Source: Trichosphaerium sp. ATCC 40318 (lineage: Eukaryota; Protista; Tubulinea). Taken from it: a DNA stretch of 64,000 nt. The notes beneath the pieces are model-generated. The model saw nothing but the letters and a program-made list of their open reading frames with translations, did not search any database and was not told the origin of the DNA. This document shows positions 1 through 64,000 of this stretch, one piece after another; within the stretch, counting starts at the first letter, position 1; every line of letters begins with the position of its first letter. A program made the translations under genes and the position numbers. The stretch lies in contig JALMLS010000289.1 in the NCBI GenBank assembly GCA_038496445.1, forward strand, positions 62,001 to 126,000, read 5' to 3'.

Positions 1-1211
1 GTTTCGTTTGTTGTATGCTTGTGTACCTTTTTCTTGACTTCAATACGACTTTTGCCCTGGGTTGAAGATATTTCTGCTCCGTTTGCAGATACAACACATT
101 TCCATCGCTTTATCAAGGTATAAGAACAATTGCAAGTCGAAACAAAAACGAATAGAAACTTTGTAAAATCAAAAACTTCAATGACCCTAACTAAGGCACT
201 CTATACGCACACCGTCACTCCCTGTGCATTTCAATTTCGGTTCACTACAATCTAAAACCTTTGTGCAATAATCGTTCAAGAAGGTAGTAGCATCACTAGA
301 CAGTGTTTAGCCCAAGGTTGTAAAGAAAGTCCTGTTGAATGCATTTCTTCAAAAAACAAAACAATTCTCAGTTGAGTGCTACCCAACCGCTTATCCTTTT
401 TGATGGTTTGATGGCTTACCTGCTGTCACAAGATAATATAGATGATATCAACACGAATCTATGAGGTATATCACGCCCAGCAGCGCGTAACAGAGATATC
501 GCCTTATCAGTCATTCTGTCAAAAATGTCATAATCTTCCCACCCTTTTCTGTGTTTTTCTTGCTTTGCGGCCAATACTTCTCGCTTTTGACGTTCTTCTA
601 CTTCGCTTGGATCCTCTTTCTTGGGTGCTATGCTTCCCAGACTCTTTACTGTCGTTTTTCTTCTTTTGAAAGGTCGTTTCACTGTTTTTGTTGGTTGTGA
701 CGCTGTTTCCGTGGTCGAGAACAGTGAGCTTGCCCAATCTTCGCTACAAAGTGGTGTCAAAGACAAAAGTAAAAGAAAACGCTGTAAAACGCCACGAATA
801 TGAAAGTTAACGCGTAGGTTTGCATTGTTTTCGCGTTTCTTAAATTTGGTTATGTTATTTTGAATTAAAACGCGCAACGTACATCTTATCGTCTGTAAAA
901 TTAGTATCGCGAGCTAATGCTTCCTCTGCACGTCTTTTCTTCCATCTAACTATTTAATTTCCATGCAATACGTTGTATAACGTACTTTCCCACGCCTTTC
1001 TGGTTTGCTAGAGTATAATGCTTTTTCTTGGCTGCTTCCCTTTGTCTAACACTATCTTTCCAGTGTTTACCCTGCATTATAGGTCTACAATTTGAACAGC
1101 AACGACAACCACAACGAACTTAATCGTGGGCACCTTTTTTGCTCCTAAGCCGCGAATTACTCGGTCAACAAACTTCGGACTTGCCCTTTTTCTCCGAGAT
1201 ACAAAGCCATT
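1..1211 (-). CDS. Multi-exon gene encoding a double-stranded RNA-binding domain (dsRBD) protein; runs off the window start, 5' end uncertain
   Basis: Joining the exon ending near 419 with exons 295-211 and 107-27 (GT..AG joins stay in frame) gives SDATTFLNDYCTKVLDCSEPKLKCTGSDGRWKCVVSANGAEISSTQGKSRIEVKKK, the alpha-beta-beta-beta-alpha dsRBD pattern. The upstream exon is Lys/Arg-rich. Confidence 0.6.
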
Positions 1212-1414
1212 TCGTTTGTGCACTTTGTTATTGTCCTTTGAGTGATTCGTAATTGCTTCTTGTTTAGAAAGCATGTCACAAAGAGAAAATGATACCGCGA
1301 TTAAATTATTAGCATGTTTAATGAATCTCTGCAAAACTACAAACAACCCTTTTGTAACACACATTTCGAATGTTCTTTTTTTTAAATACCACAGAGTACA
1401 CCTAACCAGCGGAG

Positions 1415-4400
1415 ATGAAACTACTACTGCTGTTATTCCTGGCTTTATTTGTTACAACGACGAAGAGTCAAAGTGTCATTGACAGTTTGGCTGTATTTCA
1501 GCCTGTTATACGCGCTGAAGGTACACTAGCTGGTACCACCATAGAAAATCAGAGTCCAGCGCCTGTACCGGATCCTTCATACTTGGGAAGTCGTCTTCTC
1601 TACGCGCGAGCAGATAATGCCAACCAAGGAGACGAAGTAGCTACCAGAGCACCAACAGGTGGCTTACAATGTAACGTTGGGTCTGGATCTAGTGGTATTT
1701 GCGAATGGCGTTATAGCTCTATTGCTAATGTAGACTTACTCGCAAATGGCTGTGGTACGCTTACTTTGTATTTGCGTAAAGGTCTAAGCGCTATTCAATA
1801 TTTATTTCACTTTAAACAACAAAATTCAAGTTTGTTTGCTTATAATTAATATCTACAGCCTATTTGTTTTTAATTTAAAACGCTTTCACACGTCTACCGC
1901 GAGAAACATATCGTATGCTAATCTTTTTTTTTTTTCTCTAAACAGGTTGCTTCGCACTGACAGAAGATGGTCCTGATCAAATTCATAGACTACAAGTCAC
2001 AACAACAAGCGGTGGCAATACAGCTGTTAGTACTTCTCCAGTTCTCCCTGCGCTCCCAGGAATGACGAGGCTTGTATGTCTGCCTTTAGAGGCTCCTTTC
2101 GCTGCTTATCAATCGGTGACCGATCTTGTTTTGCAAGCGGACGGTACTCTAATGGAGCAACTTGATGTAGATTTAACAGAGTTCTGCTGTATTCCGCCAA
2201 CGACTGCATGGCATACTATAGCCCCTGGACCATATGTTGCAGGTCCGTATCATTTTTTCGTGGAGGAAAAAAAAAATGTATTCCAAAACACAAAAAATCC
2301 ACGGGACAAAGCACGTGACGGCGTGTTTACATTTTTTTCTTTCGTTTTTTGGTGTTTGAGATACAAATTTCGGTCACGTTTTTTATCACGTGCGAAATAA
2401 TTTTGATATCGCGCGGGTAGCCATGAAAAGGGTTTTCTTTTTTGTTCCGGTTGTGAACTACAAAATACATTTCTGTTGATATTTTGTTGTTTTCAAAAAG
2501 AAATACCTTAAAATCTTCAAAACAAGATTTACTTTTGGCTTTCTAGCTACTTTTTTCTAATATTATGTAATTTAGGTTCTTGCACTGATTTTACTCTTAA
2601 TATCCGCGCCTATGTTCGTCTACCAGCTGCTAGCGAACAGTTCACATACTCTTACTCTTTGAACAACTTGGGTACTGTAACTGGTGGTTCTCTATCTTGC
2701 ACCAACGGTGTACGTCTTTTCAAAAAAAATCATTCATGACTTGTGGTATTTTGCCTTTTCAAGACTTTTTCTTCGACTTTTGTATTTTGGGTGAGAAAGG
2801 AAAATAACTTACGAAACTAGGTTTCTGGTAATATCGATGGAGGATCAGGATCCATAAGCGGAGGAGGTACCCTCGCTGATGGGGTTAGTAGCGTTTGTAC
2901 TTTTGAAGGTATTGAAAAAAAAAGATGGCATCATTGCCTGTTTCGGTACTTTTTCTCACTTAAAGTTAGTATGCTGGACTTCTGGTGGTATGGCTGACTT
3001 TACTGCAACTATCACTAGCTCTAGAATTGGTAACTCGTACTTCTCTAATGCTGATTCGGACCCGTGAGTTAAAAAAAAACCATGAAATGATATTTTCTTC
3101 GTTTTCTAACAAACGTACGTAGATTTACTGATCCAGATCCAATGAGGAAATGTCAACCTAATGCCCCTACAACTTTAACCGTGCAGCTTCCACCAACAAC
3201 TCTGGTACGTTAACTGAGAAACAAAAAAAAAAAGCCAAAAAAAAATATTTTCATGAGCGTGAGCCCGTAGTAGTAGGTGCAAGTAGTGGCTTTTTGCGTT
3301 ATTTTATAATAGCTTAGTTGTTTTCTAATGATTTTGAGGATACCTACAAATCATTTAAAACCATTTTCGTTCTTCCTTGAGTAAAGTCGAACCTTTTTTT
3401 CTTTCCTCTTTTGTAGATTAATTTTTTGAGCTCGTTTGAGTACAATGGCATGCTTGAGTGTTTTTACTTCAAGTATGTCAATTTTTGAGATTTGAAATTT
3501 GAGGACATTGAGTAGCTAGATGAGTATACTTTGGTCACGTGAACCTTACCCTGAGGAGTGACCAAAGTTGTAAACTTTTGAAATCATTTTACGAAAACCC
3601 TTTTTTCTGTCGTACGACGAAACGAATATCCAGATAGCAGCGAGAAATCATTGAGAACGTTTGAATGAGAACTTCCGTTCTCAATGAATAATTATAGGAG
3701 CGAACTTTAGTACTAATCTTAATACCATAATCGCAGCCTCCAACTACGCTACCACCAACCACTTTACCACCTACCACGGCACCACCAACTACGTTGCAAC
3801 CAACGTCTCTACCACCTACCACTGAACCACCTACCACTCAGCCTCCTACTACACTGCCTCCTACAACACTACCGCCTACTACACTACCGCCCACAACATT
3901 ACCTCCAACTACGCTGCCGCCAACCACTGAACCACCTACGCAGCCACCGACTACTGAACCGCCTACCACTGAACCACCTACTACGCAGCCACCTACTACT
4001 GAACCACCTACCACTGAACCGCCTACCACTGAACCACCTACTACGCAGCCACCAACTACTGAACCTCCAACAACTGAACCGCCAACCACTGAACCACCTA
4101 CCACACAGCCTCCAACAACAGAGCCACCTACTACTGAGCCGCCAACAACATTACCACCTACAACATTGCCACCAATCACTGAACCACCTACTACACAGCC
4201 ACCGACTACTGAACCACCTACCACTGAACCACCTACTACGCAGCCACCAACTACTGAACCTCCAACTACTGAACCTCCAACTACTGAACCACCTACCACG
4301 CAGCCACCGACAACAGAGCCTCCTACCACTGAGCCGCCAACAACTGAGGTATCCTATCTAACTATTTATCGACCTTGAGTACTTCCTTTTAAAGAAACCT

Positions 4401-5123
4401 CAGGAATCGTTTTTTTTATCACCTCTTTATCTCTAATTGCTATATAGCCTCCAACAACACTTCCACCAATAACTGCACCACCTACCACTCAACCACCAAC
4501 AACTGAGGTACGAATAAGATAGCACTATAGCCTCTATTTTATCTTTTTACGCGGTGCTTATTATTTGTAGCCTCCAACCACAGCTCCTCCAACGACTGAG
4601 CCTCCAACAACGGAGCCTCCAACCACTGAACCACCAACCACCGAGCCTCCAACAACCGAGCCTCCTACTACCGAGCCTCCAACGACAGCTCCACCAACAA
4701 CTGAACCACCTACAACTGAACCACCAACTACAATGCCTCCAACACCTGTACGTCTACGCTTCAATCAGTTCAAGTACTTACACCCAATAGCCACCGTTTG
4801 TATGTATCTTTGCGAGCATCCAAGATGGAGTCTGCATGTAAGCCGGAGTTTTTTCTTTTCAAACAAACTACGTCCATAAAGTTGTTAATTTTGTTATTAG
4901 GTGTAAATCATTCCAATGTCAATGCCAAGGCGACGGTATAGATCGTGTATGTGAGTGTCCAGCTGATGAATGGTATTGCTTCTTTGCCAACCCTCAAGAG
5001 CTCACTTCGAACGTTTTTGATGTGAACTACTGTGGATCAAATGGCGTCTTACAAAGATGTGTTTGTGATGTACAAGGAAACGTCATTTCTGGTCCTGAAA
5101 TCGTCGATCAGTCAGACTGGTAG
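1415..5123 (+). CDS. Secreted mucin-like protein: signal peptide, Cys-containing N-terminal region, PPTT(E/Q/L) repeat stalk, Cys-rich C-terminal domain (multi-exon)
   Basis: MKLLLLLFLALFVTTTKS signal peptide at ATG 1415; pentapeptide repeat exons; C-terminal CKSFQCQCQGDGIDRVCECP...VDQSDW-TAG ending 5123; no TM segment seen. Confidence 0.8.
3737..4747 (+). repeat. Coding 15-bp tandem repeat (PPTTx pentapeptide, about 55 units) spread over three exons
   Basis: Units such as CCACCTACCACTGAA repeated with synonymous variation; exons 3737-4348, 4448-4507 and 4571-4747. Confidence 0.95.
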
Positions 5124-5542
5124 GAACAAAAGAATAGAGGGGTGTTTCTACAACTTTTATATTTTATCCTCTTTCCTATCAAATGTAGTGTAACAAACAA
5201 ACAAATGCTTAAATCATAAAAGCAGCCGAAAAGCATAAAAAACAGACTGCTAAATAATAACTTACTTTTTCATTCTACCAAAAAACAAAGCAATTAGTTA
5301 CCTTCTTAGTACATAAGACGTTCTAGTACAATTTCGTCTACAGCTCGACGTTGTTATTTGACAAGCACTGAGTAAGTAGGTATCACGCACGTGTTGTACA
5401 AGTCGCGAGTAGCTGAATCATTTTGTGACACTTTTTACCCCTTTTTGCTACCGACCAATATTTGACAATGTCAACGAAAGTAAGTCAAAAAAAAAAAACC
5501 ACAAAAAACCGTTTAATACAAGTTAACACTTTACCAACCACA

Positions 5543-8335
5543 ATGAGCGATGAAGCAAAAGAAGTTGATGTACCTGAAAGTAAAGAAGAAGGTAACAAAG
5601 AAGAACTAAGCTCAAAGAAGGCAAAAAGAAAGAAGTCTGTAAGTAAAAGACGCCACACAAAATCAAAACGTTCTGAAGCCGAAAAAAACGTCGAAGAGGT
5701 GCCGCTAGAGCTTCCTAAAACAACAACAAAACTAGACCCGGTTAAACTAGCTGATTGCTCTTGTGAACGCGTAAGATGCCTTGTATTAACGCTCTCAACG
5801 CTTATTGTTTAACAAATAGGTAACTGTTTTTGAAACACAAGCAGAAGTGACACGTTGCGTGGAACTAGAGCTTGTAGAAGGTACGGACACCTTTTTTACT
5901 TGAAAAACACAACGTTTTTTTTTTTGGTTCGCAAAACCGATCAGCGTTAAGATACACTAAATCGTTTTGATTGAGCTTCTGTACGTGTTTGTCAACAACT
6001 AAGCGTATTTCTGTTAGGTCTTAACGAAATTCCATTGGTTGACTTCCCAGCAACTGTAGATGGTGATTCCGTTCGCGTATCTGGAGGAGAAGGACATGCT
6101 GTATTGTTAGAGGTACATAAAACAACTTCAAAAGGCTACGTTGTTGACGTTTCGCTAACAGAAGTTATAGGTTTCTTTTAACGAAAAACAACAATCGATG
6201 AAAGAAATCGATGAAGCAACTAAACCGTATGTGATATAGAACGGTGACTTTGATACTCACATGTCAATAGAGAACTCACTAAGCTACATAAAGACCGTCA
6301 AGAGGCACTTGAGGCTCTCAAGAGAGTAGAGGTACAAGACAAGAAAGTTTAAAGAAAAAAATGAGTTAATATTAATGGTCACTTAGAAACGTCGTGATTG
6401 GTTGCTAGGATGGGGTGAGAGTATGAGATCAAAGCGTCAAGATCAGTCATGTGTTGATATGATTACTGATGATGCTATAAGTTCAGCATCTACTTTTCTT
6501 GACCATTTCAATAAACAGCTTGAAGAAAACGATGCTCTATTAGAGAAATGTGAAGATAATATAGCAAGTACGATCAAGATTTTTATTTTAATGATATCTA
6601 CTTGTATAAGTGGGTATTGTTTATTTAGTGCTTGTAATTCGCAAACAAACAACCGCAAACAAGCACTCTACATCAAAAAGATTTTCTTTTTTTTTGAAAA
6701 AACTCCAAACCCAACTTTCTGCTTCTTTCACTGACTTGTTGTTACAAGGTATAAAGCGTGAGATTAATCACCTCGTATTAAAAAAGAGCAAGCTTGTAGG
6801 AGAATCTAAGTCACGTACAGTCGAAGTATTGATGCTTGCTAAAAAAGCAACAAAGGTACGTACCAAATATTGGTTTTTTTTTGGCTTAGTACTTTTATCT
6901 AGATTCGATTGATGCTCTCATACGTCGTTTCAGCTGCTGGTTGGAGAGCTGGTTACTCTGTTCATGTAGACAGTACTAAGAGGTTGGTTGAATTAACATA
7001 CTATGGGTATGTAAAGAACTTCACTGGAGAGGATTGGAACAAAGTACGAACAAAATATAAACTACAAAACAAAAAAAAAGTATTTACTTTGAATTATAGA
7101 CTACACTCTCACTTTCAACTGCAAAACCTTCAGCTAGTGGTCATCCCCCAGAGCTCACTTGTAAATTTTTAAGGCTACAACAACGGACTCAGTTCAAGAG
7201 CAAGTCAATCAGCCGTGGCTTTGGGATGGCCGCCAAAAGTTTGGACGCAGGACCCGTGCACAACGAAATGTCTCTTCAAACAGCTGTAGCAGAGAAGGCA
7301 ATGACATCAGTTGCTTTTAAAGTACAGAGATTGGTCACAATTAAGACACAGCCACGTGATCTAAGTAAAGAAGTACAGGTAAGTCGGTTGCACCTCACAT
7401 AAAACTACACTAGCTGATTTTTTTTTCTAGTTGCCAATAGATGTATCAGAGTTCGACGCTGAGTTCTCTTGGAGTTGTGTACCATCACTTGTTGAGAAAG
7501 CTTATCTTCAAGCTACTGTTAAGAATACAAAGGAGGGTCTTCATCTACTAGAAGGTAGTTGTAGCGTGTTCCTCGACAATAACTTTGTTACAAGATGTGA
7601 TATTCCAAAAGTAGTTTCAGGTAATACTTAACTGATTAAAAATATTTTACTCACGCTCCCATGTAGGAGAGAGTTTCGATCTTGCCTTGGGCGTTGATGA
7701 GTCTATAAAGGTTACACATGTACCAGAACGCGAGATGGCAACAACAAGTGGAGTTATAAGCAAGAAAAACATTAAGGTACTTAGAATAAGTTGTTTGTCT
7801 TTAAACAACTCAAAAACCTGTGCAAGCCTGACGTTCTCACCTTGTCCTTAGACCATTGAACAAGTCATAAAGATTGAAAACCACAAGCTTACACCAATTA
7901 CAATATCTGTATTGATGCAAGTACCAAAAAGCTCATCAGGAAACTTGAAAATTATGTCTGTGAATCCTAAGAAAGAAGTAAGTGTGAACTCAAAAAAAAA
8001 AGTGGATTAGTATTGTCAGTTTAACAAAAATTAGGACGTTATTGATATGCAGGAAAAAGATATTGCTGAAGACGCTAAGAACTTGTCACCAGGGTATTAC
8101 TTACAACGCAATGGTAATTTGAGATGGATAAAGAAATTAAACTCAGGTTAGTCTTTCGAACTTTTTTTCAAAAAACAAATTAAATTACAACATCATGACT
8201 TTTTATTTGCATTGTTTCAGTTTTATTGTTGCTTCAATGACCAGAGTTTGCTTACTAATTATTGCACTAGCTAAAAAAACAGAACAGAAGCTGATTTACA
8301 CGCTCGAGTACCCAAAAGGTTACGTTGTTAGTTAA
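5543..8335 (+). CDS. DUF4140 + DUF4139 domain protein (F37C4.5 / mucoidy inhibitor MuiA-like), about 14 exons
   Basis: VTVFETQAEVTR...VDGDSVRVSG (DUF4140 N-terminus); LSYVVSAAGWRAGY...VKNFTGEDW...LSTAKP and AYLQATVKN...LLEGSCSVFLDNNFV...LALGVDE (DUF4139); TAA at 8333-8335. Confidence 0.85.
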
Positions 8336-8688
8336 ACAGCTATCAAAAAAAAGAAGAACTTGTTAGTAGCTTTTGCAGCATTACACTCACGTGATCACTT
8401 GTAGTTTTTAAATAAATACAACGTACAATAACTCCCTATTCTTTTGGTACCTATGAAGCTAAGAAACCATAGATTCTCTCTAGCTACCCTCTCCAGCATT
8501 CACTTCTACAACTTCAGAAAATTTTAAGAATTATTTTTGTTACCAACGAGTGATCTTTTTACGGCTTTTAATTTTTTTTACGTACAAACCATATTACGTT
8601 TTTTTTTATTATTTTGATCTTTAAAGTCTAGTTGTGTTCTTGTGTTTTGCATAGTCTTTGTTTGTCTTGATTTTTTTTTTGTCGGTCC

Positions 8689-9471
8689 TTATTGGGTCTT
8701 TTTGATGTCTTTTGGCTCTCTCTTCTTCATGTATTGTTGAATAAAGAAGTTGAGGAAGAGAACCAAGTAAGTGATATACCAAAACATCTCGTAAAGTAAA
8801 ATCTCCTTTGGTTCATCACAAGGCCAGTTACCGTAAACGTATCCGTTAATAGCATGTTGTATACTATAATAGAGTACAAGGACGAATTGAATGATCTGTG
8901 ACGATGTCATGAGTGAGCGTATTGATCTCAAGCCTCTTGGGTTGTAGTAGTAGAGGTACATGAAGAAATGAACGAGAAGGTTTAGAGCAAATGGTAAAAA
9001 GTCAAAAGCTACTCCTCCAAAGAATACTACGCCTACTACTGATAGCGTAGAGGTGTGATGAATCTGGTGGAGCCAGATGACTTTCTTTTTACCTGCGATG
9101 AGCAAAACGGTGTCTACCATCTCCCATAGTTTAGATAGATAGAAAAGGTAAAAGAGGAATGCGTAGAGCTCTGATCGGGGCGGGTTGCAGTGAAACGCGT
9201 CGTGTGAGTCAAATCGGCCGTCTTGGTAGGAAACATACGTTACGTATACTGTTCCAATACCAGAGAAGGCAGCTAGAGCCAAGTTGTGGATTTTTTGTAT
9301 TGGTCTGAGCAAATCGCTTGAGAATGCCTTGCGGTTCTTCATGTACGCACTGAAAGTGAAACACATGAGATTGTACGCGATTGCATGAAAAATCATAAAT
9401 TCGACTGAAACCAGTGGATACGCTTGAATAGCGCGCATGTGGTCAACGGTATCTGTTGTAGCGTTTGACAT
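8689..9471 (-). CDS. Fatty acid elongase, ELO/GNS1/SUR4 family; intronless
   Basis: FYLSKLWEMVDT, LHQIHH histidine box, NLLVHFFMYLYY, TSSQIIQF, LFLNFF; C-terminal KKTQ ER-retrieval-like motif. Confidence 0.95.
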   Translation of the reverse strand: MSNATTDTVDHMRAIQAYPLVSVEFMIFHAIAYNLMCFTFSAYMKNRKAFSSDLLRPIQKIHNLALAAFSGIGTVYVTYVSYQDGRFDSHDAFHCNPPRSELYAFLFYLFYLSKLWEMVDTVLLIAGKKKVIWLHQIHHTSTLSVVGVVFFGGVAFDFLPFALNLLVHFFMYLYYYNPRGLRSIRSLMTSSQIIQFVLVLYYSIQHAINGYVYGNWPCDEPKEILLYEMFWYITYLVLFLNFFIQQYMKKREPKDIKKTQ

Positions 9472-10060
9472 GGTTTTGCTATTATCGGAGTGAGAAATAG
9501 AAAATGTGGTAAAAACTTTTGCGAAAAGACGGTGAATACGCCCAAACGTTACTTGCTAAAGGGAACGTACTGTTTTCAATCGATTTTGAGGTTAATTTAG
9601 TGTCTGGTTGAGTACTATCACAATATCTTGGGTGCTCGAGTTGCTTGACTGTAGTTTGTAGTATAAACTATGAGTGAAGAGACTGCGCTACTCTAAATAA
9701 AGAAAAACAACAATGAAGAAACATAATGGTCAAACAAAAGCAACGGCACGCTCAATCACGATTAAAGTACTCAACAAGTTATTTTTGTATTAGGATAGCT
9801 CGTTTTAAATGTAAAACAGTACGCTAGAAAAAAGCGGCGTTATTTGTGATTTTCCCGCTGTTATGGCTATGAACAGCGTAACAAGTAGATTGTTAAGCGA
9901 AAAACGCTTTTGGTTAATTACAAAAAGCAAGAAAAATAAGCCGAAACTTTACCTTTTTTTCTTACTAACGCAACCCACTATCTCGCACTGTTTACGAGTT
10001 AGCAAAATTGCTAACGGCCGGTGACTTACTTTGTAATGTATTACCAAGTCAATATTTGGA

Positions 10061-11471
10061 ATGTGGGCTTGCGCAATACATGGTGGTGCTGGTACAATCG
10101 CTAAGTCTTCTTCAAAGAAGTTCATAGCTGAGTATGAGTATGTTTATAGCTGCTTTCGACGTAAAAAATCGTGCTAATGAGTGTCGACAGAAAGGCGCTT
10201 ACACAAGCCCTAACAGAGTGTAAGAACGCTCTAGAGCGAGGCGAATCGGTATTTAGGCTAATTGTATCTGTCAAATGTCCTAAATTCTTGTCAATAGGCT
10301 ACAGATGCAGTTTCAAAGGCTGTTATCTATATGGAGGATTCGCCTTTGTTTAATGCAGGAAAAGGTACAAACACACGCTCTATACCTCTACAACAGCGCA
10401 AATGTCATTATTATTATTTGCGGTTAAAGCACAATAAGCACTTTAGTAAAGTACGATTGTTTTCACAACCTCACGACGCTGTAGGTGCAGTAATGACTGA
10501 AAAGGGCGAGTTTGCTTTAGAAGCATCGCTTATGTCATCGAAAGAAGGCTGTGGCGCAGTTACAGGCGTAAAAACAGTTAAAAACCCTATTGTACTGGCC
10601 AGGGTTGTAATGGATAAGACACCTCACAGATTCATCGCTTTTGAAGGCGCTGAAGAGCTTGCTAGTGTTCATAACGTCGAAAGAGTAGAAAACCCAAAAG
10701 GTACTTCAGCTGTTTTTTGTCGTTTGACTGATTTACGTTTTTTAGAGTACTATTGGACACAACGACGCCAGAAGCAGCTTGAACGCGCGTTGAAGCGCAA
10801 AGTTGTAACACTTTCAGAGGATTTACCACAAACAAACGCCTCAACCACTGGAGATGAAGCTCCAGCAACTGAGACTGTTGGCGCAGTTGCTATTGACATT
10901 AACGGATGTTTAGCTTCAGCAACAAGCACTGGAGGTACTCCCAAAAAACCGGTTTTTTTAAGATTCACTTTCTGATGTTTTACGAAGGCATGTCGGCAAA
11001 GATGACAGGTCGTGTCGGTGATACGCCAATAATTGGATCTGGTACATATGCTAACGACACTGTTGCTGTATCTGGCACTGGAAGAGGCGAACAGTTTATA
11101 AAGTACTACAACTTTTTTTTGTTTTTTCTTTGTCATGTGTTTTTTTTTTAACGATACACCAGACATGTTATTGCTTATCAAGTTGCTGCACGCATGGAAT
11201 TCGGCGGTAAGAACCTTGAAACAGCTGCTCAAGAGACAGTCGATGTCCTAGAAATAGGTGATGGCGGTTTGATTTCAGTTGACAAAGAAGGCAACATTGC
11301 AATGCCATACAACAGTAGTGTACGCAATTTTTTTTATGGTATTTTGTGAAACGAAGTTTGTTGAGTTTGCGTTATTTCTATTTTTTCTAGTTTGCTTATA
11401 ATCCATAGGGTATGTTCCGTGGGTGTGCCAACTCGAAAGGGAGGTTTGAAGTTGCTATTTGGGAGAAATAA
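10061..11471 (+). CDS. Isoaspartyl peptidase / L-asparaginase (plant-type Ntn hydrolase, ASRGL1/IaaA family), multi-exon
   Basis: [27 protein letters not shown], autocleavage nucleophile [34 protein letters not shown]. Confidence 0.93.
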
Positions 11472-12102
11472 ACAACGGAACTCAAACCAACCGATTTTTC
11501 AAATAACGGATTACGTTAATCTTTTTATTGAAGACAATTTGCATTTTTTTTGCTTGTTTGGGCTGCACACTTTTATTTTAGTCAGGCGATGCCGTTAGAA
11601 TTTTTAAATAACCCCCGACGCCATTTCTACGCGTAGAATAACGTTAGGATGCATAAATAGCGTAGTTTGAAGCGATTTTATTTGTATTTTTGTATGCCCG
11701 ATTTAGAAGGATTACAATGCTATATTGCATGCGCTGTACGTGTAAATACTTATTGAGCTAAACTCAGAAGAAGTAGAATTCTACAAAAAAAGTTAACGGG
11801 TTCTCGAAATTTCGGAGTCTTTACCTCGGTTATGATTTTCTCTGACTGGAATTCACCGCCAGTATTTATCAACAGCCCTCTTTATACCATCAGCTCTTCA
11901 ACCTTGAAGTATTTATTGTAAATACTATCTTCTCAGGACCTTGAAGTAACAAATTGTGTAAATAACGAGACGTTATTAGATTTAACAGAAAAACAAAAAA
12001 AACTAGAACACATTTCGTTCACGTGTTTGTTTCTAAACTTCACATTCCCAAACAACTTAAGCAACACGTCATACCTCAACACAAAACAAAAAAGTAACAA
12101 CA

Positions 12103-13053
12103 ATGAAACTAAGCTTTGACTTGGAGAAAGAATTTGGATTCTACGGCGCTTATCATAACAATGTTTGGTACGTTACCAAAAAAGACTAAAAAGTGTCTAC
12201 AGCTCCATTTGTTAATTTTTTTTAGGAATATTCTCACGCATATTGTATGCGTACCAGCTATACTATGGAGCGCTATGTTACTCACCACATATTTGTCGGG
12301 CAGTCTTACACTCTTTTATATACCAGAAATACCAGGCACGTGCGCAATTAACCCAGGACAAGACGTTGTTAGATTTTTTCTGTTTGTTTCTTGGGAAAGT
12401 CTGAAGTACCACTAAAACTTTCTCAGGTGTTTTCCAAGCGTTCCCTATAAATGGAGCAGCTATAATAGCGCTTGTTTATGGGCTGTACTACATATCTCTG
12501 GAAACTTTCGCTGGGGTAAGGAAAAAATACAAAACACGTGTTGCCGAAAGCTGTTCACTGACGCTTTAAACAGTTAACAATGTCTGGATTATTATTCGCT
12601 CAAACTTTGGGTGTGAACGCCTTTATGGTACTATAAAAAGGCGTAATACATAACATCTAATAAACACCTAGGCTACTGTACCTGAGTACGCTTTAGTGAC
12701 AGGTATAGTTATTCAAGTGATTGGATGGGCTGCACAAGTTCTTTCGCATCTTTTTTTTGAAGGTACCTCCATCGGGTTTTTTATTGCTCCTAAGTTTCTT
12801 ACTTCGTATAGGTCGAGCACCAGCGTTACTAGATTCTTTTGGACAATCACTTATGCTCGCTCCTTTATTTGTATGGTACGGTTGTGATAAATTGTCAGTT
12901 GTCTTGGTGGTGTTAACACAAAATAGGATGGAGGTTTTGTTTTTCTTTGGTTACAAGAAGGAGTTGCATAAGAAAATACAGGCCACAATAGACAAAAATA
13001 TTCAAGCAAACAGACTGAAGAAGAGCGAGATTGTAGCGAATAAACAGAGCTAA
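12103..13053 (+). CDS. Mpo1-like / DUF962 ER membrane protein (2-hydroxy fatty acid dioxygenase family)
   Basis: FYGAYHNNVWNILTHIVCVP, GWAAQVLSHLFFEGRAPALLD and APLFVWMEVLF match the Mpo1/YGL010W family. Confidence 0.88.
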
Positions 13054-13405
13054 GAATATTGTAAATAATATCCGTATATTCTTGAGTGTGCGATGATTTC
13101 TTGTAGTTTCAAAAAATAAATTCGCAAAAATATGATTGTTTCTTTGCGTCTTGTTTTTTTTCTCAACCACTTTTACAACTATTTTGATATTTAATCACGT
13201 TGACACTATAGCTCGTTTCAGTCAAGTTTGCCAAGTAGTTATTTTATGTCTGGAAGCTTTATTTGTGTTGTAGTGCTCATTGGAGCACTTTCAACGAAAC
13301 AATTACTTTCGAACTTGACAGAAAAGGACAATATAGGAACTCGCCTCAGCTTGGTGGTTAGAACTTCCGGATTTGTAAAACAGGCAGAGAAAAGGTAAGG
13401 TTTTA

Positions 13406-13906
13406 TTATTTATCATCATATGTCAGTGTAACATCAACCAATTGCTCAGTAATAACACCTGTAGTAAGAGATTGTTGCCACAATAGCATTTTTACAGTAG
13501 AGGCTTCTATTACATCTGTTGGGTTTGACAGATTAATACTCCTCCATTGGAGCGTCGCTTCATTTCCTGGTACCTCTTCATAGATTGTAAGTGATCGTAG
13601 GTTGTTGTGTTCATCGTAATAGTGAAGGTCAATCGAGGTATGAAAGCTAGTGAAGTAACTCTCATACCGATGTTCAAAAATGCAATCATCGGTTATATGC
13701 CCTACCCAACGACCAGAAGCGCCATAAGCTGATTTGTAGCCCCACGCGAACTCGCCAAGTTCGAAGGAATAGTCTCTCTTTTCCTTTCGCGTTTCGACAC
13801 GGCCAAAAAAGGGCTGAAGCGTCATTTCGTAACGCTCACACTCAATAGCAATACATAGTGTAAAGAAAGATATCGCTAGTATAATGAATGTTGTAGAAGC
13901 TCTCAT
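13406..13906 (-). CDS. Small intronless secreted protein, possible divergent CHRD domain
   Basis: Signal peptide MRASTTFIILAISFFTLCIA, basic KEKR site, then ASG...TSIDLH...GVITEQL spaced like CHRD motifs. Confidence 0.6.
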   Translation of the reverse strand: MRASTTFIILAISFFTLCIAIECERYEMTLQPFFGRVETRKEKRDYSFELGEFAWGYKSAYGASGRWVGHITDDCIFEHRYESYFTSFHTSIDLHYYDEHNNLRSLTIYEEVPGNEATLQWRSINLSNPTDVIEASTVKMLLWQQSLTTGVITEQLVDVTLTYDDK

Positions 13907-14533
13907 CTTTGTAATGGGAAGGAGTTGCGGCCGGGCAAACAAAGAAAGAGGTTTTATGTTTTATAATGTGCACAAAAGTTAAAAAAAAAGCACAACAAAG
14001 CACGTTTTTTGAAAAGGTGAATACCAAAACAGACTGTACCTTTGAGTACGTACCCTCAGCTCTAAATAAAAGCTTCTGTTCTAAAATGTTCGATATTGTG
14101 TACAAGATACTTACAGGTGTATTTCAAATGGTGAGAAAGTGCGTATAAAACGATTAGAAAGCGAGAATTGATACGGCTCTTTTTTTTTTTCGTGTTTTTT
14201 CACTATTTGTAGTATCAAGCGATATGTGCGTCTTGGTTCAGTTTTGACAGGGTAGTGTACAAAAACACCAATAAAATGTGGGCAGAATGTTCAAATATTT
14301 ATCACGTGATACACAACTCATTTTTGGATATTTCGTTTTCACGTGACTACAACTTTGTTCTTTGCTTTGTTGTATCTTCTCATAGCTCCTCTTAAACCTG
14401 AAGGTAAGCCGTGTACACGTGATTTTGTTATAGACGTGCTCAATATATTAGGAAATTAAATTCAACAATTGGACGCAATTTGCCACGCTTCCTCACTTTC
14501 TAACAAACAGACAAGACAAATACATACTAGTAC

Positions 14534-14673
14534 TGTAAGAGAGTTTTTATACACATTCTTGTATCACACTACTACATATTGTAAAACGCACTACTCCGTA
14601 CTATCTCCGGTGTACGATGCATAATCACACAATAAATATACAGTTGACCTCTCCTCCTAAAATAGCCTTAACA
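14534..14673 (+). repeat. 5' LTR (140 bp)
   Basis: TGTAAGAGAG...GCCTTAACA; identical to 21362-21501; contains AATAAA. Confidence 0.97.
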
Positions 14674-14678
14674 TATTT

Positions 14679-14693
14679 TGGCGACACGACTCG
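14679..14693 (+). promoter_or_regulatory. Primer binding site (TGGCGACACGA...), complementary to a tRNA ending ...GUCGCCA (Arg/Ser-type discriminator G)
   Basis: TGG begins 5 nt after the 5' LTR. Confidence 0.65.
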
Positions 14694-14710
14694 AATTTGA
14701 AAACCAGCGT

Positions 14711-17700
14711 ATGACCGACAAACAGAAGACCAGACACACCAACGAACCTTACCTACAACGTACGCCTAAACAACAGCGTACGAAGAAGTTATCCGCCGGG
14801 GCTCCTAAGAAGAAATTCCAACGTAAAACCCATAAGAAAAAACCTGTCAGTACCAATCCGAAATCCCCTGAAGCTCTTCCGAAACCACAAATCACATCTC
14901 CGCCGCCATCCAAAAAAGCGGTAGTATCGATACCTAAGCTAGATAAAGAAAGTAAAAAGACCTCGGATATTAATAAAGAAATCACAACTGAAGTTATCAC
15001 ACCTCCGAACTCTCCGAGTTCTCCGACCAAGACAGTCCCCCCGGCTGTTCCGACAAGCTCAGACGTCATTAAGGAAACAAGTAAGCCCTGTGATACTGCT
15101 GAGCAGTTTGTACAACCTGAAAAAGGTGACGGAGAGAATATCACTCCCGTTCAATTATCCAAGCTGAAAACAAACAAAAGCTCTCCTCTTTTTGGGGATT
15201 CCAATGAACCCAGTGTTGATTCTAGCGCCTCTGTTGTTACCCCGGAAGTCGAAGTTATATCCGAAAAGAAGAGCCTATCGAAGAAAAGAGAAACGCTAAG
15301 TAAAAGAAGGTTGTTGCATTCGACATCGGAAAGTTACTCATCCAAGAGCGCTGACGAATGTAAGAAACGCGAAACAAAGAAACATGAGAGAAAGAAACAC
15401 TCCAAGAAAGTACACAAACACAAATCTAAGAGTCGCTCTCATCATCCACCCGATGATGATGACGACCCACCATCGTCTCCCAGTAACAGTGGAGATGGTG
15501 ATGATTGCCGTGATAGATCCCCTTCGAGACGCAAATCTAAAAAACGTAAGCGGCGTAGAGACAGTGACGAGCGCTCTAGTCGTTCGAGATCTGATCACTC
15601 CCGTGACAAACGTGATAAACGTGCTCGTAGAGGATCGCGGGATAAACGAAGAGAAATCGATCGCCTAGATGAGCTCGATGCCAATGGTGCTCCTAAATAT
15701 AGTGCCATGGTTAAAAGTATGCTTTTGAATTACCTACCGCACCGACATTACGAAAACGGAGTGGTTGTGGGCATCGATTGGAGTGATACAATCAAGCGAA
15801 CACCTAAACATAGAAATCCCGATTTAGAAAAATTCGGTGACAATGGTGATCTCCATGAATTTTTGCGTAGTGTTCAGAAATACGTCGACAGCAACAATTA
15901 CGATCAAGAAGCATACAACTATTGTTTACAGAATTATACCAAAGGCGAAGCCGGTGAGATAGTACACAATTTCAGTTTAAAGGATAAACCTCAAAAGATT
16001 CTTCACGCACTACTCGCTCGCTTTCGTTCATTCGCGGAAGTAGTCAAATCACAAAAGCAATTCAGTACTATGACACAAGAAGGGTTAAATCTCAACGTAC
16101 AGAATTGGTTTAGACAAGTCAAGAGTATAGGTGATTGTTCCCTATACAATGAAGAAGAACAAGCCGAAAAATTCCTTAACGGTTTACATACAAGCATCAA
16201 CGGACAGGTAGCGCTACAATTACGCGGTAAACAAATGGGTATACGATTAGCCGAAGCGTTAGAAATAGCATCCTATGCTGAAAGTTGTTTCGCATCAACC
16301 GCGCAAACGAATAATCAAATGAATTACATCAATCAAGCACAGAACCAATGGCTGAGACAACCTCAGGGTAACAACTGGCAACAGAATTACAATAACACAC
16401 CTCCATGGGTGAATGGAAAGCAGTCATCACAGCCTTATCAACAAAAACGACCTAGACCCAAACGGCATAATCGACATTACAATTCGAGAATTCGTCATTT
16501 CCAACAACCACCTCCTGGTTATGTCATGCATCGTGACAGGAACAAATCAGGTCCACCGCTTGATCGTGTCAACTTTCAAGTACCGTGTGAAAGGTGTCGT
16601 GCGGGTGGTCACCTTGCGCAAGAGTGCAGGACAAAGTTGACGGCTAAGAGAGAGTCAGTGTACCTTTCTTACGTATTCAGTCTCTCTGGTCAAGGTAACC
16701 ATATGGCCCTTATCTTAGATGACAAGAATATCGCTAGACCGCTCAATCCTGATGGTTCTTACCATCCTCCATCCAACAATAATCCTACTGCGTCAAATCA
16801 ACAGCAGTCTTATCCTTTGTATCAAAACGCGAATAACAATCAAAATAAATATTGGGGTCCTTATCCTTTGTTGGTGAATAACAAAAATATCAATAACAAA
16901 AATAATCCTTTTATTAAAAAACACGACAACCCCAACGCGTTAAATAATCATGAGAAAAATAATCACAAAGATGCGAATATCACGTATCATAATAATCCAA
17001 ATTCTCAAAATATTCCTAAATCCATAGAATATGATAATAATCCAACTTCCGCAGGTTACATCAACCTCGCGTATATGCATGCTAGTAAAGTGGTTATGGA
17101 CATCGATAATATCAATGTACCTACCTACTCATACAGCATAGCCAAAGCCAATGTCGTAGTTAATAGATCTACTGTTAATGCCATACTCGATTCGGGTGCT
17201 TCGGTTAGTATAGTTAGCTACAAGTTAGTTAACGACTTACACTTGCATTCATTAATCCAAAGGGTTAAAACCAGTCCCGTATTTACAGCTGACAACCAAC
17301 CAATGACATCAATGGGCATAATAGAGTTACCTATTCGAATAGGTAGTGAAAATTTCACAGTTAAATGTCATATTATGAAAAACTTTAAGTTCCCGTTGTT
17401 GTTAGGTATGAATATGCTGGTAGGCAATCAATTAACCATTGATTTTGCTAAAGGACAGTTACGTACAGCCAAGGGAACTACGATTAAGATGACGCAAACG
17501 CGTACTAAGGCTTACAAAGAGGGTGAAGCGCTGATTATTGCTGCGAATGATATTATCATACCTAAATTGTCACAAGTCACAGTATTCGCTAAAGTTTCGT
17601 CTCCTATTGTTAGTAAACTAGGTGTAGTACAAACAGTTAAGGCATTGGAGTTAGATGGTCACTCACAGTTGTTAACCGATACGGGAATACAACTCGCCGC

Positions 17701-20700
17701 CTCACTGAGTAGAGTAACTAAAAATATGGTACCTATACGAGTATTAAATGGTTATAACAAAGATATGCGTATACCACGTGGCTATCGCATTGCGCGATTT
17801 ACCGCGATTGATGAAACGCAAGAAATCAATATCCTTGACATTGACTACGACAAAGAGCTTCGAATTATCAATGAAACCAAAAAGCAAGTTACACCAGAAA
17901 TGCTGAAAAAAGCTAAAGATATGTACACACTTGAACAATCAGATATTTCTGAAGATCAGAAAGAACGTACTTATTATCTTTTAGCTCAATATCTGGACAG
18001 AGCTACTGAAAACCTCGAACAACCTGGGCGTGTCAAAGGAGTTGAACACTTCATTGATACACCTGCGGACATGAGACCCATTAGTATTCCTTATCGACAC
18101 CTTAATCCTAACAAAGAGAAAATCTTGCGTAAGGAGGTAGATAAGATGCTTAAAGATGGCGTCATACGACATTCCATAGAGTTCGCCTGTAGTGATTGTA
18201 CGTAAACCTTCGGGAGCTTGGCGTGTTTGTATAGATTTTCGAGCTCTAAATAAAGTTACAGCTAAAGATGTACACCCACTACCACGGGTTAAAGATCTTT
18301 TAAACGCGTTGAATCGAGCCAAATACTTTAGCTCGTTCGATGCTGTAGCTGGCTATTGGCAAATACCAATGCATCCTGCACATAGGTGCAAAACAGCTTT
18401 TGCAACTCGCTGGGGACTCTTTGAATTTATGGGAATGCCTTTCGGACTCAAAAATGCACAAGCTACATTTCAGCGTCATATGAATTTAATGTTATCAGGT
18501 TTACTATGGCAGGTATGCCTATGTTACGTCGATGACATTATTATATTCAGTGATAACTTTGATGACCACCTTGTACATCTCAAACTCATGTTCGACCGAT
18601 TACGCAAGTATAACGTTAAACTGAAAGCGAGTAAATCCGTTTTATTTCGACATAGCATTGAGTTCCTCGGTCATGTAGTAACTGCTGATGGAGTAGCTAC
18701 TAATCCACGCATTATTAAAGCGATAGCAGATGCTAAACGCCCTAATGATATCAAGGAACTTGAATCATTTTTGGGTATTACGGGATACTATCGAAAATTC
18801 GTTGCAAATTACGCACGCAAAGCGGCTCCTTTAAATGACCTCCGAAAGAAGGATACTCCTTGGATATGGACGTCTGAATGTGATAGAGCGTTCCTTAGTC
18901 TGAAGTTAGCGCTGATGACTCCGCCTATACTTCGACATCCTGATTTCGAGAAACCTTTTGAAATACATGTTGACGCTTCGGGACGTGCATGTGGAGGGAC
19001 TTTGGTTCAGCGCCATGAAGGAAAGCAACATGTGATAGCTTATTACAGCTATACGTTTAACGATTCCCAGCATCGATACTCTACGATTGATAGAGAATGC
19101 TTGGGTATAGTAATGGCTCTCAGAGAATTCCGTGGTTATTTATCATTTTCGAATTTTAAATTAATCGTGTACTCTGATCACAAACCATTAAAATACTTGC
19201 ATACTCTAAAAGATCCGCGAGATGTGGTAGCACGGTGGCTGATGGAAATTCAGCAATACGACTTTAATGTTGTATATAAAAAAGGTATTAACCACACCGA
19301 TGCCGACGCCTTATCCCGCAAACCTATCGCTCAATTTTGCAATGCTATGGATAAGAACATCCAAGCTGGATTAGATCTGGACTGGGCTATGTTACAAAAA
19401 CAAGACTCTACCACGAAAGCCTTCATTGATTACCTGAACGGTTCCAAGATACCTCATTACATTCGCAACCGTCAAAATTTCCATGAAGAAAATTTTATCA
19501 CTAAAGCGAAACAGCTGTCACTAGATAAATCTTCTGGAATACTGTATCATATCAAACGCGCACATCATGCAGCAGTAGACCCTAATCAGTCACATATATA
19601 TCGTATATTTGTGCCAGAAGCTATGTACAATGTCATATTACAACAGAGTCATGACATGCCTTTTGCGGGTCATTTTGGTTTTCTTAAAACATACCAAAGG
19701 CTATCTGAAAGGTTCTATTGGCCAGGTATGTATGCTGATACACTGTCATGGTGTAGATCGTGTACTACCTGTCAACGGAATAAAACAGCGAGAGTTCCTA
19801 AAGCGGGATTTGCTGTACCTTTCTCGATACTGGAACCTATGGAAATGGTTGCAATGGACTTGGTAGGTCCTTTACCTGATACACCTCGTGGTAAGAAATA
19901 TCTATTAGTAATAACAGATTATTTCACTAAGTGGGTTGAGGCCTTCGCCATTACCAGTAAAGAACCAAAAGAAGTAGCGTTTATTTTCGTTACAGAATTT
20001 TGTTTTCGTTATGGTATTCCCAAATGAGTGTTGATGGATCAAGGAAAGGAATTCGTTTCCCAGTTCTCGCAGAAAGTATATGATACACTGCATATTGATA
20101 AGCGACAAACCACTGCGTACCATCCGCAGACTGATGGTCAAACCGAACGTTTCAATCATACCTTGATTGAAATTATTAGGGTGTTTGTTAATCAACAACA
20201 GAACGATTGGGACTTTTGGTTACCTTATGCTTTATTTGCATATCGCACTGCTTGCCATCATGCCACACAATTTACTCCATTCCGGTTAATCTTCGGTCGT
20301 AAACCGAGATTACCTATTGACTTGATTAATGGTGATCAAGCAATAGTAATTCCTCAAGGTTACCGTGTTGGTAATTGGGCTGACAACTTAGCAAAACGCA
20401 TACAATACGCCTACAATATAGCCAGGACCAATATAATCAAAGCTAAACGAGACCAAGCTCGATATTATAATCGTCATCGACGAGAAGTAAATTACAAAGC
20501 TGGTCAATTAGTATGGCTGTGGATTCCAGCTTTAAAAGAAGATGAAAAGCGCAAGTTAACAATGCGCTGGAAAGGTCCATTCACTATACTACAAAAAGTA
20601 GGTAATAATACTTATCGTCTGGAACTTCCAGTGAACAGTCAATTATCACCAGTAGTGAATGTTGATAGGTTAAAACCAGTCATTGACTCATATCTACGAC

Positions 20701-21242
20701 CGCCTTCTAATAGCACTCCTATATCATCCAGAGATAGCTACCTACAACGGGACGTTGTGGCTCCGCCTAAAACAGATGGAGATAACAGTGAAAGTTATGT
20801 AGAACCAAATATCCCAAATATAACATCCGCTAAAAAACTTAGCAAACAAATATCATCCATACCTAGTAGAGCAAATATCCCAATAACTACAGCTGTACCA
20901 CATATCCATTCGCAGAAAATCACTGCTCAAGCTCCTAGTAAGAATAAAATATCCCGAAAGCGCAATCATAAGCCGCATCGAACAAATATCCTGTTGGAAA
21001 GGTTGAAAGAGCTAGCGACGGCCGCGTCTAGACTCGACAAATCCGTCCTAAAGGGTTCTTTATTGAACCTATTAGGAAAAGGTGCCGTCTTTATCCGCAG
21101 TTCAAGCCTGCAAGGGCAACTGGAACGCGAGATTAAAAGTTGCAAAAACGTGAAAGCGATGATTACTTGGTTAGATGCCTTGATCAAGCATTTTCATGAC
21201 CGGTTCTCATATGAGAAAGCGTTGGCAATGGACGACAAATGA
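14711..21242 (+). pseudogene. Single gag-pol polyprotein broken by a frameshift (about 18178) and an in-frame TGA (20025-20027)
   Basis: Zn knuckle CERCRAGGHLAQEC, protease LDSGAS, RT YVDD, RNase H VDASG, integrase HHCC zinc finger, DLVGP / DQG / ERFN core, GPF motif. Confidence 0.93.
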
Positions 21243-21343
21243 GAATACGCAAAATCGTCCTCCTCAAGTACTATTTATAGTCAAAGAGGTATTTGGGTTG
21301 TTAGGTTTCCCTGCGATATCTCATAAACGATGTAGAACATCTT

Positions 21344-21358
21344 AAAGAAAAGAGGGAG
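21344..21358 (+). promoter_or_regulatory. Polypurine tract
   Basis: AAAGAAAAGAGGGAG ending 3 nt before the 3' LTR. Confidence 0.85.
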
Positions 21359-21361
21359 TTC

Positions 21362-21501
21362 TGTAAGAGAGTTTTTATACACATTCTTGTATCACACTAC
21401 TACATATTGTAAAACGCACTACTCCGTACTATCTCCGGTGTACGATGCATAATCACACAATAAATATACAGTTGACCTCTCCTCCTAAAATAGCCTTAAC
21501 A
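21362..21501 (+). repeat. 3' LTR (140 bp)
   Basis: Identical to the 5' LTR and followed by the GTAC TSD. Confidence 0.97.
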
Positions 21502-22530
21502 GTACCTATATTGCTTCTAAAAGGGTATGGCTGACTGTACTTTGGGTTGGTACAACCACTTTAATTGTTTGTCATTAAAACGAAGTCGGTTGTATTTTCT
21601 TTGTTTCTGTAGCTAGCTAAAACGAATGAACGCTATTTGTACTGACATTCACGTGTCATTTTTTGTCACATCTTCTAAAAAAAGCCTAAAACAACTCTCG
21701 TTGTACAAACCTGCTATGCGTATAAAAGGGACTATCCTCGGAGGCATTGTATTGTACTCCGCACACTTTCTCATGCTTTTAATTACTGTAAATACTCTAT
21801 ACTGCTACAAACGCTAGTAATCTTGGAAAGTGCCTTGTCCTGAACTTCTCTAGAGCCAAAAAAATCTGACACACAATCTTGTTGACCTCATTTGAAAAAC
21901 CGGCCCTTTTTTTTTGCACCAATCGCTTTGTACTTGTTCGATGCGCCGATACTCTTCAGGATCGCGTGGACGTCACTTACGTCAAAAAAATAAAAGCTTT
22001 TATCCTCAAACAGTCACGTGTGACAAAACGTCAGGTACGCCACAGAGTTTATGACACAAAATAATATTTGACGCTTAGGGAATGAGTTTTATACATAAGA
22101 AAAATTAATTAACGATGTTCACAAGTAAGAGAACTGATTATTGAGATTTGTGACCTCTGCTCAGATTTGACAAGGTTTTGATACCACTGAATGGGCTTTA
22201 ACGTACGTGTTAATGCATTTATTGGGTTTTTTCTGTCATAGCTTCAAGGAAGAGCCGTTAATCCTGAAAATAGTTTTTTGAGGAAATTTCAGATACGGAA
22301 TTTTTTTTTCGCTAAAATGCCCGATCATAACACGGATTGGGCTTATCGTTACGATAAAATAATACAACACGTTATATTTATGTAATTCATACAGTAAGTA
22401 CTCCAATAGGTCAACATCTCTACCCGAGATAGAAGAATTTTTTGAATAGTTCCAGGTACCGGAAGGTTTCATTATTATAAAAACAACACAACAAGAACAA
22501 CAAGACCCAAACAAAACAAACAAATACAAT

Positions 22531-23669
22531 ATGGACTTAGAGATGTTTCAGTGCCCTCATATAAAAGGATATACACCATTAGAAACGCTTGGAGATGGCG
22601 TAAGCGCTACAGTAGTATCAGCAAGGCATAACAAGTCAAAAGAGAAAGTAGCTTTAAAACTCGTTGAGCGTGGTTACTTTTCTCGCAATCAAAAATATGT
22701 TCTTAACGAGATATCTACAATGCTCGCTATTCGCCATAGAAATATACTGAAGCTTCATAAATCGTTTTTCGTCCAAGGTAACGTATTTTTTTTTCTTCAA
22801 CTTTTTTCTGTTTTTTCACGTGACGTTGAAATAATTCACGTGATTTTCTTTTTTTTGTTTGACGAAGCTTATTTTTTATTTAAAGGAACTCCTGTAATGG
22901 TTCTTGAATTGGCTGAGATGGATATGTTGACTTATGCTTTGAGTGATGAGTGCATAAAAGAAACGACAATACAATCAATTATTTATCAACTCCTCAAAGC
23001 TCTTAAAGCAATACATTCATACGGTCTTGTTCACAGAGATGTTAAACTTGGTACGTCTTATATTGATACATCAGTAAGTCTCCATGACTAACAGGAATTC
23101 CTTTAGAAAACATTTTAATCGGAAAAGACGGATTAGTAAAACTCGGTGATTTCGGACTCACAATCCCAATCTGTGAAGCAATCAAAGGAACTGAAGCTGT
23201 TGCAGGAACACCACAGGTACTTACACGTTTCAGAACACAAAACATTTTCGTGCCACGTGCTTTTTTAAATAAGTTACTTACGTTTTTTTCGCAGTACTTC
23301 CCGCCTGAAGTTTACATTGGAAACCACACTTACAGCGAAAAATTTGATATTTGGGGTGTTGGCGTTGTAACCTTTGCAATAATAACTAAAATGTATCATC
23401 ACGAACTTGAAGGTGATACGGAGGAGATGAGAAAGCGATTAATGGGAATATATCAACGAGGAGCTGTTGACTGGTCGGAGTATCGCAATGTATTGAATCC
23501 ACTTCAACTTAACTTTTTACAACGTGTCATGGTTGTGTACCCAGAACTAAGACCATCTGCGCGCACTTGTATGAAACTACCTTGGCTAAAGGACACACGG
23601 ACAAGACCTATCATTACAAGCACAAAGAAACACAACAACTTTTTAAGACATATCGTAAAGAAACTCTAA
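22531..23669 (+). CDS. Ser/Thr protein kinase (CAMK-like), 4 exons
   Basis: LGDGVSATV, VALK, HRDVKLEN, DFG, AGTPQYFPPE, DIWGVG. Confidence 0.92.
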
Positions 23670-23909
23670 GACGACAACAAAAAAAAAACCTATTTATTGT
23701 ACATAAAAAACCAATTTTTCTCCAAGAGCTTTCTCTTCTGATAATAAAATACCTATTATTATAACCACCCATTCGTTACCTTGGATAACAAGAACATAAT
23801 TGAACAATACTTTAATCACGTGACCACAAAAAAGAATGCTGTGTGAAGTTTATTGTTCCTACGATGAATTTGCAACATACTTATCTCAAGAGTTGATATG
23901 CTTTATTGG

Positions 23910-25011
23910 CTACAATTTAATGATTGTGAAGGAGTTGCAGTGTTGTTTGTTGACAGCACCTCCACCGAAAGTTTGGCGAACAGATAGCTTGGCATTGGCT
24001 TCGATACAGAAAACTTCGGTAATATTGAAGCAAATACAGTGTTTCACGTTGTTACCATGAAAGCACTACAACCCAAGAATTAGATTGTATAATATCAATG
24101 GTTTAAAAACAACTTACATTGGCAACTGTACAATCGTTTATTTCTAACGAAATCCTACCCCCTCCAGTATTACCTATCCCTGTACATCTGATTGAAAACA
24201 AATATGTACCCGGTTGTTTTACAGTAATTGTCTCATCTGAACAAGTTGCAAAATCCGGATTGCTAATAGCTGAGTTGCTCCAATTCATGTAGCTGTTCAC
24301 GGGTCCAACGTTTGATGTAAACTTAACGCAATCAGGTGATTCGTTTCTCACACCTTCTTCTAGATTTCCAGTATCGTTTTCACTTGCCTTTATGCCTTGT
24401 AGAAGTCCAGGCAAGTTATAAAAGGCCGAATCTGTTTCTGTGTTAGCTTTTGTTTTTTCACGAAAGTTATGTCCGTCTTTGTACCTAGTGTCAGCATTTG
24501 AACTTGAGTTGGAGTAAGATCAGAAGTAATGAAACCATAGCGCAAGTACTGAAGTATGTATTTGAATAATTCTCCATCACGGTCGATAAATCTCTGAAGT
24601 CATTGTTAAGTATTGTGATGTCAAACAAAAATCAGCGTTCTTACCTCCCCACTATTGCTTGTTTTTAACATCGCGAAAAAATACGAATCTTCATGAGCTA
24701 GCAATGTCTTAGCGGTAACGTGATAGACTATCTGACCAACACGGAGTTTAATTATCTCTGGAGAGGGTTAACATAAAATCTTAGTCTCTTACAATTACCT
24801 TCTTCAGAGCATTTTACATTGTTTACTATTTCGCTAATTACACGCTCTCTTTGAGCTAACAGTTTCTCTCTTTTAGCTAATGCAGCTGTCTTTGTCTTTA
24901 GCGTCATTTCTATGAGCTTTTCAAGGCCTATACACAAAGTTAGAGGCTAATAATGCAACGACTTCTAAAACCACCTTCACCAAATGTATTGGTTATACTT
25001 TCGTCCTCCAT
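23910..25011 (-). CDS. KCTD-type BTB/POZ protein with a C-terminal C1q/TNF-like beta-sandwich
   Basis: TLLAHEDSYFFAML, FIDRDGELFKYILQYLRYG and ADFYNLPGL (BTB_2); C-terminal ITVKQPGTYLFSIR...SFTIIKL. Confidence 0.8.
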
Positions 25012-25322
25012 TATTGGTGTTGAATGTAAGTACGCTATAGCGAAAGTATTTGACTTACTGACTATAAATCGTTAGTGTTCAAAGTCTCTAAGAGAGGTCG
25101 CTTAAAGATGGCTAAGTCAGATTGTTTAAAAACTAGTGGCAATTTTTTTGACAAAGTGATCGCAACGTTCTTTGTTGTTCAATGTTATTGTTTTTAATTT
25201 CTAATTTACTACATTGTGATAAACAGTACAAAAATTTTCTCTCTCATAACATTAGGAGAGAAAGAGGAGAGGAGGCAATGAGTGAAGTTTTTCTTTCTTT
25301 TTTCTTTGTTTTACTTTTGAAA

Positions 25323-28301
25323 TTAGATGATTTCATCGTCAAAGTCTTCAAAACTAAAAGCTTCGGTCTCTTCCTCTTCTTCTTTAATTTTATCCAGTTT
25401 ATCTCGTTCATGTTGTACACTTTCTGCATTATTTGAAATACTGTCAAGTGTCGCTTGAACAACATTAAGCACAGAACGCTTAGCACAAGCACCACATCCT
25501 CCTGAACCGTCACAGCATCCATTCGGTATTGCAGTACACATAATCCCTGTATTTAAAGGTGTAGACGAGTCTTCTGAGCATACGCCATTGTTACAAAATG
25601 TTTGGAAGCACGAAGATGTATTACATCGCGATCCTTGCTAGCGGAATAATTAGTAACGGAACTAAACACAAAAAAACTCCGAAACATCTTTTTTCTCAAC
25701 ACGTGGCAAAAATACGTTGTCAAATAGAATGACTCATAGCACGCGGTTCCCCAAGTGTAGTGTTAAATTTGTAAGGAACATAAAGGAAAATGTTGTACAA
25801 ACAGTACTGGACTGGTTTTTTTGGTTTTTTTTTTCAATTCAAAACTTTGATTGCGTACATTCTGGAATGCTGAACATGTACTAGTACAACATAATCCTTG
25901 AGGAGTATCATCACAAACTTCTCCATTTTCGACCATACCGTTACCACAAATAGCTAGAGGAAGGTCAGTATGTTATGGAAAAAGTTTTGTGTTGTTTTCC
26001 CGTCAAAAACAGATATCATATTTCTTCAACGTACAGGTACAAACTCCATCGAAACATGCGGCAGATTGGCCAACATTATTCATGTCAATGCAGGAAGTAT
26101 TATCTGGTAGATTAACCATCTGACAGATGCCATCTAAGACCAAGGGTAAATGAAAGGTGGATATCGAATTTTCGTTCTGAGAACGTGCTTCTGTTGTGAC
26201 TTACTTATACATGTTGCTTCAACGCACGGATCAACATCACTGTCTTCCATACAACTACAATCTAACCTGAATCCGGAATTGCATACTCCATTCTAACAGG
26301 AACAAGGTCAAAAGAAGAAAAAGGAGATAAATCAACGCACTTGGCATGTGTCTAGCTCGGTGCACTCGTCACCGTCATCACAGCTCGTTCCGTTTGAAAC
26401 AGATACCCGCATACATGCGCCACCATTGTTAGGATCACATGCACCTTAAAAAGAAATAAATAAGGCACAAATATACTTTTTCGTTTTACGATCATAAACA
26501 CGAGATTTTCTGCTGATATTTGAAGCGACACAAAAAAAAGAAGAGCAAAACTTATCGCAACACGTGGCGCAGTTTGTTGTTTTGATATCATTTTTTGAAA
26601 ATAGTATACTTGATAATAGTGCGTACCTAAACTACACTGGTCGTCGAGGTGAGAACAATCGATAGGGACATCTGGCCTACACCCTTCATTCGAAATACAA
26701 ATTTGTGTCTCATTACAAGCAGTCGGAGGGCACTGAATTACTGTTGAACCGGAACAACACACATCATTAGGATTATTTACACAGTCAGGTATTCCAGCTT
26801 GTCTCTTTTCTAAACGCGTTTAGAAGCGTATGTATACTCGTACGTAACAGACGAGCATTGTTTTACAAAACAAACAAAAAGATCAGGTGAAACTTCAAAT
26901 GCGAACCTTTATGTGCTTTACTGCATGAATCATCTATCAATTTAGGAACTAAACCAGGCAACCCTGTAGGATTGAAGAGCTGCGCCGTATAAGTCAAGTG
27001 TTGTTCGTAAGGATTGATTAAATAGGGTTACATGCCTGGAATTGATGCTTCAGTAGCGGTACTGAGGCGATATCTTCAAGGCTGGGACATTTGAGACCGT
27101 AATCCTCTTTATCAAATGCAAACGCAAATACTTCAATACCGTGGCTAGAAAGAGAATCCATCAAAGTTTCATCGAGTAAGTACTCGCAATTAAATATCAA
27201 AAATAGTATCCTACAAACAAAGAATTAATACCGAACTTCCGCTTCAATACCCAATGCCTACCGCCTAGCGTTTGTTCTACTATAATTTTCAAAGTAATTT
27301 GACGATGTTTCTAAAGCCACGTTTATGCTTGATTGAACTGGTAACGCCTGTACAATAACGCCAACATCGTGATCTATTTCTCTTGCAAAATTGTGAACAA
27401 CGTTTGCATCAGACCCAGAAAATTGCAATACAGCAAATCTGACGCGCCCAGAGAATAAAAGACTATCCATAGCGTTATCTACAAATGTCTCGATCTAAAA
27501 AAACGTTACCGACCACAAAATCTGACACAAACAAGTAATTTCAAATTACTAAAATACATACTTGACTCTTGTCCTCTGTAACACCTTTCTGAACCATCAC
27601 GACAACGTCCAAATATTCATTACATGCTATAGCAGGGCACTTGAGTGTTTCAACAACACAAGTTTGTTCTTGACACGTGGGCGTGCACTAAAGAAAAATA
27701 AGCAAACTGCCTTTAAACACTACGTTATGATTTTGTTTCTTTTTTAGTATTTTGTGGCGCTGTTTCGCAATAAATAGTGTGAACTCTTAGCTAATTCCAA
27801 ACAGCGATGAGACGCAAAAAATACGCGTTGTCCTTTTTTCAAAAAATCACGTGCGCATTTCGCCTTTTTTTTTTCGTTCTTTTTCCTTTTTACCCAAAGT
27901 AGAAACACATTAATTGTTCCTCCTTAGAATCTCCGGGCCTTTGCGAGAAAAGATAAAAAAATCCAAACAGGACTGAGCTCTATCGCCAAAACCTTTTTTT
28001 TTTCTTTTTGTCGTACCTTTGTCTCCCAATAAACGTTCAAATCCTCAAATCCAAAGCACGCTTCACCGTCCTCTAATTGCTTATATTTACAAGTAGATTC
28101 TCGCTTGTCACAAACACCAATCAAGCAAGGACCACGATTATTGCAATCTGCATTTGTATTGCATTTTTCATCAAAAGAAGTTTGCGAGGAAGAAGAATAA
28201 TCCAAAGGGTTATTCGCTGATGTATGTGAAGCAAGAAGGGATAATATAATATATAAGAGTAATATCAATGCTGTTCTTCCGCGGGAACGTGGTATGAGCA
28301 T
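25323..28301 (-). CDS. Secreted Cys-rich protein with a degenerate VWA domain, Cys-rich repeats and an acidic tail
   Basis: Signal peptide; LDVVVMV...RVRFAVLQFS...ARRILFLIF...GIEVFAFAF (VWA fold); Cys repeats including CGNGMVENGEVCD; tail EEEEETEAFSFEDFDDEII. Confidence 0.72.
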
Positions 28302-28893
28302 CTTACGGACTTTTAGAAGTGACGAATTATGCGATATCAAAAAAATCATAAAATCATTGCCGCATTGTATTGATATCCGCGTGGTAAAATACCATGAATC
28401 ATTGCGGTTGTAATTATAAGGTTTTTAGACGGACAGAAATCCCTTGGCCTCTTGGCTTTGTTTTGGTTAAAAACTGTACCTATTTATCATCCAGAATATG
28501 TTCTAAGTGTTTTTTCTACAAGTCTTGGGTTTTGTGTGGCAATGATTAACCTCCGTACTTCTAACTGCGTATTCGCTTACGCTTGAATATTGCGCTTGCT
28601 ATATTAGCAGGGCGCCCTGGGTAAGGATGGTAATATGTTTCAAAGACGTTCACAATTAAAACATGTGATTTTTGTGGATTGCGCGAGATTCTATGATACT
28701 CTGAACATCCTTGCAACCTCAAAGAACCAAGAACAACAACTTTGCACTTGCACATAAGCACCGTTACTAATAGAGGCGTATTCTACTTTGTATCCGAACG
28801 TGGTGTATTACTAAATGCAGTGGAAGGCATTTCTGAGGTTTTTGACCATCATTTGACTAGTTCGTTTAAACAGCTGTCAACGTTTCATGTACA

Positions 28894-31800
28894 ATGGAAA
28901 AGGACGCTGACGAACCCCGAAAATGGGTTATAAAGGCATTTGACGAGCGAAAAGGCACTTCAAGTTTTAGACAGAGAAAGAGGAAGCAACTAGACGATAA
29001 ATCAGCACAACCGTATGTGATTTAGACATTGACACGAACGCAAGGCTTATTTGGCGTTTAGTACAGTAACGAAACGAGAGCCACGTAGGAGCTTTAGGCG
29101 ACCTGTCTTCAACCACGAAAACGTATTTATAGCGTTAATACCATGCATATACATCGTTATATCATTTGGTGGTAGATTGTATCCAAACCGCCTGTAGACG
29201 CACTATTTTACTTACCAAGAGTTAAAAAACCTTAACAAACAGATCGTTAGGCATTGGGTTTCTTGGGTTTGTAATTGCGTGGCTTTGCCAAGTTTTTCGC
29301 GTCCAACACACTGAAGAAGTGTACGTTAACGTATTTTATCAGTTGCAGTTTTTTTTTTTGACACTTCTTTACAAACACGCGTTTAACACATGAAACAGGA
29401 CGTTGGTTACTGGTTGTATAACCTTGGGCATCTTAAACGGATCATTTGTACTTCAGGCCTTGTTTGCATTTTCGTACGTTTTTTTTTCTTCAGCAAGAAA
29501 TGGTTACTGCGGCTGTAGTTCAATTAAAACGAACTCAATATCTACAAAAACGTTCTCCTATTATTAGAGAAACCCCTGATATCACCTTAGGCACGGTATA
29601 TTTTGGAATATATGGCTTGTTTTATTAGGATCAATGACAGTCATTTGTACGACATCTTGGCTAGTTCTACAATTCAATTTAGTCCGTAAGATAGACCTAC
29701 TTCCAAGGGTACGTTATACCAACTAACAAAGCATCATTGAAACTCAAACAATGGTCAATAAAAATGTAATAGCACTAATCCTGTTTTTTAGTTTGTTGAA
29801 CGCATTGTTTATGGTCTATCGGGAATAGTAAGTACTGGTATGTCCACGTGGTTATGTGTTGCGCTATGGGGTCTTGGTAAGAAGCATTTAATAAGAATAC
29901 TTATATACATTACAACCTAACCAAACAAATACAGAACATGCTCCTTTTTATGCATTTCTATTCACTTGGATAAATTTTTATCTTGTGACTCTTCCAAAAC
30001 GATCAATTTTTGTCCCTGCTGGTAGAACAAAGAATGATCAATTTCCTACAGGTAAGAAGACAAAATACTACCAACATCTTGTTTATTGACGTCACGTGAT
30101 GTTTTTTTAGAGAAAGAAATGATTCTACATAAAGGTGATGCCGGAATGCAGACTTTGTTCTCTTTGCTTTACCCAGCTTTTCTTCATATTGCTGTATTCC
30201 ACAGAGTAATCTTTGAAGCACATCGTATATCAGAACTTGTATTTCTAATTGTAGCTCCATTTCTGATACTAAAAATATGCGATCTAAAGAAGAAAAAACC
30301 GCTGTGGTGGCTAGGTACGCTCCTTATAAAACACCAAAAAAACTTGCTTTTTTTTTACTGTTGAGATTCAAAAACTCATTTGCAACGTCTTGGCTTTTTA
30401 TCACTTTGGTGGCTTTATTTGACTGGATTTTTTATAAAAAAGGCATGTCACAACCTGCTGTATCAGCGTTATCGACACTGTTAAGCTTTATATCACTTGG
30501 AGCGTTGATAGCTTGCTTTGAAGTTCGTATCGTTTTCAGATCATACTATCACTTTATTTCGCTTGCACCTCCATGGAACTACATTGTAGTTACAGTGGCT
30601 TTATACCTTGGCTTGATTGGATTCTATGTCGCTTTATACAATAGAAGGTAAGGACCTAATAACCTACCCTTTACTTATAAATGGACACTAGATTTATAAA
30701 CCGCATCACTGCCGTCTCTTTTTGTACACTCGCTGCACTTTGTGCTTGTGTTGCATTAGGACTTCCATGGTATCTTTGGGCGCTTCCAGTACTTGCTTCA
30801 TATGCACTTGTAACGTTTTACTTTGATAGACAACTAAGGGTACCAACAAGATCTTTGTTTAGTTACAGTGATAGTATACTGTTACTAACTTTCTTCTCTT
30901 AGTACTACATTGCATTCGTTTCCATAATGGTCATGGCGCTTGTTTGGTTTATTAATAAGGTGTTTTTATTTATTGAGTATCCTTTACATACTACCCAACA
31001 AACAGATTTCTTTTATTAACTTTCTTGCGTCATCTGAATTCCTTAACTGAAAAGATATGACTTTAAGCTTCTTGGTCTTTCTTTGCAGACAGTTTCATTC
31101 TTAATTGTTATATTATTCACACTCTCTGCACTTCTACCTGGTTTCGTAATGCTTAACCGTTGGGTGTACTTGAACAATATACTCTTGGTGACACATGCTG
31201 CTCTCCTAGCCTTCCTGGAACAGATTTTACATCACGAACAAGGAGGTACGTCATTGTTCACTTTTACGCTTTTGTTTTGACCTACTTTTCTAGGACATAT
31301 GTATCCTACTTACCTCGTAATTACTACAAGCGCTTTAGGGGTATACGTGTCTATACAGTACGTTATAAATCATTCATGTCAAAAGAACTAACAATGATAT
31401 TTTTAGGTTATCTTCTCAATCGAGGGTTACAAAACTAGCCTTGCTATTTGCAGCTTCATTATACATATCCAAGATAGTTGTATTAGCACCTTTGGTTCCT
31501 TGGGCTATTCCTACAACTGCTATATTTGTAGCGTGTATGCTACAGCTCATTTTCTTCGGTAACAAAGAAGAAGAAAGAGTAAGTCGATACACATATGTGC
31601 TCGTTTTCTGACTGATTCTCTTAGGGTCCTCTTCAACTTGTCATTTATTATCTTGTTATTGGACATGCTTCATTCATTTTACAATTTACTGTACTACCAG
31701 TTATCCTCGAAGCAGCTATTGATCACAAGGCCTCTCAAAGCGTCAAACTAGGTAACTTATTTTACCAGTTCTAATTTCAAACTTGATTCGACCCTGACAC

Positions 31801-33716
31801 AGTCAGATTTTGTTCTTTTAGTTTAATGTATGGTGTAGGAGCTTTCTTACTCCTATGGGGTATTGGACTATCGCCTCTTTCGTTTAAGTACATGCGTACA
31901 CAAAGGAAATTCAATGTTTTCAATACAGCTCTCATTGTTAGCGGATTACTGTTCCTTGTCATACAACCTGGTACAATTTCATCATTTGATGATGTCTCTG
32001 TTGACTATCAACACCTTGGGTACAATTTAACATAATGCTTAACTACTAACTCATCCTTTTAGATTCTCAGAGTTCTCAGTGGTTATTGCACTGTTGACAT
32101 TATTTTTGGCGTTCCTTGATGTTATACCAGTTAGAGAATCAAGTACGTGGCAATGGGTAGTCTCTATTATTGTTGGAGGATGTCTAGGAGTCATATTTCC
32201 TAAGGAAGCGTTCCCAGAAGTACTGGTACGTCACTCATTTGAGGTAGCTCGTTTTTTCAGCCTGAGCTTCCTTTTTTTTTTTCTTTGTGATCCAAAAGAG
32301 CAAAATCTGTTGGTTCAGCAGGCCCTATAGAAACTATATTTTATATATGCGATCGAATAGTAATGATATATTGTAGGTGTACAATTTGGGTATACTGTTA
32401 CAAGGTGTTTTTGGCGCTTTGTTCTCGATGTTCAGTGGAATCATCACTTTTGGATTAGTTGGACAACAAGATACATTGACAAATATTCCACGATTGTACA
32501 GGATCTTACTTTACTTTCAATGTAATTTTACTAACTTCACTTCTTTAGATACGCTGGTATCATATCGTTTTCAGCAGTTACTTTCTTACTAGTTGTACGT
32601 TTTATCTTTTTTTTTCTTCTCCAAATATTCCTTTCAAAAAAATCAAAACATTTATCCTTGCTGTTTTCTCGGTTCCTCAACTTTGCCTATTAATGTGAAT
32701 TCGCTCTACGACAACACATTTTTTGCGTGGACATTAGTGCCACGGAATAAAGTCGGAAAGGCATTTAGCCATCTCGATACCAACCAACTTCTACAAACTA
32801 AAAAAATTGAATAGGAAACCAACGCTGCATATTTAAAGCATAATGAGCAAACAGCTGCCCATAGTGTACTAATAGGGCTCTATGCTGCATTGAACACATT
32901 AGTATCAATGTTCCTAAAATTCCTTGCTGGCAAAGATGACATCAACCTGAAGAAAGCGCACATCTCTCAAACAGTATCAAAGGTATGTTTTCCCTCACCC
33001 TTTCTTACTAAATCACTTACAGGAGAAGCGTACTTATGTCAGTAAAACGGAAGAATTAAATGGGTGGTTACCGAATATAGGAAACTTAGCTACAGTATTA
33101 GCTGTCGCACTAACGCTACTTCATTACATGGTCTATTTAGAAGGTTTGCAAAAAAAAAAGTTTTAGTTGGTTTTGGGTTTTTTTTGTTAGGTTGCTTGTT
33201 TCTTTGTCTAATCAGAGTCTAGGCACCGAACTGTCTATATTTATCATCGCACCTCTTCTTTTACTTCTACACCATACACCTACTGCTCAGAAGAATCGAT
33301 ACTATCCTGTTTTGATTACAATAGTAGTTTTCTTGACTCTCCATGCCTGTTTTGTTGCATTCGCAAAAGATCTTCTTTATCAATTTGGTACGCCCTCTTA
33401 CTCCTTTAAAATATTATTCATTATTGTGGTAGGTATGGGTGTAGATCCTTCTGGTTTATCTGTTTTGGAGATCATCAAGAATACAGTATTCTTGGTTACT
33501 TCTCTTCCTGGCAATTACTTTTTTGCAAATTTTTTGAACACTTATATCCCACCTGAGTATTGGACCTGGGCGCTTGCCATACCATTCAATATAGTCACTG
33601 TAGTATTTGCTGATATATCTGGCATAAGGGCTCTTGCCTTAGTATCGTCTATTGGACTACCTGTTGCGTACCTGATATCAAGAGACGTTCAAAGATCAGG
33701 AGCTAGAAAACTGTAA
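28894..33716 (+). CDS. Large polytopic membrane protein, NO EXINE FORMATION 1 (NEF1)-like, many exons
   Basis: Many hydrophobic segments; WLVLQF...VERIVY, FLEQILHHEQGGHMYPTYLVITTS, WLPNIGNLAT and IFIIAPLLLLL...RYYPV resemble my recollection of plant NEF1 motifs. Confidence 0.7.
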
Positions 33717-33940
33717 AACAGCAAAAAAAAAAAACCAAAAAAATTGTACATAAAATCATTACACCGCAGTTTTGAACCCAAAAAACCCCACTCCGTCGGC
33801 CTCAGGAGAAGGCAGAAAAGTACATTATGATCGCGTAATACAAAATTAAGTAAAGTTAAGTGACCTGTTGTTAAGTGGACTCCCGCCAAACAAGTCATAC
33901 CAGGAAAAGCACTTTAAAGAAGCGTCACAACGAAGCTAGG

Positions 33941-34366
33941 ATGGCTTTTAAAATGGCTGTAAAAAACAAAGCTCTAAAAGATAAACTACAAAACGCGTTC
34001 GGTCCAAAAGGCATTGTTGCTTGGTCTGGATGTTGTAGACTAGGATGTACAGGTAGTTATGACGAATATGATGATTCTTTTAGCTTTAGAAAAGAAAAAG
34101 GAATAACATTCTTCAAACTGTTTTTATCTGGCATGAACTACCTTCCAAACGCTTCAAATTGTTATGTTTCATACGAAGAGTTCGATTATTTGATGGATCA
34201 TTGGGAAGAAGAGCTAGCACTCATAAAAGAATGGTGTCAACTTATTGGCTTGGAAGAAGGCGAGTACGTTATCAATAAGCCGACGAATGGGCGACAGGCT
34301 ATTGGTATCGTCTTCAATAAACCGCTTTCCCTGGAACCTAAAATAAAGCTTCCAGAGCACAGCTAA
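33941..34366 (+). CDS. Intronless hypothetical protein with a GCCRLGC motif
   Basis: 141-aa ORF from ATG 33941 with globular composition. Confidence 0.6.
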   Translation: MAFKMAVKNKALKDKLQNAFGPKGIVAWSGCCRLGCTGSYDEYDDSFSFRKEKGITFFKLFLSGMNYLPNASNCYVSYEEFDYLMDHWEEELALIKEWCQLIGLEEGEYVINKPTNGRQAIGIVFNKPLSLEPKIKLPEHS

Positions 34367-35086
34367 GATCGAGTAAACTTTAACAACATGACTCGGTCAT
34401 GTCTTTGAACTGTTCTTTCTGAAATAAATCTTTTCTCGGAATTCAAATGATTTACAATTACGTGTTAGATCCCTATCGTCCATTTGCTCCTACAAACAAT
34501 ACCAGATTGGAGGAGAACCTATCTCTTGCCTTGACCGCTTGGTCACGAGGCCTGAGACCTTTTTTATTAAAAGTCGCAGACAGTAACCACCGAAAAACCA
34601 AAAACTTTTCCGAGTACATGTTTATTAGCTGGGAAACTGTATTAAGGTGCTCTAACTGTGTTAAGTTACTGCCCTTAAGTATAACATTGTAGTCTTTGCG
34701 TAGTTGCCTCTAGCGTACATCTCTTAAACAGCAACCCAATAGTAAACTTTGCTTATTTAAAGTTCCTGAAATATTAAGTTAGCTTTTCAAAACGGTTACG
34801 GAATCTGTAAATAACAGTGCCGGAAGCTCTGTCACAAGATTGTTGTGCTTTTGAAAGGCTTACAACCTTCGTAAAAACCAAACGTCGCTCTAAAGTTAAG
34901 TTAACCACGAGCTTCTTATCTGTTCCCTTTGTTTAGCATACCGAAAGCATCCCTCGATATCAAAAAAGCCTTGTAGAAGAATATAAACAGTCAATACAAG
35001 ATTTAATCACCAGCATCGACATTCCAACGTAAAAACCTCAACAACCTTCTAATTCGCCCTAAACTGGAACAAAAACAAGCCCGATA

Positions 35087-36112
35087 ATGGAAACATCATA
35101 CAACTCTTCAAAACGTCACCAAACTCCTCAAAATATAGTACATCTCGAGTTACCGCCTGAAATATGGTCTATGATAGCAGAACATCTTTCTTTCAGTGAC
35201 CTAACTTGTGGATTTTGGCAAGTAAGCAAGCTATTTAATGATATTCATAAAAGACAATCATACTGGGAACCAAGAGTGTCAAGGGCATATAGTAATAAGA
35301 TATGGTCTGAGAGGTTTATCCCTGATTATTCAAATATAAAACCTGCTTGGCAATGCTTCAAGGTTCTCACGTGAGTAAATTTTAACCGGTTTTTCTTTTA
35401 CCTCTTTTTTTTTTTCTTTTCTCAGACAAACGTACACAATGGGCTCTTTTCTTGTCTTTTTCTAGCATGTGATACAGATAACTTAATTCTGTATCTATAT
35501 ACTACAATATTATTCTACTTCTGTACCAGCTGGTGTTGACTTTTACTTCAACTAAAAAAATATGAACTTGTTGATGAGTTTTTTTTTTATTTCCATAAAT
35601 AGGTTTTGCTGTAGTTGTGGTAAAAGATTTACAATGCGTAATTCAAGGCATTATAAATTTAAATATAATGATGTACCTGATAGCTGTAAAGGATTATTAT
35701 GTTCTACATGCTATGCAGACAAAGCTCTAACAGATTTCAACTGTAAGGAAAAATCATGTCCAATTTGTATGTCACTATCACGTGTTACCTCTTTTTTTGA
35801 AACTTCAACAAATTGATACACTTAATGCTATTTTTAGGTACAACATTATATATCTGTTCAGCATGTGGTGTTGAGCACTTTGATAGTGTTTTTTATGAGT
35901 CTTGCAACAGATGTGGATTGTATTATTGCAAGTTTGCTTTAGATCTTACAGGAACCTGTGATGAGAAGTCTTTGAGTTTGTGGAACTGCATAAATTGTGA
36001 TAAGAGTATGATTGAAAAGATGGATATTATGACAGAGGAGAACAAAGAATTGAAGAATAAAGTCAAAGAATTAGAAGAAAAGATAAGACAGTTAGAACGG
36101 CATTCACAGTAA
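35087..36112 (+). CDS. F-box protein with a Cys-rich (zinc-finger-like) region and C-terminal coiled coil
   Basis: LPPEIWSMIAEHLSFSDL...VSKLF (F-box); several CxxC pairs; ENKELKNKVKELEEKIRQL. Confidence 0.8.
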
Positions 36113-36311
36113 GACAAAAAAATTACATTGCATGCATTAGTGTACTGTATTTCAACACTTTTATTACCAAATTTAAATAAAGCGGTACTGAGGCTTACCA
36201 ACAAAGGTTCCGCACAATGCACTTCTTTTTTGAGTACTTTATGTATCAATGTCACTACAAACATCACAATTTTGGGTTTTTTTCAGTCCACGTGTTCTTT
36301 ATGTTGTGCGT

Positions 36312-38205
36312 TTAGGTCACACTAATCGAGTTTACAGTATCTTCATGAGACTCCATATCAATTGTTAGAGTTGCTTTTGTGGTAATAGAAACAACTTTAC
36401 TAGGTTGAATCATCCACAATTGTAACTAAAGAGTCAAACAATTAGAAAAAAAAGATACATTGTTCTTTTTTTGAATCGTACAAAGTCTAGGACAGTACTA
36501 AGAAAGAAGAAGCTATACCAAACAATGGCATATCCAATAGGAGTATCTGTGACGCCACTAAAAAATAGAACAGAGTACATAATGATACCAAGGAGCCCAA
36601 AAACAAGAACAATCATTCTCCACAATACCTAAATAAGGCAAGTTCAGTTTGTATGCCTTTTTGCTTGTTTCTTTTATGCACCTTCTTAGCTGTTTTTGAA
36701 GCCTTACTTTTTTTAAGACCTGATAACAAGCTTTTTATTACAATAACGGCAATAGCAATAGAATATATAAAAGAGGCAACAATCGTTAATATCTACAAAA
36801 AACTAGATTAGTATTCAACGAAAAGTTGTTTTTTTTTCTTATTGTGGGTTCATTGAATCCTCTTCAAACAGGTTCGTACAATCATTGCTTCTGCTATTGT
36901 GCCAATGAAATCAACGCCAAAATCCATAAAAGCTTCGAGACCTTGAAGTACAAGAGCAAAAACCATAACAATGAAGTATCCGTAGAGACCATATTGGAAC
37001 TTTTTCAAAAAACGTGTCACTCTCCTGTTTTGTTTCATGATGATTTGGTGCCTTAGATCTCATGTTAGTTAAATATCACATTACTAAATCATTGATAACA
37101 TACCAGTACAAGGAAATCAGGAGAGACGCAGCAACACTGCCATAAAAAGTTAACAAAACTATCGTTTTGGTTAATAATAGAAATACGTGCGTGAGAGCAA
37201 TGGAGAGTGTGTAGGCTAGTAGAATTATAGGTGAGGGGTATAGTTTTAAGTAACCCATTGGATCAACACCTTGAGTCATGTTAGAACAGTAGTAACAACT
37301 CGGAAGATAACGCACAATGAAAAACAAGCCGAGTCAGTATTGCCATTATTTCTATTACGATACAAACTGTTGGTACTGTAGCAGCGAAGCAAGTACCATT
37401 TATTTCGGCATTCATATAAAGCCTAGTAACTTGTTAACGTCAAATTCAAGTATGACGAATATCACGTGTACCTGTACAAAGCAAATCCAAAAACCAAAAA
37501 GTTGAAAGCGATTATTGAAACTTGCCAAGCAATGAACCAACCACTCTTGAACATTTCTCTCCACGGGTTATTATCAGGCCACGCGTTCACATATACAATA
37601 TCATTCGATTTAACTAACTCATACGATAGCTCTGACGCCTTAACCTCAGCTACAGGCACCTTTATAAAAGAGTTAAAAAAGTGTAAGAAAAAAGTTTTGT
37701 TTTAGCATCAAATTGGGAAAACAGCATTCTACTTGCTCTGATGTCTTGTTTATCCTTTAATAGGACATATTCTCCGCGTCCAGGGTCATCAGCACGGAAT
37801 ATAACGCCTAAAGCGCCTTTGTTCTGAAACTTTATTATAATTTCTTCTAAACGCTCATCTCTTGTCTCTATGAGTACCAGAGAACCTAAAATACGAATAA
37901 AAATGATCAAACACCGCGTCAGAGCTTCCCAAATCAAAAAAAAAAGACAAACGGCCAAAAGGCAACGTACCTGTTATATTTTGAGAGCTCTCTGGTGTCA
38001 GAGTAACGTTATTGAAGTTCCAATCGATTATATTGTTCGGGTACTGTAGCGGCGCAAGTGACGCAGTTATTGGCTCTGTCGCAAGCATCTCGAGCGAGCA
38101 TTCGCCAGAATAAGCGAATACCGTTATAATCAAGAGCAAACTCAAGAATAACGCCTTTGCATTACTCAATCGAGTGTCAGGTTTTTTGTTGCTGCACGTG
38201 CTCAT
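36312..38205 (-). CDS. Membrane receptor-like protein: signal peptide + PA (protease-associated) domain + about 7 TM helices
   Basis: KFQNKGALGVIF and VPVAEV PA signatures, then NPWREMF and 6-7 hydrophobic helices; stop TAA at 36312-36314. Confidence 0.7.
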
Positions 38206-38471
38206 CTTTCTCAGTACTTTTTTTCAGCTTTGAGTATGGTGCAATCACATCTGGTTAAACGAACTGGCTTAGAATACAAGTCGCCAACATATCAAAAAAA
38301 GTAGTGTCAGTCAAACGTCAGTCAAACAACGACGTGTAACACGGTCAGCTACACACCGATGGTTCTGCGAAATACGTTGTTTCTTTAATGATTACACTTT
38401 GAGCTCCTTCAAGAGATCAATAAAACACGATTGAGTAATGTTCTACTTGTCTTTGCAAAGCTACATTTATT

Positions 38472-41400
38472 TCATTTTCTGCTTACAAATTGGACTGATT
38501 GCAATTCGCGTAGTGACTTTACAATATGAACGACATGGTTTGTATCGGGGTCAATGATATTTAGAATACTTCCTTCATCTTTGATAATAGACGTCACATT
38601 GTCTGGAACTGTGTTATTATCCAAAATGATAAACTTCACCTTCATTCTGGACAATGCTCTCGTCACCAACTTCTTCTGCATCATGTTTCCAATGAGCAAT
38701 CCGATTAGAATATCTCCATTACAAGGACATAAAGTAATATTGATAACAGTTCCATTTGAGGTTAACATTTGTACACTTGATACAACATTTTCAATATTCA
38801 AATCTACATTATTCAGTTAACATCACAAAGCCCTCTTTTTGTACACAGCGTACCAGGAAATACCGACTTTAAGTATTCAAAACTGTAATCATAAGCTGGA
38901 TGCAAGTAAGAACCTACAATGAGAACTTCTAGGTTATCTGGAACGAAGTCTGACAGCTGAATGACAACTTGGTCATTTCTCCTAAATACAACCTGTCAAC
39001 GAGAAAAATAAGAGACAGCAGATAATAGCGTACATGCCACATGTGATCAAAAGATCTATGTTGTGTGTTGAATTCAAGAACGTGTCAACAGTGTAGACAA
39101 TAACAGATATAAGCGATCGGCGACTAAACATAAAGTGTTAGTTTGTTAACATGATGATTTCAGTACTCTAAACATAAGTGCTGTGGCACATTGTCATGAA
39201 CAACACAACCTATATAAGCGCTATGCGTAGAAGAAAGTATTTCTATAGCTTCTTGAATCACATTCTCTAGACTGACGCTACAGGAACCAAGTTAGCACAA
39301 AGTAGAAGTAAAATAATCAAAAAGTAGTTTTACGTTTTCATAGTGCTAATACTTTCTCTGTCCGTCAATAAACCCTGCCATTGTCGCACTCGCTGTAGTT
39401 TTTCTGTAACATACGTGTTGCCCTTACAAGCTTCAATGACTTCGTCTATAGAGGCTAAAGAAGCTGTAACAACCAATGATGTCAAAGGGTTGCCACTTGA
39501 AATTTGAACACATTCGGTTTCTTGTAAAGTTGGATACAAACGTTTCCAAACATTTGGAAGAGTAACATCAAGGCAAGGAGCATAACGTGATTCAGCAAGC
39601 TAGAAATACCATCAAAAAAAACTCAAGAGGTACTTACGTACCCTCAAATAACCTTCAGCTGACTGTGCCATATCATGAGCAAAGCAGAAGTCAGCTGCTA
39701 TCTTACAAGCAAGTGCAGCAAAGTTCCAAACACCTTCCTCATCTAACATCTTCCTTATCGCCTCGTACTCAACGAGTATGTCCTTTGGAACAATATCTGA
39801 TCTGGACTGACGTAGATTCCATTGGAGATTGCATAGATTAAGTAAAGCTGTGCAAGCCCTACCGAGCTGCCATGTTAAGAGTTGATTAAGTTGTTCCTCC
39901 AATTCTTTTCTAACTTAACTTAACTTTGTTTAAGCAATAATAAAAGCGTCAATCGTACGTATCATCATCGTTCTTTTCCTTGTATGTTGTCTTGTACAGA
40001 AAGTATGCAAACTCACCATACATATGACCGAGCCATCCCCACCATACTGTAAACTCATCAACCTCAGGATGAATTTCTTCCAAAGTTTCAAAATCGTTTC
40101 GTAGGATCAGGTTTACTGTAATAAAATCTACAAATGTCCTCCTACACGTATGCTTAGAACACTTCTCCCAATGCTTGTAAATTACTCCTTACATTCCACG
40201 GTATGGCTCAGGTAGCTTGCAAATTTCTTGAAAAGCTTTCGTGGGTTCTACGCGCCCAGTACGAACTTGTAAAGCATATACTGCACCAGCAATTGTATCA
40301 ATATACCTGTAGTTAAAAGGATAAGCTCTTAGAGCAAAATAAAATCTCATGGTACCCAGGATAACTGATATTCGTTACACGAAACAACTCCTCTGCTTCT
40401 TCCAGTGCGACATCAAGCTGTGCTTTGTCTGTGGTACATAGTAGCTACAAAGGAATAGATTAGCCCAGGAGATAACAAGTATTAGACAAAAACAAATTAC
40501 TATAAGCATGCATAGTTGTTTTGAAGAAATAAAAAAAAATGTTGAGAAGGTTTTGAGAAATGAACTAAAAAACGACTAAATGTTTTGGTTTATCATTCGA
40601 TATCCGGCACAAAAAAAAGTGCTACACAAAGCTATTGGAAAGAAGTTGATTGCAACTATAATTTTGACGTACTCCTTTGAATATCAGGGTACAAAACCGA
40701 ACGAAAAAGATGGTAATAAAGTCACCCTCGCTTGCTGCGAAAATTTCAGCTTTTTTCCAAAGCTCTTCAATGTTTTCTTTGTTTATAACAGGAAAGAAGT
40801 ACAAAACAAGAGTAACAATAGAAGTTGCAACGTTATGCTTGTCAGGTGCACGGAGAACTGTAATCAGCCTCATGGCAGTATCTCTTTGCTTGGCACTGAC
40901 CAAGAAATATATTATTGGTCCAACAAGTGCCTGTCTCTCGCATACAAAGTCATCGTGTTTTAGGGATAACTCTAGAGGAAGACGGATGAGATCCACAAAC
41001 ATTGTATTTTTTTGTACCCAGCAGCGTCAATGAAAAGTAAAAGAAAGGACCTAGAAGTCCCAGGAATTGCGCTAAAAAAGTGAATACTATAAATAACAGC
41101 GTGTATAACCTGCTACGACTGCATAGGCAGTAATTTCTCCGATATCTCTGAACTCTGTATTGTAATTGTTACACTGTCTTTCAAGACGTTCCACAAGCGC
41201 ATCAACGTCTGTGATCAGAGGTAGTATACGATTTTCTAGTTCCTGAGCATCTTTTAGTACTATGTTAGTAACTGCAAACCGTACACGCAGTTCTTTACAA
41301 CCAGGCACAAGTTCTGAAGTAGGTTTGTTTAAATCTATGAGGCCCATAGATTTCATACAATGTCTGGCACTCTCAAGCATTTCCATATATCTGAAAGTGT

Positions 41401-44400
41401 TCCAATGTACCCTTACCTGTACAAAATGTGCCAGTGCCTGCATTTAAGAGTGAATAACAAATGCACCTATATTTCGAAGTACCTTTTGTTCCTTAGTAGT
41501 TGCATGCTTAAATAATGTTTTGAGTGTCTTTTCTGTCCTCTCAGTATCACTAGCTGTTTCCTCTGCACGCGATTATTAGGAGAGGAGATATTTTACACTA
41601 GAACAAAGATGTGGTTACCTAGAAGAGCTTCACATCTGCTCTTTATGACGTGAACTCTCCAAGCAATGTCGTGATCACGTTTCCATATTTTTTCCTCCCC
41701 GAGTAGACTCAGTATATCAGAAGTATACTTCAAGGCGCTACTATTGTTGTAAGCCAAGCTAGCAATGGATGCACCTTTGAAAGAAACTCAGATTCACGTT
41801 ATTGCAGGATATCCTTACCAGCTAGAAGGTGCTCGCTAACAAGCATCTTTTCTTCATCTCTGACACAAGATAGACCTTGACTGAAACTTTCCGCTATCAG
41901 TTGTGCATCTAAACAAGAGGTTAAGACTTTGATTTGAAGCTTGAGAAAAAACCAAGAAATAAAGGTAATAGTGAGTCTTTTCGTACTTGACCGCCTGGCT
42001 TTTTGTGTAAGTGCTATACCGATTTTGTAATGCATTTCTTCTTTATTTACTATCATTCCATAGATTGCAACTTTAACTTGGTTATGAACAAACTTGAAAG
42101 CCTTTCGTTTCTTTCTTCTTGACTTTTCTAAAAAATCATTTTCAATCAATTCAGCGATCAATGGCTTTAAACTCTACAAAAATAAGTATCCGTTATTTCT
42201 ACATAACACCATAAATTTCAAATCGTACAGGTTCAGATGATGACAAAGATATGCTATCAACAGATTTTTTTGAAGTGAGTTTTGCAGCCATCTTTGTGCA
42301 ACCCTCAAGTTTTCCTTTGGTCTGTGTAAAAGTCAATACAGTGAGTTAAAGATTTACCAAACTGTATGAATTACCATCCTGAAATACGGTCGAAGTCGAC
42401 GCATCATTGACATTGTGATATCGCTATGAATGCAACTCGAGAGAAGAAGAAGTTGTAATGCATCTTCACTCAAAAATCTGAGCTTATAAAGAATGATCTT
42501 ACTCTGGAGTATAAGCTTCTTTGTTTTTTCAATCTGGCGTTCTAATTCTTCACCTGATAGATCTTTGTTTGCATAGGGTTCAAATTGTTTCTCTATTTCT
42601 TGTATAAGTCGCTATAGAAGAGGTGCAGGTAGTGTAGTAGGTACCTGAATCCAAAAATGAGATGATTTTATTGATATGAAATGCATTCCCTTTTGTGATG
42701 TCCAGTAGTAGAGAAGCCAGCTTCTCAACGTTATATATATTACTGCAGTTATTATTGAGCCAAGAAGTAATGCATTCTATACTAAGACTACTTATTTCTA
42801 TCTCCTTCACTTCAGAGATAGCCATCTTGGTAATATTGTTAATCATATTCTACAATTTAGTAAACATTCTTTCAGTAGTTTTGTTTGTGTACTCTGTGTT
42901 TCGGATGTAGTTCCCCAGACCTATAAGTAGCTGCAACAAGAAGATTTGATACTGATTCAGAAGTCAGCAACATCTCTAGAAGAGTTAAACTGTTTCTATC
43001 AGCCCAATGAAGATCATCCAGAACAAGAATCTATCATAAAAATAAACATAAGGAAAGAATATAAACGAACTACTGCATACCATACGGCGACCACCTTCAG
43101 ACAATAACCTGAAAAGCATTACAATAACACCTGAAAGTTGTTTAGGATCTTCTATAGCTCGTTCTCTGCTCGTAGATACAACCTAAGTGTACGATATTAG
43201 CTACGTCATAAAAGTGCTATCTGATAACACGTGCCTTTCCAATAAGCTTAGAAAATAGCGGTAGAATAGAACATAACTGTGATAACGAATCTTTTGGCAT
43301 ACGAGCAAGCAATAACGATTTTACCCTCGTCAATTCAAAGTGTGATTCTTTATCAATCATGGTTTCAATGATATCAGTGATAGCACTCAAGATTGGTCCA
43401 AAAGTTGTAGTATCTCCTCTGTTCCACTTTCCAAAGCCACTACCACCGTTTTCTGACACGTAATCTACTACACGCCTTATGAACATCGACTTTCCAGCTC
43501 CGGATTCAGCTGACAATACCACAAACAAATTTCTTCTGTTTACAATATCTGCAATGTTTGTAACAGCATGCAATGCCATTTCCTCCCTATCGAATTATGG
43601 TTTAGTATTAGCTTTACTCGAACCGAACCTTCCGTATAATACATATCTATCACTCTTTGATTTACTGTCACTATAGATAGGTAGCTTATGTTTCATCTCA
43701 TCTGTGACGATAAGATTTGCAATGACTCTGTAGAGCATTGAAATTATTTCTTCGAAATTCGGACGCTCTTTTTCATCAGTTGCCCAGCAGACTTTTTTGT
43801 GAGAAGGAAAAGGTCAGGTTATGTAATTTCAACATTTGCTTACCTTTGATCAAGTCTTGTAGCCTTTCATTTGTACAATTAGATAGTGGAGGACGCTCGC
43901 CGCTTAGAAGCTGCTGTTGGGATACTAATCTACCGAAGGGAGCTTGGTGTGCAAGCATTTCCCATAACGTAATACCATACGAATACACGTCAGCTTTGAC
44001 CGTGTAATCCTGACTTGTATACACTTCAGGAGCCATATAAGGGACAGTGCCTGTCAATTGTGTATGCAACACTTCTGATGCATTTACTGAAGTTCCAAAA
44101 TCTACATTTAAAAACATGAAATAAGAACGTAGGTTCTTTGTTGTTAACGTTGTTCGTACCAGTTAATTTTATGCTAGGATTCCCAGCATAGCTTTTTAAA
44201 GATGTAACTAGAATGTTATCTAAGAAACATTAGATAGTCTATCTTGTGGGACGTGCATTGTTAATACCAGGCTTCAGATCACGGTACAAAATAGGGCAAG
44301 GTTCATCATTTAGTCGAAAAGTATGCAAGTATTGCATGGCTGCACTCAGTTAAAAGTAACGATTTCACAACTGCTTGTACCTTTTGCTATGTCTAAGGCT

Positions 44401-46669
44401 ATTGATATATAAGACTTCCAATTATCAAGAGGACTTGGCCTAAGTGTATGGATCAGTATATCAAATTGTGAATTTAAAGCTAACTTAGAATGAATGATAT
44501 CCCAAAGCGATCCTAGCTCAACAAATGGAACCAAAATGCACATAGAGGAGCCTTCCATACATGCACCAACTAAGATGGTATTAATTTAGATGTAATTTAA
44601 ATAAGCATGTGTGCATACGCATGTCAATGATACAAGGATGAGATAATTTTCCCAACATAGATACTTCTCTTTGGAACTCTGACAAATATTCTTGATCTTG
44701 GTAATGCTTCACAGCAACTACTTGCCCTTTATATTTGGCTTTTACAACATTTGCCGGACCACCTCTATCTAATAATGGTGTCAACATAAATAAACGAGGG
44801 TTACACAGTACGCACTTATAGTAACAATGTCATCGTATTCGTCTTTTTCAAAAATTATATCCTTAAATCTGACCGTGTATTGAGTTGTTGTGCTAGAAGT
44901 ATGGATCCTATTTGATATCGCTCGGAACCTCATTCATATTTTTAGAATAATATAAGATTATGTACTTTACTTACCACATCTGGCTGTCTTTGTGAGTTTT
45001 ACAAACGAGCGTTAAAGTGGATTTTGCAATAGTTAACACCAAAGCTGGCTTATTTTTGAAGTTTGTATTTTTTATCTTTGTTGTTTCTGTGATCTGGTAA
45101 CTGGCTCCAACAATCTGCATCTAGATGTAATGTGTTATTCGCATTAGTACATAAACGATAATATACCTTTGCATCTTCATAAGAATGGAGAACGCTGCCA
45201 CGCAACTCAAAGTAATACTTTGTACGTTCGCTTTTAAACAAAACTGATTTTTTCACAACCGTCATGAAACCCGCACATACTACCCCGCCAATAGCTACGT
45301 TCTTTCTCCCCGCCTTCTTAGACAACTTGGCTGTATCCACCCATAATTTTGAGAGTATTAAGGTGCTTTCATCTTTCTGTAAGACTAACAACATATTGCT
45401 TGAAGCAACTATTTTGACAATGAGGTTCTTGCTTTTAAAAGTCTTGATCGGAGTTTCTTGATCACGCTCTTGTTGATTATAAATCACAATCTTGTCATTG
45501 TTAAAGCTACAACCCAACATATCATCTGGTAGCAACACAAGTGCAGACACTAGAGTCAAGTCAAAACAAACAGTGTAGCAAGTGTAAAATGAGTTTTTCG
45601 TCTAGAAAAAAAATAGAACAAAATATTTCAGGGAGCTGTACTGGTAGTGGTTTACCTCTAGTGGAAAGCTGTGTGAGCAGCCCAGCGTTTTCATTTATTT
45701 CTACTTTGTTGACATTGAACAACAGCTTTACAGCAGTGAGACTGTACGCTTTTATCTTCCCATGTAAATCACCAATGTATAAAATAGTGCCACGAACAGC
45801 CATAGAAGTAGGTGCAGCGTCAAGCTGAACATCATATGAAAAGGAAGAAGAACCACTATGGCTCACATAAAGTGTGCTTGAAGAAGCACAAATGACGTAA
45901 TTACCTACGACCTTCATTAAAAAACAAAACTCCCAAAATTCCAAGAAATTTCATATTGTGAAATGACAAGTTGCGTGAGCTGTGAGGCTGTGAGGTTGTA
46001 CCATGAATTCTTGTAAAGAGTAAAACGTCATCACCAGAGACTATTGTGATCACTTTCCCTGTATTCAAGTTAACACATACCATTTTATTACTATGTGCTA
46101 TCAGAAGCTTTTCTTCTTTTAGAATAGAAACACTATCATCCACCAAAGTTAACGGGATTCTAACGTCTTTTTGTAGCGTCAAAGCGCCAGTATCATAGTC
46201 TAGGTTATATGCGGATTTCGAAGCGTCAATAACAATGCATCTGATCTCATTTGGGATGACCTGGAAGAAGGTTAATCAAAACTTGCTCTAAAATAAACAA
46301 ATCTGTCTCATACAGCCAATATTCTTTCATCCTTAATCGATGCGCCTTCAGATAGCTCCTCGGTTTCGATATTGTATACATAAACAACGTCTTTTTCTGC
46401 CTTGTCTTTTGTAAGCGCTATAATATATGGCCATACGCATTTTGCACGCGAAACAACGGCAGGGAACTGTATTATTCGTTCCTTGCTATTTTCGTTTGCC
46501 GATATCAGTACAACTCTTGGCAAAACCATCAGAACACGTTAAAACTGCTAAATTACTTTGTAGATTTGTTATAGCATGATAAAAAGTAGTTGGGTTCTAC
46601 AAATGCCGTGGCGCTTCGGGAGTAAACTTTACCGCCTAAATAAGGTTCTATTGTTGAAATTATATCCAT
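38472..46669 (-). CDS. Large multidomain signalling protein: beta-propeller, PH, TKL kinase, STAND/AAA_16 NTPase, TPR-like helical region, degenerate HisKA/HATPase, receiver-like tail
   Basis: VAVK, YRDLKPDN, DFG and GTVPYMAPE kinase motifs; SAESGAGKS Walker A; LVLDDLHWAD Walker B; TKGNAFH; FKFVHNQV; NPLTSL and NGTVINITL histidine-kinase remnants. Confidence 0.8.
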
Positions 46670-47138
46670 TTCTTCATCAATGGCGAGTGTTCTGAGTTGT
46701 AGCGTTGCCAATTACTAAATTGTTTGAGTTAATTAAGTTAACCTCGAAGGAGAATCTAGCATACTTTCCTGAAACAGCAGTAATTTTATGAACTTTAAAC
46801 ATACGGCATTCACCCAATAAATCCACGTACTCAAAGTGAGCTACATACAAACTCTTGAACATACTTCTATGGAGTGTCAACCGCACAAACACATTTCTCA
46901 GACTTATATTACAAATGTTGCTAATGTTCATACTACTACATGGAAATAGTTGTAAAGAATATTGTGTACTGAATATGGTGACGTTGCACGTTACAACAGT
47001 GTACCTTCACAAATAGAAAAGAAATAGAAAGCGAAGAAATTTGGTCAACTTTGTTTGTACATTGGGTTTTAAAATTTATTATTTTTTTTTGCGCAATTAA
47101 AAAAAAGTTCTTAAAGGGTTTTCTCATTTTGGCTGCCC

Positions 47139-50100
47139 TTATGGCTTCATTGCAACTGTCCATTTTACAAGTCTTTTCAATCCAACCATAAGTTTAGAAC
47201 CAAACTGACGGTAATGTGCTTTTGAAAACTCTGCCCACGAGGCGTTTGCACCGTCATAATTACCAGAATGTATAAGATTTATAAAATTAAGCAAAGCAAC
47301 CTCTTGAGGGTCTGCATAAGCATTTGCTTGAAGTTTCTTTGCAAGTTCGTTAAACCTAGAAGCAACATCTGATATATCTTTATCTGCTTGACCACCCTAG
47401 ATTACAATGTAAGCGAAACAAGAAGAGAAAAAAATTGAAAGAAAATACAAAAAAAAATACGTACTGTTTTGGCCTTGCACTTATTTAAAACCTCTCTACA
47501 CTTAGCTAATATCTCCTTTCCTTTTGCTGTAATTTTTATCACCTTCTTTGGTGGAGGTGCTGCTTTAGGTTCAGGACGTTTTGGTGCTGCTGCTGCAGGT
47601 CCTGGAGCTCTCTATCAAAAAAGTTAGAACTGTAGAAAATAAAACTTGATCATACATTTCCTCGAACTTGAGTGACAGGAGGTGGTCCAACAGCACCTGG
47701 ACGCGCTACTTGGCGGTTAGGAGCACCTGGACGAAAGCCAGTGTTAGCTTGCATGCCTGGTCCCCTATTTAATGGTGCTCCAGGTCCACCCATAACTGGT
47801 GCTCCTGGTCCACCCATTGTAGGTGGTCCACCCATAATATTAGGTGTCATTGCGGCCATGCCTGGCCCCATGTTTAATGGTGCTCCAGGTCCACCCATAA
47901 CAGGTGCTCCTGGTCCGCCCATAACAGGTGCTCCTGGTCCACCCATTGTAGGTGGTGCCCCTGGTCCAAGAGGATCTAGTACATAGTTAATAGAGAATTA
48001 AAAGAGTAGGTTGTAAAAAAAACTTGTACCCATCATATTCATTGCTTGTGGTGGACCCACCGTAGGCTGAGGACCGGGTGTTTTGTTAATTCTTGGTTGA
48101 GTATTCTGGGGCGTGAGTCCTGGGGTTTCAGGCATACTCCTTGGTCCCGATCGCTTAACTCTTCGCTTCACTTTCGAGTTCGATTTTGGTGGAGGCGCAA
48201 CAGCTCGGGCCTTACCACCATATACAGGCGGTGGCCTACGATCAAGTGGCCCTGGTCCACCGACTTGAGGAGCGGCCGCTTGTACCATGTTATTTCCAGG
48301 TGTAAACGCACCAGGTACAGCACCAGACATACCACCTACAAAAAAGTAAACCACAACTCAAAAAAAAAATGGTAAAAGGTCTTTCCGTACCAGGTACATT
48401 ACCACCAGGTGCTACTATACCAGGCGGTGCTACTGGTCTATATCCATGTGTAGTCGCAGGAGCAGGTCCATTGCTATAAGTAGGCGTAGGTACCATACCA
48501 GGTCCACCAGGTCCCATGGTAGGTGTAACAGGAGAAACGACTCCTGGGTGCATCGGAGTTGTTACAGGTTGAACTGGTGGCATCCCATTTGAGTAACCTG
48601 AAGGTTGATAACCTGGCGTATAACTCGTTGCAGGTATGGTAGAAACAGCAGGACCTGGGCTACCATATCCAGCATATCCACCACGGTTAGGTGTGTTTGG
48701 CTGTGTGAATCCTGTAGCACCTCCGCGCTTTGGTCTGGACCTTGTATTGCTACGTTGTGATACTCCAGAAGCAGTTGGTACTGTGGAATTTTCTGTTGTG
48801 AATGGGAAAGCTGGTGGACTCTGTTTGAGACCAAGAGCGTTGTAAACACGATCAAGAAGTACACCACCTTCTGTTTTTGTGAATTTTGGGTCTCTCATAT
48901 GCTCCAAGTACGGCATAGCTGCTTGAAGCCTTCCTTGAGATGCCAAGATCTTGGCATATCTTTAAGAGAGTAAGTATACGTCATTTTAAACGAATTGGAA
49001 CGCACTCTGTGTATTTTGAAGCAAGAAGAGAAGAAACTTCTGTAGGTGCATTAGCATGAGTTAATATCTCCACACGCTCAATTAAATCTTGTAGATCATC
49101 CAACGGGTTAACTGATCGTTTCTTTTCCTTTTTTTTAAAAGTTAGATAAGGACGCATTGCGTAGTTAAGTCAATAAACGACAAAACGAAAAAAACAGAAC
49201 ACTTTGAAGCATGCGTACTTTTTGAAGCCAAAACTCAATAGCTTTGTCATTTTTACGTGCACATATATAACACGTCAAGGCATTGTAAAAATTACCAGTT
49301 TTATCTTGTGATAGGCGATCTCCTAGAGTCTCACATAGCTCAGCAGCTTCTTCTGGTGTTGCATAGCAAATAAATGTAGCAAGTGCTTGCCGCCAATATT
49401 TTAGCTCTACATCTGCAGCAATACGCTTAAAGTCATTGTTTACAATAGCAGAAACTAATGTCATAAAAGGTCTCTTTTTACGTTGTGCTTTGAGGTAGCT
49501 CGCCTGAGAAAACGTCAGATTTGATCCTATACTCTTTTTTTTCACAATGTACCTGCGCTAGGTTCCATAATGAAGCGTCTGGCGATGCCTTAGCAATAAC
49601 CAATGCATCCGCATAACGTCCTACGCGAAAGCAAGCCTCTACAGCACCACGTAGGTTACCAACCATCAAAGATCTTCAAAACAAGTTAGAAAAGTAATTA
49701 AACTATTAATGAATACCTTGCTATAGCTGTTTCAATCTTATCAGCACTTTCAAACCTCATAGGCGTTGATTTTCTCTTTTTAATTTTTGTTGGTGTCTGT
49801 AGTTGTTCCATAGTATCAAAAGCAGATGTTTCGCCTTCTTCACCAATACCAAAACCATCTGACGCTGTTTTTAAACAGAATAAGCAACAAAAAAAAACAT
49901 GAAGAATGAACAAAAAAATCGACTTTTTGTTTACCTGACACTGCTTCTTTAACTGGCTCTTCGTACTCTTCTTCATCTTCAGGATTCTCCAAAAGACCTT
50001 CTCCAGGGTACTTAGATAGAAATTTTGTAACTTCCTCAGCGACTTTATCAGGTGCAAACCCAAGGTATTTCATTAAATGATCTCTATTTTCTTCTGCATC

Positions 50101-51835
50101 AAATGTTGCTCCAAGGAATCCCCATATTTGTTTTTCTCCTTTGTCCTTACAGTTCTCGGCTTTCTGTACGCAATACTCTCTGTAGTTTGCATTTTTGAGT
50201 ACATTCTGAAGAGCATCAGCGCGCTTAGCGACTTGATTTTCTGTAACAACTGTCGACACCTAAAAAGGGGAAAAAAATCAATACAACAGACCAACATAGA
50301 AGTCTTTCGAAAACGTACTTTAACGCTTGTTTTAGCTGCTGTGATAAGTTTACCACCAAATCCGAATGTGGCGCTGCAAGGTCGCTAGTATAAAATCAGA
50401 AGAGGTTGAGAGCAAATTGAGACATACAGCTAACCATCTTGGTGGTTTTTGAAGTACCATGCCTTCAGTACCAATATCTACAAGCGATAGAACTTTAATC
50501 TACAAAAAACCAAAAATTAGCATTACAGAAAGAATAATCATTTTGACTTGCCTTGTTCTCTAGAGAAGCTGCTGAAGCAACGGCATTTATACAAGGAGAC
50601 CATTGTACATCAACATTCCATTTAGCAGATGTTTCGACCTTAAGACATAAATAAGCTAAAGAATCTTTGTTGTTTTTGAATAGGGAATTAAAAAAAAAAG
50701 AGTTGTTTACCTCGCAAAGCACTTCTCCTGTTGATACATCCCAACATAATGTTTTATTATCCTTACCACTCGATAATAGTAAATTTGTGTCAACATCACA
50801 CCAAGACAGAGATAGTACACCCTTAGTATGTCCACGGAAAGTCTACAATTAAAAAAAAATTAAATACAACTTCAAACAAAACATGTCTTGAATCTATCAT
50901 CAACACGGCGTAAAAAGTACCTTGATAGGTCCAGCATATGTATTCTTTAAATCCCACAATTGAATAACTGGATTATTATCGTCTTCAGATGCAGTTAGAA
51001 GTTGTACATCCTAACAAACAGCATAAGAAAAAAGACAAACAAAATGTCAAACAAAAAAAAAAAAAAATACGCACAGCTGTAGGGCTCCAAGCCATAGCTT
51101 TACATTTACCGATAGAATCAGCAAAACTAATGATATGACGTCCTTTTCTCAAGTCCCAAATAGCAGTAAAACCATCATGAGAGCATGATCCGAGGATATG
51201 TGGTACTTTCTTATTCCATGACACGCAACTAATCTTTCCTGAGTGAGGAGACTGTGGTGTTTTCTGAACTGGTTGTGCTGGATTCTTTACGTCCCAAATT
51301 ATAATCTAAGCGTAATATAAGGTATATTTAGTGAAATGTAGTGTGTACTTTGCCGCTAGTATCACCAGAAGCGAGAAATGATTTATTGAAAGCATTAAAC
51401 TCTAAAGCGCCTACTGGTCCTTGGTGTTGTATTGGTGCCGATAATTGAGACTTGGAAATGTCTCCTCTGCAAAAAACGTTGGCAAAACTTTCTAGTTTTT
51501 TTGGAGTTGTTTACGTACCCATTTATAAACGGAGAAGGGTTATATAGTTGAACAGCGCCATTAGAAAAACCACCAGCAATAATACCGTATGGTGTCGCTG
51601 GAGTGACGTGTCCCCACACTAGCCTGTGCGCACGCTCTGTAGTAGAAATTTTACCAAGGGAACGCATTTCTGACGATCGAGCCTTTAAATTCAAGTCAAA
51701 TAACTCTACAGTGCCAGAGGCATCGAAATCGAGCGACATTGTTCCATGAAGTGTAGCTGTCGCCAAGTAACCCGGATGCTGTGTGCAAGGGCTCCAGGCC
51801 ACTGCGCTTGTGAGATTTACCTCCTTTAGCTTCAT
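47139..51835 (-). CDS. SEC31: COPII outer coat subunit Sec31
   Basis: [18 protein letters not shown]40 repeats, [22 protein letters not shown]1 helical region, Pro/Gly-rich region, C-terminal helical domain. Confidence 0.96.
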
Positions 51836-51956
51836 GGCTGTGTATAAGAACGGTAAACGTAGTTTTTTGTTGCCAACGTGGTTTTGCGAATTTGCTAGGC
51901 AAACAATTTACTAGCCAAATCCGTCTGTAATAACTTTTTGAATAATTCCCGCCGCA
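51836..51956. promoter_or_regulatory. Putative bidirectional promoter between SEC31 and MCM5
   Basis: Divergent start codons only 121 bp apart. Confidence 0.7.
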
Positions 51957-55298
<3,342 letters not shown>

Positions 55299-55680
55299 GA
55301 GTTTATTCTCCTCTCACCAAAAGGGCTCTGTTATCATTGTGTTGTAATATAAGAAAAATTGAGTAAAAAAGGGTTACGCCCATGCATTGAACGTTTCAAT
55401 AATAATATCTTTCTGTATATGGTGTGCATCACAGAGCGCTCGTGTGAGTAATAGTATCAAGGATTAACAGAACAATTAACGTTTAAGGTTTTTAGAATTT
55501 CAGCGAGCATGTAGGCGTTTTCAATTGTACTGTTTAAATCATTGTTTGCTGAGGGTTTACGGTAGTTCTTATAGCTCAGTCAAGTGAATTCTAGTCGAAA
55601 AAGGTTGTATTGATCAAAAAAGGCATCTTCAGTTCACAAATAGAAACCCATTCTTTCATCGACAACTACTCCTTGCACAA

Positions 55681-58004
55681 ATGGCTTTTTCTACTCATAG
55701 TGCAGTTGCACTTTGTGTTTTAGCTATGCTAGCACTAAATGGTACGCAAAACTTGTTGAATACGCACTATACGTAATTACGACTGCATTAAAACCTTAAT
55801 ACTTAAAGCCTCTTGCTTTTGTTTCCATGCTGATTGTACAGCTTTCTTTGTAGTTTAAACTAACGATTACGCACCTTTACGCTATCGGAAACGTAAAACG
55901 AATCAAATGCAAGAGTTTGCAACCAAATCCTCGTATTTTTTTTTGTTCTCTTTTCTTTGTACACTATTCCAATCTTTATCGTTGCTTTGTACTGTTATTT
56001 GTATTTTCTCCGCTAATACGATTATTAGTTACTGCGGACTTGTTCAGCGACGATTTCTTTGGCGATAAAATTGGTACCTTACGCCGCGAAACAGAACAAA
56101 ATCATCCGTGGTTTAAAACAAACACAAGAGGCGACCTCACAACAAGACTCGCTAGACCAAGACCAAAGAGTCAAGAAGAGCTTCTAATGAAGTTAGACCC
56201 AACCCTTTTACGTCAAGCAGAACAAAACAGACAAATGAAGATCGAGTTGATCAGAGTAAACCAAGAGCGCTTGAAAAACGGCGAACCTCCTCTGTCTTTG
56301 CAAGAGTATACTGCTCAACAAGGGGGACGAGTGGGCGGTGGTAACCCTGAGGATCCATATGGCAACTACCCTGAGGACCCAAACGGCAACTATCCTGAGG
56401 ACCCTAATGCTGGCGGAGATGGCGATATTTGCGCTGATCCTACTTTCGATCCTTGCAGTTATGATGGTTATCCTGCAGAGGATCCATGTCAGTTTTACGC
56501 AGACAATCCTGATAGACAACCCGGTGATTGTCCAGCTGGGGGCGACAGTCTGGGTGCTGATCCAAGAGGCGGTGATCCTGGTGCTGATGATGGCGATATT
56601 TGCGCTGATCCTACTTTCGATCCTTGTAGTTTTGATGGTTATCCTGCAGAGGATCCATGTCAGTTTTACGCAGACAATCCTGACAGACAACCAGGCGACT
56701 GTTCAGCTGAAGGTGCCGGTAGGGGTGCAGGTCCGGCCAATCCAGATGACATGGGCAACTATCCAGAAGAGGGTGATGACATGAGTAACTATCCAGATGA
56801 CATGGGCAACTATCCAGATGAAGGTGACGACATGAGCAACTACCCGGATGACATGAGCAACTATCCACAAGAGGGTGACGACATGAGCAACTATCCAGAT
56901 GATATGGGCAACTATCCAGAAGGCGGCGACAGCGGTAGAGACGATGGTTTTACTGATCTAAATACTGATGCCGCTCAAAGACGCTATCAACAAGAATACG
57001 AAGACACCTTTGGTTCTGATGACGATATGAGTAACTACCCAGAAGAGGGTGATGACATGAGAAACTATCCAGATGATATGAGCAACTATCCTGAAGAAGG
57101 CGATATGGGCAACTATCCAGAAGAAGGTGATGACATGAGTAACTATCCAGATGACATGCGCAACTATCCAGAAGGCGACGACAGCGGTAGAGACGATGGT
57201 TTTACTGATCTAAATACTGATGCCGCTCAAAGACGCTATCAACAAGAATACGAAGACACCTTTAGTACTGATGACGATTACAGAGATGATAGTGTTGGCC
57301 CTGACAACTGGGGAGAATCCGAGTTAGTTCCGGACAGACGGAGCACTCAAGATGATGTTTCCGATATGGAAGGAGAAGGACGACACCGCGAGTCCCACTC
57401 AAGCACAGTCAAAACAACAAGCCGCAATAACATAATGTCCGAATTGCGAAAATTTGGCCAACAGGTCAGAGAAAAGGCAAAGGAAAAACTACCTGAAGTT
57501 GTTAGTACAGTGATAGATCATGTCACCGGTAACAACCAAGATGATGATGAAGAAGATATTGAACATCCACAAAACCGAGTTGAAGTTGGTAGAGGTAGTG
57601 TTGAACATCATCAGGATGATTTTATGGAGCATACAGTAAGGGAACCACGACAACATCTTAGCGAAAGGTTGAGAAGATTCAGTGGACGCCTATCAGCTGC
57701 CAAGGATACCAACAAGGTAGCTGTAGGTCCACGCCCATCCTCTTTGACACCTGTGCTACTCTACGGTATTATTGCTACTGGTACGTTTAAGTTCCTTTGA
57801 CGTCATTGAAAACTGATCCTTTTTGGGATAGTTTTGCTTTTTTTCTTTGTGTTTTTACAGCTCTCTTATACTCTTTTTTTAGTTCTCTTCGTTATTATTG
57901 TTGCTGCTGTTGTTGGTTTCCTTGTTATTCGTAAAAGACAGCATATTGTTCAACGTCAAAAGAACTTTGATGGTGATATGGCTTATCAACAAATGATCGC
58001 TTAA
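55681..58004 (+). CDS. Type I membrane protein with an acidic repeat ectodomain, 3 exons
   Basis: Signal peptide MAFSTHSAVALCVLAMLALN; DDMSNYP repeats; TM LLYGIIATVLFVIIVAAVVGFLVI; short tail ending YQQMIA. Confidence 0.85.
56418..57263 (+). repeat. Nested coding repeats: 2x four-Cys module, many DDM(S/G/R)NYP units, 2x 84-bp identical block
   Basis: Cys modules near 56418-56530 and 56589-56702; identical blocks 56928-57011 and 57180-57263. Confidence 0.9.
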
Positions 58005-58892
58005 ACCGATAGAGATATTATCACTAAACTGACTTATGTGTCATTTTTCATTACTATATTATTGTTTTTTGTTTTAATCACTCGTGTATTACCCATTCTT
58101 TGCTTGTAATAATTAATTACATTCTTTGCATTGAGTTCATTTTTTACGTCGTTGTTTGAGAATGTCTACAATGGCTTGTACTATACGTGTACGAGTGCTT
58201 GCGTATACTTATCACAACAACGTTGTTGTGATACTGTTGTAGAGCGAAACTTCATTGCAGATGACAACATTGCAGTTTTTACTTGATTTTGTACTGAGCC
58301 TCCTCTTGCTTTCTTGGTTACTTCGTCTTTTATTTTTCTTGTTTTTTTCTCTTACTTGTCGCCATACACTTGAAGTAGGTTTCTAGGACATGCAAATAAA
58401 ATAATTTGAATATATTGTTTGTTGCGACGCTGTAGGCGGTAAAGTCACAAGTGTAGCGACTTGACGACATTATTAATTTTGTACTAATAATTTACGCGCA
58501 TCATTACAAGGGAGAGTTTCACCAGTGACTTCTTTACCTTCTCTTGGTAATCACATAAACAAAGTCAGTTGGTGTAGGTCCAGCGCCTTCTGAGTTTGCC
58601 ACAAACATAGCATAGACGAGGTAAGCCCAACCTTCAAGACGGAAGAGGAGTAAAAAGGCCAAAGAAAACCTCGCAACTGCTTCTTTTGATTCTTCCTATA
58701 AACCATTACAACAACCTTAAAATTGCTAGGAGTGTGCTTTCAATGTGTATGAGTGCTGTATAGAACGTATGGCGTTAAACAAGGATGTTGTTCGGAGATA
58801 CAAGTTCAAACTTTATTTTGTTTTTTTGGAACTTCATTGCACTTGATAACTCTCTTTATGTCACGTTTTTTCTTTTGTTTTGTTTGGTGGTT

Positions 58893-61213
58893 TCAAGACG
58901 CCACTTTATTTATTGTATAGTCAAAGTTCCTGCACTGGATTTCTGTTTTTGTTTTACGACATTCCAAGTACTTCTTTAAAATGGCTTTTGTGGTCTTACA
59001 AGCTTCTGCTGTACTCATCCCTGAACTTAATCCTGGATCGCTTTTTTCAGCACCAGTAAGGTATCTTGAACTATGTACTATATGCTCAATCGTAATATCC
59101 TATAGGATATGTAAAAATGAGTTGAAGAACAACAATATAAGGTTACGAGAAAACACAGGTTTTCAAAAAAAAAACTTATTTAGCCTGATACTGGTTTGCG
59201 TATTTTTATGTCTTGGTGCCAAGTCTCTTGTGTACCTTGTCACAAATATTGGCAAACCAGTCTCAGCAGCAAAGGAACATTTACAGAATTTTGAAGCAAA
59301 AAAGAAGGATTGGAATATATAGTCACGTGTACCTTTAGTTTTTTAATATTATTAGGTTTGTAGTTTTGTGTAATCCAATCATCTCCATACCTTCATTGAA
59401 ATGAGTTGATGGGCAAGAAGAAAGAAGAAAAAAACAAAGACTACCAAAGGACGAAAAAGTATGGGAATAAGTTGTAGCTCAACCAGCAAGTGATTGGGTT
59501 TTTTCCCGTTCTACCCATTCACCATGAAACAAGGGTGATAGTATAAACACAGGTTTTTCATGAATTGGAAGATAAGAGTACACGAGGTATGAGTTGAATA
59601 GTACCTCGTGATGGGTAGGTTGTAGAAAAAAAATGAATAAAAAATAAATTATTTTAGGATTAAGGTGTACCAGTTGGGAAAGGCTCTTGGCCAATGATAT
59701 CCGTAAATATGAATATGTGTACGATGTGTAAAATCATATGTAAGGATTTGAGTATTACCCCTACTAAAAGAAGGTCCAACAACGCCAATTTTATTAAGCT
59801 TGTTAAGTTCTTCAATAAACCTTGCAAAAATGATGTAAGCGCACTTAAACAAGGAATATCCGAAAAAACTGTAAGAACTAACTCTAAGTAAAGGGAAACA
59901 AGCTATATAATGCTTCGTATAATTTAAGCGGTTACTCAATACAGCAAACAAGACAAACGAACAAAGATAATTCAAAAAAAGAAGAATTCTCAAGCAAATT
60001 ATCTTACCTTCCTGTCCAATTCTTTGACGTATATCTAGTATCATCATTGACACGGAAAAACCATTCCACTCCATCTCTATGTGCTGTCATGACAGCATCA
60101 TTGTGAGCCCAGCTATTAAAGAGTCAGAAAAAACACCTCATGCTCATATTGTTCTTTTTTTTTTTGTGTACGCTGAGTGTTTCTTGAAAGGCACCAAAGA
60201 CCATGAGATGTAAGAAAGTTGTACCTTATTTTCTTTAGCCCAATTTCTTACCCAATCTACAACAGCTTGCTGGCCTTCTACTTTACCGAAGAAAGGATCT
60301 ACAGTATCAACACCAAAATACAAACAATACCAGTAACCAGGTGTTAAAGAAGGGTGCAATGTTGGAAAGAAATCCTGCACTCAAGTAATTAGATAGAAAA
60401 AAAAAGACGTCAAATGCGAGGGCATTAATAAAAAAAAGCCCACGTGATGACTATGCAAACGTATTTTCACGTGAAAGAAGCAAAAGTTCATCGAAAAAAA
60501 AAAGAGCGACGCTTTTTTGTACTGAGCTAAGGACAACATATATCGACAGGTATATGATACAATCGAAAAATATCAGTGCTTGGAAGTAGTATGGTTTATG
60601 GATGGTGAGTCAGCACGTCAAAAATAGAAACGATATTAAAAAAGGATTCAATTTGCAATCCGAAGTACCTTTATCAAGTGTATTTTCCCGAGATTCTCTT
60701 TAGTCAAATTATCACCAGCAGAAGATAATGCAGTCGTAAGAGCCACGTCACATTTTTTATCAGTATCAACAATGGGATAGGTATAAATCTTCATTGTGTT
60801 GTCCTTGAATATACGGGGAGGTACCAGACTGTACGGATACGCCTTTGTAGGCTGAAGAGATGGTGCTTCGGTGACTTCTATTTCTTTAGGTTTCTCAGTG
60901 ACTTCATATTCTTGGTATGTCTTTGTTGGACGTTCTCGCGTATAACCTGGTGCAGCTGTGACAAGTTGGCCAGCGGGGAAGCTCTGTACGCGTAAATATT
61001 GTTATTAAAGGCAACAGAAGCGCGTTGGAGGAAATGGGAAGAGAAATTATAGTTTTTAGCTTATCACGTGATCAAAAGGGCAAAAATTGCCTTCATAGGT
61101 AATATTACGTGTTAAAACGTGCGTACGCTTGAACCATGTGTAACATACAGAATAAAAAGAGTTCCTACTGTAATAGCAGCAATAATGTAGGCAGTGTTCT
61201 TTTGCGAAGGCAT
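58893..61213 (-). CDS. Type II membrane GT-A fold glycosyltransferase-like protein
   Basis: N-terminal TM anchor, Pro/Thr stem, LYFGVD..DPFF, FFRVNDD (DxD-like), GVVGP...GNTQILTYDFTHRTH, FPNWYGDDWIT. Confidence 0.8.
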
Positions 61214-61956
61214 TTCTGTAAAGGTCTTTTCTACCCAAGCAAAATAGGACAATATGAAACCCTTCGGAGAGTTAAATGATGCCGTAGTTTTTGTAATTGC
61301 TACGAGTAGGATTTTTTATTCAAAATTATCCTGTAAATCACTTAAATATCTATAGGAGCACGTACAGTTTTCCTGGTTCTTTTCACGTGTTGCTACGTTG
61401 CCTACAATTAAGACACTCTATTTAAGTTTGTTTGGCAAACAAAAAAGAGCGTTTCTAGCGGATTCGTGTTGAATGCTGTCGGGAAATGGAAGTGCGCTGC
61501 ATGCTTTTCACATTTACTGATGTAAAACATAGATTGGTGACTTATCCAATGTGGTAACTAATTCTATTTTATTGTACTTTCTTTCGACACATTTCCTTAT
61601 CGTAAGCATATGTTGCTGGGAATCTCATTCATTAGTGAACAAAGGAACTGTGCCATAATGAGGATCAAGAATAGTAGAGAGTTTTCCAAACTAGTCCTGG
61701 CATTTCTATCAATATTCTTAAGCTTTGATGGGCTGCGATGTAACGTAGGTGTGATGGGTAGAAATTAAGAAAAAAGTGGTTTCAAGACGTGTTCGCATAC
61801 GGCTTATTTCTGACTAGCTGCGATGGCTGTTAGTAACCTAAGAAGATAAGGAGTACATCTACGGTTACCCTACAACACATTGCGTTGCGTCTAAGGCAGA
61901 GCATTCGAAGCAAATTATAAAGTACAATTACAGGTTTATTTGTTTTTACATTGGCT

Positions 61957-63227
61957 TTAGCGAAAAGCAGTTGATGAAGACAAGACAGAAATCATCTCAG
62001 CGAATTCTCGGGATAGAATATTATGCTTCACCATTTGACCTGTATTTAAAGATGGCCATGTTACATTAGGTTGAAGTGAAATGATTGTCTTGATCTCTTC
62101 AAAAATTTGCATCCAGATATCTTTTTTCCTTTCTTGAGGTTTAAACCGCCAACAATTTCCCTTTCTCCGTTTATCAATTACTGTAGCCCACCTTTTGAAA
62201 AAAATAAGCACCAAAGATACATAGCAGCAGTTGTGTTCACACAACGAAAACAAAGCAACAAAGAATAAAAAGATTTTATTTTCGGGCGAGATTTAACTTG
62301 GCATGGTCACGTGTACAACGTGTACGAGAGTAGGAGCGATTGTTAATGTTATTTAAATAAACTATTTTTACAATTGCTACTTTTTAGTCTTTTTCGGCGT
62401 TCACACGTGACCAACGTATTACGAAACGGTGCGTACCTTTTTATAGATTTATAAGCGCCATACGTGTCTCTAGGTCTCTTTTGCTTATATTGGCTCAACA
62501 CGCTGACGGCAGTCATGAATACTCTATCATTTCTATACAAACAAGTCAGGAGATTGTCCATGCTGTTGCGATCAACAAAAAAAATACTAGCGCAGATCGT
62601 ACATAACTACAAAGGTATCACCTTCTCTGTGAACGCCAGCTTTTAGTATCGCAGCCAAACAAACAGCATAGAGGTAAGGCTTCTTACTTCTACCCAATAC
62701 ACGTTGAAGAAGTGGATCTGCTTTTAAAGCAAAATTCTGTTCACAATTTCGTTTATCCCAAGCACCCTGTTGATGAGATTTTAGCCAAAGAGGTTAAGAA
62801 GAAAAACGCAAAAAGAAAAATAAAAAGTTCGAAACTTTTTTTTTGAAGTTTAAGAAAACGAAGACTTCGACGCCATGTTCTTTGTTGATGGTACACGTAC
62901 CTCTTGTTTAATACATGGTTGAAATAACTTTTTATCGTCATGTTCTACCTTCACGGGCACTACACGTGGCTCTTCTATGATACGAAAAGAGCCATGCTGA
63001 TGAGTTTTCTGGATAGGTTCTTGTTTTATATAGCCAAGAGTTGACTGAGTGTGCTCAAAATTGTTACGAGATATTTGACCACCCAAGTTGTTTTGTATAA
63101 CGGGTTGATGGTTATGCAATGATTGGCATTGATAAGATGCTGGCAGTGTATCTGTCTCGAAAACAGGTAAGAAGTGTGAGATATCATGACATTGTAGTAT
63201 ATAGTCGGTCGGTTGGTAGTAGAGCAT
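61957..63227 (-). CDS. Hypothetical nuclear-like protein with a Q/H-rich N-terminus and basic C-terminal domain
   Basis: Four exons join plausibly; IKQE, VKVE and IKQE motifs; basic segment KSIKRWATVIDKRRKGNCWRFK. Confidence 0.55.
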
Positions 63228-64000
63228 GGTGATTATGTTAGTGTGTTAATCTCCACGTGCTGCGTCTTGTATTGGATGTTAAGAATAAGAAAAAAGCCTT
63301 GATACACCACACAGAAATTGTTCACATAGTCTTTTTCTTGAAGCTCTTATTGTAATGATTCGCGAGCCTGAGTTGTAAGAAGCAATATTGCTACTACCGG
63401 AGTTATAGAATAGATGAACAAGGCGAGAACTTTAGAGAAGTCCGTACGTACATGTGTGGTTTTGAAAAATAACTGTTATGGTAATAAACGTAAAAGGTGG
63501 AAGGTATGACCCTAATCTTGTAATGGATGATAAGTCTTTTGGGTGAAAGTGAAGATGTTTTAAAGTTTTCCAAACAGAGTTACATAACGCACGTCGATGG
63601 GCGGTTTTGTGTGAACACTTCTTTTCGTGCCTTAGATACGCTCAATGACGCTACTACTAATGCTACAAAGGTGAAGTAGACATTATTTCTTGTAATATCA
63701 GAAATTGCTGCGCACCTCTTGCTCTACATAACAAACAAGCTTCTATTGTAGTCGTCATAAAATTTGTACACACTTTTTTCACTTTCTTAACTGAGAACCC
63801 AGATAGCCAGTTTTAATTTGTTTTGTTAGCAGGGTACCTCCTACGCGTGGGGGTCACGACAAGACTACTTCCGGATACTTCTAGATAAAAATATTAGAAA
63901 AACTTTACATTGCCAAATGGCAACTCTAAGTACCAGTGTCGTCAAGTTGTTAGCCCATGCACCATATATGACTCGTTTCTTTACTATGTAAATCACTTTT

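Follow-up and report, generated by a model that had tools for sequence, protein, structure and literature searches.

The sequence analyzed is a 64-kb stretch of Trichosphaerium sp. ATCC 40318 DNA (the window), whose minus strand carries, between positions 46862 and 38472, one gene model of 35 exons encoding about 2145 amino acids. In this interval, the list of open reading frames contains only short ones. The exons are separated by about 34 GT-AG introns of 38-97 nt; every gap between exons from 46862 to 40673 is at most 97 nt, and the only exception to this size range is a 228-nt gap further downstream. The upstream neighbor ends at 47142 and the downstream one starts at 38205, leaving intergenic spacers of 266-280 nt on both flanks. 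Alternative start codons are found near 46931 and 46669. The splice model is supported by codon statistics, which give a weak signal (about 0.15 bit per codon), and, for amino acids 513-1440 only, by homology; the exon borders drawn between 41110 and 40193 are provisional. No paralogue of the gene was found within the window. The features are listed in Table 1.

Table 1. Features of the kinase-NTPase gene and of the protein it is predicted to encode (aa, amino acids)
Feature	Position	Strand	Basis or content
Whole gene	38472..46862	-	ATG 46862, stop 38472-38474; splice parser and hand curation
N-terminal region, aa 1-412	45293..46862	-	Beta-leaning; beta-propeller as a lead only
PH-like stretch, aa about 413-506, exons 6, 7 and 8	44898..45292	-	Sequence pattern alone
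TKL-type protein kinase domain, aa 513-803, exons 8-14	43712..44879	-	Pfam, PDB matches, motifs
Exon 14	43629..43791	-	Kinase end (ERPNFEEI) and start of AAA_16 module (LYG of LYG/REEMA)
STAND NTPase module, aa 825-1263	41991..43648	-	AAA_16 P-loop, then helical and winged-helix part (GNAFH, FVHNQV)
Walker A, SAESGAGKS	43487..43513	-	Motif mapping
Walker B, ILVLDDLHWAD	42998..43030	-	Signature of AAA_16 / MalT-like clade
Mostly alpha-leaning region, aa 1264-1928	39271..41990	-	No recognizable family
228-nt gap	40445..40672	-	Long intron or gene boundary; in-frame stop 40624, ATG 40350
C-terminal beta-leaning region, aa 1929-2145	38475..39270	-	No Pfam or PDB match

An earlier note on this DNA had described one gene joining a propeller-like N-terminus, a PH domain, a TKL kinase, a STAND NTPase and a long TPR-like region. 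Exons 6, 8 and 14 each straddle a boundary between successive modules. Since single exons span each junction, the N-terminus, the PH-like stretch, the kinase and the NTPase belong to one gene, and to this extent the description is borne out. One intron-rich gene joins a eukaryotic TKL-type kinase and an AAA_16 STAND NTPase, and alignments with bacterial fusion proteins cross the kinase/NTPase junction in exon 14 unbroken.

The kinase and NTPase modules

The kinase was compared with known structures and families exon by exon. In Pfam, the exon running from DFG to APE matched Pkinase (3.9e-14) and PK_Tyr_Ser-Thr (2.2e-11). In phmmer searches of PDB, the best matches of the C-lobe exon were ZAK/MLT, TAK1, TNNI3K, DLK, CTR1, B-Raf and RIPK1 (46.6 bits), and those of the N-lobe exon were TNNI3K and LRRK1. 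By score, the kinase is nearer to eukaryotic TKL kinases, with the 46.6 bits just given, than to its counterparts in the sampled bacterial fusions, where the best value was 31 bits. The catalytic residues are in place: K554, E568, D667 of YRD, N672, DFG (691-693) and APE (714-716), with YRDLKPDN mapping to 44292-44215 and KLTDFG to 44169-44088 on the minus strand. The Gly-rich loop, NRGGPA, is degenerate and keeps one of its three glycines. Judged by its sequence, with all best PDB matches being TKL kinases and the catalytic residues complete, the assignment to the TKL group holds, and the domain is seemingly catalytically competent. The earlier wording “Roco/LRRK-like” is appropriate in the sense of TKL only, since the adjoining NTPase is not Roc-COR; Pfam searches of all exon pieces returned AAA_16, without Roc or COR, and membership in the Roco/LRRK family was rejected.

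The NTPase has intact Walker motifs, SAESGAGKS for the A consensus GxxGxGKS/T and ILVLDDLHWAD for the B consensus hhhhDDxxWxD, as well as GNAFH (42696-42673) and FVHNQV (42098-42075) on the minus strand, all of them where they had been placed previously. Pfam recognized AAA_16 on two exons (4.9e-05 and 2.9e-06), and the Atlas language model assigned the module to AAA_16 clusters with a value of 0.95. A profile of 58 bacterial homologues matched with 115 bits (E 2e-37) over an envelope of amino acids 805-1440, and 66 bacterial loci sharing the ILVLDDLH string were found. The STAND NTPase was thus correctly recognized. NACHT-like Pfam models were marginal (NPHP3_N, E 0.034) and AAA_16 was the best family, which sets the NTPase apart from those of the NACHT and NB-ARC type and the protein from NLRs so defined.

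A Hanks-type kinase is directly followed by AAA_16 in one polypeptide, as can be seen both from exon 14 and from single HSPs that cover the two modules. A bacterial Pkinase-AAA_16-cyclase protein aligns in one segment over amino acids 547-1183 (E 8e-25), and a cyanobacterial Pkinase-AAA_16-GAF-HisKA-HATPase_c-REC protein, P0093, over amino acids 635-1374 (E 3e-25). Together with the bacterial profile, this collinear homology supports the previously suggested COG3899-type scaffold. An HMMER search with the NTPase exon among 1.84 billion representative proteins revealed no close relative; its one match, P0001, is a junk tandem-repeat protein and was dismissed. Neither the NTPase exon nor the kinase exon produced a match in word-indexed searches. 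Scanned against metagenome contigs, the kinase exon retrieved 17 loci, none of them a close relative and all matching the kinase domain only; two of these reach the Walker A region and probably represent further kinase-AAA_16 genes.

The regions flanking the kinase and NTPase

Outside of the two modules and their fusion, the architecture proposed earlier fared less well: the propeller and the PH domain had no match in Pfam or PDB, and the TPR had none in Pfam. For the N-terminal region, no Pfam or PDB match was obtained even at E<=10. Internal repeats were not significant (best score 41, compared with 35 +/- 5 for shuffled sequences), and a single-sequence AlphaFold prediction for one N-terminal exon piece gave a pLDDT of 34.6. 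The Atlas leads were the propellers of Vps41, VPS11, WDR19 and VID27 at 0.87-0.89 and VID27 or CNH plus PH families at 0.76-0.79, with low recognition values (1706 and 2060). The codon score of the region resembles that of the rest of the gene, and its amino acid composition is beta-leaning. The adjacent PH-like stretch combines a basic beta1-beta2 segment with a C-terminal helix containing the Trp of KDSQMW. Its two halves are encoded by separate exons in different frames; neither was recognized by Pfam or PDB searches, and the PH exon found no counterpart when metagenomes were scanned with it. From this sequence pattern, a PH-like module at about amino acids 413-506 is probable, though the claim of a PH domain proper was not sustained by any tool, nor was that of a propeller, for which all Atlas leads stayed below 0.9.

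It may be that the N-terminal 500 amino acids adopt some other, lineage-specific fold, neither propeller nor PH, in which case the apparent novelty of the added domains would be illusory. We regard this as a serious possibility, if one of less than even weight. It would account for the uniformly insignificant Pfam, PDB and repeat searches, for Atlas values that are below 0.9 and poorly recognized, and for the uninformative AlphaFold prediction. However, the named Atlas matches of two independent pieces are all beta-propeller or propeller-plus-PH families, the composition leans toward beta structure, and amino acids 413-506 appear to have the length, the strand pattern and the C-terminal Trp-helix of a PH fold.

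The long region downstream of the NTPase was called TPR-like on the strength of its letters, but no exon piece matched TPR in Pfam; the composition is alpha-leaning. Its helical nature is suggested by this composition and by homology to a group of bacterial proteins whose TPRs come later in the chain; the homology itself extends only to about amino acids 1263-1440. A transmembrane reading of amino acids 1504-1624 was also considered and rejected, since its hydropathy peaks (1.7-2.0) do not exceed those within the kinase.

The 228-nt gap falls inside this region, and the last 520 amino acids or so could belong to a separate gene. Gene A (46862-40624) would then end at the in-frame TAG at 40624, and gene B, starting with the ATG at 40350, would encode about 560 amino acids. 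Gene A, so defined, comprises the N-terminus, the PH-like stretch, the kinase, the NTPase and about 620 amino acids of helices. The length of the gap matches that of the local intergenic spacers and is an outlier among the introns, the in-frame stop is followed downstream by an in-frame ATG, and the homology to the bacterial family ends before the gap is reached. Nevertheless, we consider two genes unlikely, since two open frames are linked, both sites being in phase 0, by a donor of consensus form (GTACGT, 40672) and a good acceptor (40445); the exon at 40444-40356 is coding-like (0.185 bit per codon versus 0.047 for non-coding sequence), while the stretch that would end gene A scores -0.02. 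In addition, family members have 750-900 amino acids between the NTPase and the output domains, a length that suits one gene.

At the C-terminus, a single-sequence AlphaFold prediction for one exon piece gave a pLDDT of 39.0. Neither a HisKA H-box nor the N, G1 and G2 boxes of HATPase_c were found using Pfam, PDB or a histidine kinase profile; a REC profile did not match, and a GAF profile was not significant (285 of 500 shuffled sequences scored at least as high as the real one). With histidine kinase boxes, GAF and REC all undetected, the protein was not placed among hybrid histidine kinases of the group X / DhkG type. The protein might still descend from such an enzyme, of the kinase-AAA_16-GAF-HisKA-HATPase-REC family (DhkG/group X type), and persist as a scaffold with the TKL kinase as its only live output. 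In such a descendant, GAF would be gone, as would every catalytic box of the histidine kinase and receiver domains. This origin, which we think rather unlikely, is consistent with P0093, the best full-length comparator, which has exactly the domain order of the presumed ancestor and aligns over 740 amino acids, and amoebozoan histidine kinases with kinase or AAA domains have been described (PMC4758236, PMC6324907). Moreover, the N-box segment of a profile made from 136 histidine kinase cores falls at the expected C-terminal position, on amino acids 1931-1984. That match, however, amounts to -2.8 bits on the N-box region, 16 of 500 shuffled sequences score as well, and the aligned N-box lacks its Asn. 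The REC, GAF, Pfam and PDB searches likewise speak against descent of this kind, and the sole other weak hint, a SLN1 receiver (E 0.21) at amino acids ~1793-1840, is out of canonical order because it lies upstream of the putative histidine kinase part. Finally, bacterial relatives with a different output (cyclase) align equally well.

Proposed working and comparison with known systems

Kinase-AAA_16 proteins are common in bacteria and have kin in fungi and slime moulds. Little is understood of how a STAND NTPase controls an attached kinase, and the majority of the eukaryotic members are catalogued just as histidine kinases. With a little better than even confidence, we explain the locus as a single gene for a large cytosolic signaling protein in which the STAND NTPase serves as a switch for the TKL kinase. 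From the N-terminus, the predicted protein consists of a beta-rich part of about 410 amino acids matching no family, a probable PH-like stretch, the TKL kinase, the AAA_16 STAND NTPase followed by a helical/winged-helix arm, and finally about 880 mostly helical amino acids that were not assigned to any family. By analogy with the STAND NTPases MalT, Apaf-1 and NLR proteins, the NTPase may switch state depending on its nucleotide: in response to a cue picked up by the flanking regions, autoinhibition would be lifted and ATP-dependent self-association would follow, and the kinase domains, brought close to one another, would then trans-autophosphorylate and signal onward as Ser/Thr kinases. The N-terminal region may position the protein or supply its cue; should the PH reading be correct, the position would be at a membrane. 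An NLR-like, oligomerization-activated mechanism is a conjecture drawn from the family to which the NTPase belongs.

A bolder version, which we regard as improbable, would place the gene in a multi-copy family, specific to amoebae, of sensor kinases resembling NLRs. Their ancestor would have been a kinase-AAA_16 hybrid histidine kinase whose two-component output decayed and which gained an N-terminal propeller and a membrane-binding PH module, leaving an oligomerization-activated TKL output possibly used in antibacterial or antiviral defence. As a single-gene kinase switch, the protein would provide a clean eukaryotic test case for STAND control of a Ser/Thr kinase, because the TKL kinase is seemingly active and a histidine kinase output is undetected. 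The gene also illustrates the re-use of a two-component-type scaffold.

The earlier note knew of no described protein with this architecture. This stands for the N-terminal additions only: proteins of the kinase-AAA_16(-GAF-HK-REC) type are already on record from bacteria, fungi and Amoebozoa (PMC1420674, PMC6324907, PMC4758236), and the core fusion is known. The potentially new parts, the propeller and the PH domain, could not be confirmed. M. tuberculosis PknK combines a kinase with a MalT-family domain (bioRxiv 10.1101/2022.02.17.480717); DhkG has a TyrK/TKL-like ePK domain, with orthologues said to exist in cyanobacteria and fungi (PMC1420674, PMC6324907); and histidine kinases with kinase or AAA domains are reported from Physarum (PMC4758236). 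By its sequence relationships, the amoeba gene is a variant of this family, which includes PknK, cyanobacterial and fungal group X kinases, and DhkG.

Like Roco/LRRK proteins, which often have a beta-propeller, the amoeba protein is a very large multidomain protein with a TKL kinase beside a regulatory NTPase; it differs from them in having AAA_16 instead of Roc-COR, in the position of the NTPase after rather than before the kinase, and in that LRRs were undetected. With NLR/Apaf-1-type STAND receptors it shares the general logic of an effector domain, a STAND NTPase and a repeat or helical sensor, but its NTPase is of the AAA_16/MalT-like rather than the NACHT/NB-ARC clade. As in COG3899/PknK-type proteins, the AAA_16 P-loop lies within about 40 amino acids of the kinase, the GxGKS and hhhhDDLHWAD motifs are present, and a helical arm follows. 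Unlike in bacterial Pkinase-AAA_16-TPR proteins, the kinase is TKL-like and is preceded by about 510 amino acids, the gene has about 34 introns, and a cyclase, histidine kinase or LuxR output, or TPR, is not recognizable. Kinase, AAA_16 and a long helical region follow one another as they do in P0093, fungal group X histidine kinases and DhkG, in contrast to which GAF, the H-box, the N/G1/G2 boxes and the receiver are undetected in the amoeba protein. Its N-terminal extension is not described in the papers cited here for P0093-type, group X or DhkG proteins, and its kinase keeps the catalytic residues, whereas the kinase domain of DhkG is predicted to be inactive (PMC1420674).

Gene model and extent of the locus

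The region 38472-46862 contains only short ORFs on either strand. When its minus strand is read in three frames, a row of open segments is seen, with short GT...AG stretches between them. A gene model was built with a dynamic-programming splice parser, using a codon table trained on long ORFs of the window, and three places were curated by hand after the automatic parse. The model consists of 35 exons that lead from an ATG at 46862 to a stop at 38472, encodes 2145 amino acids and requires neither frameshift nor stop read-through; its introns are 38-97 nt long, plus a single one of 228 nt. Since codon statistics are weak (~0.15 bit per codon in the gene vs. 0.05 in non-coding sequence), splice borders beyond the homologous core are provisional, the least sure being the one at 46001/45904 and those from 41110 to 40193, and translation could instead start near 46931 or at 46669. 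The least certain exons also encode several hydrophobic stretches (see table); these could be helices buried in the fold, segments in a membrane or artefacts of the splice model.

The gene is flanked by intergenic spacers of 266-280 nt, with the stop of the upstream gene at 47142 as its boundary. This neighbor probably encodes a Sec31- or Sec16-like COPII protein, while a Pfam search with the downstream gene returned no match. Elsewhere in the window lies an LTR retrotransposon.

Features of the window around and within the kinase-STAND gene
Feature	Position	Strand	Remarks
LTR retrotransposon	14678-21242	+	three adjoining long ORFs, intact-looking: aspartyl protease; RVT_1, RNase H, integrase zinc domain; integrase SH3/C-terminus
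Downstream gene	37662-38205	-	begins at 38205; a hydrophobic segment resembling a signal or anchor comes right after the initial Met
Kinase-STAND gene	46862-38472	-	
Receiver-like stretch	39651-39794	-	aa ~1793-1840; best PDB match yeast SLN1 receiver, E 0.21, not significant
Hydrophobic stretches	41110-40673	-	aa 1504-1624; Kyte-Doolittle peaks 1.7-2.0
Upstream gene	47142-50500	-	multi-exon; long Pro/Gly-rich repeat (GGPGAPVM units); weak TPR_Sec16 match, E 0.0023

Every gap of the model from 46862 to 40673 is 97 nt or shorter. In exon 6 the beta-rich N-terminus ends and a PH-like stretch begins, with its first half; exon 8 completes that stretch and opens the kinase; and exon 14 holds ERPNFEEI, where the kinase ends, together with the opening residues of the AAA_16 module (LYG of LYG|REEMA). 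Each of them bridges neighboring modules, which is direct sequence evidence that the N-terminus, the PH-like stretch, the kinase and the AAA_16 start share one reading unit. The one-gene reading is weakest at the gap 40672-40445. A boundary between two genes there could make use of a TAG that lies in frame at 40624 and of an ATG at 40350; an intron could make use of a donor (GTACGT) and an acceptor (TTTGTAG), each in phase 0, that connect open frames across the gap. In addition, the small exon 40444-40356 is coding-like (0.185 bit per codon), whereas the alternative tail scores as non-coding-like. We consider it likely that the locus is one gene and that the gap is the 228-nt intron. All domains named in the earlier note, except for part of its "helical region", sit upstream of this gap.

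Kinase and NTPase modules

Pkinase and PK_Tyr_Ser-Thr were matched by Pfam on four exon pieces (best 3.9e-14). The closest solved structures for the DFG-APE exon are ZAK/MLT, TAK1, TNNI3K, DLK, CTR1, B-Raf and RIPK1 (46.6 bits), and for the N-lobe exon TNNI3K and LRRK1; all of them belong to the TKL group. Since the kinases of the fetched bacterial kinase-AAA_16 proteins match the DFG-APE exon with 31 bits at most, the kinase is of the eukaryotic type, as had been proposed. The catalytic residues K554, E568, D667 (YRD motif) and N672 as well as DFG and APE are present, and one of three glycines is kept in the glycine loop (NRGGPA); judged by its sequence, the domain is probably active.

AAA_16 was matched by Pfam on two exons, and the Walker A exon falls among AAA_16 clusters at 0.95 in Atlas, a protein language-model family comparison. 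The GNAFH and FVHNQV motifs sit in the arm of this module. A query of species-representative genomes with the Walker B exon retrieved 66 bacterial loci, several of them Pkinase-AAA_16-TPR-guanylate cyclase fusions and one AAA_16-GAF-HisKA-HATPase. The spliced model aligned with the cyclase-type fusions in a single segment (aa 547-1183, E 8e-25) and with P0093, a cyanobacterial Pkinase-AAA_16-GAFx3-HisKA-HATPase-REC protein of 2434 aa, over aa 635-1374 (E 3e-25). Aa 825-1263 also score 115 bits (E 2e-37) against a profile built from 58 bacterial AAA_16 tails, with an envelope that reaches aa 1440. The joining of kinase and STAND NTPase claimed in the earlier note is borne out by exon 14 and by the single-segment alignment. 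We conclude that the gene and its kinase-STAND fusion are real, and that an AAA_16 scaffold here carries a kinase of the TKL type.

No real relative of the NTPase exon was found by HMMER among 1.84 billion representative proteins: P0001 (1479 aa, ~55-aa tandem repeats), the sole match of this search, was rejected as spurious and low-complexity. Exon queries of a 5.8-billion-cluster index gave no match. Metagenome scans returned only unrelated TKL kinases and two loci, L078:956-1651 and L079:3478-4173, whose match runs from the kinase C-lobe as far as the region of Walker A, at 27% identity across aa 623-864; these are probably further kinase-AAA_16 genes. Close relatives are thus absent from the collections searched, in which exon-sized queries are weak and full-length eukaryotic proteins, e.g., DhkG, lie outside reach.

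Terminal regions and known systems

The N-terminus (aa 1-412) matched nothing in Pfam or PDB even at E<=10, an internal-repeat search of it gave nothing significant, and the AlphaFold model of one of its exons was uninformative (pLDDT 34.6). Its composition is beta-leaning. For two separate pieces, the named Atlas matches were limited to propeller or propeller-plus-PH families: one piece gave Vps41, VPS11_N, WDR19 and VID27, the other VID27, CNH+PH and the LRRK2 propeller, all below 0.9 and with low recognition values. We take these as leads, not as proof. The previously proposed propeller was therefore not confirmed. The PH-like stretch is divided over three exons in different frames, and the tools saw only separate pieces of it. 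Both the propeller and the PH domain are hypotheses.

TPR, GAF, HisKA, HATPase_c and REC were searched for in the last 880 aa and none was detectable; the suggested TPR-like character of the helical region was not confirmed. A histidine kinase (HK) profile puts its N-box segment on aa 1931-1984, the expected place, at -2.8 bits, a value matched by 16 of 500 shuffles. The receiver-like stretch lies upstream of this segment and is not collinear with the canonical HK-REC order. HK and receiver remnants in the C-terminus are unproven.

The NLR-like mechanism is a hypothesis. Dictyostelium DhkG has an ePK domain that is predicted to be inactive, and this protein is said to have orthologues in cyanobacteria and fungi (PMC1420674); a domain of the TyrK type is shared by DhkG and PpallHK13, and the topology of fungal group X also occurs among amoebozoan HKs (PMC6324907). 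In M. tuberculosis PknK, a kinase is joined to a MalT-family domain (bioRxiv 10.1101/2022.02.17.480717). Because of these proteins the kinase-STAND core is of a known kind, and the earlier view of an architecture unlike described proteins holds only in part: new here, next to the lack of a recognizable two-component or cyclase output, is the long N-terminal extension.

Follow-up and report, generated by a model that had tools for sequence, protein, structure and literature searches.

The minus-strand gene between ~46540 and 38472 of the window (the stretch of 64,000 nucleotides of DNA analyzed here) is predicted to encode a giant signaling protein with a catalytically dead tail. At the level of sequence, our analysis establishes the order of the domains, a homology with the dual kinases that extends as far as the motif preceding the GAF domain, and the absence of catalytic residues from the tail. 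On balance, the tail is probably the decayed ATPase (CA) and receiver output of a dual-kinase ancestor, in which the GAF domain has been lost, the hairpin is no longer recognizable, and the Ser/Thr kinase has taken over the output. A decayed two-component output had already been proposed in the initial annotation of this region. The collinear dual-kinase ancestry, the receiver-like end, and the loss of residues agree with that proposal; the H-box on which it also relied scores at chance level, and the ATPase is only suggestive.

Overall organization of the gene

The gene has many exons, and the parts of the predicted protein follow each other in the order propeller-like, PH-like, Ser/Thr kinase, AAA_16 STAND ATPase, helical arm, and tail (Table 1). 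The exons of the tail were modeled with GT-AG introns, which measure 42–56 nt in the kinase gene. In addition to the kinase core, Pfam Pkinase matches 44584–44829 (E 4.5e-4), and VAVK and YRDLKP are read directly in the exons upstream of the core. By direct reading, the motifs of both the kinase (VAVK, YRDLKP, DFG, and APE) and the P-loop ATPase (GAGKS and LVLDDLHW) are intact. A profile scan of the genome, a eukaryotic assembly of 70.3 Mb in 642 contigs with ~38% G+C, identifies AAA_16 at this gene with E 4.5e-10.

For exon E4, the donor at 38854, which leaves an intron of 50 nt, was preferred over the alternative at 38914 (110 nt). The first ~25 residues of E5 possibly represent the last helix and strands of CA, and the remainder of the exon is a truncated receiver-like stretch. 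This copy of E5 stops ~30 residues before that of the C27 paralog. A hidden extra 3′ exon, with GTAAGC at ~38486 as its candidate donor, was ruled out: the alignment with the C27 copy continues through the terminal VSRK, and the start of the next gene at 38205 leaves no room for missing receiver exons.

This downstream neighbor (37855–38205, minus strand) starts 267 nt past the stop codon of the kinase gene and has a signal-peptide-like N-terminus. On the other side, at 47000–50000 of the minus strand, a long Pro/Gly/Met-rich repeat region is found together with helical N-terminal exons; by eye, this upstream neighbor looks like a Sec31-type coat protein.

Table 1. Features of the kinase gene in the window and location of its two paralogs
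Feature	Position	Strand	Evidence
N-terminal propeller-like and PH-like exons (putative), first kinase exons	44242..46538	-	ORF pieces; tblastn collinear with C27 paralog
Ser/Thr (TKL-like) kinase core, with DFG and APE	43598..44162	-	Pfam Pkinase E 3.9e-14
AAA_16 STAND-type NTPase, Walker A GAGKS, Walker B LVLDDLHW	42875..43594	-	Pfam AAA_16 E 4.9e-5 and 2.9e-6, two exons
Helical arm 3′ of the ATPase, last exon E0 (~39909-39642)	39642..42849	-	Dual-kinase HMM matches
Exon E1, with the proposed H-box string QISSGNPLTSL	39334..39599	-	Sequence reading
Exon E2, possible first helix and strand of a dead CA domain	39167..39277	-	
Exon E3, proposed N-box-like helix without Asn; LxxxxVY(T/M) common to three paralogs	39034..39123	-	Block alignment
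Exon E4, strand followed by DFVPD at the G1 place	38854..38981	-	tblastn to C27 paralog E 4.5e-4; block alignment
Last exon E5, including stop (TGA 38474-38472)	38472..38803	-	Receiver HMM, block comparisons
C27 paralog, collinear with the window gene	G000:C27 ~240000-248440 (L043 4000-10000, L046 1-3436)		
C24 paralog, more distant	G000:C24 ~289000-297640 (L045 5000-10000, L049 1-4633)		

Two divergent paralogs in the same genome

Two divergent paralogs share the order of propeller-like part, kinase, AAA_16, helical part, and tail. In tblastn comparisons of pieces, identity drops along the protein, from ~54% in the kinase core to ~40% in the ATPase and 26–30% in the last exons that align; BLASTP of the final exons gives no alignment between the window gene and the C27 copy. 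Of all parts of the protein, the tail differs most between the paralogs. A few motifs are nevertheless common to the three tails, namely LxxxxVY, IQxxDFxP, and a CP before a hydrophobic strand. The second of these, located in exon E4, is kept in all three copies as IQ(L/F/M)(S/T)(D/N)F.P in the block alignment.

Among the three copies, the end of the C24 gene most resembles a receiver, and two additional small exons precede its tail. The intron that follows its pre-GAF exon (L049:3033-3088) shows an apparent GC-AG splice, with the donor GCAAGT read by eye. One of its small exons (L049:3253-3342) encodes an N-box-like string, LFNNALDML, that matches the N-box helix of the dual-kinase CA profile with P 0.0025. 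This exon sits upstream of a CA-start-like exon and hence out of order, and the match could be due either to chance or to a rearrangement.

Relationship to dual kinases

The reference profile comprises 17 cyanobacterial ORFs of 1800–2400 residues, a type described as dual protein kinases (PMC2176072). Pfam identifies Pkinase, AAA_16, GAF, HisKA, and HATPase_c in the 4 of these 17 ORFs to which it was applied, and Response_reg in some of them. The kinase core of the window gene matches columns 175–219 of the dual-kinase HMM (E 2e-8) and the ATPase, at its Walker B motif, columns 465–510 (E 1.6e-11). The helical arm follows in order, with matches to columns 514–577 (E 1.8e-4), 684–735 (E 1.8e-6), and 774–820 (E 0.003). 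Exon E0 is placed on columns 1248–1284 (E 0.27), which correspond to the motif just before GAF; in the C24 paralog, this pre-GAF motif is matched with E 0.013. The C27 paralog shows matches in the same order up to column 810. The window gene contains the dual-kinase succession of Pkinase, AAA_16, and helical arm, and gives no matches to any of the GAF, HisKA, and HATPase_c domains that complete it in a working form. Descent from the dual-kinase family, or from a common ancestor with the Pkinase-AAA_16-arm layout, appears well supported by these placements up to the pre-GAF motif.

Cyanobacterial dual kinases (cbSTKIII; HstK and Pkn40/Pkn41 of Anabaena) likewise have a Ser/Thr kinase followed directly by AAA_16 and a long helical arm. 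The hybrid members of this family carry a receiver at the end, and the end of the window protein is receiver-like. In contrast to the cyanobacterial proteins, the window gene is eukaryotic, with many introns and an extra propeller-like and PH-like front, and its product is devoid of GAF, of recognizable HisKA and HATPase_c, and of the catalytic His, Asn, and Gly residues. Its receiver-like part is truncated and has no acidic pocket.

Mycobacterial PknK-type proteins also combine a Ser/Thr kinase with an AAA_16 switch and a helical arm, in the order Pkinase-AAA_16-helical and without an HK, and end in a helical or TPR-like part. Compared with these proteins, the window gene adds an alpha/beta tail of ~300 residues with receiver-like features.

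The same domain order is found in a eukaryotic setting in the fungal group X hybrid HKs (e.g., Candida Chk1), and kinases with this topology are also reported from Amoebozoa (Kabbara et al., PMC6324907). The Ser/Thr kinase portion of group X proteins is termed ‘kinase-related’ and the HK is the working output, whereas the window gene seems to be the reverse. The proposed link of the window gene to group X is one of architecture only.

In the cyanobacterial genomes G001–G005 (L073, L056, L099, L065, and L080), four of the five have 11–31 AAA_16 matches each and the fifth has 2, and almost all of these matches are within dual-kinase-type ORFs of 1800–2400 residues. Per genome, the dual kinases of those cyanobacteria form a paralog family of very large size.

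Two-component signaling is native to the genome of the window gene, since ~10 ordinary hybrid HKs, whose H, N, and G boxes are normal, are present in it. No AAA_16 match in the genome is located beside any of these ~10 canonical loci. One hybrid HK locus is observed three times with identical scores (G000:C250:53407-55274, C338:16836-18704, and C83:280-2133), which may represent assembly duplicates or recent copies.

Missing catalytic residues in the tail

All the strings that the initial annotation had aligned with two-component motifs are found on the minus strand in the last five exons (39599–38472). The proposed H-box, QISSGNPLTSL, occupies 39506–39474, a few bases off the end coordinate given at the time. 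Its lack of a His is borne out, and exon E1 as a whole contains none; its likeness to an H-box or DHp is not, as it remains at the level of chance (p 0.3–0.8). The further absences noted in the annotation are borne out as well. At the place of the N-box Asn the sequence reads Y..T, DFVPD occupies the G1 place with no Gly-rich G2, and I-G replaces the acidic pair of the receiver pocket. Pfam GAF is blank on the exons of the window gene and of its paralogs.

With respect to the individual families, HisKA/DHp (PF00512) has no Pfam match and no phospho-acceptor His in E1. HATPase_c (PF02518) has no Pfam match either, and the registers of the chain described below read Y/T, DFVPD, and no Gly run in place of its boxes. 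For Response_reg (PF00072), beta5 and its Lys are missing in addition to the acidic pair, because exon E5 ends after the fourth strand-like stretch. An Asp is found near the acceptor place of the receiver in E5, by eye only. Lacking a His in E1, Gly-rich boxes, and an acidic pair, which reads I-G in the register of the receiver HMM match, the tail can be regarded as catalytically dead whatever its ancestry.

Profile and database searches

Pfam HisKA, HATPase_c, Response_reg, and GAF give no match on the C-terminal exons of the window gene at E<=1, and none on the exons of the C27 and C24 paralogs at E<=10. Genome-wide scans with the two-component families and GAF leave the locus untouched, and exon-by-exon HMMER searches against the full generic HK-core and dual-kinase profiles return no single C-terminal exon with significance. 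When the C27 exons are scanned against the genome, they match nothing but themselves. A word search with the last exon yields no match, with long proteins outside its length range, and neither does one with a canonical kinase exon from the same genome. No lead was obtained from the ESM Atlas with the last exon as query, and nothing relevant from a PDB sequence search with three exons. A large HMMER search with the AAA exon retrieves only a tandem-repeat junk protein (P0001) and no close relative in the library.

A receiver-like end

The exons of the tail were tested singly against three profiles, one built from the cores of 68 bacterial hybrid kinases, one from the dual-kinase C-terminus, and one from 71 receivers. 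The best match of the receiver HMM in the window gene coincides exactly with the string that had been proposed as receiver alpha1, with residues 41–62 of E5 on REC columns 16–37 (P 0.033). The same HMM matches the corresponding sites of the two paralogs with P 0.03 and 0.0013, and the combined P across the three paralogs is ~1e-4 (Fisher’s method). Comparison of the window and C27 block with REC results in an hhalign P of 0.0095 and a column-shuffle p of 0.002. These matches lend moderate support to a putative receiver remnant at the end of the gene.

ATPase, hairpin, and GAF

A collinear chain of ungapped diagonals places exons E2, E4, and E5 on CA at the registers of the initial annotation, with E3 four columns off; taken individually, E3 receives no support from the profiles. 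The chain scores 46.4, against a maximum of 43.0 in 42 control windows of the profile (0/42 reach it), and has p ~0.008 with respect to real-ORF decoys of the same genome. It also exceeds 200–500 shuffles (z 3.7–4). The p-values from the shuffles were not taken as evidence, since the chain statistic over-calls: the chain of the three-paralog block is equaled on an unrelated control window in the protein-kinase part (z 3.9). With a CA-only sub-profile, the first CA helix is matched with P 0.009 in E2 of the window gene and P 0.0016 in the C24 paralog. The distance from E0 to the receiver-like strand is ~226 residues, near the length of DHp and CA together (~230–240).

The C27 and C24 paralogs alone show no CA chain signal, and the generic HK-core profile reaches z values of only 0.5–2.6. 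The hhalign placements are weak and locate E4 on GAF alpha5 and E2 on receiver beta1; for E4, a kinase placement is obtained as well. In some tests, GAF-like and even protein-kinase placements scored comparably to CA. Given that a control window equals the block score, that the paralogs alone are blank, and that the generic core gives such low z values, a CA remnant in E2–E5 is only suggested.

Against the generic and dual-kinase DHp profiles, E1 remains at chance level (p 0.17–0.8), as it does against the pre-GAF linker, and the H-box reading of QISSGNPLTSL is not supported. An NPLT-like string recurs in the paralogs, at 22, 51, and 58 residues from the next conserved block, a spacing too variable for a conserved hairpin. 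The stretch that precedes the CA and receiver remnants may or may not be the old dimerization hairpin.

AlphaFold models of the single last exons have pLDDT values of 42 (window) and 46 (C27), too low to inform on the fold. The Foldseek matches of the C27 model, an endonuclease and H-NOX, are unrelated and were disregarded.

Alternative origins of the tail

In an alternative view, the dual-kinase ancestor's GAF region gave rise to the tail, or the latter is an alpha/beta domain of unrelated origin, and in either case a receiver-like piece follows. The HK look of E1–E4 would be a fortuitous pattern of amphipathic helices and beta-hairpins. E1 would then directly follow the pre-GAF motif, and no deletion of 235 residues would be needed. 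However, only ~100 residues are available, compared with ~140–160 in a GAF domain. Within the dual-kinase profile, hhalign prefers the last GAF helix for E4, and E2 and E4 of the window gene fall at the expected GAF registers with E3 nearby (z 1.6); yet the window exons reach only z 0.3–1.6 on GAF, where no domain is detected, versus 3.8–4.2 on CA. That control windows show comparable chains by chance speaks in favor of such an origin. So does the C27 copy, in which one exon matches the GAF-start signature and the chain over linker and GAF has z 3.4–3.6. The reversed window sequence, however, scores as high as this copy on the Ser/Thr-rich linker, so that composition drives part of the linker signal. 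Pfam GAF, moreover, is blank. By eye, a helix, a turn, and two strands seem to precede the receiver-like strand in the three paralogs, as at the end of CA; low-confidence AlphaFold models of this segment show strands in the window copy and helices in the C27 copy. Taken together, we consider a GAF-derived or unrelated domain unlikely.

Still less likely, in our assessment, is that the tail evolves fast and is lineage-specific or partly disordered, with no surviving domain and all profile signals being noise, or that the 3′ gene model is wrong. The failure of the last exons of the window and C27 copies to align by BLASTP would fit such a tail, as would the C27-exon genome scans that return only themselves, the low AlphaFold confidence, the lack of database relatives in the word and large HMMER searches, and the early end of the window copy. 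On the other hand, the exons of the three paralogs remain open, are comparable in size and order, and have motifs in common, and receiver matches occur at one homologous site in 3/3 paralogs, with the combined P of ~1e-4. The C24 segment, in addition, lies far above 56/56 control windows. The remains of CA and a receiver are the origin that we favor for the tail.

Discussion

From the architecture and the residues of the tail, we infer a history in which the window gene would encode a large cytoplasmic signaling protein derived from the dual-kinase family (kinase, AAA_16, helical arm, GAF, and HK with or without receiver). In the amoeba lineage, propeller-like and PH-like parts would have been gained at the front and GAF lost. 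The HK and receiver output would have decayed, leaving the last ~300 residues most likely as remains of CA and receiver. Such a tail would be unfit for phosphorelay, as it has no His, no Asn or Gly boxes for Mg-ATP, and no acidic pocket, and its receiver-like part is cut short. With the tail dead, signaling would have to run through the intact-looking Ser/Thr kinase, under the control of the intact-looking P-loop switch. This rerouting through the kinase, already envisaged in the initial annotation, is plausible because the motifs of both the kinase and the P-loop are intact.

The annotation had also suggested that the fold was kept as a dimerization or sensor module. Given the poor conservation of the tail and the truncation of its receiver-like part, decay seems to fit at least as well, and we lean towards it. 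The tail would be no more than an appendage with a structural or autoinhibitory function, or it may simply be decaying. A variant that we put forward only tentatively, as somewhat unlikely, is that the three paralogs form an amoebozoan family with an inverted dual-kinase design, in which the kinase and STAND parts would signal, the propeller and PH parts would provide the input, and the dead HK-receiver part would be kept as a regulatory or oligomerization scaffold. Such a scaffold, too diverged for family profiles to recognize, would amount to a pseudo-two-component module within an NLR-like kinase of a eukaryote.

Loss of the residues for phosphotransfer is also observed in DivL of Caulobacter (PMC4211667), in bacterial pseudo-receivers (PMC12632262), and in FrzS (PMC1974792), and where such pseudo-HKs and pseudo-receivers have been studied they act as binding or scaffold modules (PMC4211667, PMC12632262, PMC1974792). 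These proteins are still recognized by their family profiles and their folds have been solved, whereas the tail of the window protein is invisible to Pfam. A more general lesson comes from the placements on GAF and on the protein kinase, which about equal the matches to H, N, and G boxes made by eye; such calls should be accepted only once a fold or deeper alignments back them.

Pseudo-HKs and pseudo-receivers (PMC4211667, PMC12632262) and the dual-kinase design are already known. The novelty would lie in their joining, in a eukaryote, to propeller and PH parts and in a two-component module that is almost completely erased. If our favored reading is true, the tail would be a far-diverged addition to the known pseudo-HKs and pseudo-receivers. 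It would mean that a bacterial-type phosphorelay output has lost all of its chemistry within a eukaryotic STAND kinase while the remainder of the protein stayed intact, and the loss of GAF and the gain of the propeller and PH parts would be dated within one amoeba lineage.
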